A stretch of DNA of 61,684 nucleotides. It comes from Methanobacteriota archaeon (lineage in GTDB: Archaea; Thermoplasmatota; Poseidoniia; Poseidoniales; Thalassarchaeaceae). The DNA lies in NCBI GenBank assembly GCA_002717835.1, contig PBBV01000024.1, forward strand, positions 1 to 61,684. The letters are read 5' to 3'. Of the stretch, positions 1-61,684 are shown one piece after another; the first letter of the stretch is position 1, and each line of letters opens with the position of its first letter. Both the position numbers and the translations under genes were made by a program. The notes under the pieces are model-generated. The model was not told where the DNA came from. It made no database searches and worked only from the letters and a program-made list of their open reading frames with translations.

Positions 1-175
1 AATCGATGACCACGCTGCCCGGGAATCAGGTCAGGCGCGGAAGCGAGCAGCCCGACCGGGGACTCTGGATGCCTCGGGACAGCGGGGCGGAGGAGATCGG
101 TGAATCTGCAGACGTGAAAACGACCGTCCACCGATGACGCGCCCACTAACCCTCGCCTCGGCTGCTACCTAGCAG
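1..175 (+). ncRNA. Signal recognition particle RNA (archaeal 7S RNA), 3' portion; the 5' part lies outside the window
   Basis: GC-rich stretch with no ORF. Nt 27-53, CAGGTCAGGCGCGGAAGCGAGCAGCCC, is the conserved SRP RNA helix-8 motif (AGGUCAGG ... GGAA tetraloop ... AGCAGCC). It is flanked by complementary arms at 18-23 and 56-61. Composition turns AT-rich after about nt 175, so the 3' end is approximate. Confidence 0.65.
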
Positions 176-290
176 TACCTGATGTTCTCAATCTACAGCT
201 CTTCGAGTTCTTCCAATGCTAGACTATGGGATTGTAATACATGCCAATAAGGACTGTTTACAGCATCTCCGGGTCTTAGGAATTGTTACT

Positions 291-770
291 CTACAACCCT
301 AGCGATGTTGGGGTGACTCCACCCATTTGACATATTATTCTGAAATGCTCATCCTCTACAGGCTGAACGGAGAGCCGCTGTCCCCTAGCCAGAAGCGGCA
401 TACCCTCCAGACTTACATTTTTTCGAAGATCATCCAGCGAGACGGGCTCCATTTCTTTCACAGGAGAAATGTCTACCATGAACCATCTAGGGGATTCAGG
501 ATTGGACTTCGGATCCATGTATTTCGAATCAGGGTCCCATGATGTGTGATCCGGGTATCCCTCCTTGACAACTTTCGCCACACCTGCAACATGGGGGGGT
601 TTGCAATTAGAATGATAATAAAGAATCAAATCTCCCAATTTCATAGAATCCCTCATGAAATTCCTGGCTTGATAATTACGGACTCCGTCCCAATGGGTCC
701 CCCCATCTTCTACAAGTTGGCCCCACGGATATACGTCTAATTCACTCTTCATCAACCAACAAGCCATCAC
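291..770 (-). CDS. EVE (PUA-like, DUF55) domain protein
   Basis: 159-aa ORF. The blocks WLMKSE..., GxxxWDGVRNYQARNFMR, GDLILYYHS and VAGVAKVVKEGYPD are typical of the EVE/thymocyte-nuclear-protein-1 family. Confidence 0.7.
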   Translation of the reverse strand: MMACWLMKSELDVYPWGQLVEDGGTHWDGVRNYQARNFMRDSMKLGDLILYYHSNCKPPHVAGVAKVVKEGYPDHTSWDPDSKYMDPKSNPESPRWFMVDISPVKEMEPVSLDDLRKNVSLEGMPLLARGQRLSVQPVEDEHFRIICQMGGVTPTSLGL

Positions 771-3712
771 CAGGCCTCCTTCGCCTCATACACGGGCATC
801 TGCGGTTCATTATCGTTAGATTTAGATCGTCCGCCAGATATTTTCAAAATCATCGAATTGGAACCTCCTGTGAGCGGTATGCCAGATTTTACCAAAAATG
901 AGTATATCGCAGGAAGCAGGAGAAGAGCCGAAAGTGCCGCTACGACTAGTAGTATGATTATCACTGTGATGAACGGTTTGATTGCAGGAATGGGTATTAG
1001 ATATGCACAAGTCATACCAGCTGCCGTCACTATCGTCGCTTCGAACAGGCTCAGACCTGTGCTGGCGCATGATGCTTCTATCGCCTCAATGCTGCCGCCC
1101 AATTTCTTCACCCTATTGGCAATATGTATGGAAAAGTCAACACCAACGCCAACAAGTATGGAACCGATCATGACTGTTACCAGTGATAGCGAGACGTTTC
1201 CAGAATCCATTACGAGCCATTGCATGCCTACAGTGAAACCCACTGGAACAGTTGTAAGTAATGCGAACCTTAAATCTCTGAATACTAACCCTAGAGTAAT
1301 CACCGTGAACAGTAAAGCAAACCCTAGGGAGCTCCACTGCGAGCCCACAATTAATTCATTGACCTCTATGGTGATGGACGCCACACCGACAAGTGGGGTT
1401 GAGGTCAGTGCCCCAGAAGTATCTTGACTGGCGTAGAGGTCTATTTGCTCTGTTGCCGCTTTTGTGCGCTGAACGTCCATGAATGGCATATCAATGTAAA
1501 TCAAACTTGATTGAAAATCCGGAGCGATGAAAAATTCTCTCATTTCCAGTGACAGGCTGTTGTAGAACACGTAGATAAGGAAATTCTGCGCTTGGACGCC
1601 GCCAGCTTCCTGTGCATCAAGTAGGTCCAATGCACCCCAGAATGATACATTCCCATTCCTGCTATTATTGAACAGAATGTCTGAAACTTGGTCCACTGGC
1701 TCATCGATAGGAGAGGGAAGGGGCAGATCATCAATAGCATCATCAATGGGTGTACCTGAAACGTTGATACCAACTGCTATGGCTTTCATAAGGAAAACCA
1801 CAGACAACGCCGTAGTACTCTCCACAAGATTACATTTGGACTCTAATTCTTCCATGCCTTCGAGGTTGGCATATGGATCCCCTAGAAGGACTGGGTCACT
1901 GAACAATGAGGGATTCGCGGAGATATCAGCTTCCACAAGCAGGAAGCCCGGTTGCCCCCCATCAAACTCATCTGAATATGTCCCCAGCTTCTCAACAGCT
2001 GCTACAGTTTCTGGAGCCATCTCGAGCAAATCGATGTTTTCTTCGACATTAGTCCTGCTGTAGCCGGCAGATACGAGTACGAATACTAGAAACACTGCAA
2101 GTGTGATTTTACTCCATTTAGTTGGAACTGCTACCCCTGCAGTAAAAATTCTGGGAGGAGGATGAGACGGTTTTTTCAAATCTAATATCATAGTTAAATT
2201 TGGTACCATCAACATGGTCATGATGTAAACTATCACTATGCCCATAGCAAGGCACCACCCAACTGTTTGAATGGGAGCCATAGGTGTGAATGTCAAAGAT
2301 ATGAATCCAATTATCGTAGTAATCGCCGAGAGTAAAACGGCTCTGCCAGTGGAATCTAGTGCAGTTCTTATTTTCTCTTTTGGTGTACCTTTTGATTCAG
2401 CATAACTGTTAGTTATGTGTAGTCCATACGAGACGCCTAAGGCTAACACTATCGGACCTACAATAATCACGGTCATAGTAACTTCATAATTTGTAAAACC
2501 AATCACACCCATAGTGATGAATACGGAACATAGCGTAGGAAGGCCAGATATGATTACGACTTTCACGCCTTGCACAAACCGAATCCTTCCTGTTTGAAGA
2601 AGATCACAGTGAAAGAAAAACAAGGATAGGGCTACGGCTATTCCTCCCACCGGGAAAACCTGCCAGAATAACTTGAATGACTCTTCAGTCACAGCATTTG
2701 TCAATGGAACCGGGCCAGTCAAGGTCATTTTTAGATTGAGACACCTCTCTCCATCGGTCGAGTTAGCATCCTCAATACATTCCGACTCTTCACTGTTCCA
2801 ATTGTTTTCATTTGCTATATCGGAGATTATCCCCTGTGTTCTTTCTATAAGTTCAGAGACAGAAGAATCCGCGACTCCATCCCCATCGCGATCTATATCA
2901 TCTGCAACTCCAATGATGATTACAGCCCGATTCCAGTAGCCTGCCTTTTCCGCTTCCTTGATTCCATCTCCATTCGAATCCCTGCCAACGTCACGAACTA
3001 ATTTATCGATTGCGTTTTGAGGCATTTCATCCAGAATCTGGTCTACTCTCTGCTGCTCATCTGGTATGTCATAGTTACCTAAAAAATCTTCATTCTGAGC
3101 CAATGTAGCGTTTATTGATTCTGCGAGCTCTTCATTCCCTATTGCGGTCGCAATCCCTGATCCGAAGGAACTGATGACGCGACCAGCGCTAGAATTGACT
3201 TCCTTGACTACGGTAGAAATTGAGAGAGCATAAATGATATCATCATTCTGACCATTATCGTCCCGATGTGTATTGAGGCCCCGTTCGACCCGATCCATTT
3301 CTTCAAGAATTCGTACGGTTGTAATGTTGTAGTCTTCTGATTCGACGTATATTATCATCACATTTGTTGTCCATGTCTCTTCAACGCGGTAGAGATTCTG
3401 GCTAACATCGGATCCTTGGGGCAGGTAAACTTCTAAGTCTCCGTTAACATTCATGGAAGCATCTTCATTGCACCATGATGGATTGTAACCATCTCTGCAA
3501 TCATTGATACCAGAGTGCATTATGAAAAATCCAGTAACGACCAGGCACAGTATTACGGTAACTACCGGGGCTTTGATGAGAATGTCACTGGTGTCTATCC
3601 CACTCAAACCCTGCCTTTTTTTATTGGACCTGCCCCTTCGAATGGACTCGGCTTTCTCCGATACACCCTCCAACGCTTTCTTCGCGCGCTGTAGAGCCTC
3701 GCGAGTCGCCAT
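767..3712 (-). CDS. RND-superfamily / MMPL-type membrane exporter
   Basis: 981-aa ORF with two clusters of hydrophobic helices, each preceded by a large soluble loop. The motif GVGVDFSIHIANR is typical of MMPL/SecDF-like RND proteins. Confidence 0.7.
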   Translation of the reverse strand: MATREALQRAKKALEGVSEKAESIRRGRSNKKRQGLSGIDTSDILIKAPVVTVILCLVVTGFFIMHSGINDCRDGYNPSWCNEDASMNVNGDLEVYLPQGSDVSQNLYRVEETWTTNVMIIYVESEDYNITTVRILEEMDRVERGLNTHRDDNGQNDDIIYALSISTVVKEVNSSAGRVISSFGSGIATAIGNEELAESINATLAQNEDFLGNYDIPDEQQRVDQILDEMPQNAIDKLVRDVGRDSNGDGIKEAEKAGYWNRAVIIIGVADDIDRDGDGVADSSVSELIERTQGIISDIANENNWNSEESECIEDANSTDGERCLNLKMTLTGPVPLTNAVTEESFKLFWQVFPVGGIAVALSLFFFHCDLLQTGRIRFVQGVKVVIISGLPTLCSVFITMGVIGFTNYEVTMTVIIVGPIVLALGVSYGLHITNSYAESKGTPKEKIRTALDSTGRAVLLSAITTIIGFISLTFTPMAPIQTVGWCLAMGIVIVYIMTMLMVPNLTMILDLKKPSHPPPRIFTAGVAVPTKWSKITLAVFLVFVLVSAGYSRTNVEENIDLLEMAPETVAAVEKLGTYSDEFDGGQPGFLLVEADISANPSLFSDPVLLGDPYANLEGMEELESKCNLVESTTALSVVFLMKAIAVGINVSGTPIDDAIDDLPLPSPIDEPVDQVSDILFNNSRNGNVSFWGALDLLDAQEAGGVQAQNFLIYVFYNSLSLEMREFFIAPDFQSSLIYIDMPFMDVQRTKAATEQIDLYASQDTSGALTSTPLVGVASITIEVNELIVGSQWSSLGFALLFTVITLGLVFRDLRFALLTTVPVGFTVGMQWLVMDSGNVSLSLVTVMIGSILVGVGVDFSIHIANRVKKLGGSIEAIEASCASTGLSLFEATIVTAAGMTCAYLIPIPAIKPFITVIIILLVVAALSALLLLPAIYSFLVKSGIPLTGGSNSMILKISGGRSKSNDNEPQMPVYEAKEAW

Positions 3713-3831
3713 GACCTACGTGCGTGGCAGTAACTGCTTCAATACGACGGATGTTTTGGGTACCTCCACCCGATAAAGACGGCGAATGACAATCGTCAAG
3801 TGCATTGTACTTGGCCCGAAGGTGAAGACAT

Positions 3832-6285
3832 ATGGGCGAGACGCGATTCGAGGATAAGAGATGGTCCGTGGATCTCGAACATAAAATCCTGGATGAACTA
3901 GAAAAAACGTCATCAAAACCAAATTTCTCCTTTAACCCCTCTTCCGATCGGGAGATCTTCGTGATAGACACCCCTCCACCGTATCCTAGCGGTACATGGC
4001 ATATCGGTGCCGTTGCACAGTACAGTATGATAGACGTTATCGCGAGAAGTCAAAGGCTTCTCGGCAAAGAAGTCTATTTCCCCTGGGGTGTAGACAGGAA
4101 TGGCATCAACATTGAATTCACAGTCGAGCGGAAACACAACCGAAAGATGCGAACATTCGATCGAGCCGAATTTATCGAAGAATGCCGGCAAACTATTGAC
4201 GAATACACAGATGCTATGCGGAAAACCGCGAGAAGAGTCGGACTATCCTGCGACTTTGAATCTCAGTATCTCACAGACTCTCCGGAATACAGGTCTGTTA
4301 CCCAATCAATTTTTGTCGATCTGTTGTTGAAGGGGGATATCGTGGAGGATCTGAGGCCCAACCTCTATGATCCGGTCGAGGGTACAACCATCGCCGATGC
4401 GGAGGTTACAAGAGTATCCAGATCGACCAGATTGATTCATGTCGAATGGTTAACCGAAGAAGACGAGACGGTCATAATTTCCACTACAAGACCCGAATTA
4501 ATATGCGCCTGTGGTGTAGTTTTAGTTCACCCTGAGGACAATAGATATACGCATTTAGTCGGAAAGAGAATCCATCTTCCAATGCCAGTGGACGACCGAT
4601 CTGAGTTTGTGGAAATTAAGGCGCATCCTTCCGTGAAAATGGACTTCGGCTCAGGAGTTCTTATGGTTTGCAGTTATGGAGATCAAAATGACGTTTCAGT
4701 GTTCAGAGAGCTAGGTCTAAATCCATACCCTGCTATCGATTTAGATGGAAATATGACTAGTGTCTCTGGACCTCTCTCAGGCTTGAGTGTGATTGATGCT
4801 AGAAATGAAGCAATAAATATTCTAGAACAGGACGGTAGAATCAATTCTATCGATGAACGAGATCAAGAGATACCGGTAAGTGAAAGGGGTGGGAACCCAA
4901 TTGAAATTATTCTGTTGAAAGAATGGTATGTGAAACAAGTGGACATCCAAAATCGACTCGAGCAACTCGTGAACGAAGTGCGTTTTGTACCTGAGCGTAA
5001 CAAGCAACTACTACTAGATTGGATGCATAGCGTTAGCATAGATTGGCCAATCAGCAGGAGGCGTTGGTACCATACTGAAATCCCCTTATGGTATTCCGAA
5101 GACGGAGAAACAATCGTCGTTCCCCCCCGTGGATCATATGTCAGACCTTGGTGTGAAAGCCCTCCGCCAGGTTCAGTTGCAATAAACAGAATGACTAGAG
5201 CTGAAATAGGAAAGTTGGAGGACCTCGAACTTGGTGAACTCATTGGAGAGAGTAAGGTATTCGATACATGGATGGACTCTTCTAACTCCAACTTATTCGT
5301 TTCCGGTTATGGTGGAGACGAATCCAATTTCAATCGCTCCTTTCCCACTGCTTTGAGGCCACAAGGGAAAGAAATAGTCAGAACATGGCTTTACTACACA
5401 ATGCTCAAAAGTGCCCATCTGCTTGATTCTCCAGCCTTTCAAACTGTTTGGATTGATGGATTGGGGATGGACCCATGGGGCAGGAAGATGTCCAAATCTT
5501 GGGGAAATGGAATAGATGCAGACTCTGTGTTAGATTGTGGACTTGGAGGCAGGACGGGCTCTTGGCAAATAAGAGGGCCTGATGGAAAATCGGTCAAGTT
5601 GAAAGCCAACAAGATAGGATCAGAGTGCTTCAGACTATGGAAAGCAGCTGAGGCACAGGTCGGAGACGATTTCCACATCAATCCCGAAGAGATCGAATCC
5701 AAATATTTTGGCGTACTAACCAAGATATTCAATGTTGCAAGATTTGCTAGTCAATTCAAATATCCAGAATCCAGACCTACTACCATTTCTAATGCTGACT
5801 CATGGATACTTTCTGAGTATGACAGGATGAGGAAAAACAGCAAAAAGCATTGGTCGGAAATAGACATATACTCTGCAACACAAGCTGTTAAGACGTTTTT
5901 AACAGGAGTATTTCCCAGCCATTGGATGGAGATGGCAAAGAGCAGACTCTACGATGAAGACCCAAGTGCATCATGGACCCTGCACACCATTCTTTCAGGC
6001 TCTCTTTCCATACTCTCCCCCGTGTGTCCTCTGTTCTGCCACCATCTATCCAGTGTCTTGTATGGCAACAGCACGATGTATGAAAATGAATACCCTAGTA
6101 CTCCTGGAGTATCGGTCGATAACAGCAATATCGTTACCAAGGCTATGATTCATTTTAATGGAGAAATTTGGAGAACTAAAAAGGAAAGGAATCTTTCACT
6201 CAAGTCACCTCTTGAAGGTGTATCAGTACCCGATGAATTAGCAGATTATGCTGTGGACCTTCAGAGGATGCACTCACTAATTTAG
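3832..6285 (+). CDS. valS: Valyl-tRNA synthetase (class I aaRS)
   Basis: 817 aa. Contains IDTPPPYPSG, TTRPELICACGVVLVHPEDNRY (ValRS editing-domain block), DWPISRRRWY and KMSKS (GRKMSKSWGN). The HIGH motif reads HIGA. Confidence 0.75.
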   Translation: MGETRFEDKRWSVDLEHKILDELEKTSSKPNFSFNPSSDREIFVIDTPPPYPSGTWHIGAVAQYSMIDVIARSQRLLGKEVYFPWGVDRNGINIEFTVERKHNRKMRTFDRAEFIEECRQTIDEYTDAMRKTARRVGLSCDFESQYLTDSPEYRSVTQSIFVDLLLKGDIVEDLRPNLYDPVEGTTIADAEVTRVSRSTRLIHVEWLTEEDETVIISTTRPELICACGVVLVHPEDNRYTHLVGKRIHLPMPVDDRSEFVEIKAHPSVKMDFGSGVLMVCSYGDQNDVSVFRELGLNPYPAIDLDGNMTSVSGPLSGLSVIDARNEAINILEQDGRINSIDERDQEIPVSERGGNPIEIILLKEWYVKQVDIQNRLEQLVNEVRFVPERNKQLLLDWMHSVSIDWPISRRRWYHTEIPLWYSEDGETIVVPPRGSYVRPWCESPPPGSVAINRMTRAEIGKLEDLELGELIGESKVFDTWMDSSNSNLFVSGYGGDESNFNRSFPTALRPQGKEIVRTWLYYTMLKSAHLLDSPAFQTVWIDGLGMDPWGRKMSKSWGNGIDADSVLDCGLGGRTGSWQIRGPDGKSVKLKANKIGSECFRLWKAAEAQVGDDFHINPEEIESKYFGVLTKIFNVARFASQFKYPESRPTTISNADSWILSEYDRMRKNSKKHWSEIDIYSATQAVKTFLTGVFPSHWMEMAKSRLYDEDPSASWTLHTILSGSLSILSPVCPLFCHHLSSVLYGNSTMYENEYPSTPGVSVDNSNIVTKAMIHFNGEIWRTKKERNLSLKSPLEGVSVPDELADYAVDLQRMHSLI

Positions 6286-7241
6286 GAATCTAATTCGGAT
6301 AAGATCAAATCTACGATTTCCATTCCTATACGCTTCTGTGCCTCTGCTGTGGCGGCTCCAATGTGTGGAGTAGAGATCATATTAGGGTGGGCGGATAAGT
6401 CGGGATTCCCCTCTGGTTCCTTTTCAAAAACATCCAAGCCAAGACTTCTGATATGACCCGATTCTAGTAATCTTAGAGCATCTGACTCGTTCAATATGCC
6501 CCCCCTCGCACAATTCACTATGTGTCTCCCACACACTATTCCGTCCGGAGAAACATCGGGCATGAGTTTCATTAAGTCATAATTTACCATCCCCCGAGTC
6601 TTTTCAGTCATTGCGCAATGTATGCTTATATGTGTGCAAGAAGAGAACAAGGAATCTACAGAATCGTGGATTATAGGTGTGTTTTCTATCGTTACACCAT
6701 CATCAATAAATGGGTCGTAAACATGTACGTTCATTCCTAGCATTCCGGCTACTTGCGCAACCCCTCTGGATATTCTCCCATAACCTACTAGACCTAGATT
6801 CTTCCCAAATAATTCCGTTCCTGATGAGCTTTTCTTAGCCCAAATTGATGATCGCATCGCTCTATCTGATCGAGGTATATTCCTAGCTCCTGCGAGAAGA
6901 TGGCCGATCGTGAACTCCACTACTGCTCTTGTAGAGGCAGTTGGCGTATTCTTCACTATTACCCCATAATCTGAGGCTTTTTCAAGGTCAATATTGTCTA
7001 ACCCTACTCCCGCTCTGACGATCAGGCGGATACATGAGCCCGGGGACATGTTTGCTGCAAGCACCTCAGAATCTAATTTTGTGGCTGATCTAACCACCAC
7101 AGCATGATACCCCGATATCGCTCCACTAAGCAACGCTTCCCTATCGAAGTGTATCAGATCCACATTATGGCCCTTTTCTTGAAGAATTTCTACGCATTCC
7201 GGATCAAGCCCATCAGTGGCAAGTACCTTCGCCATGAGCAT
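6282..7241 (-). CDS. D-isomer-specific 2-hydroxyacid dehydrogenase, phosphoglycerate-dehydrogenase-like (no ACT domain)
   Basis: 319 aa. NAD fold GLVGYGRISRGVA, catalytic-region NCARGG and TPHIGAAT. The N-terminus KVLATDGLDPECVEILQEKG resembles SerA. Confidence 0.75.
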   Translation of the reverse strand: MLMAKVLATDGLDPECVEILQEKGHNVDLIHFDREALLSGAISGYHAVVVRSATKLDSEVLAANMSPGSCIRLIVRAGVGLDNIDLEKASDYGVIVKNTPTASTRAVVEFTIGHLLAGARNIPRSDRAMRSSIWAKKSSSGTELFGKNLGLVGYGRISRGVAQVAGMLGMNVHVYDPFIDDGVTIENTPIIHDSVDSLFSSCTHISIHCAMTEKTRGMVNYDLMKLMPDVSPDGIVCGRHIVNCARGGILNESDALRLLESGHIRSLGLDVFEKEPEGNPDLSAHPNMISTPHIGAATAEAQKRIGMEIVDLILSELDS

Positions 7242-7309
7242 CTTAATGCCTAGGAGTCAGTTATTGTTGCCCTCGACATATTGATTTATCAGTCGCTGTA
7301 GGGTTAATC

Positions 7310-7918
7310 ATGACCTTTAAGTTGCCAGACCTAGATTATGATTATGATGCTTTAGAACCACACCTCGATGCCTTGACAATGGAGATTCACCATTCGAAGC
7401 ATCACGCCGGTTATACTGCAAAATTAAACGGTGCAATTGCTGGTACTGACATGGAAGGGTCGACCATAGAGGACATCCTATCTGCATGTGCCGATTCTCC
7501 AGGCATAAGAAACAACGGAGGTGGATACTGGAATCATTGCTTTTTCTGGGACTCTATGAGTCCTAGCAGTTCTAAAACAAGTCCCGCAGGATCTCTCTCC
7601 ACAGCTATCGATTCAGCATTCGGCTCCTTTGATGAGTTTAAATCGGAATTTAAGAAAGCAGCACTCACCAGATTTGGATCCGGATGGGCATGGCTCTGCA
7701 TGGGGGAAAACGGACTCACCATCTGCAGCACTCCTAATCAGGACAATCCACTGATGAACATAGGTGGATGTGGGGACACACCCGTCTTGGGGATAGATGT
7801 CTGGGAACACGCATATTACAAAAAATTCGGTCCTGGGCGCGGCGATTACATAGATGCATGGTGGAACGTTGTGAATTGGACCGTCGTCGAGGATAGGTTC
7901 AACTCGTTGTCCCAGTGA
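7310..7918 (+). CDS. sod: Fe/Mn superoxide dismutase
   Basis: LPDLDYDYDALEPH, EIHHSKHH, and DVWEHAYY near the C-terminus. Confidence 0.92.
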   Translation: MTFKLPDLDYDYDALEPHLDALTMEIHHSKHHAGYTAKLNGAIAGTDMEGSTIEDILSACADSPGIRNNGGGYWNHCFFWDSMSPSSSKTSPAGSLSTAIDSAFGSFDEFKSEFKKAALTRFGSGWAWLCMGENGLTICSTPNQDNPLMNIGGCGDTPVLGIDVWEHAYYKKFGPGRGDYIDAWWNVVNWTVVEDRFNSLSQ

Positions 7919-8955
7919 CGGAGCACGTGGCCTCGGACTCGGGTGACATCGCCTCCGCGGTGCTAATACTCATCATCCCGGTCCTCCTCACAGTTCCTCT
8001 TAGGGTTCTATGGTCTTGGTGGATTGGTAATGAGCCAGAGCACTTACACTATCGTGAGCGATTTACTTCGGTCATAGATTCTGGCTATCCAATCAAGAAA
8101 TTTAGACAAGAATTGGATAGAACTGCCCGACAATATGACATCGATTTAGAACGCCAAACAAGAATCGAAACAGATATGCTCCACCCTCTAGACATGAGGC
8201 ACTTTCTGTTGGTCCCCTCCCTTGTAGTGTGGCCGATCTTGAGCATACCCGCAGGATTCGTATTTTTGCCGCTCCTGCCAGTCACGAGATTTTTCGAATA
8301 TATTTTGATTCAAAAGAAGGTCCTCTTACTTGTACTTAGGTTGGTAAAGCGCGCAACTGGTTGGGACGTGGTTTGGATAGATAGGCCAGGCGACCCCACT
8401 CGCCCTCCTGAACCAGTAATCGCGGCTATACACCGGCTCCCCATCACCGTCCTGCTCGGGGTATTTGCCTACCTCATTGTCTCATATCTATCCGTCTCAT
8501 TCAACCTAATTGCTGCTATAACGGTCGGCGTCTATGTAATATTAGTGGCTGCAATCTCCATCATAAGAGCAGCTACCAGCGGATCTCTTGTATTCATGGA
8601 CGCGAGAAATCGTCGAATGATTCCTGCTGACAGTTTTGTGGAACAATTGATCGGACCATGGGTAGGTGTCGGTCTTCTTTTTCTACTCTCAAGACAAATA
8701 GCACTTTCATCTACGATAAGAACAGGTGCACTATCTGACCCATCATACTTTGCTATGACCGTGGTTCTGGTCTTGTACATAGCTACGTTAATCGGAATCT
8801 CTCTAGAGCTGTCTTTCTTTAGGACGCGGGGAAGAGTTGTAGAATCTGCTTTCGAGGACCAGATAGAAACCCACATCGACCCTGATGAGTATAGGTTCAT
8901 ACGTCATCTAGGGACATATCAATTAGTAGAATCAGAAACTCAGAAAGCAGAGTGA
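7915..8955 (+). CDS. Hypothetical polytopic membrane protein
   Basis: 346-aa ORF with several hydrophobic segments and no family recognised. Its GTG start overlaps the sod stop codon (GTGA). Confidence 0.45.
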   Translation: MTEHVASDSGDIASAVLILIIPVLLTVPLRVLWSWWIGNEPEHLHYRERFTSVIDSGYPIKKFRQELDRTARQYDIDLERQTRIETDMLHPLDMRHFLLVPSLVVWPILSIPAGFVFLPLLPVTRFFEYILIQKKVLLLVLRLVKRATGWDVVWIDRPGDPTRPPEPVIAAIHRLPITVLLGVFAYLIVSYLSVSFNLIAAITVGVYVILVAAISIIRAATSGSLVFMDARNRRMIPADSFVEQLIGPWVGVGLLFLLSRQIALSSTIRTGALSDPSYFAMTVVLVLYIATLIGISLELSFFRTRGRVVESAFEDQIETHIDPDEYRFIRHLGTYQLVESETQKAE

Positions 8956-9716
8956 ATTGTCTTTACTTCTAGTATCGTACCTCTGTGATCGATCCTACCG
9001 TCCAAAACGCCCTTGTCGGCAATTGCATGTGCAAAATCGTCTAGGAAGGGTGTGATGATCTTCAATTTTCCGTCTTCAGTAACCAAGCGTTTCTTTTCTA
9101 TATTCACATCGCATCTTACCCTAACGAGCCTCTTAGTAATGGGATTTCTAGAATCCAGCCTAGCATGTATTTCCTGACCAGGGTAACATCCGTTTTGCAA
9201 CTTGACGAACTCTGCTAATCCTATCTCCTGTGGAAGATAATTCCCTCTTAGATGATGATAAGTTAGCCCTCCCTGTGATAGTGCAAAATTATGAAAAGAT
9301 TGCTCAGAAGATTCTAACCCCCTTCTTCCAGAGGAGATTTTGATGCAATAATTGCCTTCTATCCCGATCTTTCTAACAACAATAGAGTCGCCATCATCGA
9401 GATCCCTCTCTTGTTCAAAAACTCTGGATATTATTTGAGACGCGTCTCTTACCGTCCCTCCTGTTTTACTCAGGTTCCTAGCTATTGAAGTAAGGTAATC
9501 TGGCTTTTCTCGGGACAGGTGGAGCAATATCAGTCCTGCATCATCATGAATGACGTATGGAGCATCGATAGTTTTGCCCACGGGATTACATATCACGGCT
9601 CTGGATATTGCACCTGATGGACGTGATTCGATTTTAATCGTAGATATGGAGGAGAGAGCTTCTTCGGTTCCATCACCTTCGAGAAGGGTCGTGGGTCGAG
9701 AGTCTTCTAGATTCAT
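8940..9716 (-). CDS. YgfZ / IBA57-like folate-binding protein (GcvT fold)
   Basis: The signature NGCYPGQEIHARLDSR matches the K/GCYxGQE motif of YgfZ. I placed the start at the Met 4 nt downstream of the iscA-like stop; the long ORF to 9788 would overlap that gene by 68 nt. Confidence 0.6.
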   Translation of the reverse strand: MNLEDSRPTTLLEGDGTEEALSSISTIKIESRPSGAISRAVICNPVGKTIDAPYVIHDDAGLILLHLSREKPDYLTSIARNLSKTGGTVRDASQIISRVFEQERDLDDGDSIVVRKIGIEGNYCIKISSGRRGLESSEQSFHNFALSQGGLTYHHLRGNYLPQEIGLAEFVKLQNGCYPGQEIHARLDSRNPITKRLVRVRCDVNIEKKRLVTEDGKLKIITPFLDDFAHAIADKGVLDGRIDHRGTILEVKTIHSAF

Positions 9717-9720
9717 AACA

Positions 9721-10071
9721 TCAACCGAACGACTGCCCACAGCCGCAGGATCTGTCCGCATTAGGATTCGAAATCTGGAAACCACCACCCATCAAGGTGT
9801 CTTTGTAGTCTAGAACAATCCCATTGAGGAGGTCTGAATCCCTGTCATGGATCATAATGGTCCTCTCTCCGACAGATATTGATTGATATCCTTCTTCATC
9901 GGGTTTATCCACGATCTTCATGTCGTACAGGTAACCCGAGCAACCTCCTGATTCAGCCGATATCACTAGTACGGACCCATCTCCATCTTCAGACATCGAT
10001 TTTTCAATTGCTAGCTTTGCGGCATCCGTGACGTCTATTTCCACTTTGACTATCTCAACTTCAACAGCCAT
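9721..10071 (-). CDS. HesB/IscA-type iron-sulfur cluster insertion protein
   Basis: GGCSGYLY plus the C-terminal SCGCGQSFG signature. The start is taken at internal Met 30 of the track ORF, giving a typical 116 aa. The ORF start at 10158 would abut the divergent fdhD. Confidence 0.8.
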   Translation of the reverse strand: MAVEVEIVKVEIDVTDAAKLAIEKSMSEDGDGSVLVISAESGGCSGYLYDMKIVDKPDEEGYQSISVGERTIMIHDRDSDLLNGIVLDYKDTLMGGGFQISNPNADRSCGCGQSFG

Positions 10072-10156
10072 CGGAAGGCCAAGTCCACTCCCGCCTATCA
10101 GCCCCATGTAACCCAGTCGGTCTGTTGATATTTGAACCCGTTTAGGATTATGTGCC

Positions 10157-10954
10157 ATGGGAGCTCATGATCAGCCCAATAATGGAAGATGGCTGGGTGT
10201 TGAGTCCAGATATCTGACTTTGAATGGTGGTACTGATATCGACTACAAGGCTCCTTTTGAAGAAGCATTGAGGATATCCATAACTCATTTAGGAAAAACC
10301 AACGATATAGGTGTTTTTATGAGAACCCCGGGGAATGATCTGAATTTAGTTAGAGGCCTCTTGTACAATGAAGGCATAATTTCTGAGCTTAATTCGATAC
10401 ACAATCTCACGGTAGAAGACGACATAGCCAGGGTCGTCCTCGCTGAAGGGTCAAGTTACAACCCTACAGAGCATAAAAGAAATATCTTGGTAACAGGGTC
10501 TTGCGGTCTATGTGGTCGTAGCGACCTACACAGTCATCAAAAGGTAACTTCCGAGGATAAATTCTCACAAAAACAGATTCATGATTTCCATGTTATTGCT
10601 ATGAAAAATCAGGAATTATTCAAGCAAACTGGGGGCACGCACGGCGCTGCGGCTTTTGACTGTAATGGGGTGTTTATTGGCTCCGAGGAAGATGTAGGAC
10701 GTCATAACGCCATGGATAAACTAACAGGGTATCTGCTAAGCAAATCTCTAGCTCCATCTGTATGTACACTATCTGGCCGGGTCTCTTATGAATTGGTTCA
10801 GAAGGCTATTAGAAGTGGGTATTGCATTCTTTCGGCAGTCGGTTCTGCGACTACAATGGCTATTCACTTAGCCAGAGAGCATGATCTTACTCTCATCTCG
10901 TTTGCAAGGGAAAATAGGATGACCGTCTTGTCTTCCCCCCGACGAGTAACCTGA
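10157..10954 (+). CDS. fdhD: FdhD sulfurtransferase (formate dehydrogenase accessory protein)
   Basis: GSCGLCG, GGTHGAA, EDVGRHNAMDK and SGRVSYELVQKA are all FdhD hallmarks. Confidence 0.85.
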   Translation: MGAHDQPNNGRWLGVESRYLTLNGGTDIDYKAPFEEALRISITHLGKTNDIGVFMRTPGNDLNLVRGLLYNEGIISELNSIHNLTVEDDIARVVLAEGSSYNPTEHKRNILVTGSCGLCGRSDLHSHQKVTSEDKFSQKQIHDFHVIAMKNQELFKQTGGTHGAAAFDCNGVFIGSEEDVGRHNAMDKLTGYLLSKSLAPSVCTLSGRVSYELVQKAIRSGYCILSAVGSATTMAIHLAREHDLTLISFARENRMTVLSSPRRVT

Positions 10955-11012
10955 ATTGAGTCAATCCCACTTTGCATGTTAGATCTTCAGACATGCATAT
11001 ACCCATGAAACC

Positions 11013-13292
11013 ATGGGGGTGGTCATGGGCAGAGGGGCTTCGAGAACAGGACCTATTAATTTTCGAAAGCCCTCTATCAGTCTCGTAAAAGAAGTTGCTG
11101 CGGGACTCCCGGCCGTAATATCAGCATGGAAACATGGTATAGCGAATATGGGTCCCTTGGAATCAGCAAAAACTCTCAGTCGAGCAAACCAACATGATGG
11201 GTTCGATTGTCCTGGATGTGCTTGGCCCGATCCCTTGGAGCCATCCCCGTTCGAGTATTGTGAAAATGGTGCAAAGGCCATCGCTGACGAAGCGACTAAC
11301 AAAATAATTCAAGACTCGTTCTGGAAAGAAAATAGCGTACTGTCACTATCAAGGAAATCCGACGTTTGGCTGAATGCGCAAGGTAGGCTTTCAAGGCCTT
11401 TGATCTTAGAAAAAAATTCGAACTATTACAAACCAATAGACTGGGACAGGGCCTTTGGGATAATTGGGGCCGCCCTATTCAACCTTGAAGATGAGGATGA
11501 CGCTTACTTCTATACCTCTGGAAGGGCCTCCAATGAAGCAGCATTTCTCTGGCAGTTGCTAGCGAGACAACATGGTACCAATAATCTCCCTGATTGTTCA
11601 AATATGTGCCACGAAAGCTCTGGAATAGCTTTAGGAGAATCTATTGGCATAGGGAAGGGCACTGTAAGGCTCGAGGACTTTGATCATTCAGATCTGATAG
11701 TGGTTGTTGGTCAAAACCCAGGCACAAATCACCCAAGGATGCTTTCAGCTCTCAGATCGGCAAAAGAATCGGGATCGTCTGTTTTGAGTATTAATCCAAT
11801 AAAAGAGACGGGTATGCGTGGCTTTCGTCATCCACAAAACCCGATGGATATGTTAGGGTCCGGTGTAAAGATAGCAGATGATCATATCGACATCAAAATT
11901 AACGGGGATATGGCACTCTTTAGAGCAATAGGTTCTGTGATGGTAGAAAGTGGATGGGTAGACAAGGCATTTATTGATTCTAACACTAGTGGTTACGACG
12001 CCTACGCGAAGGCCACGAAGAATATCAATTGGGAAGAGATCGAACAAGTAACAGGACAAACCGAGTCAAGAATTAGGGATCTTGCTTACCATTTTTCTAA
12101 ATCCAAGGGAACTATCATTTGCTGGGCTATGGGTATAACACAGCACAAGAATTCTGTGGATACTATCAGAGAGATAGTGAACGTCTTGTTGTTAGGAGGC
12201 CACGTGGGCAGGCCTGGGGCTGGGGTTTGCCCAGTTAGGGGGCACTCTAATGTCCAGGGGGATAGAACAGTCGGAATCACTCATGCACCATCTCCTAGAT
12301 TCCTTGCGGCCTTGGAGAGAAAATATGACATCATTACTACGGAAAAACATGGTGCTGACTCTGTGCACGCTGTAGAGAGGATGAGGGAAAGGGGTGGTAT
12401 TTTCCTTTCCTTAGGCGGAAATTTCCTCTCTGCGATGTCCGATACAGATAGAACCGCAGAAGCCCTCGAATCCTGCAGCCTCACAGTACAGATTTCGACT
12501 AAATTAAACCGTAGTCACCTGATAACCGGGGATACTGCAATCATACTCCCATGTCTTGGTAGGACGGATGAACAGGTTACATCCAAAGGCCCACAGATTC
12601 TGTCAGTGGAAAATTCAATGGGGGTTGTACACATGTCCAACGGCAAAAAAAAGAGGCCCTCAATGTCAATGCGCTCAGAGCCAACAATCATAGCCGGAAT
12701 TGCAAGAAAACGCCAAGACATGGCAGGAGGTACAATCCAGTGGTCAGATTTAGGTTCGGACTTCTCCCTAATAAGAGAAGGAATCGAAGCCACAGTCCCC
12801 GGATTCGAGGCGTATAACTCCAGAATACTCCAACCATCGGGTTTTGAATTACCTAATCCGCCAAGAGACAATAGAACTTTCAGGACGCCCTCTGGTAGGG
12901 CAGAGTTTTCATCCGGTGAAATAACCTTCTTTACCCCAGATGATGATTGCTACACAATGATGACGATAAGGTCGCATGACCAGTTTAATACCACGATATA
13001 TACTGATAATGACCGATACAGGGGCATATCTGGTTCGCGAAGAATTGTTCTGATGTCAAGGAGCGATATGGAAGAAAGAGGCTTCAAGAGCGGGCATATG
13101 GTGCAAATATCAACCACAGGAGTAGATAGGAAGATGGAATCTGGAGAGTGGTCGGTGGTACCATATGAGATACCAAAAGGATGTGTTGCAACTTACTTCC
13201 CGGAGTCCAATCATTTGATTCCGATTGAATCGTACGGGGATGGGAGTTTTACACCGACATCAAAATCAGTATCAGTATCGATCACCGGCTAG
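11013..13292 (+). CDS. Molybdopterin oxidoreductase, FdhF/YdeP family
   Basis: 759 aa. Has the N-terminal AAGLPAV...QHDGFDCPGCAWPDP block characteristic of the YdeP-type 'oxidoreductase alpha (molybdopterin) subunit'. Sits next to fdhD. Confidence 0.8.
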   Translation: MGVVMGRGASRTGPINFRKPSISLVKEVAAGLPAVISAWKHGIANMGPLESAKTLSRANQHDGFDCPGCAWPDPLEPSPFEYCENGAKAIADEATNKIIQDSFWKENSVLSLSRKSDVWLNAQGRLSRPLILEKNSNYYKPIDWDRAFGIIGAALFNLEDEDDAYFYTSGRASNEAAFLWQLLARQHGTNNLPDCSNMCHESSGIALGESIGIGKGTVRLEDFDHSDLIVVVGQNPGTNHPRMLSALRSAKESGSSVLSINPIKETGMRGFRHPQNPMDMLGSGVKIADDHIDIKINGDMALFRAIGSVMVESGWVDKAFIDSNTSGYDAYAKATKNINWEEIEQVTGQTESRIRDLAYHFSKSKGTIICWAMGITQHKNSVDTIREIVNVLLLGGHVGRPGAGVCPVRGHSNVQGDRTVGITHAPSPRFLAALERKYDIITTEKHGADSVHAVERMRERGGIFLSLGGNFLSAMSDTDRTAEALESCSLTVQISTKLNRSHLITGDTAIILPCLGRTDEQVTSKGPQILSVENSMGVVHMSNGKKKRPSMSMRSEPTIIAGIARKRQDMAGGTIQWSDLGSDFSLIREGIEATVPGFEAYNSRILQPSGFELPNPPRDNRTFRTPSGRAEFSSGEITFFTPDDDCYTMMTIRSHDQFNTTIYTDNDRYRGISGSRRIVLMSRSDMEERGFKSGHMVQISTTGVDRKMESGEWSVVPYEIPKGCVATYFPESNHLIPIESYGDGSFTPTSKSVSVSITG

Positions 13293-14394
13293 CGGCTTTT
13301 TTTAGGGCCTTGACTTGTTTAATGAGTGCCTTAACAGTCTTCTTGTGAGTACGGTCCTGGTTCATTTCAGAGGATTGTTTGAGGCATGATATGGCATCAT
13401 CGAACCTCCCAACGTGTATGTAGGCATTACCCATGTTGTATATAGCGGCATATCCAAGAGCCTGGGGTTTCGCTTCGTAGATTTGGACGTATGCTGATAT
13501 TGCTTCTTCATATCTGTTTAATGCTGAATAAGCATCTGCCATCCCGATCTTCGCTCTCATTCTTAGGTCCTCAGGACCATCAGATCTAGTGTAGAGAGTC
13601 TTCTCAAAACAACCCAGTGCTTCCAACGGCTTACTATCATGAAGTAAGATGAGTCCTTTGTTGTACCATTCTATCCCTTCGTTTACTGTTTCTGTCCTTG
13701 TTGGTTCTTTTGGTTGTCTGGCCTCCACACTTTTAGCCAGAGCCTCCAAATTTACCTTTGAAGCAGCTTCTATCGCCTCTGGAGTAGAAGATGCCCTCAA
13801 CCTAGCTTTGTTAGCACGATTACTGTATCCCAGTGCTTCAAGACTTTCAGCGAGGCCGTTCCACCTTCCCGCTGTTTCTCCATTCTTGATGAGTCGAGTC
13901 CATGCTTCTATCGCCCCATCATAATCCCCCCTAGACATTAGCATTATCGCTTCACTATCTAGCGAATATTCTTGTTTGATGACATTATTCTGAACCATCT
14001 TTTCTGGTTGTAGATCCTCTTCGGTATGGTCCAAGAAATCCTCTTCAGGAATTTCCTGGGCCTGTATTCCATCTGCCGTTTCAAATTCTTCTTCTGTATG
14101 GTCTGTTGATTCTTTGAGGAGTTCTTGTTCATTATCGAGGTCATACTCCTGGGTATCTGACGACCCTTCTGTGATTGTAGATCTAATGTTGTCGAGGAGG
14201 CTCTCTCCATAGGATATTGACTCCTGTCCTTGTACTGAAAATCCAAGTTTTGTCAAACCACGGCCGATCATCATCCATGCGTGTCCATTTGAGGCTAGAT
14301 CTTTCTGTACCCTATCCCGGAGTTCATTCACAACTCTTGCCGGCTCATCCTCTAGAAGATTTTCTAATTCTGTGTGCCCTTCGAAGAACTCCAT
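13282..14394 (-). CDS. TPR-repeat protein with an acidic central region
   Basis: The C-terminal half shows repeated A..Y...G.......A...Y..A pattern (for example NMGNAYIHVGRFDDAISCLKQS and GMADAYSALNRYEEAISAYVQ). The middle region is rich in E and D. Confidence 0.55.
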   Translation of the reverse strand: MEFFEGHTELENLLEDEPARVVNELRDRVQKDLASNGHAWMMIGRGLTKLGFSVQGQESISYGESLLDNIRSTITEGSSDTQEYDLDNEQELLKESTDHTEEEFETADGIQAQEIPEEDFLDHTEEDLQPEKMVQNNVIKQEYSLDSEAIMLMSRGDYDGAIEAWTRLIKNGETAGRWNGLAESLEALGYSNRANKARLRASSTPEAIEAASKVNLEALAKSVEARQPKEPTRTETVNEGIEWYNKGLILLHDSKPLEALGCFEKTLYTRSDGPEDLRMRAKIGMADAYSALNRYEEAISAYVQIYEAKPQALGYAAIYNMGNAYIHVGRFDDAISCLKQSSEMNQDRTHKKTVKALIKQVKALKKAASR

Positions 14395-14476
14395 AACTCC
14401 CCTCCGTGAGGTCTACTATTTTGAAGGATGTCTTAGTTTGCGCAACTACAATATCGAGGATAGTGGTCCGATTAAC

Positions 14477-15007
14477 ATGAGTGTTCTAGTAATAACCGGC
14501 GGTTACGGCCTCGACGGATCCACGGGCCTTGTGGCCAAAGCTATAGTTGGAAGAATTAATTCCCGAGGTGTGGAATGTGATGTTTTCCGGAACGACCTCT
14601 ATCCTCTCCCTTTGGTAGGAGCGCCCGGTTGTTGGGACTCGGAATCAGTTTCTGATTACCGCAATAAGGTAGAATCTTCTGAGGGCTACGTACTCTTAAC
14701 TCCAGAGTATCATGGCACCATGAGCAGCACAATGAAATTACAACTTGACTGGTTGGGTAAAGAACAAGTCGGGGGAAAGGCGTTCGCTCTTGTCAGCATG
14801 CTTGGAGGAGTTTCAAACACATCTTCGTTAAATCACATGCGTCATGTTGTGAGATGGCTTGGGGGGTGGTGCACGCCTGAACAGGTGGCTATCCCGGGTG
14901 GTAGATCCTACCTATCAGATGATGAAATTTCCGACGAGGGTCTTTCTGAGCGACTAGATAATGTATTGGATTCATTGACCCGTGCGATGAAGAATCTCGG
15001 AAATTAA
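14477..15007 (+). CDS. NADPH-dependent FMN reductase family flavoprotein
   Basis: MSVLVITGG...GS start and LLTPEYHGTMSSTMKLQLDWL, the family motif. The start is taken at internal Met 36 of the track ORF. Confidence 0.6.
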   Translation: MSVLVITGGYGLDGSTGLVAKAIVGRINSRGVECDVFRNDLYPLPLVGAPGCWDSESVSDYRNKVESSEGYVLLTPEYHGTMSSTMKLQLDWLGKEQVGGKAFALVSMLGGVSNTSSLNHMRHVVRWLGGWCTPEQVAIPGGRSYLSDDEISDEGLSERLDNVLDSLTRAMKNLGN

Positions 15008-15813
15008 TCCGAGGGGGGAGGGTTTTCAGCTCTTTGCCTGTCTTCTTTTTTCTGTCGGGCGACACTAGAGAAGTAGGCAATCATGGGTACGACAATCATC
15101 ATAGTGAAGCACCCGATCAGAGAAGCTAGTCCGTACAGAGTCTCAGTGACCGGGTCCAATTTAAATTCCTCAACACTGACGAGCTCGTGTGTTACTGTCT
15201 TTATTTCGGGAGCATCTGTAAGGTTGACGATAGTCCCGGATTTCCTCACCTCTACAGACCAGGTGGTGATTCCCTCAGCATCTGATACTCGCTCGGTCGC
15301 CTTCTCATACGCTTCATCGTAGTTGTCCGCTTCGATGTAGCCTACTCCCCCAAGAGGCAGTTCGATAGCAACTATTGATTTGAATTCTATTAATCCGTCC
15401 GTTTCTAATACGCTGTGGGAGAAATCCAAGTCACAGGATTCTACGATTAGCTCGAAATCATCATCAATATCCTTGCAAGTGAACATCCTACCAGCATTAT
15501 CTGATCCCAATGACTCACTTGTGTAAAATGGTGTGGAACTGGAAGATACGGTTATCTCCGATCCACTCGGGAGGTTATCCATTGAGACGTTTAACCATGA
15601 AATAGCAGAGGTAGTGGTTACGTACCACTTTCCATCACCGTCGAGCTCATTGGTGGTTAGCAGTACCTCTTCGTTTGTGGTTTCAAATCGATAATACTCG
15701 CTGTCGAGAGTGTTAGAATAAACTGCGTAACTAAGTAGAAGAATAAGGGTCATACCAAGACCGATCATGGTTCTCAACATGTTCGGATTCTTCGATAGGG
15801 TTTTCTTCATCAT
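15004..15813 (-). CDS. Hypothetical protein with N- and C-terminal membrane anchors
   Basis: 269-aa ORF. Hydrophobic helix near residues 15-35 and another near the C-terminus, followed by basic residues. No family recognised. Confidence 0.45.
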   Translation of the reverse strand: MMKKTLSKNPNMLRTMIGLGMTLILLLSYAVYSNTLDSEYYRFETTNEEVLLTTNELDGDGKWYVTTTSAISWLNVSMDNLPSGSEITVSSSSTPFYTSESLGSDNAGRMFTCKDIDDDFELIVESCDLDFSHSVLETDGLIEFKSIVAIELPLGGVGYIEADNYDEAYEKATERVSDAEGITTWSVEVRKSGTIVNLTDAPEIKTVTHELVSVEEFKLDPVTETLYGLASLIGCFTMMIVVPMIAYFSSVARQKKEDRQRAENPPPSD

Positions 15814-15899
15814 CTATCTCTGAGCCCAACTAGTTTTGAAACCTCGTTATGGATTGTGTATTCACTCTGCCGCTTGACGAATATGGAATGTCATCACGG

Positions 15900-15906
15900 T
15901 TATATA
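15900..15906 (+). promoter_or_regulatory. Candidate archaeal TATA box for the ribosomal protein cluster
   Basis: TTATATA lies 35 nt upstream of the S19e ATG (15941), compatible with a short 5' leader. Confidence 0.35.
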
Positions 15907-15940
15907 CGGACGGAAAGTCGGCGGCTTGCGAGGGGCAGGC

Positions 15941-16411
15941 ATGACCACAGTACATGACATTCCTGCAGACCTAATGATTGAGGCTCTTTCAAGCCAACTC
16001 GTAGAGGATAAGAAAGTGGAAGCGCCCGAATGGAGCCGCTTCGTTAAGACTGGAATACACAGGGAAAGAATACCTGTGCAAGATAATTGGTGGAGCATTA
16101 GAAGCGCTGCAGTACTTCGAAAAGTAGCGATGAAGGGCCCGATAGGAGTCAATAGGCTCGCGCAGGAATTTGGAGGTCCTAGAGATCGGGGTGTAAAACC
16201 TAATTCTGCAGCGTCGGGATCGAGAAAAATCATCAGAACAATACTCCAACAATTAGAGAAGGGTGGTCTCATAGAGCCTCGAACAACACCCGGCGGTAAT
16301 GTTAACCTCGGAAAAGTAATTTCTTCAAAAGGGCAATCCTACGTAGATTCTGTGGCTCACGGAACAAGAGACGCGGCCGAGGCTCGATACCCGGAGCTCT
16401 CTAGATACTGA
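15941..16411 (+). CDS. rps19e: Ribosomal protein eS19 (S19e)
   Basis: MTTVHDIPADLMIEALSSQL...APEWSRFVKTG..RERIP...WW..R.AAVLRK is the S19e pattern. Confidence 0.9.
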   Translation: MTTVHDIPADLMIEALSSQLVEDKKVEAPEWSRFVKTGIHRERIPVQDNWWSIRSAAVLRKVAMKGPIGVNRLAQEFGGPRDRGVKPNSAASGSRKIIRTILQQLEKGGLIEPRTTPGGNVNLGKVISSKGQSYVDSVAHGTRDAAEARYPELSRY

Positions 16412-16420
16412 GGTGTACTT

Positions 16421-16576
16421 ATGGCAAGACACAAGCCCTATGCAAAGAAGAAGCGCCTGATTAAGGTAACCAATCAGAATCGACGCGTTCCAGTTTGGGT
16501 GATGATGAGGACTGCTAGGAAAGTAACCACTCACCCTAAGCGCCACATGTGGCGTAGATCCAAGCTCCAGAGGTAA
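16421..16576 (+). CDS. rpl39e: Ribosomal protein eL39 (L39e); 51 aa, below the ORF-track cut-off
   Basis: My translation is [51 protein letters not shown]. It sits between S19e and L31e, the usual archaeal context. Confidence 0.85.
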
Positions 16577-16581
16577 TTACT

Positions 16582-16845
16582 ATGTCCGAAGTAAGAGAAA
16601 TGGTAATACCCCTAAGAGCTGCATGGAAAGTTCCAAGAAGCCGAAGGGCCAACCGCGCAATGGCGGAGATTAGGAAACATGTACATCGACACATGAAGGT
16701 GACAGATGAGGAAAAAATCTGGATCGATGAAGATGTGAATCATGCCATATGGTCCAGAGGGATGCAGAAACCTCCGAGGAAGATTCGCGTAGTATGTACT
16801 AGAGAAGAGGGATTTCCAATTGAAGTGAAGCTAATGGAGGATTAA
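16582..16845 (+). CDS. rpl31e: Ribosomal protein eL31 (L31e)
   Basis: [31 protein letters not shown] ... [15 protein letters not shown]. Confidence 0.9.
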
Positions 16846-16847
16846 AA

Positions 16848-17039
16848 ATGGGTAATATTAGACCGTCATTCATTAAGATCAGAGCACTGAGGCTCATTGA
16901 AAGGTATCCCGATCAATTCACAGCGGATTTTGACGAGAACAAGGGTCTTGTCGAACGATTTACTGACGTTGATAACAAGAAGATGCGTAACTGGATAGCG
17001 GGTTATATCACAAGATACAAACAGCGCAAAGTTGACTGA
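16848..17039 (+). CDS. rps17e: Ribosomal protein eS17 (S17e)
   Basis: [32 protein letters not shown] ... NWIAGYITR. Confidence 0.9.
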
Positions 17040-17083
17040 AAAATTCACGCACTCTTCATGTCATATGACAGCGAGCACTTGTC

Positions 17084-17854
17084 ATGGGAAGCCGGAGTAT
17101 TGAACCCACTCCGGAGTGGGCAAATCGGCTTTGCATTGTTCTTGTAAGACCTTTTCATGAAGGAAATATTGGGGCAGTTGCCCGTTCCATGATGAATTTT
17201 GGTATCACTGATCTCCGAATTGTTGGGAGGGATGAAGACTTTACTGAGGTCGCGAGGAAAAGAGCAAAGCATGCAAATTCAATATTAGAGAATGCTTCCT
17301 TTCACGATGATCTGAAATCATCGATTTCAGACCTTTCCCTCGTTGTAGGGACATCTGGGAAAAGAGAACTCGGAGACAAGACACAGAACAGGCACTTCCT
17401 TCTCCCGGAGGAGATACCTAGTAGAGTGCTAACGCACTCTGGGAAAATTGGTGTTATATTTGGGCCGGAGGGCAAAGGTCTGTTGAACGAAGAGCTAAGG
17501 GAATGCGAAATTTTGGTGACAATTCCCACGTGGGAAGGTTACCCGATCATGAACCTCAGCCACGCGGTTGCTGTAATTTGTTATTCTTGGTTCATAAATT
17601 CGGAACTTGATAGTGACTATGAAGGCAAGAGAGTCTTATCCCCAGGTCTCAGAAAAAGGTTCAGAGAGGAGGTGGGCAGGCTATCACAGACCGTACCCAC
17701 ACAAGAACATAGGCGGAGAAGCATAGAAGATACCCTGATACGGGTAGTGATGCGAGGGTTGCCGAAGGAAGAAGAAATATCTAGAATAATCTCAGTCATC
17801 ACGGCAGCCGCAGACGCATTGGAAGAAGTAAGGTCGGATGAATTTGACAAATAA
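17084..17854 (+). CDS. SpoU/TrmJ-family RNA 2'-O-methyltransferase
   Basis: LCIVLVRPFHEGNIGAVARSMMNFG, GIVFGPEGKGL and IPTWEGYPIMNLSHAVAV are SPOUT class I motifs. Confidence 0.75.
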   Translation: MGSRSIEPTPEWANRLCIVLVRPFHEGNIGAVARSMMNFGITDLRIVGRDEDFTEVARKRAKHANSILENASFHDDLKSSISDLSLVVGTSGKRELGDKTQNRHFLLPEEIPSRVLTHSGKIGVIFGPEGKGLLNEELRECEILVTIPTWEGYPIMNLSHAVAVICYSWFINSELDSDYEGKRVLSPGLRKRFREEVGRLSQTVPTQEHRRRSIEDTLIRVVMRGLPKEEEISRIISVITAAADALEEVRSDEFDK

Positions 17855-18446
17855 TACATTCATGATCAAAGGAGATGTCGAAAATATCGATAATACGCCC
17901 TTAGAATTGCCTTTCTCTATCATTCGAATGAGTGCATCCGTCATCAAAGATATGAGGGAGATACCCGCTTTACGGGAGTTAGATTTAGACGGCCTATCTG
18001 GAATTCGATTAGGCACATTAAGGTTTAATGCTATCAGATTACATGCTGTGTGTAGATACAAAAAGGGTGTGAAGAAAACAGACGATATATCGCCTTCTGA
18101 TGTCAGGTGCATAGATATCCACCCCAGAGCTCTGACGCTTAGATGGGCTATTTATGCTAGATTTCTCCTATTCCACGAGTTTTTGCATGCCCTCGGATTT
18201 TCTAACCATGGAAAAGAATTCAAACGTCTCGAGTCAATGTGGCCAGACTCCGGAGCGCGTCACTTGGGGCAAGCCTTCGGCCTTCATCTCCGTGACATGA
18301 ATACTGGGTGGTTATGGGTGTGCCCATCATGCGACATGAAACATGTAAGATACAAGAGGTCCAATGGAAGGTATAGGTGTAGAGAGTGTATGGTTCCCCT
18401 CATGGATATTGAGGTTAACAATTCGACTGCAATAAAAAATGGGTGA
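17838..18446 (+). CDS. SprT-like / DUF45-like zinc metalloprotease-fold protein with C-terminal zinc ribbon
   Basis: HEFLHALGFSNHGKEFKRLESMWP (HExxH plus the NH..F block) is followed by CPSC...RYRCRECMVPL. Confidence 0.55.
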   Translation: MNLTNNTFMIKGDVENIDNTPLELPFSIIRMSASVIKDMREIPALRELDLDGLSGIRLGTLRFNAIRLHAVCRYKKGVKKTDDISPSDVRCIDIHPRALTLRWAIYARFLLFHEFLHALGFSNHGKEFKRLESMWPDSGARHLGQAFGLHLRDMNTGWLWVCPSCDMKHVRYKRSNGRYRCRECMVPLMDIEVNNSTAIKNG

Positions 18447-18455
18447 ATAGGGAGA

Positions 18456-18902
18456 TCATGGGGCCCACACAGCCCATGATTTGGGCGTCTCCCTAACGTG
18501 GAAGGCTAGAAGCTTTATTCTATTTCCATATGCTGTTTTTATGTGTGGCTCTACTTGTTCATACGCCCATTTGGCTAGATTTTCTGCGGTCGGTACAAAC
18601 GGCACCTCCAACGTTTTCTGGTTAACGATAGTAGATAGTGCATTCACTGCTTCGGTGTCTTCTTCATAGACTATGAAAGCATGATCTACTACATCATGAA
18701 TATGCTCCTCAAGTATTGCGGATATGTTTGAGAAATCCATCAACATGCCTTCTTCAGAAGCACCTGGCTTAGACACGACATCTCCCTCCAATTCTACTTC
18801 CCATCGATATCTGTGGCCATGCATATTCTTGCACTTGCTATTGTGATTCGGGACTCTGTGCCCAGTATCGGTCTCGACCCATCTTCTTATTTTACTCGTC
18901 AT
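18456..18902 (-). CDS. queD: 6-carboxy-5,6,7,8-tetrahydropterin synthase (PTPS family)
   Basis: DTGHRVPNHNSKCKNMHGHRYRWEVELEG, which includes the CxxxHGH motif. Confidence 0.85.
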   Translation of the reverse strand: MTSKIRRWVETDTGHRVPNHNSKCKNMHGHRYRWEVELEGDVVSKPGASEEGMLMDFSNISAILEEHIHDVVDHAFIVYEEDTEAVNALSTIVNQKTLEVPFVPTAENLAKWAYEQVEPHIKTAYGNRIKLLAFHVRETPKSWAVWAP

Positions 18903-19327
18903 TCATTCCCCCCCTCTTGGAATTTCATAGATACTGAATTTATACAATATCTCTCTCCACCGTGTCTTCTCGGTCCATCTTCAAAGACATGACCTAGATG
19001 AGCATCGCATGAACCGCACCTTACCTCAACTCTTACCATTCCATATTTGTTATCTGTAAGCCTACGGATTCCTGCTTGAGGATGCTCCGTATGAAATGAT
19101 GGCCATCCGCAGCCAGAGTCGTATTTCATCTCCGACGTAAATAAAACGTGGTTGCAACAGATACAGGCATAGGATCCTGTTCGGTTTTCAAGGTATAATG
19201 CCCCTGAAAAAGGGGGTTCTGTACCGCCCTTTCTTGTTACTTCGTATTCAATCCCGGTTAGCATTTCTTTCCATTCGTTATCCGTTCTAGTGTTATCATT
19301 CATCGGCCACACCCCGTTCATTATCAA
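18899..19327 (-). CDS. msrB: Peptide-methionine (R)-S-oxide reductase
   Basis: EWKEMLT..EYEVTRKGGTEPPFSG, GCGWPSF and RVEVRCGSCDAHLGHVFEDGP. The start may be the internal Met at 19303. Confidence 0.9.
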   Translation of the reverse strand: MIMNGVWPMNDNTRTDNEWKEMLTGIEYEVTRKGGTEPPFSGALYLENRTGSYACICCNHVLFTSEMKYDSGCGWPSFHTEHPQAGIRRLTDNKYGMVRVEVRCGSCDAHLGHVFEDGPRRHGGERYCINSVSMKFQEGGNE

Positions 19328-20123
19328 GTGTCAGAGCGTTATCAAGGACGGTCTCCCAACTCTCTGCATATTCCAGAGGGTCTCTCACACCTATCGCGTG
19401 AAAGGCGAGGATGCGTTCTATATCCGCCCCGCTACGACCAGAAGATCTACCCATGCTATCCGGATTGTAGGATGTAATCGTGTTTTTGAAAATAGTAGAG
19501 AAATCAAGACCCAATAAATTCAATGAAATCTTAGCATCCCTGAGTATAGACTCCTTGTCACCCTCTATGTAGGGAAGGTGGAACGAAACACGATGACTTT
19601 CCCAATTGCCTATTCTGAAAGCCTTTCCGAGCGCCTCGTAGAACTGCGGTCGGCAATCTGGATATATCTCATGATCACCGCTATGGACTCCTAGAGCTAT
19701 GATGACATCAGTATCCTCTTTCATAGAAATTGAAAGAGCATACCCATACAGTATTGATGCGAAAATAGCATTTCGATTCGGAACTACGGTCTGTTTCATT
19801 TGTTCTTCCTCATAATGTCCCTCTGGCACCTCATAACCTTCCGTTGTCAAAGCGGAGTGAAAAAGGCCTATTGTCGAGGTTAGATCCGTAATTTCATGCT
19901 CTACATGATATCCTTGGGATTTCAGATAGGCGATGTTTTGACGTGCTCTTTCCAATTCTATCACGTGCTTCTGACCGTAATTGTAGGATATACAGTTCAC
20001 CTGATAACCCTCTGCCAAAAGGTGTATCAGGAGAGCTGTACTATCCATACCACCCGAGAAAGCCATCACTGCTCTGATTACAGCACCCCCATCCATTTGT
20101 GTGTTTGAAGACTGAGTCTCCAT
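19296..20123 (-). CDS. queC: 7-cyano-7-deazaguanine synthase-like protein (QueC family), lacking the zinc-binding cysteines
   Basis: PP-loop AFSGGMDST, NRNAIF and YPDCRPQFYEAL. The C-terminal segment TITSYNPDSMGRSSGRSGADIER replaces the canonical C...CxxCxxC. The start may be the Met at 20096. Confidence 0.78.
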   Translation of the reverse strand: METQSSNTQMDGGAVIRAVMAFSGGMDSTALLIHLLAEGYQVNCISYNYGQKHVIELERARQNIAYLKSQGYHVEHEITDLTSTIGLFHSALTTEGYEVPEGHYEEEQMKQTVVPNRNAIFASILYGYALSISMKEDTDVIIALGVHSGDHEIYPDCRPQFYEALGKAFRIGNWESHRVSFHLPYIEGDKESILRDAKISLNLLGLDFSTIFKNTITSYNPDSMGRSSGRSGADIERILAFHAIGVRDPLEYAESWETVLDNALTLDNERGVADE

Positions 20124-20677
20124 CCTTCAGATTCTTTGACAATCCTCTCAACTGTTTGGAACGACTTACCATTCTCTTCGACTGAGGCATTGTCTAGATA
20201 GCACGGTTGAATGAAGTTGTGTTCGAATCCTATTCTCAAATCATCATACATCGCCAAATCCTGGCCGCAATATACAATTTTCAATTCATTACCATGCCTC
20301 TGTTTTATTTTTGCATTTGGATATAACTGATCCTTAGGGGATACACAAATCCAGTCTATAATCGGATCGACTTCTATTGTACCATTTGTTTCTATAGACA
20401 AATTATATCCTTCATTCTTCAGTGTTGTACCGATGGTGTAGAGATCTTGGAGAGCAGGCTCCCCGCCCGTAAAGATGACACGTTTACAATCATAAGATAG
20501 AACTTCATGAATTATCGATTCTAGATTCCTTTCTTCATATTTCAGGAAATCAGTATCGCACCATTCACACCTTAAGTTACAATTTCCAAACCTAACGAAT
20601 ACATGCGGTATGCCCGAATGATATCCTTCGCCCTGGACAGAATGAAAAATCTCGACTATCGGATATGTAACGGACAA
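20078..20677 (-). CDS. queE: 7-carboxy-7-deazaguanine synthase (radical SAM)
   Basis: EIFHSVQGEGYHSGIPHVFVRFGNCNLRCEWCDT. Confidence 0.9.
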   Translation of the reverse strand: MSVTYPIVEIFHSVQGEGYHSGIPHVFVRFGNCNLRCEWCDTDFLKYEERNLESIIHEVLSYDCKRVIFTGGEPALQDLYTIGTTLKNEGYNLSIETNGTIEVDPIIDWICVSPKDQLYPNAKIKQRHGNELKIVYCGQDLAMYDDLRIGFEHNFIQPCYLDNASVEENGKSFQTVERIVKESEGWRLSLQTHKWMGVL

Positions 20678-20686
20678 AAAACCAAC

Positions 20687-21247
20687 TCAATCTTTGATTA
20701 GACGCATCAATTCAGAACGTGCTTCTGATTTATCGAAAAACACCCCTCGCATGGAGGATGTAGTCATTGTTGCATTTTGCTTCTTTACGCCACGACACTG
20801 CATACAGCCGTGTGAGGCTTCAATTATCACAGCACAACCAAGCGGAGAAAGATGCTTTTCCAAATCATCTGCAACATTTTTGGTGATTCGTTCTTGATTC
20901 TGCAATCTTCGCGCGTGGAGATCCACGATCCTAGCGAGTTTGCTGATTCCAACAATACGGTCCGTGGGGATGTACGCGACATGAGCACACCCGTTAAATG
21001 GCTGGAGATGATGCTCACATGTGCTGTGGAATTCGATGTCTTTTAGCAGAACTATTCCATCAAAACCCTCTCCATTAAATGTCGAGCTAAGTACATGTTC
21101 TGGGGATTCATTGTAACCAGAAAATATCTCATCCCATGAGTTGATTACGCGGGAAGGCGTATCTTCAAGTCCCTCCCTAGACGGATCATCCTCGATGTAT
21201 CCTAACAGTGTCTTTATTGCTTCCTCAGCCTCTTCTTTCGTAGTCAT
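20687..21247 (-). CDS. folE: GTP cyclohydrolase I
   Basis: FHSTCEHHLQPF, GISKLARIVD, RLQNQERIT and HGCMQCRGV. Confidence 0.9.
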   Translation of the reverse strand: MTTKEEAEEAIKTLLGYIEDDPSREGLEDTPSRVINSWDEIFSGYNESPEHVLSSTFNGEGFDGIVLLKDIEFHSTCEHHLQPFNGCAHVAYIPTDRIVGISKLARIVDLHARRLQNQERITKNVADDLEKHLSPLGCAVIIEASHGCMQCRGVKKQNATMTTSSMRGVFFDKSEARSELMRLIKD

Positions 21248-21421
21248 TCAATCACCTCCAAAGCGACCGTGTCGTTCGTCGATAACGTCTAACTGGTCTA
21301 ACAATTTCCTACAGGCGGTCCTGACTGCGTCAGCTACACTGACAAACTTCCCTTGATCGCCAACGTGCTTTTTGATATCATCCAGTAAGTGGGCTGGAAT
21401 GTCCAAACTTATCTTGGGCAT
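21248..21421 (-). CDS. Small ribbon-helix-helix (CopG/Arc-like) protein; 57 aa, not in the ORF track
   Basis: My translation is MPKISLDIPAHLLDDIKKHVGDQGKFVSVADAVRTACRKLLDQLDVIDERHGRFGGD. This fits a beta-strand, helix, helix pattern. Its TGA stop directly abuts the folE ATG. Confidence 0.6.
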   Translation of the reverse strand: MPKISLDIPAHLLDDIKKHVGDQGKFVSVADAVRTACRKLLDQLDVIDERHGRFGGD

Positions 21422-21475
21422 AAATAGCCCAGGTAGATATTCTTCAAGTATGTTTCTAGTATTATTATATGAATA

Positions 21476-21736
21476 TTAATTGGAAATAGCTCTGATTCTT
21501 TCTACTATGGATTCAGCGTGAATACGGATTTCATGTATAGGAGCTTGGTTTTCAAGCATTGCAATGATCACGTCCATACCCCCCTCTATTTTCCCTGCAG
21601 AAAGGAATTCATCATTGGTGATATCACCGGAATCTCTAGCACTCACCAGACGGTCAGATATCGAATTTCTAAGAGATCTGACCTCGTCAATGTCCATAGA
21701 TTCTTTGACAATCGCGTCGATTACGTCTGTTAGCAT
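21476..21736 (-). CDS. Hypothetical small protein
   Basis: ORF in the same direction as the upstream epimerase. The start is taken at internal Met 43, because the full ORF (to 21862) overlaps the epimerase by 101 nt. No family recognised. Confidence 0.35.
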   Translation of the reverse strand: MLTDVIDAIVKESMDIDEVRSLRNSISDRLVSARDSGDITNDEFLSAGKIEGGMDVIIAMLENQAPIHEIRIHAESIVERIRAISN

Positions 21737-21761
21737 GAACGAGGCCTTACGATATCCCTTT

Positions 21762-22175
21762 TCATGGTTCCTTCTGAACCAGTTCAACGAGTACTCCGCC
21801 AGTGCTGGAAGGATGTATGAAACAGATTTGCGAACCTCCCGCTCCCAACATGGGTTCTTCATTTACTAGTCTGATATTGTTGGATTTCAATATGTCCAGG
21901 AGACGAGGGAGGTCATCTGTTCCGAGAGCCACCTGCTGTACGCCTGGCCCCCTATTGGCGATGAATCGGCCTACGGGGGTATTATGGGAAATAGGCTCTA
22001 AAAGCTCTAGACTAGGTTGGGGAGCTTCATCCCCTTTCATGAATCGGATCCTCACACCCTGCTTGGCGTTCTCTTCACTTCCAGTCGTCTTGAAACCCAT
22101 GAGACTCCAGAATTTCTCAGACTCATCGTTCGATTCGCAGGCTATTCCGATGTGATCAAACCAAATCATCGGCAC
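21762..22175 (-). CDS. mce: Methylmalonyl-CoA epimerase (VOC/glyoxalase fold)
   Basis: FDHIGIA, GPGVQQVALGTDDL and FIHPSSTGGVLVELVQ. Lies immediately downstream of the mutase gene. Confidence 0.8.
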   Translation of the reverse strand: MPMIWFDHIGIACESNDESEKFWSLMGFKTTGSEENAKQGVRIRFMKGDEAPQPSLELLEPISHNTPVGRFIANRGPGVQQVALGTDDLPRLLDILKSNNIRLVNEEPMLGAGGSQICFIHPSSTGGVLVELVQKEP

Positions 22176-23681
22176 CTAAATCCCCCCCGGGGCAGTCCAT
22201 GTTCCGAATTTTTCTCGAAGAATGTCACATATCTCACCTAATGTGGCACCCGACCTACAAGCAACTCTTATTGGTTCTATGAGGTTCACATCCTCTTCCA
22301 CTGCTGCAACGAGACCAGTTAGGGCCTCCTCAACCATACCATGGTCTCTAGTATTCCTATGGTTGGAAAGTTTGGAAATCTGCCGTTCTATAGCACCACT
22401 ATCAATAACCTGTCCCCCGGGAAACTTACCTTCTTCTTCTACCTGTAAATTCACTCCGACAACTCTCTGTAGGTTACCCTCCAACTCGTTTTGTTGTTTC
22501 CAAGCACTCTCATGTATCATTTTGGATTGTAACCCAGCCTTAACAGCTTGAACCGCACCGCCGTGTTTATCGATCAAATCGACCACATTTCTTGCCTCAG
22601 AGATAATATCAGACGTCATTTTTTCAATCAGGGGTGCCCCACCGAGAGGATCTACGTGTTCTACAACACCTATTTCATGAGCTATGATTTGCTGGGTTCT
22701 CAATGCCACTTTGGCAGACTCTTCTGTGGGTAGACCCAGGGCCTCGTCATATCCATTTGTATGGAGGGATTGTGTACCGCCTAGAACAGAAGCAAGGGCT
22801 TGGTATGCCACTCTCACTATATTATTCGTGGATTGTTGAGCTGTAAGGGTAACACCGGCAGTCTGCGTATGGAATCGCATTCTCCCGCATCTGAAATCAT
22901 TGAATTCATACCTCTCATTGATAATCTGATACCATAATGTACGGGCAGCACGAAATTTGCATATTTCTTCTAGAAAATCACGGTGACACCCGAAAAAGAA
23001 AGAGATTCTGGGAGCAAATGTATCCAGGGAAAGTCCCCGTTCCTTGGAAGCCTCAATGTATGCAAGTGCATTAGATATTGTCAAACCTACTTCCTGCGCT
23101 GCTGTGGATCCGGCTTCTCGAATGTGGTAACCACTAACTGATATCGGATTCCATTTAGGGGCATTATGTGAACACCACTCAATAATATCAACCGCTAACC
23201 TCATGGAATCTTCAGGCGGGTGTATATGTAGCCCCCTAGCCATATATTCCTTGAGAACATCATTTTGCACAGTACCAGCTATCTGAGAAAGCTCTACGCC
23301 TTGCTCCTCTGCTACTACTGAGTACATGGCAAGTAAGACCGCAGCAGGGGCGTTAATTGTCATGGAGGTGCTAATATCCGATAAGTCGATGCCTTCGAAT
23401 AGAGTTCTCATATCCGTGATTGAATCTATTGGAACGCCAACTCTACCAACTTCTCCAATGGAGAGGTTATCATCTGAATCTAAGCCGAGTTGCGTAGGTA
23501 AATCAAACGCTACAGATAACCCGGACTGCCCAGATTTTAGTAAGGCCTTGAACCGTGTATTAGTTGATTCAGGATCAGAGAACCCTGCATATTGTCTCAT
23601 TGTCCATAATCTATCTTTGTACATTCCTTCGTGTATCCCTCGTGTGAAGGGGGGTTTGCCGGCTGCCGGTGGGGTATCCAC
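22176..23681 (-). CDS. Methylmalonyl-CoA mutase, catalytic (large) subunit
   Basis: PPFTRGIHEGMYKDRLWTMRQYAGF, GLSVAFDLPTQLG and TQTAGVTLTAQQ. No B12-binding domain is encoded in this ORF. Confidence 0.9.
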   Translation of the reverse strand: MDTPPAAGKPPFTRGIHEGMYKDRLWTMRQYAGFSDPESTNTRFKALLKSGQSGLSVAFDLPTQLGLDSDDNLSIGEVGRVGVPIDSITDMRTLFEGIDLSDISTSMTINAPAAVLLAMYSVVAEEQGVELSQIAGTVQNDVLKEYMARGLHIHPPEDSMRLAVDIIEWCSHNAPKWNPISVSGYHIREAGSTAAQEVGLTISNALAYIEASKERGLSLDTFAPRISFFFGCHRDFLEEICKFRAARTLWYQIINERYEFNDFRCGRMRFHTQTAGVTLTAQQSTNNIVRVAYQALASVLGGTQSLHTNGYDEALGLPTEESAKVALRTQQIIAHEIGVVEHVDPLGGAPLIEKMTSDIISEARNVVDLIDKHGGAVQAVKAGLQSKMIHESAWKQQNELEGNLQRVVGVNLQVEEEGKFPGGQVIDSGAIERQISKLSNHRNTRDHGMVEEALTGLVAAVEEDVNLIEPIRVACRSGATLGEICDILREKFGTWTAPGGI

Positions 23682-23715
23682 GTCTGTCTGAAAACAGTTC
23701 AGTGTTTCAAGTCGT

Positions 23716-24447
23716 TCATCTTCGGACAGTATAGTTGTCGATAAGTCCTATCAAACGAGCAGCTTGATCATCATCAATCGCCCCTTCTTTAACTTTTGAT
23801 TCAACAAAGGTCTTTGCCTCTTCTGCTGTTTGACGCTCACCCTTGGCCCAAACAGATCCGATTATCGAAGATCGATGCTCTTCAGCAACAGATAATTCTT
23901 GAAGTAGACCCTTCATTTCATATTTGTATTCCATATGTCTAGCCCTATCGAGCCTTTTTTCTCTTGCGGCGGGCTGATATGTCTTATTTCTACCACGACC
24001 CGTCTTCTTTCTCTTGGGCTTAGTCGAGGGTAACGGGGCGGGTGCTCTTTTTGGAGGGATTTTAGCAGCCTCAGAACGTTCTTTGGCTCTTGCAAGAGCC
24101 TCTTGTACCTCTATGTCGATTGCAGTTTCATCTGCTGTTTTCTCCTCTTCATCGGATTCCAGAGAGGAATCTTCAACCTTCAATCCACTAGATTTTCTTC
24201 TTGGTACTCCTAGTATCTGAGATTCTACAACTTCTATCTTTTCAGTCTCAATAGAAGCATCATCTTCTTTGTTTTCAGAGATGGTTTTGGGGGTCCCTAC
24301 GCGAACAGGCGGTGTTGCCTTGGAGGTGGGGATTTGACGTTGTTTAACGGGTACGGGCGCTTGAGTAGGCTTTTTCGTTTTCTTCGGTTTCTGACCCCCG
24401 GAGAACACGTTTGCGGGGGCCGCTTTCGGCTTCCTTCTCCTCTGCAC
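23716..24447 (-). CDS. Hypothetical protein with a Lys/Pro/Glu-rich low-complexity N-terminal half
   Basis: 243-aa ORF. The N-terminal ~150 aa are basic and proline-rich, then acidic. The C-terminal ~90 aa look helical. No family recognised. Confidence 0.45.
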   Translation of the reverse strand: MQRRRKPKAAPANVFSGGQKPKKTKKPTQAPVPVKQRQIPTSKATPPVRVGTPKTISENKEDDASIETEKIEVVESQILGVPRRKSSGLKVEDSSLESDEEEKTADETAIDIEVQEALARAKERSEAAKIPPKRAPAPLPSTKPKRKKTGRGRNKTYQPAAREKRLDRARHMEYKYEMKGLLQELSVAEEHRSSIIGSVWAKGERQTAEEAKTFVESKVKEGAIDDDQAARLIGLIDNYTVRR

Positions 24448-24501
24448 TTCCTAATCGACCAGCCCTTGGGCCCAGAGGTGTCCGAATAAGTATATGGTTT
24501 G

Positions 24502-25512
24502 CTAAGACCATACCACGGGGGTCATATCGGTCCTAAGGGAGGGGTCGATTGCACTATTTTCCATCTTAGTCTGTATACCTGAATCGAGCATTCTTCTCCC
24601 GAGTTCTGCTATCATAGTACCATTATCTACGCACAACGATCTTTCCGGCCAATAAGCCTCACCACCACGTTCCCGCGCCATGATTGATGTCATATTCCGT
24701 ATTCTTTGATTGCATGCCACGCCTCCACCAAGTAGGATTTCTGTTTTCCCTGTAAGGGCCATTGCCCTTTCACCCACTTCTACACAACTGGCGAAAGCTA
24801 CTTCTTGCAACGAGTGGCAAACGAATCCTGGCTCCTCTCCCCGTTCTGCATGGGCTATTGCCGCTCCAAGTATCCCGCTGAAAGCCATATCAGTTCCATG
24901 CACAGCGTATGGCATATCCAGAAGATGTTCGAATCCATTTTCCTGAATGAACTTGGTAGCCTTTCTTTCTATCTCAGGCCCGCCGGGGAAAGGGATTCCT
25001 ATAGATCTTCCAAACTTATCCAGCATGTTTCCTATCCCAATATCCAAGGTTTCGCCGAGTACCCTGTACCGACCGGATGCACGGGCTATGACTTGGGTAT
25101 TACCTCCGCTTACGTAGAGCAAAATTGGATCTACGCATCCAGTCATCCTACGACCGATCTCGATATGGGCTACACAGTGATTCACTCCTATGAGTGGAAC
25201 GCCAAGCGCCATCGACATAGATCTAGCAACGGAACCTCCTACTCTCAGACACGGTCCTAGGCCGGGACCCTGACTAAATGCTACTGCCTCAATATCTTCC
25301 TTAGTCGCTCCCCAATTGGTCAACGCAGTTTTGAGGAGTTTCCCCGCATTCTGTACATGATGGTCTGCAGCCTCTCTTGGGTGGATTCCTCCCTCCTCGG
25401 GCCTATAAAGCGATGAAGCTGAAGTAAGTACTTCCGTGCCGTCAGAAGACACAGCACCGAAAGAAAAAGTATGGGCAGTACTTTCGATGCCTATTATGAG
25501 TCCCACACCCAC
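24502..25512 (-). CDS. kae1: tRNA N6-adenosine threonylcarbamoyltransferase Kae1 (not fused to Bud32)
   Basis: GIESTAHTFSFG, NHCVAHIE, YVSGGNTQV and GGGVACN. Confidence 0.9.
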   Translation of the reverse strand: MGVGLIIGIESTAHTFSFGAVSSDGTEVLTSASSLYRPEEGGIHPREAADHHVQNAGKLLKTALTNWGATKEDIEAVAFSQGPGLGPCLRVGGSVARSMSMALGVPLIGVNHCVAHIEIGRRMTGCVDPILLYVSGGNTQVIARASGRYRVLGETLDIGIGNMLDKFGRSIGIPFPGGPEIERKATKFIQENGFEHLLDMPYAVHGTDMAFSGILGAAIAHAERGEEPGFVCHSLQEVAFASCVEVGERAMALTGKTEILLGGGVACNQRIRNMTSIMARERGGEAYWPERSLCVDNGTMIAELGRRMLDSGIQTKMENSAIDPSLRTDMTPVVWS

Positions 25513-25553
25513 CGGGAGGGGATAGTAGATTCAAAATTACGGGTCAGAACGAT

Positions 25554-26825
25554 ATGCGCTGGCCCTTACCGATGAGTATGACTCGCACCGTCTTGATTCA
25601 TGGTTCCGGTTCTGTGGTGACGCTAGATTCTGGTAATCTCTCAGAACCTCTGAGGGGTCATGAAATGTCGGATAGGGAGGCATTAATCAGAGAAAGTGGG
25701 ACGGAAATACTGATCACAGACGGTGTAATATCAGATATCCAGACAGAAGGAAGCATAATCTCAGAGTGGGGTGATTCTAAAGACGTCAATATGATAAATG
25801 CTGATGGACGATGTATCATTCCTTCATTTGTGGATTCCCACACGCATCTTGCATGGTCTGGGGATAGAAGCCATGAGATCTCCATGCGGCAAAGGGGAAT
25901 GTCGTACTCAGATATCGCAGAGTCAGGCGGGGGGATACGAAGTACAGTATTATCAACCAGAAAATCAAGTGATGAGGAGCTACGTCATGCGATAAAATCC
26001 AGATTATATCAAGCAGTAGAGCATGGAACTGGGAGATTAGAGGCTAAATCCGGGTACGGTCTCAACTTAGAAACAGAAATACGTTTACTAAAAGAGATGA
26101 AATCGGTTGCGGAGGAGTCATCAATATCAATTGAAACTACTTGGCTAGGAGCACACGACTTCCCTGTAGAAAAGACCCGGACTGAATACATGACCGATCT
26201 TATCGAAACTCAACTCCCCAGAGTTATTGAGGAAAACCTGGCCTCTTATGCGGATGTTTTCTGTGAACCCGGTTGGTTTTCTCTCGAGGAAACTGAACAA
26301 ATCTGTAATGAAGCAAAAGTTGGAGGCTTGGGTATCAGATTGCACGTCGATGAATTTGTGGATGGGGGTGGTTTGGATTTGGCGACAGAGCTAGGGGCTG
26401 TTAGCGCTGATCATGTAGCCAAATCCAACTTTGAATCTCGCCGAGCTGCAGATGAAGCTGGAGTAATGCAGACTTTTCTGCCTGGTACTCCTTACGCTCT
26501 GGGAAAAAATTTGGATTTACCGTTGAAGGATTGTTATGACTCCGGTTTTGCTTTTTCGATGGCCACGGACTTCAACCCCAATTGTCCAACCCTTTCCCTC
26601 CCATTTGTGGGAAGTTTGGCTGTGCACCGTATGGGATTAGATCCATTGGCTGCTTTGGTGGCTGTTACTAGAAATCCGGCTAGTACAATGTCTCAGGGTG
26701 GAAAAGAGCATCGTGGGACAATAGAGGTAGGGAAGCAAAGTTCAATGGTAATATTGAATTCAAAAAATATAGAGGCATGGATTTCCTCTTTCGGTTCTAC
26801 AAATCAATTTAAAATGATAAATTAA
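25554..26825 (+). CDS. hutI: Imidazolonepropionase
   Basis: FVDSHTHLAWSGDR, LEAKSGYGL, HVDEF and TDFNP. The true start may be the Met at 25572 or 25578. Confidence 0.85.
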   Translation: MRWPLPMSMTRTVLIHGSGSVVTLDSGNLSEPLRGHEMSDREALIRESGTEILITDGVISDIQTEGSIISEWGDSKDVNMINADGRCIIPSFVDSHTHLAWSGDRSHEISMRQRGMSYSDIAESGGGIRSTVLSTRKSSDEELRHAIKSRLYQAVEHGTGRLEAKSGYGLNLETEIRLLKEMKSVAEESSISIETTWLGAHDFPVEKTRTEYMTDLIETQLPRVIEENLASYADVFCEPGWFSLEETEQICNEAKVGGLGIRLHVDEFVDGGGLDLATELGAVSADHVAKSNFESRRAADEAGVMQTFLPGTPYALGKNLDLPLKDCYDSGFAFSMATDFNPNCPTLSLPFVGSLAVHRMGLDPLAALVAVTRNPASTMSQGGKEHRGTIEVGKQSSMVILNSKNIEAWISSFGSTNQFKMIN

Positions 26826-26826
26826 A

Positions 26827-26900
26827 AAACATTGTATAGAAACTATATTTAATTAAACATTGTATTTTGAATATATATTTTATTAAATCATATTTTATTT
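26827..26900. repeat. Degenerate ~28-30-nt tandem repeat inside an extremely AT-rich island
   Basis: AAACATTGTAT occurs at 26827-26837 and again at 26855-26865, each followed by an ATATTT(T)A(T)TTA block. By my count 26821-26930 has about 10 G/C in 110 nt. Confidence 0.5.
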
Positions 26901-26928
26901 TTTTGAAAAATTATAATTTAAAATTACA

Positions 26929-27114
26929 ATGGATTGTTTACCGTATGGAATCTTAGCGATTATTGGGCCGATAATGCACATTATCAGAACAAAATTAATC
27001 TCAAAACGAAGGTATATGGCTGCAGTACAGCGTTTTAACATAGGATTCCTAAAATGGCCCAAATTACCCCTTATTGTACGTGAAAATGAAATAATTCATG
27101 CGTTACGAAAATAA
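26929..27114 (+). CDS. Hypothetical small protein (61 aa), low GC
   Basis: ORF only; no recognisable family. Lies in the AT-rich gap between hutI and tRNA-Val. Confidence 0.25.
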   Translation: MDCLPYGILAIIGPIMHIIRTKLISKRRYMAAVQRFNIGFLKWPKLPLIVRENEIIHALRK

Positions 27115-27115
27115 C

Positions 27116-27265
27116 ATGTCAGAACGAGCCTTCTGTATGAGATGCAAACAAAGTGTAGTTGTCTCTATGGGAAAGATCGTAATCATGGATAATGGTAGGA
27201 AGAGACTTTCTGGTAAATGCGGAATTAAGGGCTGTGATGCCAAACTCTCGAAAATTATAGCTTGA
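27116..27265 (+). CDS. Small zinc-ribbon protein (49 aa, DUF5679-like); not in the ORF track
   Basis: My translation is MSERAFCMRCKQSVVVSMGKIVIMDNGRKRLSGKCGIKGCDAKLSKIIA. The CxxC ... beta-hairpin ... GxCxxxxC layout resembles the small DUF5679 zinc ribbons as I recall them. Confidence 0.45.
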   Translation: MSERAFCMRCKQSVVVSMGKIVIMDNGRKRLSGKCGIKGCDAKLSKIIA

Positions 27266-27324
27266 TGGTATTATCAAGTTCTTCAGAATCCTTCATCAGT
27301 GAGTGATGAGTGGCTCGGAAGGTA

Positions 27325-27400
27325 GGGCTCGTGGTCTAGGGGTTATGACGTCGCCTTGACATGGCGAAGATCGCAGGTTCAATTCCTGCCGAGCCCACCA
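27325..27400 (+). tRNA. tRNA-Val (anticodon GAC), CCA encoded
   Basis: The cloverleaf folds by hand. Acceptor GGGCTCG pairs with CGAGCCC. Anticodon stem TCGCC pairs with GGCGA, with loop TTGACAT. T arm GCAGG-TTCAATT-CCTGC. Discriminator A followed by CCA. Confidence 0.9.
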
Positions 27401-27421
27401 ATAGAATTTTATCTATATGTT

Positions 27422-28165
27422 TCAATTAATCATTGATCCTATTTCGAAGTAAATCCTGAAGGTTCCTTTCCCTTTATTCTGAACCCTTCCTATCGAAATG
27501 TTTCCTACTGGTGATGTAGAGGAGAGGTGTGTACCAGCACAAGGACACAAATCAATACCTTCTATCTCAACCATTCTCAAAATTGGATTACTTCCGCCTA
27601 TCCTATCTATTATTTTTTCAACGAATCTTCGATTTCTGACTCGGTCATCTGTCATGATCTGTTCGCGCCCCCACTGATGTACTAAAATTTCAGAATCCTT
27701 CTTGACCCAATGATTCGAGTCCTTTTCTAGAACATTAGAATCAAAATCATCTCTATTTTCAAATTTGAGATCCATTCTACTTTCGGTTATGCCAAGCTGA
27801 TTCCCCACTGTTATTGCGCCCCATCTTTCATTAGCTGCAGCTGAAACTATGTGTGCGGCGCTGTGCATCGAAGACAAGATGTTTCTGCGGTTCGAGTCAA
27901 TCACGCATTCCACCTCTTGCCCGGCCTGAAGATTATCGCCTGATACAGGATGGATAATGTTAGAATTAGCGTAAACCTCCTCGAAACGGTGCTCCTCGTC
28001 ACCTTGCCGAAAGACGCCTGTGTCTCCTGGCTGCCCTCCTCCTTTTGGGTAGCACCATGACTCGGAGAGGATTACACCAACGTCTGTAACTGATTCTACG
28101 ATAGCTTGGAATGGTTCTGGGTTTATTCCAGGGTGGTGTTCTAAATGCCTTCTTTTTTGAACCAT
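27422..28165 (-). CDS. alaX: Alanyl-tRNA editing protein AlaX (AlaX-M type)
   Basis: HSAAHIVS and CPCAGTHL, the editing-domain zinc motifs HxxxH / CxxxH. Its ATG overlaps the hutH stop (TAATG). Confidence 0.8.
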   Translation of the reverse strand: MVQKRRHLEHHPGINPEPFQAIVESVTDVGVILSESWCYPKGGGQPGDTGVFRQGDEEHRFEEVYANSNIIHPVSGDNLQAGQEVECVIDSNRRNILSSMHSAAHIVSAAANERWGAITVGNQLGITESRMDLKFENRDDFDSNVLEKDSNHWVKKDSEILVHQWGREQIMTDDRVRNRRFVEKIIDRIGGSNPILRMVEIEGIDLCPCAGTHLSSTSPVGNISIGRVQNKGKGTFRIYFEIGSMIN

Positions 28166-29682
28166 TAAGAAACCTCCAATCCGGCCAACACCATCTTGGA
28201 GATATCACTCGTGTCCTGAGACATAGACCTATCTCCATCTAAAGGCTTTGACAGGGATCTGATCATTTTGTGGAGCTTTCTAACGCCATTTCCTGCTTGA
28301 TGATTCCTTAAATCCAAAGCCGCTGAAGCGACCAACATCTCATTAGCCAAGACAGAGGATGCTAGTGTGCATACCTCTTCTAGACGTTGACATGCTGTTG
28401 ACCCCATCGAAACATGATCTTCCTTCCCTCCAGAGACTGGTATGTTCGTGAGTGACGCCGGGCTAGCTAGGAGCCTGATTCTAGCAATCGCAGCAGCTGA
28501 GACGTATTGTACGATCATCAATCCACTTTCAAGACCGCTGTTCTTTGCTAGATAGGCTGGAAGGCCGCTCCAACTGGGCATCAACATTTGATTGGTCCTA
28601 CGTTCAGATATAGAGCATATCTCATGTATCGCTGCTGCTAAATTATCCGCTGCCAATGCAAGTGGTTCTCCGTGGAAATTACCACCGCTAAGTACATCAT
28701 ATCCGCCAAGTGTATTTTCAAGTATCAAGGGATTGTCTGTAGCACTGTTGACATCTGAAATAGCTATCTCTTTACTGAATTCTACGATGTCTATAGCTGC
28801 ACCATGTACCTGGGGGGCGCACCTGAAGCTGTATGCATCCTGAACACGTGTACACTCAGTATGACTCTTGTTTATTTGTGAATCCAGCAGATGATTCAAT
28901 ATTCGTTTCGCACTGATCCTTTGGCCAGGCTGAAATCTAACTTCATGTATTCTGGGATCGAACGGTTTGTGAGATCCTGCTATCGCTTCTACGCTCATGG
29001 CGCAGGCCGCGTCAGCAGCAACGCAAAGGTTGTGAGCATATTCTACTGCTTCGGCGAGATAGGCCGCCATCTGAGAAGTTCCGTTGATGAGGGAAAGCCC
29101 TTCCTTCGCGCTTAGTACGACTGGTTTCAGTCCCAAGCTGTCGAAGACATGGTCAGTTTGTATCTCGACCCATGCATCCCCCTTCTTGTGTAGAAATCGC
29201 CCTTCCCCTATGATTGCCATGGCCATGTGAGCAAGCGGGGCTAGATCCCCTGATGCTCCCAATGAGCCAATTGAGGGTATAACTGGTGAATATCCGGAAT
29301 TCACTAAACTAAGCATGGTATCGACTACTTCCGGTCTGATTCCTGAAACACCCAGAGTAAGAGAATTCGCTCGTATAGCGAGCATTCTGAGTGATGTTAA
29401 TGGGTTCATATCAGGACCTATGCCGCATGCGTGGCTTAGAATCAAATTCCGTTGCAATTGTTCTAGTTGAGAAGAATCTATCCTTACGTTGGAAAGGCTT
29501 CCAAAACCCGTATTAATTCCATACACGGAGTCTTCGTTCTCTAATATCGACTCCACATGTTTTCTCGAGTTAACCATCTTTCTTCTCGCAGAATCTGAAA
29601 TGAAGAGTTCTGTGGGGACGTTGCCAATAGAAATGATATCCTCTAGTGTCATTGACCTTCCATCGAGTTTAATCTTCCTCAT
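28165..29682 (-). CDS. hutH: Histidine ammonia-lyase
   Basis: GSLGASGDLAPLAHMA (MIO-forming ASG) and SGGNFHGEP. Confidence 0.92.
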   Translation of the reverse strand: MRKIKLDGRSMTLEDIISIGNVPTELFISDSARRKMVNSRKHVESILENEDSVYGINTGFGSLSNVRIDSSQLEQLQRNLILSHACGIGPDMNPLTSLRMLAIRANSLTLGVSGIRPEVVDTMLSLVNSGYSPVIPSIGSLGASGDLAPLAHMAMAIIGEGRFLHKKGDAWVEIQTDHVFDSLGLKPVVLSAKEGLSLINGTSQMAAYLAEAVEYAHNLCVAADAACAMSVEAIAGSHKPFDPRIHEVRFQPGQRISAKRILNHLLDSQINKSHTECTRVQDAYSFRCAPQVHGAAIDIVEFSKEIAISDVNSATDNPLILENTLGGYDVLSGGNFHGEPLALAADNLAAAIHEICSISERRTNQMLMPSWSGLPAYLAKNSGLESGLMIVQYVSAAAIARIRLLASPASLTNIPVSGGKEDHVSMGSTACQRLEEVCTLASSVLANEMLVASAALDLRNHQAGNGVRKLHKMIRSLSKPLDGDRSMSQDTSDISKMVLAGLEVS

Positions 29683-31703
29683 GACCGTTGTCTCCTTATC
29701 TTTTCGAGCAATTTTTCGTCCACGAGAGACGGTTCTGTGACGACTAGGCGGGGGTCTGATTTCTTAGCCCTATTTATTGCCCACATTGCGCCTGGGTTTC
29801 TAGCCCATGCTCTTCTAGCAATTCCGTTATCAACGTCCCATGAAAGCATGGAGTCAGCACGCCGCGCTGCGTCCTCAGATCCATCTAATACTAGCCCGAA
29901 TCCACCATTCATCACTTCGCCCCAGCCAACGCCTCCTCCATTGTGTAGACTTACCCATGTGGCACCTCTACAAGCATCTCCAATGAAATTCTGAACTGCC
30001 ATATCGGCAGTGTACCTTGAGCCGTCCCTGATATTCGCAGTTTCCCTGTAGGGGCTGTCGGTGCCTGATACATCATGATGATCCCTGCCAAGTATAATTG
30101 GTGCAGTGAGTTTACCTTGGGATACTGCTTCATTGAATTTGGCAGCTATACGTTTTCTTCCATACCCGTCCGCGTAGAGAATTCTTGCTTGACTACCAAC
30201 AACCATGCCGTAGTTATCTGCATTACTGATCCAACTTAAATTGTCTAATATCTGATGGATTATTTCGTCTGGGGCATCCAAAGATTGTTCATAAAGGACC
30301 TGTTTGGCTATTTCGTCGGTGATTTTCAGATCATTCTTCGACCCAGAAGAACACACCCATCTGAATGGGCCGAATCCGTAATCAAAGCAAATGGGGCCCA
30401 TTATGTTCTCAACGTATGAAGGGTATCTGAACGAGCCGTCTTTGCCTACATCTGCTCCCGCCCTGGATGCTTCCAGCAAAAATGCATTTCCGTAGTCCCA
30501 GAATTTCATACCCTTGTTGGACAATCGATTGATTACATCTGCATGTTCTATCAATGTCGATTTGACTAATCTTCTGAACTTTTTTGGGTCATCTGAGAGC
30601 ATTTTAGATGCTTCCTCATAAGACAGGTTTCTAGGGGTATACCCTCCCAACCATGGATTATGTAAACTGGTTTGGTCGCTGCATAAATCTGGTATTACAT
30701 TCGAAACTTCCAGCTGCTCTAAGAGATCGACTATATTACCCACATAACCAATAGAAATTGCTTCCTCGTTAGAAATGGCTACTTTTGCCCGAGATATGAC
30801 CCAATCCAGGTCGTCACTCATTTCTGATAGCCACCCTTGCGAGTGCCTTTTTTCAACAGCATGCCTGTTTGTTTCAGCAATTATCCCCACCGCACCGGTT
30901 ATCACCGCTGCTTTAGCTTGGGCACCAGACATACCACCTAATCCTGAGGTTACGAATAGTAGGCCTTCTAATCCCCGTTCATGGTCGAGCCCGAGATGAA
31001 GTCTCGCAGCGTTTAGGAGTGTTAGAGTTGTACCATGCACAATCCCCTGTGGCCCTATGTACATGTAGGACCCAGCCGTCATTTGACCATATTGGGTGAC
31101 GCCGATAGCATTGTGGTACTCGTAGTCATCCTGTGTTGAATGATTGGGGATCATCATCCCATTTGTTATGATGACCCTCGGCGATTCTTTGTTTGAGGGG
31201 AATAAGCCCATCGGGTGTCCTGAATACATCACGAGTGTCTGATCCTCGGACATTGTGCTTAGGAGCTTCATAGTAATGAGGTATTGAGCCCAATTTTGGA
31301 ATACAGTGCCATTTCCACCATATGTAACAAGCTCGTGAGGGTATTGTGCTACTGCAGGATCTAGGTTGTTTTGAATCATCAACATTATTGCAGCTGCAGA
31401 TTGGGTTTCTGCGGGATATTCGCTTATCGGCCTCGCGTACATGGGGTAGTTTGGTCTGAACCTGTGCATGTACACGTGCCCATGCGTCCTGAGCTCTTGG
31501 GAGAACTCTTCCGCTAACTCCTCGTGCCATGATGGAGGAAAATATCTGAGTGCATTTTCTATGGCAAGGGAAAATGAATCCTCATCAAGATTCATGGGGC
31601 GTGGTGGAGCATGGTCTACATCGGGGTCAATATCTTGCTTCGGGGGCATAGTTTCGGGTATGCCAATTTTAACAAGCTCACTAAACGGTATGTCGACCAT
31701 CAA
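29679..31703 (-). CDS. hutU: Urocanate hydratase (long, ~670-aa form)
   Basis: GGMSGAQAKAAVITGAVGI, TYGGNGTVFQNW and GRDHHDVSGTDSPYRET. Confidence 0.92.
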   Translation of the reverse strand: MMVDIPFSELVKIGIPETMPPKQDIDPDVDHAPPRPMNLDEDSFSLAIENALRYFPPSWHEELAEEFSQELRTHGHVYMHRFRPNYPMYARPISEYPAETQSAAAIMLMIQNNLDPAVAQYPHELVTYGGNGTVFQNWAQYLITMKLLSTMSEDQTLVMYSGHPMGLFPSNKESPRVIITNGMMIPNHSTQDDYEYHNAIGVTQYGQMTAGSYMYIGPQGIVHGTTLTLLNAARLHLGLDHERGLEGLLFVTSGLGGMSGAQAKAAVITGAVGIIAETNRHAVEKRHSQGWLSEMSDDLDWVISRAKVAISNEEAISIGYVGNIVDLLEQLEVSNVIPDLCSDQTSLHNPWLGGYTPRNLSYEEASKMLSDDPKKFRRLVKSTLIEHADVINRLSNKGMKFWDYGNAFLLEASRAGADVGKDGSFRYPSYVENIMGPICFDYGFGPFRWVCSSGSKNDLKITDEIAKQVLYEQSLDAPDEIIHQILDNLSWISNADNYGMVVGSQARILYADGYGRKRIAAKFNEAVSQGKLTAPIILGRDHHDVSGTDSPYRETANIRDGSRYTADMAVQNFIGDACRGATWVSLHNGGGVGWGEVMNGGFGLVLDGSEDAARRADSMLSWDVDNGIARRAWARNPGAMWAINRAKKSDPRLVVTEPSLVDEKLLEKIRRQRS

Positions 31704-32290
31704 GGTCCACTCCAGTCCAATGTTATTGAGAGCATGTTTTCTATTTCATTCATCATGTCATATAGCTTGGATGCAATAGCATGTCTGTCAAGATCGGATA
31801 TTTCCGGAAGATTAGCTTTGACATTGTAAGCACCAATGATCGCGGAGGTAGCTAAGAGATGCTTTGAGGACATGAAATCACTATGCGCGTTTTTATTATA
31901 TTTGGTGCGAAGGTCGGCGTGAAGTAGAGAGACATCGTGCACTTTCGAAACGAGATCCAGTGGGATTTCCGCGGCTAATAATGACGCGGATTGTATAGCA
32001 TTTATTCGCCCTTGTTCTTCTTTGTCCATGCGATAGGCTTCCACTACTGTATCATATGCTTTGCAATCTTCATTGTAGCCTCGTATTGCAATGTCTTCAA
32101 ACCCCGTAGTTTGAGTTATAATGGAATCCGAAATAGCGTGACCTTCTAACCATTTCTTAGATTTTAATGTGAGGTTGGAAACCATTCTCAGAAGTCCAGT
32201 ACCTTGGCCCCATACGAGCCAACCAACTGCGCCACCCCCTGGAGTGGGTTGTCCGTTTGAAATGTTAGAGAGCGTTTTTTTGATATCCAT
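31700..32290 (-). CDS. Formiminotetrahydrofolate cyclodeaminase (FTCD C-terminal domain as a separate protein)
   Basis: TPGGGAVGWLVWGQGTGLLRMVSNLT and AKANLPE are cyclodeaminase-family motifs. Confidence 0.8.
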   Translation of the reverse strand: MDIKKTLSNISNGQPTPGGGAVGWLVWGQGTGLLRMVSNLTLKSKKWLEGHAISDSIITQTTGFEDIAIRGYNEDCKAYDTVVEAYRMDKEEQGRINAIQSASLLAAEIPLDLVSKVHDVSLLHADLRTKYNKNAHSDFMSSKHLLATSAIIGAYNVKANLPEISDLDRHAIASKLYDMMNEIENMLSITLDWSGP

Positions 32291-33322
32291 TTATTCACCA
32301 GCGTCTATGTTTCTCAGTGCCCATTCTATTATTCTAGATTCAGGTTGGAATTTTTCGAGGCTGTTTAGGCCCAAGCCTAGAATAGCCTGCTCCACCAGAA
32401 TATCCTCTGGAGCATCTTCACCATTATACCAAAGACCTGCCTTGAGCATGCTCTCTAAGGGGACCAAACCCACTATTTCGCTCCCATTTACCTTGGCTCC
32501 GAGTGCCCGAGCAATGGAAAGAACAGCCTCATAGGCTGTATGAACATCAGTTTTTGTGGGATTTGAGAGATTCATGGACACTTGCGATATTCCGTGAGTC
32601 TCAAGTTTCACGCCCATACCCTGTACCGATTCCAACATGCCTTTGATCCTAATTTTCTGACCTGATTCGGATTTAACTAGGAATCCGGACGTCCTGAGGA
32701 TTTTTCCAATTGCAGAAGAGATTCGGGGTTCTATTTCTTCGATGTTTACATTATAGGCCACAAGTATCGGGCGTACGCCTATTGCCATAGCTCCGAATTT
32801 ATCGCATGATTCGTCCCATTCTCCTGCCCAACTATCTGGCATTCTGGTCTCCTCATTTTTCCATGGTCCACCAGTGAATCTATCCTTGAGCCCCTCATAT
32901 CCCCCCTTTCTTAGGTCGGGTAGTCTTGATCTGGATGGGAGGCTTGCATATGATCCATATTTGAACATCGATACCTCCCCCTCCAACTGTCTAAAGCATG
33001 ATTCCGCGACAGCGAAAGCATCCTCTTCTGTGGAATTGCCCAATGGCACAAAGGGAAGCACGTCCACAGCACCCATGCGAGGATGCCCTCCCGAATGTTT
33101 CCTCATGTCTATCAGAGACTGAGCTTTCCTGACAAGAGCTAAACTGGAGGAGATGACTTGTTCCGAACTCCCGGCATAGGTTATCACAGTCCTGTTGTAA
33201 TCCTCATCTGGCTCTACGCCGAGTATCTTCGAGCCTCCATCCTCAACTGATGATACTATGGATTGGATTATCGTATTGTCCCTTCCCTCACTTATGTTGG
33301 GTACGGCTTCTATCAAAGTCAT
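32291..33322 (-). CDS. Glutamate formiminotransferase
   Basis: LIEAVPNISEGRD and GGHPRMGAVDVLPFVPL. The start is taken at the Met 10 nt downstream of the PAN stop; the longer ORF to 33406 overlaps PAN. Confidence 0.85.
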   Translation of the reverse strand: MTLIEAVPNISEGRDNTIIQSIVSSVEDGGSKILGVEPDEDYNRTVITYAGSSEQVISSSLALVRKAQSLIDMRKHSGGHPRMGAVDVLPFVPLGNSTEEDAFAVAESCFRQLEGEVSMFKYGSYASLPSRSRLPDLRKGGYEGLKDRFTGGPWKNEETRMPDSWAGEWDESCDKFGAMAIGVRPILVAYNVNIEEIEPRISSAIGKILRTSGFLVKSESGQKIRIKGMLESVQGMGVKLETHGISQVSMNLSNPTKTDVHTAYEAVLSIARALGAKVNGSEIVGLVPLESMLKAGLWYNGEDAPEDILVEQAILGLGLNSLEKFQPESRIIEWALRNIDAGE

Positions 33323-33332
33323 TATTACAGCC

Positions 33333-34562
33333 TCACTGATACAAAGCCTCTGCACCTTCAGTGGAGCGAGATCGCTCCGAGAGTGCTCTTCTAATTCCTT
33401 CTTCAAGATCTTCCTTGGTCATGTTGTCCTTACCTTCTGATATTGCATACATGCCGGCTTCTGTCACCACTGCCTTCAATTCTGCACCACTCATTCCCTC
33501 GCATTTTTTTGCCAACTTCTTCAAGTCAACACTATCTTCCAGAGGAACGTTTCGAGTATGGATTTCGAGTATAGACACCCTTCCTTCCAAATCTGGTACA
33601 TCGATCCGAATTATCCTATCAAATCTCCCGGGGCGAAGCAGGGCCTTGTCTAGTAGTTCCATTCTGTTTGTGGCTGCGATTACCATGACTCCATCAGAAT
33701 CAGAGAATCCGTCCATTTCGGATAGGAGTTGCATCAATGTTCTGTGTACTTCCCGATCGCCTGAGGTTGTGGAATCAAGCCTTTTACTGCCAATCGCATC
33801 TATTTCATCTATGAAAATAACCGAGGGTGCCTTTTCTCTAGCCATGGCAAAAATTTCCCGAACGAGTCTACCACCCTCTCCAATGTACTTCTGAGCCAGC
33901 TCTGATCCGACTATACCAAGGAAGGTTGCGTTGGTGGAATTTGCCAGTGCCTTAGCTAACATGGTCTTTCCGTTACCAGGGGGACCTGAAAGAAGGACGC
34001 CTCTGGGTGGTTCGATACCAAATTTAGTGAATTCTTCTGGTTTTAAAAGAGGCATCTCAACGGCCTCTCTGATAGATTTAATTTGATTATCCAAGCCTCC
34101 AAGCATGTTGTATTTTGTGTCTGGTTTATGGATAACCTCTGAAGCGGCCACGAGGGGGTCCCAACCGTCGTTGAGAACCTCGATTATGGAAAGTGTGTCT
34201 TGATTCAGAGTTACCCTCGAACCGGCTGAAAGGTCGGCTTGGTTGATCCGGGGGTTATATGTCACCAAAAAAACGGTCCCATTGGAACTCTTTACGATAG
34301 CCCTGTCCCCGATGACATCTTGTATGTGCCCTACAACCAGAGGGGGTGATTTTAGATGTCTGAGGTCTTCCTCCAGTCTCCCGGCTCTCTTGGATACTTG
34401 GGTTATTTCGTTTTCTAGGAGAAGCTTCTCTGTGAGTAGAGTCTGTGTTCTGTCTGCAAGCATCTCAAAATCACGTTTTAGTGAGTCGATTTGCGAAGCT
34501 ATTTCTGCATCGCTTTCTACGTCGTCTTCAACACGCGAGGTCCCCGCCGCATCGCTCGCCAT
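33333..34562 (-). CDS. pan: Proteasome-activating nucleotidase (AAA+ ATPase)
   Basis: N-terminal coiled coil, OB region, Walker A GPPGNGKT, Walker B IIFIDEIDA, and the C-terminal HbYX-like ALYQ. Confidence 0.92.
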   Translation of the reverse strand: MASDAAGTSRVEDDVESDAEIASQIDSLKRDFEMLADRTQTLLTEKLLLENEITQVSKRAGRLEEDLRHLKSPPLVVGHIQDVIGDRAIVKSSNGTVFLVTYNPRINQADLSAGSRVTLNQDTLSIIEVLNDGWDPLVAASEVIHKPDTKYNMLGGLDNQIKSIREAVEMPLLKPEEFTKFGIEPPRGVLLSGPPGNGKTMLAKALANSTNATFLGIVGSELAQKYIGEGGRLVREIFAMAREKAPSVIFIDEIDAIGSKRLDSTTSGDREVHRTLMQLLSEMDGFSDSDGVMVIAATNRMELLDKALLRPGRFDRIIRIDVPDLEGRVSILEIHTRNVPLEDSVDLKKLAKKCEGMSGAELKAVVTEAGMYAISEGKDNMTKEDLEEGIRRALSERSRSTEGAEALYQ

Positions 34563-34638
34563 GTGTGTGCTTCTATACTGGCAGTTGAGAAGGCTTCGGC
34601 TGAGTCGAATTCATCACTGATTAGTAAAACGGGAAAGC

Positions 34639-35121
34639 ATGGGCGTATGCGAACTGTGCGGAAGAGAGAACACAGGAGTGTTCAACATACTGGTGTCGGG
34701 TGCACAAATATCCGCTTGTGGATCATGTAGTACCAAAAGAGGGTTCACCATTCCCTCTAAGGAAACAAACAGAGCGAAAACGACTGTTAAATCACCTAAC
34801 ACAAATTTCCGTAAGACACGGCCAGCGCTAGAGGCTGCAAGTGATTTCCATATCAGAATAAGACGGGGAAGGGAATCGCGAGGTATGAGTGTCGAAGAAC
34901 TCGGCAAGAAGATGAATATTCGCGCGCAGGATCTTCAGAAATACGAGGGTGGGAGTGTGCCCCCGGATGCAGTAGCGAAGAGGCTTGAAAAAGAACTAGG
35001 TATATCGATATTAGAAGAAATAGAGAAAAATGACGTCTCACCGGTAGTAAAACGTTCGAATAAATCCGTTACCATAGCGGACATGTTAGATGATCTGATG
35101 AGGGAAGCATCCAATGAATGA
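34639..35121 (+). CDS. Archaeal MBF1 (zinc ribbon plus HTH, multiprotein bridging factor 1 family)
   Basis: The N-terminus CELCG...CGSC is followed by the HTH IRRGRESRGMSVEELGKKMNIRAQDLQKYEGG. Confidence 0.85.
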   Translation: MGVCELCGRENTGVFNILVSGAQISACGSCSTKRGFTIPSKETNRAKTTVKSPNTNFRKTRPALEAASDFHIRIRRGRESRGMSVEELGKKMNIRAQDLQKYEGGSVPPDAVAKRLEKELGISILEEIEKNDVSPVVKRSNKSVTIADMLDDLMREASNE

Positions 35122-35662
35122 TGGTAAGCAAATAAGAATTGAAGCCATACATTTAGATCAAGATGATCCCAAGAAATGTACAGCTAGAAAATTGGAAAAG
35201 AGAGGGCTTATACGATGCAAGAAGAGGATAGCATCCGTTTCAAAGCGAGGTGTTCTCCTAAATCCACTATCCGATATTCTGCTGAGTCCGATGGATGCGG
35301 AATTAATGGAAACCGGAACACTAGTCGCGTTGGATTGCTCATGGAAGAGAATTCACGAATCTATCAGAATTATCTCAAAAACCACAAGGCTAGAATCTAG
35401 GATTCTCCCAATACTATTGGCAGGTAATCCTGTAAGTTGGGGGAAGAGGGGCCGCATGAGTACGGCAGAGGCTCTTTCCGCATCTCTGTACATAGTTGGT
35501 CACAAGGATCAAGCAATATCCATGTTAAAGCCGTTTAAGTTCAGTGATGCTTTTTTTGATTTGAACGGACAATTACTAGAAGCGTATTCTTCTTGCCATG
35601 ATCGGACTGAATTAGAGGAAATGCAATGGGAATTTTTTGATCGTCCATCATCTGACATTTGA
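35114..35662 (+). CDS. tsr3: 16S rRNA aminocarboxypropyltransferase Tsr3 (DUF367)
   Basis: DQDDPKKCTARKL, VALDCSWKR and ANPVSWGKRGRMSTAEALSASLYIVG. Confidence 0.85.
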   Translation: MNDGKQIRIEAIHLDQDDPKKCTARKLEKRGLIRCKKRIASVSKRGVLLNPLSDILLSPMDAELMETGTLVALDCSWKRIHESIRIISKTTRLESRILPILLAGNPVSWGKRGRMSTAEALSASLYIVGHKDQAISMLKPFKFSDAFFDLNGQLLEAYSSCHDRTELEEMQWEFFDRPSSDI

Positions 35663-37894
35663 CCCCGGTGCTATATCACCATCCGGTCTCAGTAATCTAA
35701 CGGACCCCGCTCCATCATCGGCTGCCAATAGCATTCCATCAGACATAACGCCCCTGATTTTCCTTGGTGCCAGATTTGCGACGAAGACAACCAATGAGCC
35801 GTTCAAATTATCTCTGGTGTAGTGATCCTTCAGACCAGCGCAAACGGTTCTTTCTTGTCCGTCACCTTCTGAAATTTTGACAACATAAAGGCGGTCTGCA
35901 TTGGGATGGTCGTCGACGGACATGACCTTCCCTATTCTAAGATCGACAGAAGCAAAAGTCTCGAAGTCAACTATTGTCACACCTTCGATGTGAGTGCCTT
36001 CGTTATTCATTGTGTCTGTAGATTCCTCAAGAGACAGTATGCTTTCAAGGTCAAGTCTAGTAAATAGTGGTGAGGACTCCGGTAATTGGGAGGGTCGCTC
36101 GCCACTGTCCATAGCGTCATCCCAAAGCAAATCTCCCGGATTTCCGGGTTCTCCGATCATCTCCCACAATCTCTCCGACTGAAAGGGCATGTATGGGTAT
36201 GTGAGTATGGAAAGAATGCGGAGGCTATGCCATGCAGCGGATAGCGGTAATAACGCTTTTTGGATTTCATCAGGATCTTCTGATCGCAGGTACTTCCAAG
36301 GTTCTGCTCTCTGAAGAAAACCGTTCCCCTCTTGAGATATGTCCATTATCTTCCTGAGGGCTTCCTTGAATCTTTGACGTTCCATAGAATCCATAGCTCC
36401 CTTTATCTTCTTTTCAATGAAATTTTTGAAATCAGGGTATTCCTCCAAGCCAGGCAGTCTAGCGATGGGGTTCTTCCCGTCAATGGAAGCGCGTTTAACC
36501 AGTGAGAGAACCCTATTCACATAGTTTCCATAATTTCCAATCAATTCTGAGTTAATTCGTTCTACGAACTCGTCCCATCGGAAATCGGTATCATGAAGTT
36601 CTGGCATATTGATAGTAAGATGATAACGAAGCGAGTCAGGATCGTACCTTTCTAGGAAAGTAGGTAGCCACACGGCGTGCTTTCGGCTTGTGGAGAACTG
36701 GTCTCCGGATAGCATCAGATATTCATTTGACGCAACATTGTCCTCTAGATGCCACTTCTCTTTCTCTTCTTTCCCGGTGTTGAGTGCCAACAAAATGGCG
36801 GGCCAAATAATCGTGTGAAATGGGATGTTATCCTTCCCCATGAAATAAACATGCTTGAGGGAATTCCCCCCTATCCACCATTTTTTCCAGATGTCTTTAG
36901 TTGTACCTTCAGCAGACATGTTTGCGTGCTGTTCCCCCCATATGCGTGCACAGGTCAAGTACCCTTGAACCGCATCGAACCAAACGTATACGCGCTTTGA
37001 AGCCCACACATCATCATCCAGCGGGATTGAGACCCCCCACTCTATGTCTCTAGTTACTGCACGGGGCCGTAGACCCATATCTAACCAGTTCTTGGTCATA
37101 GACCTGACATTTGGCTTCCACACCCTCTGTCGTTCTGATGCATGATGCTCCAAATCCTCTTGGAGAAGATCTAACCTGAAGAATAGGTGATCCGTTTCTC
37201 TAATTTCGACAGGATCTTCAGGGTTTAGCTTTGATACTGGTTCTATAAGTTCCTCAGCTTCGTATGTAGATCCACATGAGTCGCATTGGTCCCCCCTAGC
37301 GCCATCTGATGAACACCTGGGACATTTCCCGTGAACATATCTGTCAGGCAGAAATTGTATTGTCCCATTTTCCCTAATGGAGCAAAATTGTTCCATTGTT
37401 TTCCTTTCCAAGAATCCTTTCTCATGTAATTCTAGAATTACTCCCTGAACAAGCTCATGATGTCTTGGATCGGAGGTTCTGCCATACAACGCTCCACCGT
37501 AATCAGCACCTCTTGAATCGACATTTTCCCCCCAAGAACAACCCATTTTCAACAATGAGTCCAGTATAATTTCGTGATTTTCGTCGACAATTTCTTGAGG
37601 GGTTTTTCCTGTTTCATCAGCAGTCACTGTTATTGGTGTTCCGTGCTCATCCGAGCCGCTTAACATCAATACTCTCCTACCTCTCATCCGTTCGTACTTG
37701 TATTGTATGTCTGCGGGAAGACAATTGCCTGCAATGTGTCCAAGGTGTAGCGGACCATTGGCATAAGGCCAAGCCATGAATATAGCGACATGCTGGTCGT
37801 CCACGAGGCTAGTCTCGAACAGCCACATATTTAGGAGATGGGCAAGCCCGGGGCTACGGAGCAACGCAACCACATGCATACCAGCTTTGTCCAA
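35648..37894 (-). CDS. metG: Methionyl-tRNA synthetase with C-terminal Trbp111/EMAP-like tRNA-binding domain
   Basis: PYANGPLHLGH, zinc knuckle CPRC...CDSCG, DQFSTSRKHAVW, and the C-terminus DLRIGKVMSVDDHPNADRLYV. The start may instead be the Met at 37828. Confidence 0.9.
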   Translation of the reverse strand: MDKAGMHVVALLRSPGLAHLLNMWLFETSLVDDQHVAIFMAWPYANGPLHLGHIAGNCLPADIQYKYERMRGRRVLMLSGSDEHGTPITVTADETGKTPQEIVDENHEIILDSLLKMGCSWGENVDSRGADYGGALYGRTSDPRHHELVQGVILELHEKGFLERKTMEQFCSIRENGTIQFLPDRYVHGKCPRCSSDGARGDQCDSCGSTYEAEELIEPVSKLNPEDPVEIRETDHLFFRLDLLQEDLEHHASERQRVWKPNVRSMTKNWLDMGLRPRAVTRDIEWGVSIPLDDDVWASKRVYVWFDAVQGYLTCARIWGEQHANMSAEGTTKDIWKKWWIGGNSLKHVYFMGKDNIPFHTIIWPAILLALNTGKEEKEKWHLEDNVASNEYLMLSGDQFSTSRKHAVWLPTFLERYDPDSLRYHLTINMPELHDTDFRWDEFVERINSELIGNYGNYVNRVLSLVKRASIDGKNPIARLPGLEEYPDFKNFIEKKIKGAMDSMERQRFKEALRKIMDISQEGNGFLQRAEPWKYLRSEDPDEIQKALLPLSAAWHSLRILSILTYPYMPFQSERLWEMIGEPGNPGDLLWDDAMDSGERPSQLPESSPLFTRLDLESILSLEESTDTMNNEGTHIEGVTIVDFETFASVDLRIGKVMSVDDHPNADRLYVVKISEGDGQERTVCAGLKDHYTRDNLNGSLVVFVANLAPRKIRGVMSDGMLLAADDGAGSVRLLRPDGDIAPGSNVR

Positions 37895-37919
37895 TCCCTT
37901 CTACGGAGGAACACCTGAA

Positions 37920-38966
37920 GTGACTCCAGTATCCGCTATTTTACTGTACGGCACTATCGCATTAGGGGTGTCATTCATCTGCTCTATTCTGGAGGCTGTG
38001 CTCTTGAGCACAACTAGAGGGCATATCCTAGCATTGCAGCCCAAAATGCCGACAACGGCTGGGAGGTGGCTGACGTTCAAGGACGACCCTGAGCGACCAC
38101 TAACGGCTATACTCACCCTAAATACGATCGCTCACACAGTTGGTGCACTGGGTGTGGGTTCGGAAGTAGAAAATGCGTATCCCGGCGAATATGCACTAGC
38201 AATTGCGTCAACCATACTCACACTGCTTGTACTACTTCTCTCCGAAATTCTTCCAAAGACGATAGGAACTCTCTATTGGAGAAGGCTCACCATAAGTGCG
38301 GGTTTAGTACTCCACTGGATGACTATTCTCCTAGCACCCATCATCTGGCCTATTGAGAAAACCCGTCGCCTCCTCCCCACAGTAAAAGAAGAAGCAATGA
38401 CCAGGGATGAGATTTCCGTCATAGCGGATATAGCCGAAGAAACGGATGTGATAGATGAAAGGGAAGAGAGTGTAATACAAAATCTCTTGATGCTCAAGGA
38501 AATGACCGTGGGCGACATTATGACGCCTCGAACCGTTATGACGTATGTTGAAGCTGATGAAACAGTAGGTTCAGTAATGAAGCGAATTCCCGTTATGGTT
38601 CACGGTAGAATGCCGGTTTTTGATGAAGACGCGGTAATAGGTATGGTACTAAGGTCAGACATTCTTCGGAACGCGGCAGCGGATAATTTCGATCCGTCCA
38701 TGACAGATATTATGCGTCCAATATCAAGCGTCCATTCCGATGGTTCCATAGACGCAGCACTGAGGATAATGCTTGAAAATAGAGTCCAAATATTGACTGT
38801 AGAAGAAGAGTTTGGGACCATCATTGGCCTAGTAACCATGGAGGATGTTATTGAAACTCTACTAGGTGTTGAGATAGTTGATGAAGCAGATATCGAGGGC
38901 ATGAAGGACGGAGCTGTTCGCGAAGACATGCGCGAGCTAGCTATGATGCGTCGAGAAGAGGAATGA
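37920..38966 (+). CDS. CNNM/DUF21 transmembrane domain plus CBS-pair protein (HlyC/CorC family, no CorC_HlyC C-domain)
   Basis: The DUF21 blocks FICSILEAVLLS and RPLTAILTLNTIAHTVGA are followed by DIMTPR and two CBS motifs. I propose the in-frame GTG start at 37920, because the track ORF start (37776) runs deep into metG. Confidence 0.75.
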   Translation: MTPVSAILLYGTIALGVSFICSILEAVLLSTTRGHILALQPKMPTTAGRWLTFKDDPERPLTAILTLNTIAHTVGALGVGSEVENAYPGEYALAIASTILTLLVLLLSEILPKTIGTLYWRRLTISAGLVLHWMTILLAPIIWPIEKTRRLLPTVKEEAMTRDEISVIADIAEETDVIDEREESVIQNLLMLKEMTVGDIMTPRTVMTYVEADETVGSVMKRIPVMVHGRMPVFDEDAVIGMVLRSDILRNAAADNFDPSMTDIMRPISSVHSDGSIDAALRIMLENRVQILTVEEEFGTIIGLVTMEDVIETLLGVEIVDEADIEGMKDGAVREDMRELAMMRREEE

Positions 38967-38967
38967 T

Positions 38968-39798
38968 TCAATCTAGGTTTGTCGTATCTTCTTCCTTCTC
39001 GGCGAGGAGGCCTCTCTTTTCTGCATAATCGCTAAGTTGGTCTAATCTCTTCAGCCAACCTTTGGAGCTCCCAGTCTTAGTGGATCTAACCAGCCAAACA
39101 CCACCAAATATCCTTTCCCATAGGCCCCTTTTTGCCATTGAGAACCGGGTCAACAACCAATCTAAAAATAGTGGAATCAAGAGTAGGAGCCCAATTATCC
39201 TGAATATTGCGGATCCGGTAGAATCCCCCAGGGGAGATGAGAGGTCCGAAAGCATGGTTAAGGCAGTTACGAGGCCTATAAGCGCGAATGGAAAGTTGAG
39301 TCCCTTTAGGAAAGTGTATGCCCATGAAGCATTATTGCCACCCGATGTTACAAACTTAGTACGTGATACGATATTCCCTATCGTTCTATTGAATCTGGAT
39401 GGAAGAAAACCGACATTGCCTATGTAAAGTAACGTACCTCCGATAATGAAGTAAGTAGCGTCAAAATTCAGGCCCCAGGCAAATACCCCTACTACGGGGA
39501 ATATCCACCCATAGCTGACTATGATATCCACAAATCTTCTGAATGCCATCTGTCCGCTGGTCGGTAGCTCGAATCCCTGGGGGAAAGATGGTAGATCAAC
39601 TGGATCTTTCGGCTCCTTAGTTTTCTTTTCTTTTTCACGTCGCCGGGAAAATCTAGACTCTTTTTTGGGCTTCTCAACTTTTGGAGTAGCCTTGGAAGGG
39701 ATCTTTTCAGGAGCCTTTGCTGGTGCTTTCTGAGGGCTATTCTTCTTAGTGGTCTCCTTTGGAGTTTTTCCGGATTCTGCCTTCTCTAGTAAGCCCAT
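38968..39798 (-). CDS. Membrane protein, possibly RDD family, with a Lys/Pro-rich N-terminal tail
   Basis: FRRFVDIIVSYG..., NRTIGNIVSRTKFV and LWERIFGGVWLV loosely fit the RDD pattern. The N-terminal 70 aa are K/P/E low complexity. Confidence 0.4.
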   Translation of the reverse strand: MGLLEKAESGKTPKETTKKNSPQKAPAKAPEKIPSKATPKVEKPKKESRFSRRREKEKKTKEPKDPVDLPSFPQGFELPTSGQMAFRRFVDIIVSYGWIFPVVGVFAWGLNFDATYFIIGGTLLYIGNVGFLPSRFNRTIGNIVSRTKFVTSGGNNASWAYTFLKGLNFPFALIGLVTALTMLSDLSSPLGDSTGSAIFRIIGLLLLIPLFLDWLLTRFSMAKRGLWERIFGGVWLVRSTKTGSSKGWLKRLDQLSDYAEKRGLLAEKEEDTTNLD

Positions 39799-39807
39799 GT
39801 CAACCCC

Positions 39808-40770
39808 TCACTGAAGCGCCTCGCCCATAGTCTTGTAGTGTTCAAAGTCCTCAGACTGTGTAAAAATCTCGATTTCCGATGCAGGAAGATCGCCTAAAAC
39901 TTCGTTGATGAGCGCAAAGAAGTCCCTCCTATCGTCTTCAGGAGCGTGATGGGGGTCCATTCCTACTTTTTTGTAAAGCTCATATGCATCAGATTCAGTG
40001 AAGGTTTGAATAAATTTTGAATCTTGATTTCCGAGAAGTGTGTCAACAATGCTGAAGAGCTTGGCAAAGTCATCATTGGCCTGCTTCAATCTGGTTATAG
40101 CTTCTGCAAATTCTTCAAATTCCATAGTCCCGCTTTCATCTACATCTGCGGTTTGGAAGAATTCCACCAACTCTTCTTCCTCAAATGAAGAAAGCATATC
40201 CGTGCTTATTCCCGTAGCATCTGAGACCTTCTCAATGAACGCTGGCTGATCCATAGAGTGAATGAACTCATCGAGTGTGAGATGATCAGTATCATTAGGC
40301 TTCTCAATTAGCTCGACAACTGGTGCGATATCTCTGACTATTTGTTGTTGTTCTTTCCTCATTACGATGATTTCTCTGTCCAATTCGGTTCCGAACCTAT
40401 CAGAAAATCTGTTGATTAGCGACCCTCTTTCACCTTTTGCGATTCTGTCTATGTGGCCATACATCCCGTCAAGGCCTTCGACGCCTATGTTGGCTGCCTT
40501 TCTAGCACTCCAGAGCGATTCCAGATCTTCTTCGGCGGGGTCTTTGGTTTTCTTTGACCATTCTTGATCGTACTCTCCCAGCTCAGGAGTCGTAACGGTT
40601 CCTTGTCCGCCCCCGATAGGAACGAGGCTGTCATAGTCTTCGTTCGAGGGGTTCTGAGGCGGTGGAGGCGGCATCATGGACCCTCCAAGACCATCTAATG
40701 GAGGCGGTGGTGGTGGAGGGGGCAAAGGGGGTAATTTCCCCTTCTTCTTACGCCGTGGTATTATGCCCAT
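39808..40770 (-). CDS. EF-hand-containing protein with an N-terminal polyproline tract
   Basis: Canonical 12-residue EF loop DVDESGTMEFEE (aa 209-220) flanked by helices. The N-terminus has PPLPPPPPPPP (8 consecutive Pro) and PPPPP. Confidence 0.55.
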   Translation of the reverse strand: MGIIPRRKKKGKLPPLPPPPPPPPLDGLGGSMMPPPPPQNPSNEDYDSLVPIGGGQGTVTTPELGEYDQEWSKKTKDPAEEDLESLWSARKAANIGVEGLDGMYGHIDRIAKGERGSLINRFSDRFGTELDREIIVMRKEQQQIVRDIAPVVELIEKPNDTDHLTLDEFIHSMDQPAFIEKVSDATGISTDMLSSFEEEELVEFFQTADVDESGTMEFEEFAEAITRLKQANDDFAKLFSIVDTLLGNQDSKFIQTFTESDAYELYKKVGMDPHHAPEDDRRDFFALINEVLGDLPASEIEIFTQSEDFEHYKTMGEALQ

Positions 40771-40832
40771 GATGTGCTCTCATCCAATTCGGGGTTTCAA
40801 GGTTCGCCGAATGTGTTGCTGATGTGTGCTAT

Positions 40833-42011
40833 TCAGGAGGGTACCAGTTCTGCCCATCCTTTGAGTTGTAAGAACATGGCCATACCCTCATCGACAACAT
40901 ACTCACTCCCAGAATTACCATCTATCTCTCTTTCATTTATTATAGCCCTGACATCATCGATCAAAAGGCGAATTTTTGTATTCTCGCTGCCGCCGAACAC
41001 TATTGCTTCCTTTAATGGATCGAAGGGTTTTGACCCGTCCGGGTCTAACCTCTCAAATGGTATCTCGGTAACTCTGAGACCAGATTTCCCATGTAGACTT
41101 CCAAGGTGTCTTATCACTCTCTTGACGTCGACTGTTACGTTCTCATCCGTTTCTCCGCCTATAACTGAGACAGAAGAATTCGCTCTTACGAGCGCCCAAA
41201 AAAGATTTGTTCCACTTTCTCCGAAAACGTTGGAAGAACCGCCCTTCAACCTTGTAACGTGATCTTGGCTAGAAGCCATTTCGATTAGTTTGGTCATCGT
41301 ACCACGACTCACTGGGTGATTCTGACTCTTGGCTTGTTCAATCAGACTATTGATGGTGGGTGATCCATTCCCTCCTTTTGAGGCATCTGCGAGCATGTTT
41401 GAGATCCTTTCTATTCCATCGTCGAGTCTCCTGGACCACCCTGAATCTTTCCTCTGGGTTGTCGATACATCAAGGCCGACACCTCGAATGTAGGTGACGA
41501 TCTCTCTCCGGGCGTTGGAGTCGAGGTGAAAGAGAGAAGGATCTCTGAGATGGATGTGAAAGCCGCGATGACCTGAAAAGGTGAATTGTGCATAATCTCT
41601 GTTGAATCCAAACTCCGGTTCAAGAAAATCATTCCAAAGGGACCATGCCTGATCCTGTATGGCGGATATCAGATTAGGAAAATCCGTGGGGCTGATACCA
41701 TGTAAATGATCGCCATCTAAATCAAAGATCAGGTCAGCTCCCCTCCAGCCCTTGTCAGACATCGTTCTTTGAGATGGATCATCGTAGTAAGCCGTCGAGT
41801 GGAAACAAGAGTGGGGGAATCTCTGGCAGAGGTACGAATGGAGTGCTCCTGCATCCGTGAATGATCGGTGCCGATCTGTTGGCCTATCACCCCACGGCAT
41901 GAACATCCATTCGCGCCGTCTAAGTCGCGGTGGGAGCCAGATATCGCTTGGTTCCATAGATCTGTAGAAGTCGGCAAACCTCGAACCTATACGACTCCAA
42001 CCCTTAGCCAC
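40833..42011 (-). CDS. priS: DNA primase small (catalytic) subunit PriS
   Basis: ADLIFDLDGDHL (catalytic DxD), FSGHRGFHIH and REWMF are archaeo-eukaryotic primase motifs. Confidence 0.88.
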   Translation of the reverse strand: MAKGWSRIGSRFADFYRSMEPSDIWLPPRLRRREWMFMPWGDRPTDRHRSFTDAGALHSYLCQRFPHSCFHSTAYYDDPSQRTMSDKGWRGADLIFDLDGDHLHGISPTDFPNLISAIQDQAWSLWNDFLEPEFGFNRDYAQFTFSGHRGFHIHLRDPSLFHLDSNARREIVTYIRGVGLDVSTTQRKDSGWSRRLDDGIERISNMLADASKGGNGSPTINSLIEQAKSQNHPVSRGTMTKLIEMASSQDHVTRLKGGSSNVFGESGTNLFWALVRANSSVSVIGGETDENVTVDVKRVIRHLGSLHGKSGLRVTEIPFERLDPDGSKPFDPLKEAIVFGGSENTKIRLLIDDVRAIINEREIDGNSGSEYVVDEGMAMFLQLKGWAELVPS

Positions 42012-42047
42012 ATCTGAGCGATTGGAGGTCGGACCTTCAAGATGGCG

Positions 42048-42242
42048 TCATTCCATCCTCAAGCCTGGTACGGTTTTAGGCTCGGTGGAAGATTCTGCTC
42101 CTGTTAGTTCGAGATATGCCTCGTATGACAAATACTCGCCATCATGAACAATCGCCTCTGAAAATTTCAAGGGCTTTCCGGTCTTAGCACATTTTGGCCC
42201 AAGCTGACCCGTTGCAGTTGAGAGCCTGTCTGGATCGGGCAT
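42048..42242 (-). CDS. Hypothetical small protein upstream of priS (start uncertain; the long form runs to 42362)
   Basis: ORF only. The long form has a Cys/His-rich N-terminus but would overlap the divergent mqnD start. It may not be a gene. Confidence 0.25.
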   Translation of the reverse strand: MPDPDRLSTATGQLGPKCAKTGKPLKFSEAIVHDGEYLSYEAYLELTGAESSTEPKTVPGLRME

Positions 42243-42331
42243 GTAACTCCCAGAAGGCCCAGATACTTCATGGTGGCGATTGTCATGGTGTTTGCCAAGG
42301 CAATTTATACAACCTAGGACGCGCCTGGTCC

Positions 42332-43189
42332 ATGACAACTCGGTACAGCATCGGCCATTCACCAGATCCGGATGACGCTTTCATGTTCTATGCCATGACT
42401 GAATCTCTAATTGACACGGACGACAGGCGATACGAACACGTCCTTGTAGACATTCAGACGCTTAACCAACAAGCCCTGGACGGCGCTCACGATGTAAGCG
42501 CTGTCTCGATACATTCCTATCCTACAATTGCCAATAATTACTCATTGATGAATTGCGGAGCATCCATGGGTGAGGGGTATGGTCCAATGATAATATCCAC
42601 CTCTGAGTCGACAGTAGAGGAGGCTTCTAAATCCACAATAGCAATTCCTGGACTCGGCACCTCAGCATACCTAGCATTGAGGCTAGCATTGGGGGATGTC
42701 AATGTAGAAGTTATGCCCTTTGACGAGATACTCCCCTCAGTCGCATCCGGAAAGTCGACTCATGGTCTGATCATTCACGAGGGCCAATTGACCTGGAAAG
42801 ATGAAGGGGTTCATTTGGTCTTAGACCTGGGAATTTGGTGGAATGAAAAAACCGGACTACCACTTCCCTTAGGTGGAAATGTCGTGTTAAGATCTCATGG
42901 ATCAGAAATGTGTGAACACATCGCCAATGACGTCCGCCTCTCTATTGAGCACGCGATAAAAAATCCTGATTCGGCGTTATCGTTCGCAAAGAAATGGGGT
43001 CGAGGGATTTCAGATGAAACCAACAAAAAATTCGTTGGAATGTATGTCAACCAGAGGACCATAGATTATGGCGACGACGGTCGTGAAGCTGTCATGAGGT
43101 TTCTGGAAGAGGGTCAATCAATTGGTTTGGTTGACTCGGACTTTGACCCGAGAGCCATTGATTTCATAGGCAGGGCACGTAGCCGATAA
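42332..43189 (+). CDS. mqnD: 1,4-dihydroxy-6-naphthoate synthase-like protein (MqnD family, futalosine pathway)
   Basis: SIGHSPDPDDAFMFYA (compare GHSPCPND), LVLDLGIWWNEKTGLPLPLGGNVV and IIHEGQLT. The start is taken at internal Met 47 of the track ORF. Confidence 0.75.
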   Translation: MTTRYSIGHSPDPDDAFMFYAMTESLIDTDDRRYEHVLVDIQTLNQQALDGAHDVSAVSIHSYPTIANNYSLMNCGASMGEGYGPMIISTSESTVEEASKSTIAIPGLGTSAYLALRLALGDVNVEVMPFDEILPSVASGKSTHGLIIHEGQLTWKDEGVHLVLDLGIWWNEKTGLPLPLGGNVVLRSHGSEMCEHIANDVRLSIEHAIKNPDSALSFAKKWGRGISDETNKKFVGMYVNQRTIDYGDDGREAVMRFLEEGQSIGLVDSDFDPRAIDFIGRARSR

Positions 43190-43192
43190 AAC

Positions 43193-43672
43193 ATGAACAA
43201 ACCAGAGGTATCCGAGTTCGATTCTGTCGATCCCGCACCTGCAAGTGATATACTGTCCGTGCCGACTCTGAGAGAAACCATATGTAACGAAGAAGAGAGA
43301 ATGTTCCTGAGAATGAGGGCTCTCTTCGCATTAAGAAATATTGGTGGTAACGACGCTGTTGAAGCACTTGCTGCAGCATATTCTTCGAAATCAGCGCTTC
43401 TTAAACATGAGATAGCTTATGTCATGGGACAGATGCAGGAACCCGCAGCAGTGCCTCATCTGATAAGTCGTCTTGAGGATCGAGATGAAGATCTCATGGT
43501 ACGCCATGAGGCTGCAGAGGCCCTTGGAGCAATAGGAGATAGAGCAGCGTTAGCAACATTAAGCAAATTCATAGGAGATCCAGAACCGGTGATAGCGGAG
43601 TCCTGCGAAGTTGCGATGGATTTATTGGAATACGTTGCGTCAAAGTCATTAAATTACGAAATGACTGATTGA
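43193..43672 (+). CDS. Half-length deoxyhypusine-hydroxylase-like HEAT-repeat protein (putative di-iron site His-Glu motifs)
   Basis: 159 aa. The blocks SVDPAP, RMRALFALRNIGG, SALLKHEIAYVMGQMQ, LMVRHEAAEALGAIGD and ESCEVAMD match the hallmark blocks of eukaryotic DOHH/Lia1 as I recall them. Two His-Glu pairs (H72E73, H105E106) lie 33 residues apart. It starts 4 nt after the mqnD stop. Confidence 0.7.
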   Translation: MNKPEVSEFDSVDPAPASDILSVPTLRETICNEEERMFLRMRALFALRNIGGNDAVEALAAAYSSKSALLKHEIAYVMGQMQEPAAVPHLISRLEDRDEDLMVRHEAAEALGAIGDRAALATLSKFIGDPEPVIAESCEVAMDLLEYVASKSLNYEMTD

Positions 43673-44460
43673 ATGTTTCTTTGAACTAAACCGGTATCCA
43701 TACCACATACATCTACGAGAAAGCGAGCTAGTCCTTCTACAGACTGTTCGTCGAGTAAGTTAGATACCTCTGAACGAAAGTATTGGTCCATTCTGCTCGG
43801 TGTGAGACCTATCTTGTCAGCGGCTATGCGTACTACCTCATCTCTTCTGTGGTTGTCATGAAGGAAGGCTTGGTAATTGGCGATTAGATCTGTCTTAGCC
43901 TCTGATATGTCCTGATCGCCAGATGACATGTGTGTGGCGAAGACGCCGAAAACCATTGGGAGCCCTGTTACGCGAGTCCACTCCGCTCCTAGGTCCAATT
44001 GGACCAGAGATGGATGTTCTGAAGCCGCCCTAAGTGCCCTATCCCCAATGAGTAGAGCCCCGTCACACTGTTGGAGCATGGAACCCAAATCAGGCCCCAG
44101 ATCAATGGCACGAGGGTCTAAACCCTGTTTATCTAGATACCATCTTAGCAGTTTCTTTGATGTTGATGAGTCAGTTGGAAATGCTATATCTCTCATATGG
44201 TCCGGAGGGCGATCTCCAAAAAGTAGTACGCTTCCAACGTGCCCCATCGAAACTATTCCGAGATCCCCTACAAGACGCAGGATGTCGCTGTGTTTCGCGA
44301 AATCAGCAGAGGGAATCGGTGCCATTAAACAATCTCTTCTTGTTACGTGTCCCGTCAACCACGAGGGCGGGGCCGGCAATACTCGCCATTTTTTCGAAAG
44401 ATTGTGATACAGGGGGTCGCAATTAGTGAAAGCCACGCGTCCTATGGTCCTGTTCCACAT
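43654..44460 (-). CDS. mqnA: Chorismate dehydratase-like protein (MqnA family)
   Basis: RVAFTNCDPLYHNL, SVLLFGDRP, GALLIGDRALR, LDLGAEWTRVTGLPMVFGVF. Confidence 0.7.
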   Translation of the reverse strand: MWNRTIGRVAFTNCDPLYHNLSKKWRVLPAPPSWLTGHVTRRDCLMAPIPSADFAKHSDILRLVGDLGIVSMGHVGSVLLFGDRPPDHMRDIAFPTDSSTSKKLLRWYLDKQGLDPRAIDLGPDLGSMLQQCDGALLIGDRALRAASEHPSLVQLDLGAEWTRVTGLPMVFGVFATHMSSGDQDISEAKTDLIANYQAFLHDNHRRDEVVRIAADKIGLTPSRMDQYFRSEVSNLLDEQSVEGLARFLVDVCGMDTGLVQRNIQSVIS

Positions 44461-44464
44461 AGTC

Positions 44465-45712
44465 TCAACTCAATACTGGTAATGTTTTGGCTTCTGGGCG
44501 GTTTTTCAAAGTGTGTGATTTGAATTTAGTGTATGTTGTATTTCTCTGGACGGCCGCTTGTCCCGAGGATTCTATCATGCGTATCAAGCCATCCATGCCT
44601 GTATTGAGAGGTGTGTTAGAGCCTGCAGAATGCATAATTTCTTCTTTTTCTACTGTTCCATCGAGATCATCTGCACCGTTGAGTATTGCGAGTGATGCGA
44701 GATCATCTCCGATGTTCATTCTGTAGGCTTTCAAATGAGGTATGTTATCAAGCATAAGTCGGGATATCGAAATCGTTCTTAGGACCTCTTCAGCACTTGG
44801 TATCTTAGCTTCAGGCAAACGTGTTTTATCGGGGAGAAATGGGTATGGTACAAAGCATTGGAATCCAGAAGTGTCATCTTGCAATCTTCTGAGCAAATCC
44901 AGATGCGTGATTCTGTCTTCGAGTGTTTCTACGGTTCCAAACAACATGGTACAGTTGGAAGGAATACCAATTTCATGTGCAGATCTGTGTATGGAAAGGT
45001 ACTCTAAGCTAGATTCTTTGCCTCTGCAAATTCTATCCCTCACAGAATCAACGAGTATCTCCGCTCCGCCACCAGGAATTGCATCCAGGCCCGCTTTCTT
45101 CAGTCGCGCGAGAGTTTGGAGTATGGATATCCCGGTACGCTTAGCGATATGTTTGATTTCCACTGCGGTTAGGGATTTTATTGTGATGTGTGGGAATTCA
45201 ATCTTCATGGCGCGATATAGATTTTCATAGTGCTCGATGGTCCATTCTGGGTGGAGTCCTCCAACTGAATGTACTTCGTCGATAGATTCTGAGTACGGAC
45301 GGACACGATCTAGGTATTCTTCTATCGAAAGCGAATATGCGTCTTCATGTCTGGCACCTTTCCTGAACGCGCAAAATCTACAAGCCAGAACACATATGTT
45401 GGTTGTATTAACATGAAGGTTGAGATTGAAGTGAACCTTTTTCCCGTGCTTTCTGGTTTTAACGGAGTGAGCCAACTGGCCAAGTTGTATTAGAGGAGCG
45501 TTTTTGTAAAGCGACAAACCCAAATCTACGTCGATTCTACCGCCTTCTGAAATGATTGTCTGAGCCCTGTCAATGAGATCTTTGACTTCCAAGTCTGCCA
45601 TATTGAGATCCAGCGGCATGGTGCCGCTGTCATTGTGCATGTATTCCCAATTCGGACCCCCATCTATAACTGAATGGCTAACTCCATAGCACCCAAAACG
45701 ATAGGGAACCAA
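44465..45712 (-). CDS. Radical-SAM enzyme of the MqnE/MqnC (CofH/ThiH-like) family
   Basis: NTTNICVLACRFCAF (CxxxCxxC cluster), HSVGGLHPEW and GLDAIPGGGAEI. I cannot tell aminofutalosine synthase from dehypoxanthine-futalosine cyclase by eye. The N-terminal start is uncertain. Confidence 0.75.
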   Translation of the reverse strand: MVPYRFGCYGVSHSVIDGGPNWEYMHNDSGTMPLDLNMADLEVKDLIDRAQTIISEGGRIDVDLGLSLYKNAPLIQLGQLAHSVKTRKHGKKVHFNLNLHVNTTNICVLACRFCAFRKGARHEDAYSLSIEEYLDRVRPYSESIDEVHSVGGLHPEWTIEHYENLYRAMKIEFPHITIKSLTAVEIKHIAKRTGISILQTLARLKKAGLDAIPGGGAEILVDSVRDRICRGKESSLEYLSIHRSAHEIGIPSNCTMLFGTVETLEDRITHLDLLRRLQDDTSGFQCFVPYPFLPDKTRLPEAKIPSAEEVLRTISISRLMLDNIPHLKAYRMNIGDDLASLAILNGADDLDGTVEKEEIMHSAGSNTPLNTGMDGLIRMIESSGQAAVQRNTTYTKFKSHTLKNRPEAKTLPVLS

Positions 45713-45739
45713 TAAGGACCAATAGAATCACGTCGATAC

Positions 45740-46555
45740 ATGCAGAGTCAGTCTGTGGAAGAATTGAATGCGTCTGCATCGAAGTGTAGGAAGCGAATAG
45801 TAGACATGGTCTACAAGGCCAAGTCCGGGCACCCCGGAGGCTCATTGTCCTGTATAGACATACTCGTTGCATTATACAAGGGCGTCATGAGATTCGATTC
45901 TAATAACCCCAGTTGGGATGATCGTGACAGGTTTATCATGAGTAAAGGGCACGCTAGTCCCGCTGTATATTCCATTTTGAGGGAGGTAGGAATCCTGCAG
46001 GATTCCGATCTAAATGGTTTTAGATCATTGGGTTCTGTCTGTCAAGGACATGTCGATAGAAAGTGGACGGAGGGGGTTGACTTCTCAGCTGGTAGTCTGG
46101 GTATGGGCCTATCATTCGGGCTCGGTTCGGCGCTCGCCGCTAGGCTCGATGGGTCCAAAAGGCATACATGGGTATTGTTAGGTGATGGTGAAATACAGGA
46201 GGGTCAAATATGGGAAGCTGCAATGGCCGCATCTCATCTCGAAGTAAGTAATCTAACCGCCATTATCGACAAGAATAGAATACAGAATGACAATTTCGTG
46301 GATGACCAAATGCGTGTCGGAGACATCGGTTCCAAATTCAAATCATTTGGATGGAATGTAATCAACATTAATGGGCACGATATGCATGAGATAGTGAGTG
46401 CTCTCAAAGATTCCAAGACAGGTAACGGCCCTACTGCCATTATAGCATCGACAGTGAAAGGAAAAGGAGTATCATATATGGAAAATAATCCTGCATTTCA
46501 TGGGGCAGCACCTAATGATGAACAATATGCCTTGGCGATGGAGGAATTGTCATGA
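45740..46555 (+). CDS. Transketolase, N-terminal (TPP-binding) subunit
   Basis: SGHPGGSLSCIDILVALY, SKGHASPAVYS, LLGDGEIQEGQIWEA. Confidence 0.9.
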   Translation: MQSQSVEELNASASKCRKRIVDMVYKAKSGHPGGSLSCIDILVALYKGVMRFDSNNPSWDDRDRFIMSKGHASPAVYSILREVGILQDSDLNGFRSLGSVCQGHVDRKWTEGVDFSAGSLGMGLSFGLGSALAARLDGSKRHTWVLLGDGEIQEGQIWEAAMAASHLEVSNLTAIIDKNRIQNDNFVDDQMRVGDIGSKFKSFGWNVININGHDMHEIVSALKDSKTGNGPTAIIASTVKGKGVSYMENNPAFHGAAPNDEQYALAMEELS

Positions 46556-47505
46556 CTGGAATTTCAGAACCGGGAGCCTCGAGAGACGGGTATGGTGATG
46601 CGTTACTCGATTTATCAAGTGATGAGAGGGTAGTGGTTCTAGAGGCAGATCTAGGAAAGTCTACAAAATCATGCCATTTTCGGGCTAAATATCCGAAAAG
46701 AACATTCTGCCTTGGTATAGCCGAACAAAATATGGCTCTCGTTGGAGCTGGTTTAGCGGAAGCCGGAAAGATCCCATTTGCAAGCACCTTCGCGATATTT
46801 TCTGAACGTGCCTTTGAGCAATTTCGAAATGGCATAGCCAGAACAGGTCTTGTTGTTCACTTATGTGGCAGTCATGGAGGCATGCATACCGGACAGGATG
46901 GTAGTAGTGCTCAATCGACAGAGGACCTAGGCATTTTCAGAACCCTACCTGGAATGACTGTGTTACACCCTTGCGATAGAAACTCAGCAAGGTCTCTAAC
47001 ACGAAATTTGATCGACCATGATAACCCCTCGTACACTAGAACAGCACGCAACAAGACTAGGGAAATATACTCCGAAGAAGAAGCCGCTGCTCTGGAAATA
47101 GGCGTTGCATCGGAGTTGAGATCAGGCGATGATGCTACTATTATCGCGTGTGGCGTAATGGTAGAAAGATCGCTCGATGCTGCAGATGAGCTTGCAAAGC
47201 ATGGAATAATGGCACGAGTTGTAGACATGCATACCATCAAGCCTATCGATAAAGAAGCCGTACTGAGTGCAGCTGAGACCGGCGCCATAGTTACGGCAGA
47301 AGATCATTCTGTAATCGGCGGGCTTGGTTCTGCTATAGCTGAGATATTGGCCGAAGAATGTCCTACGAAAATGAGGATGGTGGGTGTTAGGGATAAATTC
47401 GGAGAAAGTGGATCTCCCGAGGAAATCATGTATAAGATGGGTCTGACTTCAGATAATATTGTTCAAAGAGTGATGGAAATTGTGCAAAAACCTGGGCGTA
47501 CTTGA
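46552..47505 (+). CDS. Transketolase, C-terminal (pyrimidine-binding) subunit
   Basis: GIAEQNMALVGAGLA, TFAIFSERAFEQ, GSHGGMHTGQDGSSAQSTEDL. 4-nt overlap with the N-terminal subunit gene. Confidence 0.9.
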   Translation: MTGISEPGASRDGYGDALLDLSSDERVVVLEADLGKSTKSCHFRAKYPKRTFCLGIAEQNMALVGAGLAEAGKIPFASTFAIFSERAFEQFRNGIARTGLVVHLCGSHGGMHTGQDGSSAQSTEDLGIFRTLPGMTVLHPCDRNSARSLTRNLIDHDNPSYTRTARNKTREIYSEEEAAALEIGVASELRSGDDATIIACGVMVERSLDAADELAKHGIMARVVDMHTIKPIDKEAVLSAAETGAIVTAEDHSVIGGLGSAIAEILAEECPTKMRMVGVRDKFGESGSPEEIMYKMGLTSDNIVQRVMEIVQKPGRT

Positions 47506-47531
47506 TGTAGGCGTTCGCATCCGAGTCACTC

Positions 47532-48032
47532 ATGGTTGACGAGACCGTACTAAGAGACCTCCTTGACGGGAAGATAACTCCAGAGGAAGTAGATGATCCC
47601 AACATAGTCAGCCTGATTGAGCGTATATACGGTGCTGAAGCACTTGAAAAACTAGGCTTGAGGCAGGCCGACTCGGCCCCACGGAGTTTTTCTGAACCCG
47701 TTGAGGTGGATGTTGTTTCCGTAGATTCGGATGTTGAAGGATCAACAAATATTCATACTGATGAAGGTCGATGGGGGCCCAGATGGTCGGTTCTAATTTT
47801 AGGCATTCTTACAACCGCAATTTTGGTATTCAACATCTACGTAGGCGTTGGAACAGTGATAGACCTCTGTGAGTCTGACTCATGCGGTGAAACCTACACA
47901 CTTGGAAACGCCCCTGAATTGGAATCTTCAGACAGCTGGAGGGAAACGGGAACACTGACTAACGAGGATATCATCGCAATCAGTACTACATCTATAATCG
48001 CGGTAATAGGTCTTACTGGAAGGTATAGATGA
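47532..48032 (+). CDS. Hypothetical protein with one or two membrane helices
   Basis: 166-aa ORF with an acidic N-terminal half and a hydrophobic segment WSVLILGILTTAILVFNIYVGVG. No family recognised. Confidence 0.4.
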   Translation: MVDETVLRDLLDGKITPEEVDDPNIVSLIERIYGAEALEKLGLRQADSAPRSFSEPVEVDVVSVDSDVEGSTNIHTDEGRWGPRWSVLILGILTTAILVFNIYVGVGTVIDLCESDSCGETYTLGNAPELESSDSWRETGTLTNEDIIAISTTSIIAVIGLTGRYR

Positions 48033-48289
48033 AAAATTACGCATAAACCTCATGAATGGATTAGTGCATCCTTGGATCAGTAAGGATTGTAACAATCGCA
48101 GTACTTTTTCAATGGGCTAGTAGGGTGTTTTACTTATTCGCAGGACATCTCCTGAAAGAGACAACAACACAGATGTTGATGGGTCATGTTACCTTTGGCT
48201 ATTCCCCAGTTTCTAGTCTGTGACAACCAGATATCCATAAAATGGCTTAGCAATGAATGGATTCATTAGCACGTTCAGGCTTGAAGGGG

Positions 48290-49795
48290 CTAATACATCC
48301 GAGCTAGATGCTGCCTTCTGAAAGTCTCCTTGCCAGTTATTATGCATTTCCTGGGCTCGTTGTAAGGGTCCAGCGAATCTCCTAGAAGCGTTAAATTTGT
48401 AGATTTCTCCAGTTTTTCTGCGTCTGCATCGTTTCCATCGAAAGCTACCTCGAAAACCATCCCTTCTGCTAAATCAGAGGGTTTCTTGGGTAGTGATTTT
48501 AGTATCGACATTTTCGATTCCAACAGGTTTGTAGATCTCGCTCTAAGCTCTGTCGAGATGCCTTCAAGGGATTTCACAATGATTTCTTCCAACGAATCAA
48601 TAGGGTGACTATCCTTACCTCCAGTTCTAAGGGTCATCACGAAAGAGTCGCTTGAAAGATCCCGTGGTCCAAGCTCTATTCTCAGAGGCACGCCCTTGAT
48701 TTCCCAGTCATAATGCTTAGCGCCCGGTCTCAAATCTCGTGAGTCGAGTCTGGCCCTGATTCCGAATTTCTTCAGTCTTGTTACGATATTTGTTGCCTCG
48801 GGCTCAACGGCCTCGTCGAGATGTGCCGCGACAGGCATTACGACAACTTGGATAGGTGCTATCGATGGGGGCATTATGAGCCCGGCATCATCGCCATGAA
48901 CCCCGACCACGGCGCCTAGAAGCCTCTCACTCATCCCAAACGTCGTTTGATGGCAGTTACTCTGACTACCGTCCGTGGCCTCGTATGAGATATCAAATGC
49001 GCGAGCCCACTGATCCCTGTAGTGATGATACGAAGCTATTTGCAGCGTCCTCCCGTTCGGCATAATCGCATCGACTGCATTTGTGTACCAAGCTCCGGGG
49101 AACGTATCCCAAACGGGTCTTCTCGAAATGATTGCAGGGAGGCAGAGGTCGTGAAGCAGCCTCCGAACTATATCTGAGTCCTCATCTATCTGGGCATCAG
49201 CTCCAGATTGGTCAGAGTGTGCAGTATGAGCCTCGAAGAAGTGAATTTCTCGTACCCTGATAAAGGAACGAGTCTGTTTAGTTTCGTATCGAAAAGTATT
49301 GACAATCTGAAATGTCTTCAACGGGAGATCTGCATGGGATCTGATCCATAGCGAGAACATCGTGTACATTGGAGTCTCGCTAGTGGGTCGTAGAAACATA
49401 GGGACATCGAGATCGTGTTCACCGGCATGTTTTACCCAATATACCTCTTTCTCAAACCCCCCAATCTCATCATCAATTCGTAACTCAGAGGGGTCAACGC
49501 CTCGTTCCCTAGCCATCTTGAGAGTCTGTACCAATTTATTCTCCTTTTCCAAAAGATCGTGGGGCACCAATAATGGGAAGTTGTATTCGTCATGGTCTGT
49601 ATTCCTCATCTCTTCACGAACGAGTGCGTCTATGTTACCCATCGCACTCCACCCATAGGGTTTCCACACGTCCATTCCCTTGATTGGATACCGCTTATCG
49701 ACAAGATCTGCGATCTCCACTATCGAAGGATACCACGCATTGAAATCTTCCTTTGGGGGGATGCCTCTTTTGGCGCTACCTGGTCCCTTGGGCAT
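48290..49795 (-). CDS. proS: Prolyl-tRNA synthetase (archaeal/eukaryotic type)
   Basis: FNAWYPSIVEIADL, FRYETKQTRSFIRVREIHFFEAHT, the anticodon-binding domain and the C-terminal zinc-domain remnant ending in Tyr. Confidence 0.92.
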   Translation of the reverse strand: MPKGPGSAKRGIPPKEDFNAWYPSIVEIADLVDKRYPIKGMDVWKPYGWSAMGNIDALVREEMRNTDHDEYNFPLLVPHDLLEKENKLVQTLKMARERGVDPSELRIDDEIGGFEKEVYWVKHAGEHDLDVPMFLRPTSETPMYTMFSLWIRSHADLPLKTFQIVNTFRYETKQTRSFIRVREIHFFEAHTAHSDQSGADAQIDEDSDIVRRLLHDLCLPAIISRRPVWDTFPGAWYTNAVDAIMPNGRTLQIASYHHYRDQWARAFDISYEATDGSQSNCHQTTFGMSERLLGAVVGVHGDDAGLIMPPSIAPIQVVVMPVAAHLDEAVEPEATNIVTRLKKFGIRARLDSRDLRPGAKHYDWEIKGVPLRIELGPRDLSSDSFVMTLRTGGKDSHPIDSLEEIIVKSLEGISTELRARSTNLLESKMSILKSLPKKPSDLAEGMVFEVAFDGNDADAEKLEKSTNLTLLGDSLDPYNEPRKCIITGKETFRRQHLARMY

Positions 49796-49837
49796 AGGCC
49801 TACCACAGCGTCATACCCTTCAAAATGCCGGGTACAT

Positions 49838-51019
49838 TCACTCCATCCAACTAGAAACAATCGATTCAATAGATTTGGATAGGTGTTCTAAGTCTGATAT
49901 CTCATTCGCGCCATCTAATGTCACCAAATGTGCCCTAGGGCCACGGCCATCGAGATTCTCCAGTAGATTTGCAATAACTGCATCGCTTTCGTAACGTTTC
50001 ATGTGGGATCGTGCTCTAGTGACCAACTCTTCTATCCCTATTCCAGATTCTAGCTTGAATGAGATTATCTTAGCACCAGGGTTGGCGGATCGTATAGACT
50101 CAATCAATCGAGGGGATGGTTTGAGGTCTATTGAGGGGGGAGGCTCGTTTGATGAAATCTTCTCAGTCAAGGGGTTAGCGGGTTGGAAATCTAGGATTGC
50201 CGCTGCGATAACCCATACGTCAGGCATGGACTTGGACATAACCTCCCTAACCGCTTCCATCATCTCTTGAGGCGTTCTGGCAGTTAAATCTGAATGATTT
50301 CCACTTGTTTCTAGGACACCGGATATCCTCGTGACATCATGCCCCCTCCTCTCCAGATAATCGCTTATGTGAATACCAGTTTTCCCTGAGGATTTGTTTG
50401 AAATTACTCTTACAGGGTCAATCGGTGACTCGGTAGCACCGTAAATAACAGCAATATTTGCCCTGTTTGGGAGATTTTCGTTAACCTTAGCAGCTGCGAA
50501 TCTAACTATTTTTGTGGGAGAGGGTTGTTTTCTTCTTCCCTCCTCCGATGGAGAAATTAATATCTTGTACCCCATTGATTTGGTTGTTTCAATCATATCT
50601 CCTGTAACTGCATCATCGAACAAGTCATCATGCATTGAAGGAACCAAGATTATTGTCTTACCAGCCCCAGAGGCAGCGGTTATTGCCATCATCGCAGGAT
50701 CATCCATAACCCCTGCGCATATTTTGGACAGAGTGTTCCTGGTTGCTGGCGCGACAAGTACGATATCTGGTGTATCCAAAGCAGGCAAATCTGAAGACCA
50801 GCCCGTATTTACTGCACAGTTAGTCGACCACCCCACAGCGAGGGGCGTAATGATTTTCGTGGCTTCTGACGTCATGGTCACCATTATTTCAGCCCCATGC
50901 CTTCGCAACTCTCTTGCCAAGCGTACAGTCTCAACTGCAGCTATTCCCCCAGTCACAACAAGGTGCACTAGCTTACCCTTCAAGGAGTCGCCAGCCAATA
51001 GAACATCGGAGTCACGCAC
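49838..51019 (-). CDS. coaBC: Bifunctional phosphopantothenoylcysteine decarboxylase / phosphopantothenate-cysteine ligase
   Basis: N-terminal flavoprotein HLVVTGGIAAVETVRLARELRRHGAEI ... VAPATRNTLSKI. C-terminal ligase domain ISNKSSGKTG. Apparent GTG start. Confidence 0.88.
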   Translation of the reverse strand: MRDSDVLLAGDSLKGKLVHLVVTGGIAAVETVRLARELRRHGAEIMVTMTSEATKIITPLAVGWSTNCAVNTGWSSDLPALDTPDIVLVAPATRNTLSKICAGVMDDPAMMAITAASGAGKTIILVPSMHDDLFDDAVTGDMIETTKSMGYKILISPSEEGRRKQPSPTKIVRFAAAKVNENLPNRANIAVIYGATESPIDPVRVISNKSSGKTGIHISDYLERRGHDVTRISGVLETSGNHSDLTARTPQEMMEAVREVMSKSMPDVWVIAAAILDFQPANPLTEKISSNEPPPSIDLKPSPRLIESIRSANPGAKIISFKLESGIGIEELVTRARSHMKRYESDAVIANLLENLDGRGPRAHLVTLDGANEISDLEHLSKSIESIVSSWME

Positions 51020-51091
51020 GTGTCCACGGCCAACGTTGTTTGCTTTCAGGTCATCGACAGACTAAACCTAGATGGCTGCCGGAGTGGGAAC

Positions 51092-51643
51092 ATGGAGGAG
51101 GTAGGGGCGCGCCTGCACCGGCGAATAACGCCGTTCATGCTACTTGATGCCATCATACTAGCAGTTCTTCTCGCCAGCCACGTAACCATCTTTGGGTTCT
51201 TATTGTCCACCATAACGTCTATTTTGGCGGCATTTGCATTGTTGTATGTTGTTTTCAGCGCCTACTCATTCAGGAGGATGCGTCTGGGTTCACTCTCTAC
51301 AGTGATGAATTCGTTCTATGTACTCTTTACGTTGTACGTTACTATAGGCATCATTGATTTTCTAGTAGCTGGATTGATCGGAGATGGTTGGCTATTCATA
51401 CAAGCTTTCCTAGTGCTGCTATTGGGACGGTCTTGTTTACAACGAAGGAGGGCATTAAATGATGCTCGTTTCAGATCATGGTGGACAATATCTACAGGCG
51501 AAGATGTACTGGGGATTGAACTCTCCGAAGGAGAATTACTAGCTACTTGTCCATCGTGCTCGTCAATGCTCGCAGTCATTCCCGAGAGTCTTGACGTAGG
51601 GGACCTTTGCCCTATTTGCGGGAAGTCTCTAACAGGAGGTTAA
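51092..51643 (+). CDS. Hypothetical membrane protein with C-terminal zinc ribbon
   Basis: Four hydrophobic segments, then CPSC...17 aa...CPICG. The start is taken at the first ATG (51092), because the track's GTG at 51020 abuts the divergent coaBC start. Confidence 0.45.
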
Positions 51644-51647
51644 TCCA

Positions 51648-53465
51648 TTGATGCTCAACATGAAAGAGGTCAAAGCGATTTTACTGGCACTCGCATTCTT
51701 TTCCGCACCTCTGGCGGGATGCTTCGGGACAGAAGGAACCACATCGAAAGAAGACTTGGGTCATTGGCTTCCATCCGTAGAAGAAAGACACGGTATGGAG
51801 TATAGAACCGACGATGTTTTCTCCCGAGTGTCGTGGAATGGCACATATGAAATTGACACGGTTCGTTCAATATATGTCGAAATTCCCGAGATTGATTCTT
51901 CAGATGGTGGAGCTGGAGTTACTGGCGGCGCTGAGGTCCATCTAGGGCTTTGGATGCCTTTGATAGAGGGGTGTGAGTGGGACTCGGAAGTAATCCCGGA
52001 CGAGTGTAAGATTCCTGTAATAACCGAAATCGGTCCATATTACGATGATGGGGATGTAGATGCACTGACGCCTGCGGATCGCCTTGGTCGCTTCTTGATT
52101 GAAAATTTCGTCCCCCACGGTTTTGCAGTCGCTCAAGTTTCGGTCTTCGGAACGGGGGAATCCAACCATTGCATGGATTTGATGGGGCATGACGAGCAGT
52201 CTGGCATCAAGGGTGCCATTGACTGGCTCGGGATGCAAGCATGGTCAAATGGCCGTGTCGCTGCGATAGGGAAGTCATATGATGGTAGTACGCCATGGAA
52301 CGCTGCTGCATCCGGTTCAGAATATCTCAAGACCATAATCCCGATGTCCGGTTTGATAGGGATGCATGACCTGATGTGGAGGAACGGGAGCATGGAGGCC
52401 CGTGGTGCCATTATGCACAATGGCGTCTACGGATCTTTCGGGCTCGATGGAGATAGCGGCGATATTGAGAATGCTTGCGAGGGTTATCTCGAAGGATATT
52501 ACGCGGGCCCAGCGGCGTACATGACGGGAGATAATTTGGGATGGTTGGGCTCGGATTATTGGGAAGAGCGTCATTTTCTAACTCCTGCCCTTGAAGTATA
52601 CAGTGGTTCGATCTACATTATCCATGGATTGCAGGACTGGAACGTTGACCCTCATATGGCATTTCCTACTCATCAAATTGCTATCGATGCCGGATTTGAC
52701 GTAAAGGGTCTGTATGGCCAATGGGCTCATGATTACCCCGATCGTGATGGCGGACATTCCAGCCTCACCAGCGGAAGGGGGGGCGAGGCCTATCCGTACA
52801 CCCTGCGGTGGGATTGGGGTGATGACCTTCTCGAATGGTTTGATTTCTACCTGAGAGACATTGGACCACAACCCCGACTCATCGCCGAAGTTCAGGATAA
52901 CATGGGTGGTTGGAGAGTTGAATCAACCTACCCCCCCGAAGACATAGAATGGCTAATGATCGGTATGGATCAGTGCGACTACTTCGGAAGTGCAGTTATA
53001 GGATCAAACACTCAATCGCACTTTTCCTGTCCTACTTTCGAGGAAGATACTCGAATAGTTGGAACTCCAACATTTCATGTAGAGTCCCAAATATCGATGT
53101 TCTCTACATCTGGCCATCTGTTTGTAGAGATGCAACGTTCCTCTGACGGTCTGCACCTGGGGCACGCTGTGATGGACCTCAGATTCCATTCAGGGGGCAA
53201 GGACGGAGAGATTTTGACACCTGGAAGCACGGTGGTAGCCAAAATGGAGTTTTTCGGTATGGATGTAGTCGTTCCAGCAGGCGATGGTATCTCCCTCTTC
53301 TTGAGTCAAACGGGTGAGGATTATGTACCAAGCCCGGTATCCTCGCAGGCTGTGACCATTTCGACCGATGCTTCCTCTACGTTGGGTCTTTCAATAGTAG
53401 AACGGACTTGCAATGACCTCTTCCTGCCCCCGATGGCGGAGAGCTATCCTTTTTGTGAAAATTGA
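51648..53465 (+). CDS. Secreted or lipid-anchored S15-family peptidase (X-Pro dipeptidyl-peptidase / CocE-NonD hydrolase)
   Basis: Signal peptide with a lipobox-like LAGC. Nucleophile elbow GKSYDGS. A C-terminal beta-sandwich-like region completes the CocE/NonD layout. Confidence 0.72.
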
Positions 53466-53495
53466 CTAGCCCATGGTTAATATTGCATTAGGCGA

Positions 53496-54623
53496 CTAAG
53501 ATCGTTCAATTGCAACTCCTATCCCCATGCCCCCTCCGATACACATAAGCGCCATTGCCCTGGTACCAGCTGCTCTCTCAAGCAACGATGCTGCTTGACC
53601 CAGTATCCTAGCCCCGCTTGCGCCCAAAGGATGCCCTATCGCAATGGCTCCCCCGTTGATATTTACCCTTTCATCATGCAATCCCAGTTCTGAGATGGTT
53701 GCTATGCACTGCGACGAGAAAGCCTCATTCACCTCGAATAAATCCACATCATTTAGCTTCCATCCAGTTCTATCCGAAAGCTCCCTTCCGGCGGAAATCG
53801 GTCCGATCCCCATCATGCTGGGGTGGACTCCAGTTACAGTCCCAGCAACAATCTTGGCCAAAGAAGGCATATTCGTCCTTTGAGCGTATTCTTCAGAACA
53901 GATTATCATCGCTACGGCCCCATCAGTGAGTGGGGAAGAAGTTGCAGCCGTTACAGTCCCATTTTCATCAAAAACTGGTTTAAGACGTGCCATACTCTCA
54001 ATCGATGTATTTGCTCTTATGCAACCATCTTCAGATATCTCCTCCCCATTTGAGTCAGAAACCCGGATAATGTGTTTGTTATCAGTCTCGTGGGCGGCAG
54101 CCTTCATGTGGCTTTCTAAAGCAAACTCTTCTTGTTGTTCTCGCGTGATTCCATACTCTCTTGCGACATTTTCGGCAGTTATCCCCATTGATACGTACGC
54201 ATTGGTCACTCCAGACTCGAGAACTGGGTGGGGGCTCCAATTGAAGCCGCGCCTCTTTACCCTGGACATTGACTCAACTCCTGCGACTACATAGCATTCC
54301 CCCTGTCCAACCCTGATAGCATTAGCAGCAGATATAGCAGCCTGCATCGAACTGCCGCATAGCCTGTTGATAGTCATCCCTGGGACCGTTTCAGGGAGAT
54401 TGGAAAGCAAGGCTGCCATGCGACCTATGTTGTAACCCTGTTCGCCTTCGGGATACGCACATCCGACTATCACGTCATCGATTTCTTCCGTGTTTACATT
54501 GAGTTGCGATGCAATCTGCATAATGCAAGATGCAACCATGCTCTCAGGCCTCATATTCGCAAGTTTTCCCTTGTGGGCTCTGTGAAATGGAGTCCGGACC
54601 CACCCCGAGATGACAGGAGTCAT
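53496..54623 (-). CDS. Acetyl-CoA C-acyltransferase (thiolase II/I, bacterial type)
   Basis: NRLCGSSMQA (active-site Cys), NEAFSSQ, NINGGAIAIGHPLGASGARI, CIGGGMGIG. Confidence 0.9.
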   Translation of the reverse strand: MTPVISGWVRTPFHRAHKGKLANMRPESMVASCIMQIASQLNVNTEEIDDVIVGCAYPEGEQGYNIGRMAALLSNLPETVPGMTINRLCGSSMQAAISAANAIRVGQGECYVVAGVESMSRVKRRGFNWSPHPVLESGVTNAYVSMGITAENVAREYGITREQQEEFALESHMKAAAHETDNKHIIRVSDSNGEEISEDGCIRANTSIESMARLKPVFDENGTVTAATSSPLTDGAVAMIICSEEYAQRTNMPSLAKIVAGTVTGVHPSMMGIGPISAGRELSDRTGWKLNDVDLFEVNEAFSSQCIATISELGLHDERVNINGGAIAIGHPLGASGARILGQAASLLERAAGTRAMALMCIGGGMGIGVAIERS

Positions 54624-54711
54624 GACTTACTGAGTGGACATGGATGCTTAACGATTGAGATGGGGGGCCTCTGACCGGTGCGTATTAATCAGGACCTTTA
54701 CTCGCGGGTTC

Positions 54712-55401
54712 ATGATTCGCGAATGTAGCGTCCATGGTTATTTCTCTGATGAGCCCTTATGCCCCGCCTGCAATGATGAAGGGAAGTTCATCATGCGCTC
54801 TGGTGAACGGGACAGCATGGCTAGAAGGCTGGCTCTGATTCTAAGGCACGCGCCCGAGAAATTCGATCTAGAAATGGACATTAACGGCTGGATAGACATT
54901 AAGGACATCATTCGCCAATTTAAGAAGAGGGATGAACGTAGATATCACTGGCTTAGGCCACATCATTTCAGAGCTGTCTCCGAGACAGATCCGAAAGGGA
55001 GATATGAGGTTCGAGGAAACATGATCAGAGCAACATACGGACACACTGTCGAGATAGAGCTCGATCTTCCTACAGAGAACATCCCCTCCTCCCTGTACTT
55101 CCCTTGCGGTCCGGAAGAGGTAGAGGCTCTCTTAGAAGCCGGCCTTATACCATCAGGAAGGGCTCACGTCCATCTTTCAGGAAGTATAAGATCCGCAGGC
55201 GATGCGGGTAGGGTCCATCATGACAGACCTGTCATACTAGACGTCGATACTGCAAGAATGGTAGCATCTGGCCACACTGTTTGGCATGCAGGCGTCACTG
55301 TCTATCTAACAGAGGGGGTCGAGCCCGATTTCCTGTCGATCGCTGATCCCAATGACCCAGAAATGCAGATTCTGACTGCCAAGTGGGATGAGGAAGAGTG
55401 A
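54712..55401 (+). CDS. kptA: RNA 2'-phosphotransferase (Tpt1/KptA) with a short N-terminal Cys/His extension
   Basis: ARRLALILRHAPEKFDLEMDINGWIDI, YEVRGNMIRATYGHT and GRAHVHLS are Tpt1 motifs. It is preceded by CSVHGYFSDEPLCPAC. Confidence 0.85.
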   Translation: MIRECSVHGYFSDEPLCPACNDEGKFIMRSGERDSMARRLALILRHAPEKFDLEMDINGWIDIKDIIRQFKKRDERRYHWLRPHHFRAVSETDPKGRYEVRGNMIRATYGHTVEIELDLPTENIPSSLYFPCGPEEVEALLEAGLIPSGRAHVHLSGSIRSAGDAGRVHHDRPVILDVDTARMVASGHTVWHAGVTVYLTEGVEPDFLSIADPNDPEMQILTAKWDEEE

Positions 55402-55402
55402 G

Positions 55403-55729
55403 TTAGGATTCTCTGTATGTTCCACAGAGTGGGCAGAACCCCAGATCTGATGAGACCTTCTCCCCGCAAGACGGGCACATCGTTGGATCGGGGTTTCTTG
55501 CAGAGGGTATCTCGACGGGTCTTACATTCGCGTCTTTTTCTACGAATGGATCGCTGATCATTCCGCTGGACAATGCCACAAGGTCTGAGAAGCTCTGGGC
55601 CTCATGTAAGGCAGAGTTTAGACGTCTAAGAGTAATTTTCCTCTCCTCGACGTCTTCGATAGCTTCGGAATTTTCGATCCTCGCTTGTAACCATCTTTTG
55701 AATCTGGACATGTCCGCATCCTCGGCCAT
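55403..55729 (-). CDS. Hypothetical protein with C-terminal zinc ribbon
   Basis: 108-aa ORF with a helical N-terminal part and CPSCG...8 aa...CPLCG at the C-terminus. Confidence 0.4.
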   Translation of the reverse strand: MAEDADMSRFKRWLQARIENSEAIEDVEERKITLRRLNSALHEAQSFSDLVALSSGMISDPFVEKDANVRPVEIPSARNPDPTMCPSCGEKVSSDLGFCPLCGTYRES

Positions 55730-55807
55730 GATACTTTGTACAAACGAGGACAGAAGAACCTGTGGTCGACGGCGTCCTCAAATGTACCGCCTGATGTGGC
55801 ATAAATC

Positions 55808-56608
55808 GTGGGACGTACCGTAATCAAATTTGGAGGAGCCCTGATTACCGAGAAGGAGTCAAGAAAAGTGTTCAGAGCAAACACGATATCAACCATAGCA
55901 CCGATACTCTTGCATTCGATAACTTCTGGAATGGATATCACTATTGTTCACGGGGCTGGGTCCTTTGGCCACATAGACGCGAAGTCGGCGGAACTTTCCA
56001 AAGGATGTATCTCCGGAAGAGAGGAAGAACAACGTCAAGCGAAAGAGAGCGTCAGAAAATCCATGAGCGAATTGAATACTTTGGTAACGTCGATTCTAGA
56101 GGCACATGGGATCAGATGTCGATCCCACCCCCCAAGGGAATGGGCTCAAGGAACTGGTCCCGATTTCAAAGGGGATATCAAGAGATTCGAAGAGAGCGGT
56201 TACGTGCACGTGACTTTCGGTGATGTCGTGGATGTCCCTGGTAATCGAGAATTTGGCATCCTGTCTGGCGACCATCTCATGGAAAGACTATCCACCGAAC
56301 TTACCGAGGTGGAGAGGGTAGTCTTCTTGCTTGACGGTATAGATGGCCTCTATAATATGGATCCAACCAATGAGGAGTCTGAAATTATACCTGTTTGGAC
56401 ACCATCAACGTCCTACGAGACTTCTATAGACGCCTCAACTGACGTTACAGGCGGAATGGCACTGAAGGTCGAGGTGGCATCTAGAATTTCTAAAACCGTT
56501 CCTTTAGTCTGCTTCGTCAATGGTTTGGACCCAGATAATCTTCACAATCTGCTAATTGGAGAGCCTTTCAACGGGACGCTGTTCAAGAGGGCCAAAAGTG
56601 ATGAATGA
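55808..56608 (+). CDS. Isopentenyl phosphate kinase (amino-acid-kinase fold)
   Basis: VIKFGGALITEKE, VHGAGSFGH, DVTGGM. GTG start. Confidence 0.85.
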   Translation: MGRTVIKFGGALITEKESRKVFRANTISTIAPILLHSITSGMDITIVHGAGSFGHIDAKSAELSKGCISGREEEQRQAKESVRKSMSELNTLVTSILEAHGIRCRSHPPREWAQGTGPDFKGDIKRFEESGYVHVTFGDVVDVPGNREFGILSGDHLMERLSTELTEVERVVFLLDGIDGLYNMDPTNEESEIIPVWTPSTSYETSIDASTDVTGGMALKVEVASRISKTVPLVCFVNGLDPDNLHNLLIGEPFNGTLFKRAKSDE

Positions 56609-58298
56609 CAAATGGTTGGAGCAAAACATGCGGGATGTGCTGGAAGGTCTGGATTCGGATCAGAGATCCATGATGACGGAGTTGTGCATACTTGTCGATA
56701 AAGAGGATAATCCGATTGGCGGTGCTTCAAAAAAAGACTGCCACTATGGCGAGGGGGCCCTCCACAGGGCCTTCAGCGTACTATTATTCGATAGAAATGA
56801 TAGATTGCTAGTGCAGAAGCGCGCTTCAACGAAAATCACATTCCCATCCATATGGGCTAACACTTGTTGCAGCCATCCACTTATGATTTCAAATGACGGA
56901 ACAGATGTAGAAGAGTCTGTCCGCTCTGCAGCGATAAGAAAAATGGAACAAGAGCTCGGCATATCGACTGAAATATCTGAGAAATGGGATTTCAGGGAGA
57001 TTGGTAAATTCAAATATAGTTCAAGATGGGATTCTGAGTGGATTGAGAGAGAGATCGATCACGTTCTTGTGGTTAGGGGAGACCCTATCATCGAACCCAA
57101 CCCAAACGAGGTAGAAATGGTCGAGTGGCTGGATCTAGATGAAATAAGAAGTATGGTCAAACAAACCGGCCGTTGGTCAGAGGAAATAGTCGCTCCATGG
57201 TTCAAGGCCATCATGAGTGCGTATCTGCCGGAGGGTAAATCGATAGATGAGGCTGTAGGGAATGCGTCAAATGAAATTCTCCAATTTGGAAGGATGTCCC
57301 TAAAACCAGGTAACACAAACCAGATTCTCGATCAAATATCAGGGCACAGAGAGAGAGCTGAAGAGCATATCAAGGAGGGTTTATCCAAAATTAGCCAACC
57401 AAGGCTTCATGCGGCAATGAATCATTTGTTCACAGGCGGGGGCAAGCGTCTCAGAGCCATGCTCCCTATCCTAGTAGGCGAGGCAATCGGAAAAGGGCAT
57501 GAAGGACATTACGTTCTAGGTGCATGTATCGAAATTATACACAATTTCACTCTTGTCCACGATGATATTATGGATCAAGATCCGGTAAGGAGAGGTCTCA
57601 AAGCAGTACATGTGGAGTTCGATGATTCTACCGCCATCAATGCTGGGGACGCCATGCTCGCCTTGAGTTTTGAGATGCTAGCAGATTCCAAACACATAGA
57701 TGACGATCAATTACGATTGCTCGTAAAGAATATTGGAGAGATGGTTCGGAGAGTGGCAGAGGGTCAACAAGAAGATTTTGAGTTCGAAGGCAGAGAAGTC
57801 GTATCGGAGGATGATTATCTCGCCATGATAGAAGGTAAAACGAGTGCAATGTTCCAAATGTGCGCCAAAACCGGTGCTATAATTTCCGGAGCCGCGGATG
57901 AGATGGTCCAGACTTTTTCAGAGTGGGGATTGATGCTTGGCCTCTGCTTTCAGATCATGGATGATGTTATTGACCTGAGGTCTGACACTAAGACTCTGGG
58001 GAAGACTTCTGGTTCAGACATCTCCAGCGGTAAAAGAACGCTAATAGCAATCCATGCGCTATCAAGCGGAATGGACTTGCCAAACTTCACAGATGCATTT
58101 GGCAATGAAGAAGCCTCTGAGGTTATGATAAACAAGGCCATTACTGATTTGGAGAGTTCTGGAAGCCTGGATTATGCATGGAAGAGAGCCTTAGATTATC
58201 ACGAGGCAGCCCATCAGGCTCTCGACAGAATAGAATCATCTCCGAGTTTAGAGGTATTGAGAGTCATCACGGACTTCCAGATTACAAGAGTTCGTTGA
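56601..58298 (+). CDS. Fusion protein: type-1 isopentenyl-diphosphate isomerase (Nudix) plus (geranyl)geranyl diphosphate synthase
   Basis: N-terminal half: HRAFSVLLFD...LLVQKRASTKITFPSIWANTCCSHP and EIDHVLV (IDI-1). C-terminal half: GGKRLRAML, FTLVHDDIMDQD (FARM), FQIMDDVID (SARM), GKTSGSDISSGKRT. The ATG overlaps the IPK stop (ATGAATGA). Confidence 0.85.
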   Translation: MNDKWLEQNMRDVLEGLDSDQRSMMTELCILVDKEDNPIGGASKKDCHYGEGALHRAFSVLLFDRNDRLLVQKRASTKITFPSIWANTCCSHPLMISNDGTDVEESVRSAAIRKMEQELGISTEISEKWDFREIGKFKYSSRWDSEWIEREIDHVLVVRGDPIIEPNPNEVEMVEWLDLDEIRSMVKQTGRWSEEIVAPWFKAIMSAYLPEGKSIDEAVGNASNEILQFGRMSLKPGNTNQILDQISGHRERAEEHIKEGLSKISQPRLHAAMNHLFTGGGKRLRAMLPILVGEAIGKGHEGHYVLGACIEIIHNFTLVHDDIMDQDPVRRGLKAVHVEFDDSTAINAGDAMLALSFEMLADSKHIDDDQLRLLVKNIGEMVRRVAEGQQEDFEFEGREVVSEDDYLAMIEGKTSAMFQMCAKTGAIISGAADEMVQTFSEWGLMLGLCFQIMDDVIDLRSDTKTLGKTSGSDISSGKRTLIAIHALSSGMDLPNFTDAFGNEEASEVMINKAITDLESSGSLDYAWKRALDYHEAAHQALDRIESSPSLEVLRVITDFQITRVR

Positions 58299-58301
58299 AT
58301 C

Positions 58302-60509
58302 TCAATCCGAGTAATAAGCCTCGCCGGGAATATCCGATTTGAGGCCCTTCCTTTCACGGATATCTCCAACAGTCTTCTCAAAGAGATTCATTGGAAGAAT
58401 GTCGAATCCGGCATTTTCAGTGTTCCACACTGCTCGGCCTTGGCTGGCTGCGCGTATGTCGTTAGAGAAGCCGAAGGATTCCCCTACAGGCATCTTACCT
58501 ATCACTGATGCAGTTCCGCCATCTACCGGCATATCTTCAATTATTCCTCTTCTGTTCGTAACTTCTCTGGTGACGCCGCCAATAACGTCATTTGGCGCAT
58601 CGATTCGTATATTCTGAATCGGTTCCAAAATAACAGGCCTGGACCTCACGAGACTGCCTCTGATCGAGTTCCGTACTGCTGGAATCGTCTGTGCTGGGCC
58701 TCTGTGTATCGCATCTTCGTGCAGTTTTGCATCCGTGAGCCTCACCATAACGCCCATCAAAGGTTCCTCCGCAAGTGGTCCTTTCTTGCATACCTCGTTG
58801 AATCCCTCAATGATTAGTTCTCTTGTCTCATGTAAATTCTGGATACCCTTCGTATCATTCACGAGAACGTTAGTACCGTGGATGGCGTATATTTTCCGCA
58901 TCAAATCTTTCTTCATACCATATGCGGCGAACTTATCACCAACTTCCTTGGAATCCTTGTTCCTGACTGTACCATCACCGAATTCACCTTCCCTGAGTGC
59001 TTGGATTACTTCAGTGGGCAACGGTTCGGTTTCTACGTAGAATCTATTGTGTCTGTTAGGCGACTTGCCTTCAAATGCTCGGCCTTCGTTCTTCGATTGT
59101 ATGCATTCTCTGTACACAACTATCGGATCGCTCTGTTTGACTTTGATACCATGCTCTTCTTCGAGCCTGTATATTGTGATTTCAAGGTGTAACTCCCCCA
59201 TCCCGGCAAGTAGTGCTTCTCCAGTTTCACTGTTGGTACTCACTTGCAGAGAGGCATCAGCCTTCGCTAAACTGGACATTGCGCCTATAAACTTGGGTAA
59301 ATCCTTCATTGCTATCGGCTCAATAGCTTTAGTGACTACGGGTTCTGAATAATGCCTTATGGCTTCAAAGGGTGTAGCATCTGGATCTCTCGTAACAGTA
59401 ACACCCGCAGCAGCGCTTCTTATTCCCGTTATCGCAACTATATTGCCGGCAGTGACAAAAGGCACTGATATTCTGTCGCCTCCAACCATCATTGAAACTT
59501 GCTGAACGCGCTCAGCCTTAGCCCCGCCAAGGGCCCATACACTTTCTCCTTGCTTAATTTGGCCCGAGTAGATGCGACCAACTGCAACTTCACCAGCATG
59601 AGGATCCATCCATATTTTTGTTATCATCAGTGATAAGGGGCCATCCTCATCACAATCAATCATAGCCTTCCCTTGGATTGAATCCAAATCGCCCTGCCAA
59701 ATATTTGGGATTCTGTAAACTTGCGCCTCCAATGGAGATGGTAGTTTGTCAACAGCCATATCCAATAGAACTTCGTGTACGGGTGCCTTCTTTGAGAGTT
59801 CTTTCTGCTCGTCATTCTTGCAATACTCGAAGATATCGACGAAATTCAACTTAGATTTCGCCATGAAAGGCACCGACATCCCCCAATTGTAGTATGCGGA
59901 CCCGAAGGCCACAGTGCCGTTTTCTACAGATACTCTCCATTCCTTCTTGAGTCCCTCGGGAGCAAATGTAGAGATTAGTTTGTTGACTTTTGCTATTATT
60001 TGCGAGAAGCGCTCCATCATCTCCTTTCCGTCAATCTGAAGCTCGTTGATCAATCGGTCTACCTTGTTTATGAAAAGAACTGGCCGGACCTTTTCCTTCA
60101 ATGCTTGGCGTACGACAGTCTCAGTCTGAGGCATCGTACCTTCTACCGCACAGGCTAGGATTATGCATCCGTCGACGGCCCGCATTGCACGTGTAACGTC
60201 CCCCCCGAAATCCACGTGACCTGGTGTATCTATGAGGTTGACAAGGTAATCTTCCCCAGAAACGCTGTGCACCATGGAGGCGGATGCGGCATTGATTGTG
60301 ATCCCCCTTGCGGACTCCTGTTCATCGAAGTCTAAAACCCTGGATTTTCCGGCTAAATCCTCGGACATCATGCCCGCACCAGCAATCAGATTGTCCGAAA
60401 GTGTTGTTTTCCCATGATCGATATGAGCAGCAATTGCCAGATTTCTGATTCGATCTCGGTCGTGCATGACCTCAGTTGCTCGCTTGATGTTGTCTTCCTT
60501 ACGTCCCAT
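58302..60509 (-). CDS. fusA: Translation elongation factor 2 (aEF-2)
   Basis: AHIDHGKTTLSD, LIDTPGHVDF, NKVDR, and the diphthamide-loop region DAIHRGPAQ. Confidence 0.95.
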   Translation of the reverse strand: MGRKEDNIKRATEVMHDRDRIRNLAIAAHIDHGKTTLSDNLIAGAGMMSEDLAGKSRVLDFDEQESARGITINAASASMVHSVSGEDYLVNLIDTPGHVDFGGDVTRAMRAVDGCIILACAVEGTMPQTETVVRQALKEKVRPVLFINKVDRLINELQIDGKEMMERFSQIIAKVNKLISTFAPEGLKKEWRVSVENGTVAFGSAYYNWGMSVPFMAKSKLNFVDIFEYCKNDEQKELSKKAPVHEVLLDMAVDKLPSPLEAQVYRIPNIWQGDLDSIQGKAMIDCDEDGPLSLMITKIWMDPHAGEVAVGRIYSGQIKQGESVWALGGAKAERVQQVSMMVGGDRISVPFVTAGNIVAITGIRSAAAGVTVTRDPDATPFEAIRHYSEPVVTKAIEPIAMKDLPKFIGAMSSLAKADASLQVSTNSETGEALLAGMGELHLEITIYRLEEEHGIKVKQSDPIVVYRECIQSKNEGRAFEGKSPNRHNRFYVETEPLPTEVIQALREGEFGDGTVRNKDSKEVGDKFAAYGMKKDLMRKIYAIHGTNVLVNDTKGIQNLHETRELIIEGFNEVCKKGPLAEEPLMGVMVRLTDAKLHEDAIHRGPAQTIPAVRNSIRGSLVRSRPVILEPIQNIRIDAPNDVIGGVTREVTNRRGIIEDMPVDGGTASVIGKMPVGESFGFSNDIRAASQGRAVWNTENAGFDILPMNLFEKTVGDIRERKGLKSDIPGEAYYSD

Positions 60510-60592
60510 TTAGCACACCACTGATGTTTCGCTCGACTTTTGAGAGGTTCATAAAGCCGACCGTTTGTACGTGGGGGAAATGAGCGGCTAGA

Positions 60593-61216
60593 TCATCTTG
60601 CAGATGCTGCGATTCGCTCTACTTCCTCGCGCTTGGATACAGCAAAAGAAGCTATATCGCCCTCTGAGGCTTTACTGAGTTCTGATACAATTCCCTGTGT
60701 CAGAGTTCGGGTACTCTTCGCTGTTGCTGCAGCACATCCTTTTGCGAGATTCCTCATAGCGGTGTCTAGTCTCCTACTGGGTGATGAGTCTACCGCCTTA
60801 GGCTGGCTCACAGCGCCGAATTTTATTCTGGTTATCTCTTCACAGGGAGCAGAGTTTACAACTGCATCTATGAAAAGTTGCAGGGGGTTCTCTCCCTTTC
60901 TTTCTGCCATGGAATCTAGAGCGGCTTCAAACGCCTTGGCACAATGCTGTTTCTTTCCAGCGTATTTTCCAGTTCTCATAAGACTGTTAATGAATCGTTC
61001 AATGATAGAGAGTTTAGATTTTCCAAACCAGACTCTGGCGTGCCTCCCCCCGCTGTGAGGGGTTCCGATGGTTGTGAGGTTGACATAGGGTGCTAGTCCA
61101 GGGTCATTGCAGGTTACTTCTGTTGCATCCCACTTCCCAAACACCATAGTCCCAATACCGGCTATAGCAGCCTGTTGTTCCTTGTCTTGAGCTTCTTCAT
61201 CGGACATATTGATCAC
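60593..61216 (-). CDS. rps7: Ribosomal protein uS7
   Basis: [19 protein letters not shown], and context between uS12 and aEF-2. Confidence 0.93.
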
Positions 61217-61662
61217 CTGACAGGCTTCTCCTTACGTCCACGGACCATTTCATCGAGTGAAACACCGTTCACTTTTATGACCTTGAATCTGACTCCGGGC
61301 AAATCTCCGTACGAACGACCCATGCGGCCCCCTATACCCTCTACCATTACCTCGTCATGCTCATCGATAAATGATATTGCTCCATCCCCGGGTGCGAAGG
61401 CTGTCAACTTATTTCCTGTCCTGATGAGTGAAATTTTCACTGCTTTCCTGATGCCGGAGTTAGGTTGTTTGGCTTCTATGCCCACTTTCTCTATCACAAT
61501 GCCCTTTGCCTGAGTACTGCCCATGAGTGGGTCATGCTTCAGGACACCTCCGGCTTTTCGCTTATCTTGGCGTTGTTTGAACTTGCGCTCCTTCCACCTA
61601 AATTTCTTACGATCACCCTTCATCTTCGGTCCTGAAAACAACCCTTGACCCAAGTGACGCAC
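61213..61662 (-). CDS. rps12: Ribosomal protein uS12
   Basis: [30 protein letters not shown] and [14 protein letters not shown]. Apparent GTG (or nearby TTG) start. 4-nt overlap with uS7. Confidence 0.93.
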
Positions 61663-61684
61663 CCCTAAGCAGGCGAGGCCACCT

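What the first reader, a model, noticed from the sequence alone, without database searches (positions are those of the whole stretch)
43193..43672. Half-size deoxyhypusine hydroxylase (DOHH) homologue in an archaeon, operonic with mqnD
Seen in sequence:
- The 159-aa ORF contains, in order, SVDPAP, RMRALFALRNIGG, SALLKHEIAYVMGQMQEPAAVP, LMVRHEAAEALGAIGD and VIAESCEVAMDLLE.
- As I recall human DOHH and yeast Lia1, these correspond almost block-for-block to one half of the enzyme (...SVDPAPP..., RYRAMFALRNAGG, SALLKHELAYCLGQMQ, PMVRHEAGEALGAIGD, ESCEVALD).
- The two His-Glu pairs (H72E73, H105E106) are 33 residues apart, the same spacing as within each half of DOHH.

Established knowledge:
- Eukaryotic DOHH is ~300 aa, an internal dyad of 4+4 HEAT repeats.
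- Its four His-Glu motifs hold a di-iron centre that hydroxylates deoxyhypusine on eIF5A.
- Some archaea carry hypusine on aIF5A, yet to my knowledge no archaeal DOHH gene has been identified.

Inference:
- This is a single four-HEAT half that could homodimerise to rebuild the di-iron site. That would make it either the missing archaeal hydroxylase or a model of the pre-duplication ancestor of DOHH.
- Alternative reading: it starts 4 nt after mqnD inside a futalosine cluster, so it may be a new di-iron hydroxylase acting in naphthoquinone biosynthesis.
- Either outcome would be new.
Basis: partly seen in the sequence, partly recalled or inferred. Interest (0 to 1): 0.85.

Follow-up and report, generated by a model that had tools for sequence, protein, structure and literature searches.

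The report
Half-size deoxyhypusine hydroxylase in marine archaea
Marine Group II archaea encode a strongly conserved 159-residue protein equal to one half of the eukaryotic enzyme that completes the hypusine modification of translation factor 5A, although the literature says archaea lack this enzyme.

Summary

- **Homology:** It matches human DOHH (PDB 4D4Z) at E = 2.9e-68. The C-half scores 128 bits and the N-half 104 bits. The best single stretch on a generic HEAT protein is about 50 bits.
- **Catalytic residues:** All iron-ligand and substrate-binding residues of one DOHH half are present. They are invariant in 70 distinct orthologues.
- **Host and distribution:** The host is a Poseidoniales (Marine Group II) archaeon. 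GTDB species genomes gave 398 confirmed matches, and the best 80 are all Poseidoniales.
- **Constraint:** dN/dS is about 0.06. The gene is the most conserved in its neighbourhood.
- **Relation to the two halves:** On profiles built from eukaryotic N-halves and C-halves, the archaeal core scores equally (157 vs 156 bits). Real halves discriminate by about 30 bits. It is therefore not a recent copy of a eukaryotic C-half.
- **Link to mqnD:** mqnD sits directly upstream in 85 of 87 loci. In the two exceptions the upstream gene is primase (one intact, one cut by the contig end), so the link looks positional.

Most likely it works as a homodimeric di-iron deoxyhypusine hydroxylase acting on aIF5A. 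Activity and dimerisation are untested. JGI's pipeline already names it "deoxyhypusine monooxygenase", but no paper found discusses it. It does not explain hypusine in Sulfolobus or Thermoplasma.

The parts
43193..43672 (+). Half-size DOHH homologue: 159 aa, one domain of four HEAT repeats.
   Evidence: ORF. Human DOHH 4D4Z at E = 2.9e-68. Pfam HEAT_PBS/HEAT_2. 65 invariant positions in 70 orthologues. dN/dS median 0.063.
43223..43240 (+). S11-V-D-P-A-P16 motif. In eukaryotic DOHH it lies in the linker just before the C-terminal domain.
   Evidence: Aligned to human SVDPAPP. Invariant in 70 orthologues. Absent from eukaryotic N-halves.
43406..43411 (+). First His-Glu pair, H72-E73. It equals human H56-E57 and H207-E208 (iron ligand His; substrate-binding Glu).
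   Evidence: Alignment (4D4Z numbering offset +5). Residue roles from PMC9117371. Invariant.
43427..43432 (+). G79-Q80. G79 equals human G63/G214, which bind the deoxyhypusine side chain.
43505..43510 (+). Second His-Glu pair, H105-E106. It equals human H89-E90 and H240-E241 (both are iron ligands).
42332..43189 (+). mqnD (1,4-dihydroxy-6-naphthoate synthase). Its stop codon is 3 nt before the half-DOHH start. The likely start is the ATG at 42332; the mechanical ORF begins at TTG 42194.
   Evidence: Pfam VitK2_biosynth 2.8e-66. PDB TTHA1568 (MqnD) 1e-49 and AF1704 1e-63. Directly upstream in 85 of 87 related loci.
43654..44460 (-). mqnA (chorismate dehydratase). Convergent gene whose 3' end overlaps the half-DOHH 3' end by 19 nt.
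   Evidence: Pfam VitK2_biosynth 1.1e-42. PDB chorismate dehydratase 7AHR 7e-20.
44465..45712 (-). mqnE-like radical SAM enzyme (aminofutalosine synthase type; MqnC is second best).
   Evidence: NCBIfam TIGR03700 MqnE 398 bits and TIGR03699 MqnC 341 bits, both below their trusted cut-offs. Pfam Radical_SAM plus CofH_C.

Best explanation
The gene encodes a true member of the deoxyhypusine hydroxylase lineage that consists of a single four-HEAT domain.

Each chain supplies one iron site: two His and one Glu (H72, H105, E106). It also supplies one copy of the substrate-binding residues (E73, E106, G79). Two chains associate around a two-fold axis, in the way the N- and C-domains of the eukaryotic enzyme pack around a pseudo-two-fold axis. 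That rebuilds the four His-Glu, two-iron centre. [quoted passage not shown] The host is an aerobic surface-ocean archaeon, so O2 is available.

The gene is co-transcribed with mqnD for positional reasons, not because it acts on a quinone intermediate.

In evolutionary terms the protein sits at or near the split between the two halves of eukaryotic DOHH, so it resembles the pre-duplication state.

**Shown:** homology, domain content, residue conservation, purifying selection, synteny and taxonomic range among visible relatives.
**Inferred:** homodimer formation, iron binding, the substrate, and the direction of evolution.
For: 1. **Specific homology.** 4D4Z at E = 2.9e-68, with 128 and 104 bits per half against at most 50 bits for generic HEAT proteins. 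The window protein's closest full-size relatives are about 300 aa with two matched stretches and 42-51% identity. Those I looked up are eukaryotic DOHHs, for example Cucumis and Geosiphon, and one lies beside PAC4 and PPTA genes.
2. **Catalytic residues.** The equivalents of iron ligands H56/H207, H89/H240 and E90/E241, and of substrate residues E57/E208 and G63/G214, are all present. They are invariant across N-halves, C-halves and archaeal halves and across 70 Poseidoniales orthologues. Residue roles come from PMC9117371.
3. **Strong constraint.** dN/dS has a median of 0.063. The protein is the most conserved of five neighbouring genes in 62 of 69 loci, with mean identity 74% against 56-67%.
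4. **Closer to both halves than they are to each other.** Archaeal half to C-half 46.6%, to N-half 44.1%, N to C 38.5%. With human alone the figures are 51.6%, 43.7% and 39.7%. On N and C profiles it scores equally, 157.0 vs 155.7 bits. Held-out N-halves differ by -27 +/- 10 bits and held-out C-halves by +34 +/- 8 bits.
5. **Dimer-compatible fold.** A head-to-tail tandem of the protein models at pLDDT 91 and pTM 0.89. It superposes on 4D4Z at TM 0.94 and 1.1 A rmsd over 284 columns. Other HEAT proteins reach about TM 0.46 or less at comparable coverage.
6. **Independence from mqnD.** In L049 the gene is intact (160 aa) with primase, not mqnD, upstream. L079 has the same upstream arrangement, but its copy is cut by the contig end.
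7. **Substrate availability.** DHS homologues are reported in all sequenced archaeal genomes (PMC5178350). MGII are described as photoheterotrophs (abstracts). That they are aerobic is my own knowledge.
Against: - There is no biochemical evidence. Poseidoniales are uncultured and the modification state of their aIF5A is unknown.
- The tandem model is not independent. Its alignment consisted of full-length eukaryotic DOHHs, and 4D4Z predates AlphaFold2 training. The single-sequence tandem failed with pLDDT 46. Inter-subunit geometry and metal distances could not be measured.
- I could not show that these genomes lack a second, divergent half that might form a heterodimer.
- I did not verify DHS or aIF5A in Poseidoniales. 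Neither is in the window.
- The tight and nearly universal coupling to mqnD (0-3 nt gap in the gene calls) remains unexplained if the function is translational.
- The eukaryotic comparison set was the best hits to the query. This may inflate absolute similarity, though it should not equalise N and C scores.
Confidence: 0.6

Rival explanations
1. It is a di-iron oxygenase recruited to menaquinone (futalosine) metabolism. It would hydroxylate or otherwise oxidise a naphthoate or quinone intermediate, or make a modified quinone, together with MqnD.
For: - The gene starts 3 nt after mqnD and lies inside an mqnD / mqnA / mqnE-like cluster.
- The mqnD junction is kept in 85 of 87 loci from both Poseidoniales families.
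- From my own knowledge, di-iron hydroxylases do occur in quinone biosynthesis (Coq7 in ubiquinone), though with a different fold.
Against: - The residues that bind the deoxyhypusine amine in human DOHH (E57/E208, G63/G214 equivalents) are invariant. Overall identity to eukaryotic halves exceeds the N-to-C identity, which is not what a change of substrate predicts.
- In L049 and L079 primase, not mqnD, lies directly upstream. In L049 mqnE/C is also missing between mqnA and transketolase and the gene is intact.
- The conserved block also holds unrelated housekeeping genes (primase PriS, transketolase), so the synteny is order-wide gene order and is not specific to a pathway.
- In 16 of 84 loci a gene of about 790-860 aa (WD40 and/or EF-hand hits) separates it from mqnA.
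- From my own knowledge, the known futalosine pathway has no hydroxylation step.
Confidence: 0.12
2. On origin: the gene is a fragment of a eukaryotic DOHH. The C-terminal half was acquired horizontally by an ancestor of Poseidoniales and then domesticated. It is not a pre-duplication form.
For: - The flanks are C-half-like. The N-terminal SVDPAP motif, the Met-Phe before RxRA, the Glu-Ser-Cys motif and the C-terminal F/L-x-Y tail are shared with eukaryotic C-halves and absent from N-halves.
- Three of four strict diagnostic columns are C-like.
- There is a modest lean to C in identity and in 62% of NJ bootstraps.
- All visible half-size relatives belong to one archaeal order, which suits an acquisition.
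Against: - On the 119-column core it scores equally on N and C profiles, whereas genuine C-halves prefer the C profile by 34 +/- 8 bits.
- In the point NJ tree it joins at the junction of the N and C clades, not inside a crown-eukaryote subgroup.
- Where human N and C differ, it matches N at 13 positions, C at 23 and neither at 40.
- A transfer would therefore have to come from a stem eukaryote soon after the duplication, or be followed by extensive re-symmetrisation.
- An unrooted three-clade tree cannot separate 'just before' from 'just after' the duplication.
Confidence: 0.2
3. It works as one subunit of a heterodimer with a second, more divergent four-HEAT protein encoded elsewhere in the genome.
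For: - The eukaryotic enzyme is an asymmetric pair of diverged halves.
- Only 80 of the 398 GTDB matches could be inspected, so lower-identity paralogues cannot be excluded.
Against: - All 80 inspected loci are syntenic orthologues. The one MAG with two loci (UBA105; L025 and L050) has two syntenic copies, which points to mixed strains and not paralogues.
- No second HEAT homologue is in the window.
- The protein is equidistant from N and C, as expected for a symmetric self-partner.
Confidence: 0.06
4. It is a non-catalytic HEAT / PBS-lyase-type scaffold protein, as NCBI names suggest ('HEAT repeat domain-containing protein', 'PBS lyase').
For: Pfam matches only HEAT_PBS and HEAT_2. NCBI names are generic.
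Against: - NCBIfam lyase and NblB models score 13-37 bits against cut-offs of 275-600.
- The DOHH match is 232 bits.
- Both His-Glu pairs are invariant, while generic HEAT proteins lack them.
Confidence: 0.02

Closest known systems
Eukaryotic deoxyhypusine hydroxylase (human DOHH, PDB 4D4Z/4D50; yeast Lia1)
   Same: - It has the same HEAT-repeat fold.
- It is 44-52% identical to each half.
- It has identical His-Glu iron ligands and deoxyhypusine-binding Glu and Gly residues.
- It shares the SVDPAP motif and the Glu-Ser-Cys helix.
- A tandem of the archaeal protein models onto 4D4Z at TM 0.94.
   Different: - It has one four-HEAT domain (159 aa, two His-Glu pairs) and not eight repeats with four pairs in one chain. 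It must oligomerise to form a di-iron site.
- It is archaeal, not eukaryotic.
- It is equidistant from the N- and C-halves.
- It is encoded in an operon-like arrangement with mqnD.
Small archaeal/bacterial PBS-type HEAT proteins (MTH187, PDB 1TE4; E. coli YibA, 1OYZ; CpcE/NblB lyase-type proteins) and the designed alphaRep proteins derived from them
   Same: Same repeat type (Pfam HEAT_PBS, HEAT_2) and, for MTH187, a similar size.
   Different: - They have no His-Glu motifs.
- Similarity is much weaker: MTH187 E = 6e-4, YibA 0.08, CpcE 1e-5; alphaRep at most 50 bits per stretch.
- NCBIfam lyase models score far below their cut-offs.
Futalosine-pathway enzymes (MqnA, MqnD, MqnE/C)
   Same: Genomic neighbours; probably co-transcribed with mqnD.
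   Different: There is no sequence or fold relationship. By my own knowledge the pathway needs no hydroxylase. In two species genomes primase, not mqnD, lies directly upstream of the gene.

Membership tests
Deoxyhypusine hydroxylase (DOHH) | Sequence similarity to DOHH that is specific, meaning well above similarity to generic HEAT/PBS repeat proteins | tested here: met
   4D4Z at 231.9 bits, E = 2.9e-68, with 128 and 104 bits per half. Generic HEAT stretches reach at most 50.5 bits. Custom DOHH half profiles give about 156 bits on 119 columns, against about 60 bits for Pfam HEAT_2/HEAT_PBS.
Deoxyhypusine hydroxylase (DOHH) | His-Glu motifs that supply the iron ligands (human H56, H89, E90 / H207, H240, E241), spaced 33 residues apart within a half | tested here: met
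   H72-E73 and H105-E106 align to both human pairs. They are invariant in 12 mixed sequences and 70 orthologues. Residue roles come from PMC9117371.
Deoxyhypusine hydroxylase (DOHH) | Residues that bind the deoxyhypusine side chain (E57/E208, E90/E241, G63/G214) | tested here: met
   E73, E106 and G79 are aligned and invariant.
Deoxyhypusine hydroxylase (DOHH) | Eight HEAT repeats in one chain forming a symmetrical dyad with four His-Glu motifs | tested here: not met
   The protein has 159 aa, four repeats and two His-Glu motifs. All 70+ orthologues are 156-162 aa. The dyad could exist only as a homodimer.
Deoxyhypusine hydroxylase (DOHH) | Two halves pack into the DOHH dyad architecture (here, a homodimer) | tested here: inconclusive
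   The tandem model has pLDDT 91 and matches 4D4Z at TM 0.94. It was driven by a full-length DOHH alignment.
Deoxyhypusine hydroxylase (DOHH) | Binds two irons and forms a peroxo-diiron(III) intermediate | not testable with these tools
   Needs recombinant protein, metal analysis, and optical or Mossbauer spectroscopy.
Deoxyhypusine hydroxylase (DOHH) | Hydroxylates deoxyhypusine on (a/e)IF5A | not testable with these tools
   Needs an enzyme assay or aIF5A mass spectrometry. DHS is reported in all sequenced archaeal genomes (PMC5178350), but I did not verify it in Poseidoniales.
Futalosine (Mqn) menaquinone pathway | Encoded with mqn genes and co-inherited with them | tested here: inconclusive
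   It is adjacent to mqnD in 85 of 87 loci. In L049 and L079 primase, not mqnD, is directly upstream, and L049 also lacks mqnE/C between mqnA and transketolase. Whole-genome co-occurrence could not be tested.
Futalosine (Mqn) menaquinone pathway | Homology to a known pathway enzyme, or a pathway step that needs this chemistry | tested here: not met
   There is no similarity to any Mqn family. Absence of a hydroxylation step in the pathway is my own knowledge and was not tested here.
PBS lyase / NblB HEAT proteins | Reaches the family-specific model cut-off | tested here: not met
   NblB 36.5 bits against a cut-off of 300. CpcE 26.9 against 330. CpeY 13.1 against 600.

The most novel reading that the evidence does not exclude
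Poseidoniales carry a living pre-duplication form of DOHH: a homodimeric four-HEAT di-iron hydroxylase that makes true hypusine on aIF5A. Eukaryotic DOHH would then have arisen by tandem duplication and fusion of such a half-size gene. Hypusine hydroxylation would not be a purely eukaryotic invention, and the most abundant planktonic archaea of the surface ocean would share it.
Probability: 0.35. Interest if true: 0.85.

Novelty: new variant of a known kind. Interest (0 to 1): 0.72.

Why it matters
Papers from 2012 and 2016 state that DOHH is absent from archaea, and reviews up to 2026 report none. Yet several archaea contain hypusine.

This gene is a clear, strongly conserved DOHH homologue in a globally abundant archaeal order. 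It has the minimal single-domain form that the internal dyad of the eukaryotic enzyme implies as its ancestor. Three things become directly testable:
- whether a four-HEAT half can self-assemble into a working di-iron oxygenase;
- how the asymmetric eukaryotic enzyme evolved;
- whether some archaea use the eukaryotic-type hydroxylation step.

The protein is small (159 aa) and should be easy to express. It also shows that pipeline names ('deoxyhypusine monooxygenase' at JGI) can hold a real finding that the literature has missed.

Tried and rejected
- **Distribution outside Poseidoniales.** The GTDB scan returned 398 confirmed matches, but only the best 80 are shown and all are Poseidoniales. 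The representative search lists only the top 150. Half-size relatives below about 55% identity would fall outside that list. So presence in other archaea (Asgard, MGIII, Thermoplasma, Sulfolobus) is neither shown nor excluded.
- **Viral contigs.** No relatives were found.
- **Single-sequence tandem model.** Unusable, pLDDT 46.
- **Archaeal-only tandem alignment for structure prediction.** The accepted run used eukaryotic full-length DOHHs and is therefore closer to homology modelling.
- **NJ trees on 119 columns.** The archaeal clade is solid (95%), but N and C monophyly is recovered in only 18% and 11% of replicates. Placement is unresolved at C side 62% and N side 38%. An unrooted three-clade tree cannot polarise the duplication.
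- **Strict diagnostic-column test.** It yielded only 4 columns, so I replaced it with the profile test.
- **dN/dS against the window sequence.** Saturated, so I used closer pairs.
- **aIF5A or DHS in the window.** None found by motif search or by Pfam on ten ORFs of the right size.
- **Polyproline enrichment.** Five of 56 window proteins have PPP, which is unremarkable.
- **Park et al. 2006 PNAS.** Not held in the library.
- **Rejected readings.** PBS lyase or scaffold, and a recent transfer from a crown eukaryote.
Full report
**1. The observation**

ORF 43193..43672 (+) starts with ATG and encodes 159 aa. The two His-Glu pairs are at H72-E73 and H105-E106, 33 residues apart. The ATG lies 3 nt after the TAA stop of the upstream gene.

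**2. Is it DOHH-like or merely HEAT-like?**

- Pfam has no DOHH-specific model and reports only HEAT_PBS (60 bits) and HEAT_2 (61 bits).
- NCBIfam PBS-lyase and NblB models score 13-37 bits against cut-offs of 275-600.
- phmmer against all PDB sequences puts human DOHH (4D4Z) first at E = 2.9e-68 and 231.9 bits.
- The protein aligns without gaps to both halves of the human enzyme. The C-half gives 127.9 bits (query 3-151) and the N-half 104.4 bits (query 23-148).
- The next hits are designed alphaRep proteins. Their best single stretch is 50.5 bits, and they carry R-A or Y-R at the two His-Glu positions.
- Profiles I built from eukaryotic DOHH halves give about 156 bits on a 119-column core.

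**3. Catalytic residues**

According to PMC9117371, human H56, H89, E90, H207, H240 and E241 hold the di-iron centre. E57, E90, E208, E241 and G63/G214 bind the deoxyhypusine side chain. The review prints G65; the alignment register supports G63.

The 4D4Z chain carries a 5-residue numbering offset. With that offset the alignment maps:
- H72/E73 onto H56/E57 and H207/E208;
- H105/E106 onto H89/E90 and H240/E241;
- G79 onto G63 and G214.

These residues are invariant in a mixed alignment of archaeal halves and eukaryotic N- and C-halves. They are also invariant in 70 distinct Poseidoniales orthologues, where 65 of 159 positions never vary. The invariant set includes S11-V-D-P-A-P16.

**4. Host organism and range**

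- More than 100 clusters of 156-164 aa proteins at 75-99% identity come from marine metagenomes. The named ones belong to Poseidoniales, Thalassarchaeaceae or 'Euryarchaeota archaeon' MAGs.
- A second half-size cluster (P0212, 59% identity) is from Thalassarchaeaceae.
- A scan of one genome per GTDB species found 398 confirmed matches. The best 80, at 69% identity or more, are all Poseidoniales.
- In a library of 1.84 billion representatives, the only half-size proteins in the top 150 are these two clusters and one fragment. The other hits of about 300 aa have two matched stretches at 42-51% identity. Those I looked up are eukaryotic DOHHs (Cucumis, Geosiphon, EukProt), and one lies next to PAC4 and PPTA genes. 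Giant multi-repeat HEAT proteins make up the rest.
- I could not see past the display caps. Distribution outside Poseidoniales is therefore open.

**5. Selection**

Pairwise dN/dS among orthologues has a median of 0.063 over 61 pairs with dS between 0.05 and 1.5. Relative to the window, the half-DOHH averages 74% identity across 69 loci. The neighbours average 67% (MqnD), 63% (MqnE-like), 58% (MqnA) and 56% (PriS). It is the best conserved of the five in 62 of 69 loci.

**6. Neighbourhood**

- The upstream gene is MqnD.
- The convergent downstream gene is MqnA, chorismate dehydratase.
- Next comes an MqnE-like radical SAM gene.
- The block primase PriS, small ORF, MqnD, half-DOHH, MqnA(-), MqnE-like(-) is conserved in both Poseidoniales families.
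- MqnD is directly upstream in 85 of 87 loci.
- In 16 of 84 loci a gene of 786-856 aa, with WD40 hits in L001 and mainly EF-hand hits in L005, lies between the half-DOHH and MqnA.
- In L049 mqnD and mqnE/C are missing. The order there is primase, a 341-nt gap, an intact 160-aa half-DOHH with every motif, MqnA, then transketolase directly. L079 (UBA36) has the same upstream arrangement, but its contig ends inside the half-DOHH gene, so nothing downstream can be seen.

The gene is therefore almost always coupled to mqnD but does not depend on that coupling. Whether that lineage keeps mqnD elsewhere in the genome is unknown.

**7. Relation to the two halves of eukaryotic DOHH**

I split 68 full-size proteins at the SVDPAP motif and aligned them with six archaeal halves.
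- Core identities are: archaeal to C 46.6%, archaeal to N 44.1%, N to C 38.5%, N to N 41.7% and C to C 50.0%.
- With human DOHH alone, which was not chosen for similarity to the query, the figures are 51.6%, 43.7% and 39.7%. Where human N and C differ, the archaeal residue equals N at 13 positions, C at 23 and neither at 40.
- In NJ trees the archaeal clade has 95% support. In the point tree it joins at the junction of the N and C clades. Its side is unresolved, C in 62% of replicates and N in 38%.
- The clearest result comes from profiles built on 45 N-halves and 45 C-halves.
 - Held-out N-halves prefer N by 27 +/- 10 bits.
 - Held-out C-halves prefer C by 34 +/- 8 bits.
 - The archaeal halves are neutral at -1.3 +/- 1.9 bits (157.0 vs 155.7).
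- The flanks tell a different story. SVDPAP, Met-Phe, Glu-Ser-Cys and the F/L-x-Y tail occur only in C-halves and archaeal halves.

Together this excludes a recent copy of a crown-eukaryote C-half. Two readings remain. One is a lineage that split before or near the duplication, with the N-terminal copy later losing SVDPAP. The other is a very early transfer from a stem eukaryote. Topology alone cannot decide between them. One caveat applies: the eukaryotic set was the best hits to the query.

**8. Structure**

- A head-to-tail tandem of the protein folded without an alignment was unusable, with pLDDT 46.
- With 63 full-length eukaryotic DOHHs as the alignment, the tandem models at pLDDT 91.1 and pTM 0.89. 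The first copy's N-terminal 16 residues are unplaced, while the second copy's SVDPAP is confident.
- Foldseek places 4D4Z first with target-normalised TM 0.94 and rmsd 1.1 A over 284 columns at 45% identity. Other HEAT proteins reach about TM 0.46 or less at comparable coverage.

This shows the sequence fits both positions of the DOHH dyad. It does not independently prove a homodimer.

**9. Literature**

- Papers from 2012 and 2016 state that no DOHH orthologue exists in archaea (PMC3306375; PMC5178350).
- Reviews from 2021, 2022 and 2026 report none.
- No paper in the library pairs DOHH with Marine Group II or Asgard archaea.
- None of the listed MGII papers mentions hypusine.
- JGI/IMG nevertheless auto-names several of these proteins 'deoxyhypusine monooxygenase', while NCBI calls them 'HEAT repeat' or 'PBS lyase'.

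**10. Verdict**

The protein is a new architectural variant of DOHH: half-size, and presumably homodimeric. The most likely function is hydroxylation of deoxyhypusine on aIF5A in aerobic Poseidoniales (confidence about 0.6). A quinone-related oxygenase role is a minor rival at about 0.12.

It does not account for hypusine in Sulfolobus or Thermoplasma. It is of real interest for the hypusine field and for the evolution of internally duplicated repeat enzymes, and it can be tested directly with recombinant protein.

Noticed in passing
L001 6542-8902; L005 6516-9086 (absent from the window): In 16 of 84 related loci a gene of 786-856 aa lies between the half-DOHH and mqnA. It has WD40 beta-propeller hits in L001 and mainly EF-hand hits in L005. 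Both domain types are unusual for archaea. Its function is unknown.
   Followed up: partly
L049 3167-4850; L079 3514-4319: In two GTDB species genomes (SRR2103016_bin.36 and UBA36) primase, not mqnD, lies directly upstream of the half-DOHH. In L049 mqnE/C is also missing while half-DOHH and an mqnA-like gene (43% identity) remain. L079 ends inside the half-DOHH gene. This may mark a lineage that is rearranging or losing the futalosine pathway.
   Followed up: partly
window 39808-40770 (-): A 320-aa protein has runs of 8 and 5 consecutive prolines near its N-terminus. It is conserved next to the primase gene in relatives (for example L049 888-1859). Polyproline is the classic IF5A-dependent stalling motif, but only 5 of 56 window proteins contain PPP.
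   Followed up: partly
window 43654-43672: The 3' ends of the half-DOHH (+) and mqnA (-) coding regions overlap by 19 nt in convergent orientation.
   Followed up: no
window 42048-42362 (-); L001 4835-5029: A small ORF lies between primase and mqnD. Gene calls in relatives give 64-72 aa with no Pfam hit, and its position is conserved across the order.
   Followed up: no
window 45740-46555 and 46552-47505 (+): Two adjacent ORFs of 271 and 317 aa whose ends overlap by 4 nt follow the mqn genes. I labelled them a split transketolase from their translations alone. The first is conserved at the same position in most related loci.
   Followed up: no
L025 and L050 (both from MAG UBA105, contigs DALV01000106 and DALV01000070): One MAG carries two copies of the whole syntenic block on different contigs. 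This more likely reflects mixed strains in the bin than a true paralogue.
   Followed up: partly
window 44465-45712 (-): The radical SAM gene scores below the trusted cut-offs of both MqnE (398 vs 434.55) and MqnC (341 vs 428.1). No second gene of this type was seen in the cluster region examined (window 38000-49000 and the related loci), so its exact step in the pathway is uncertain.
   Followed up: no
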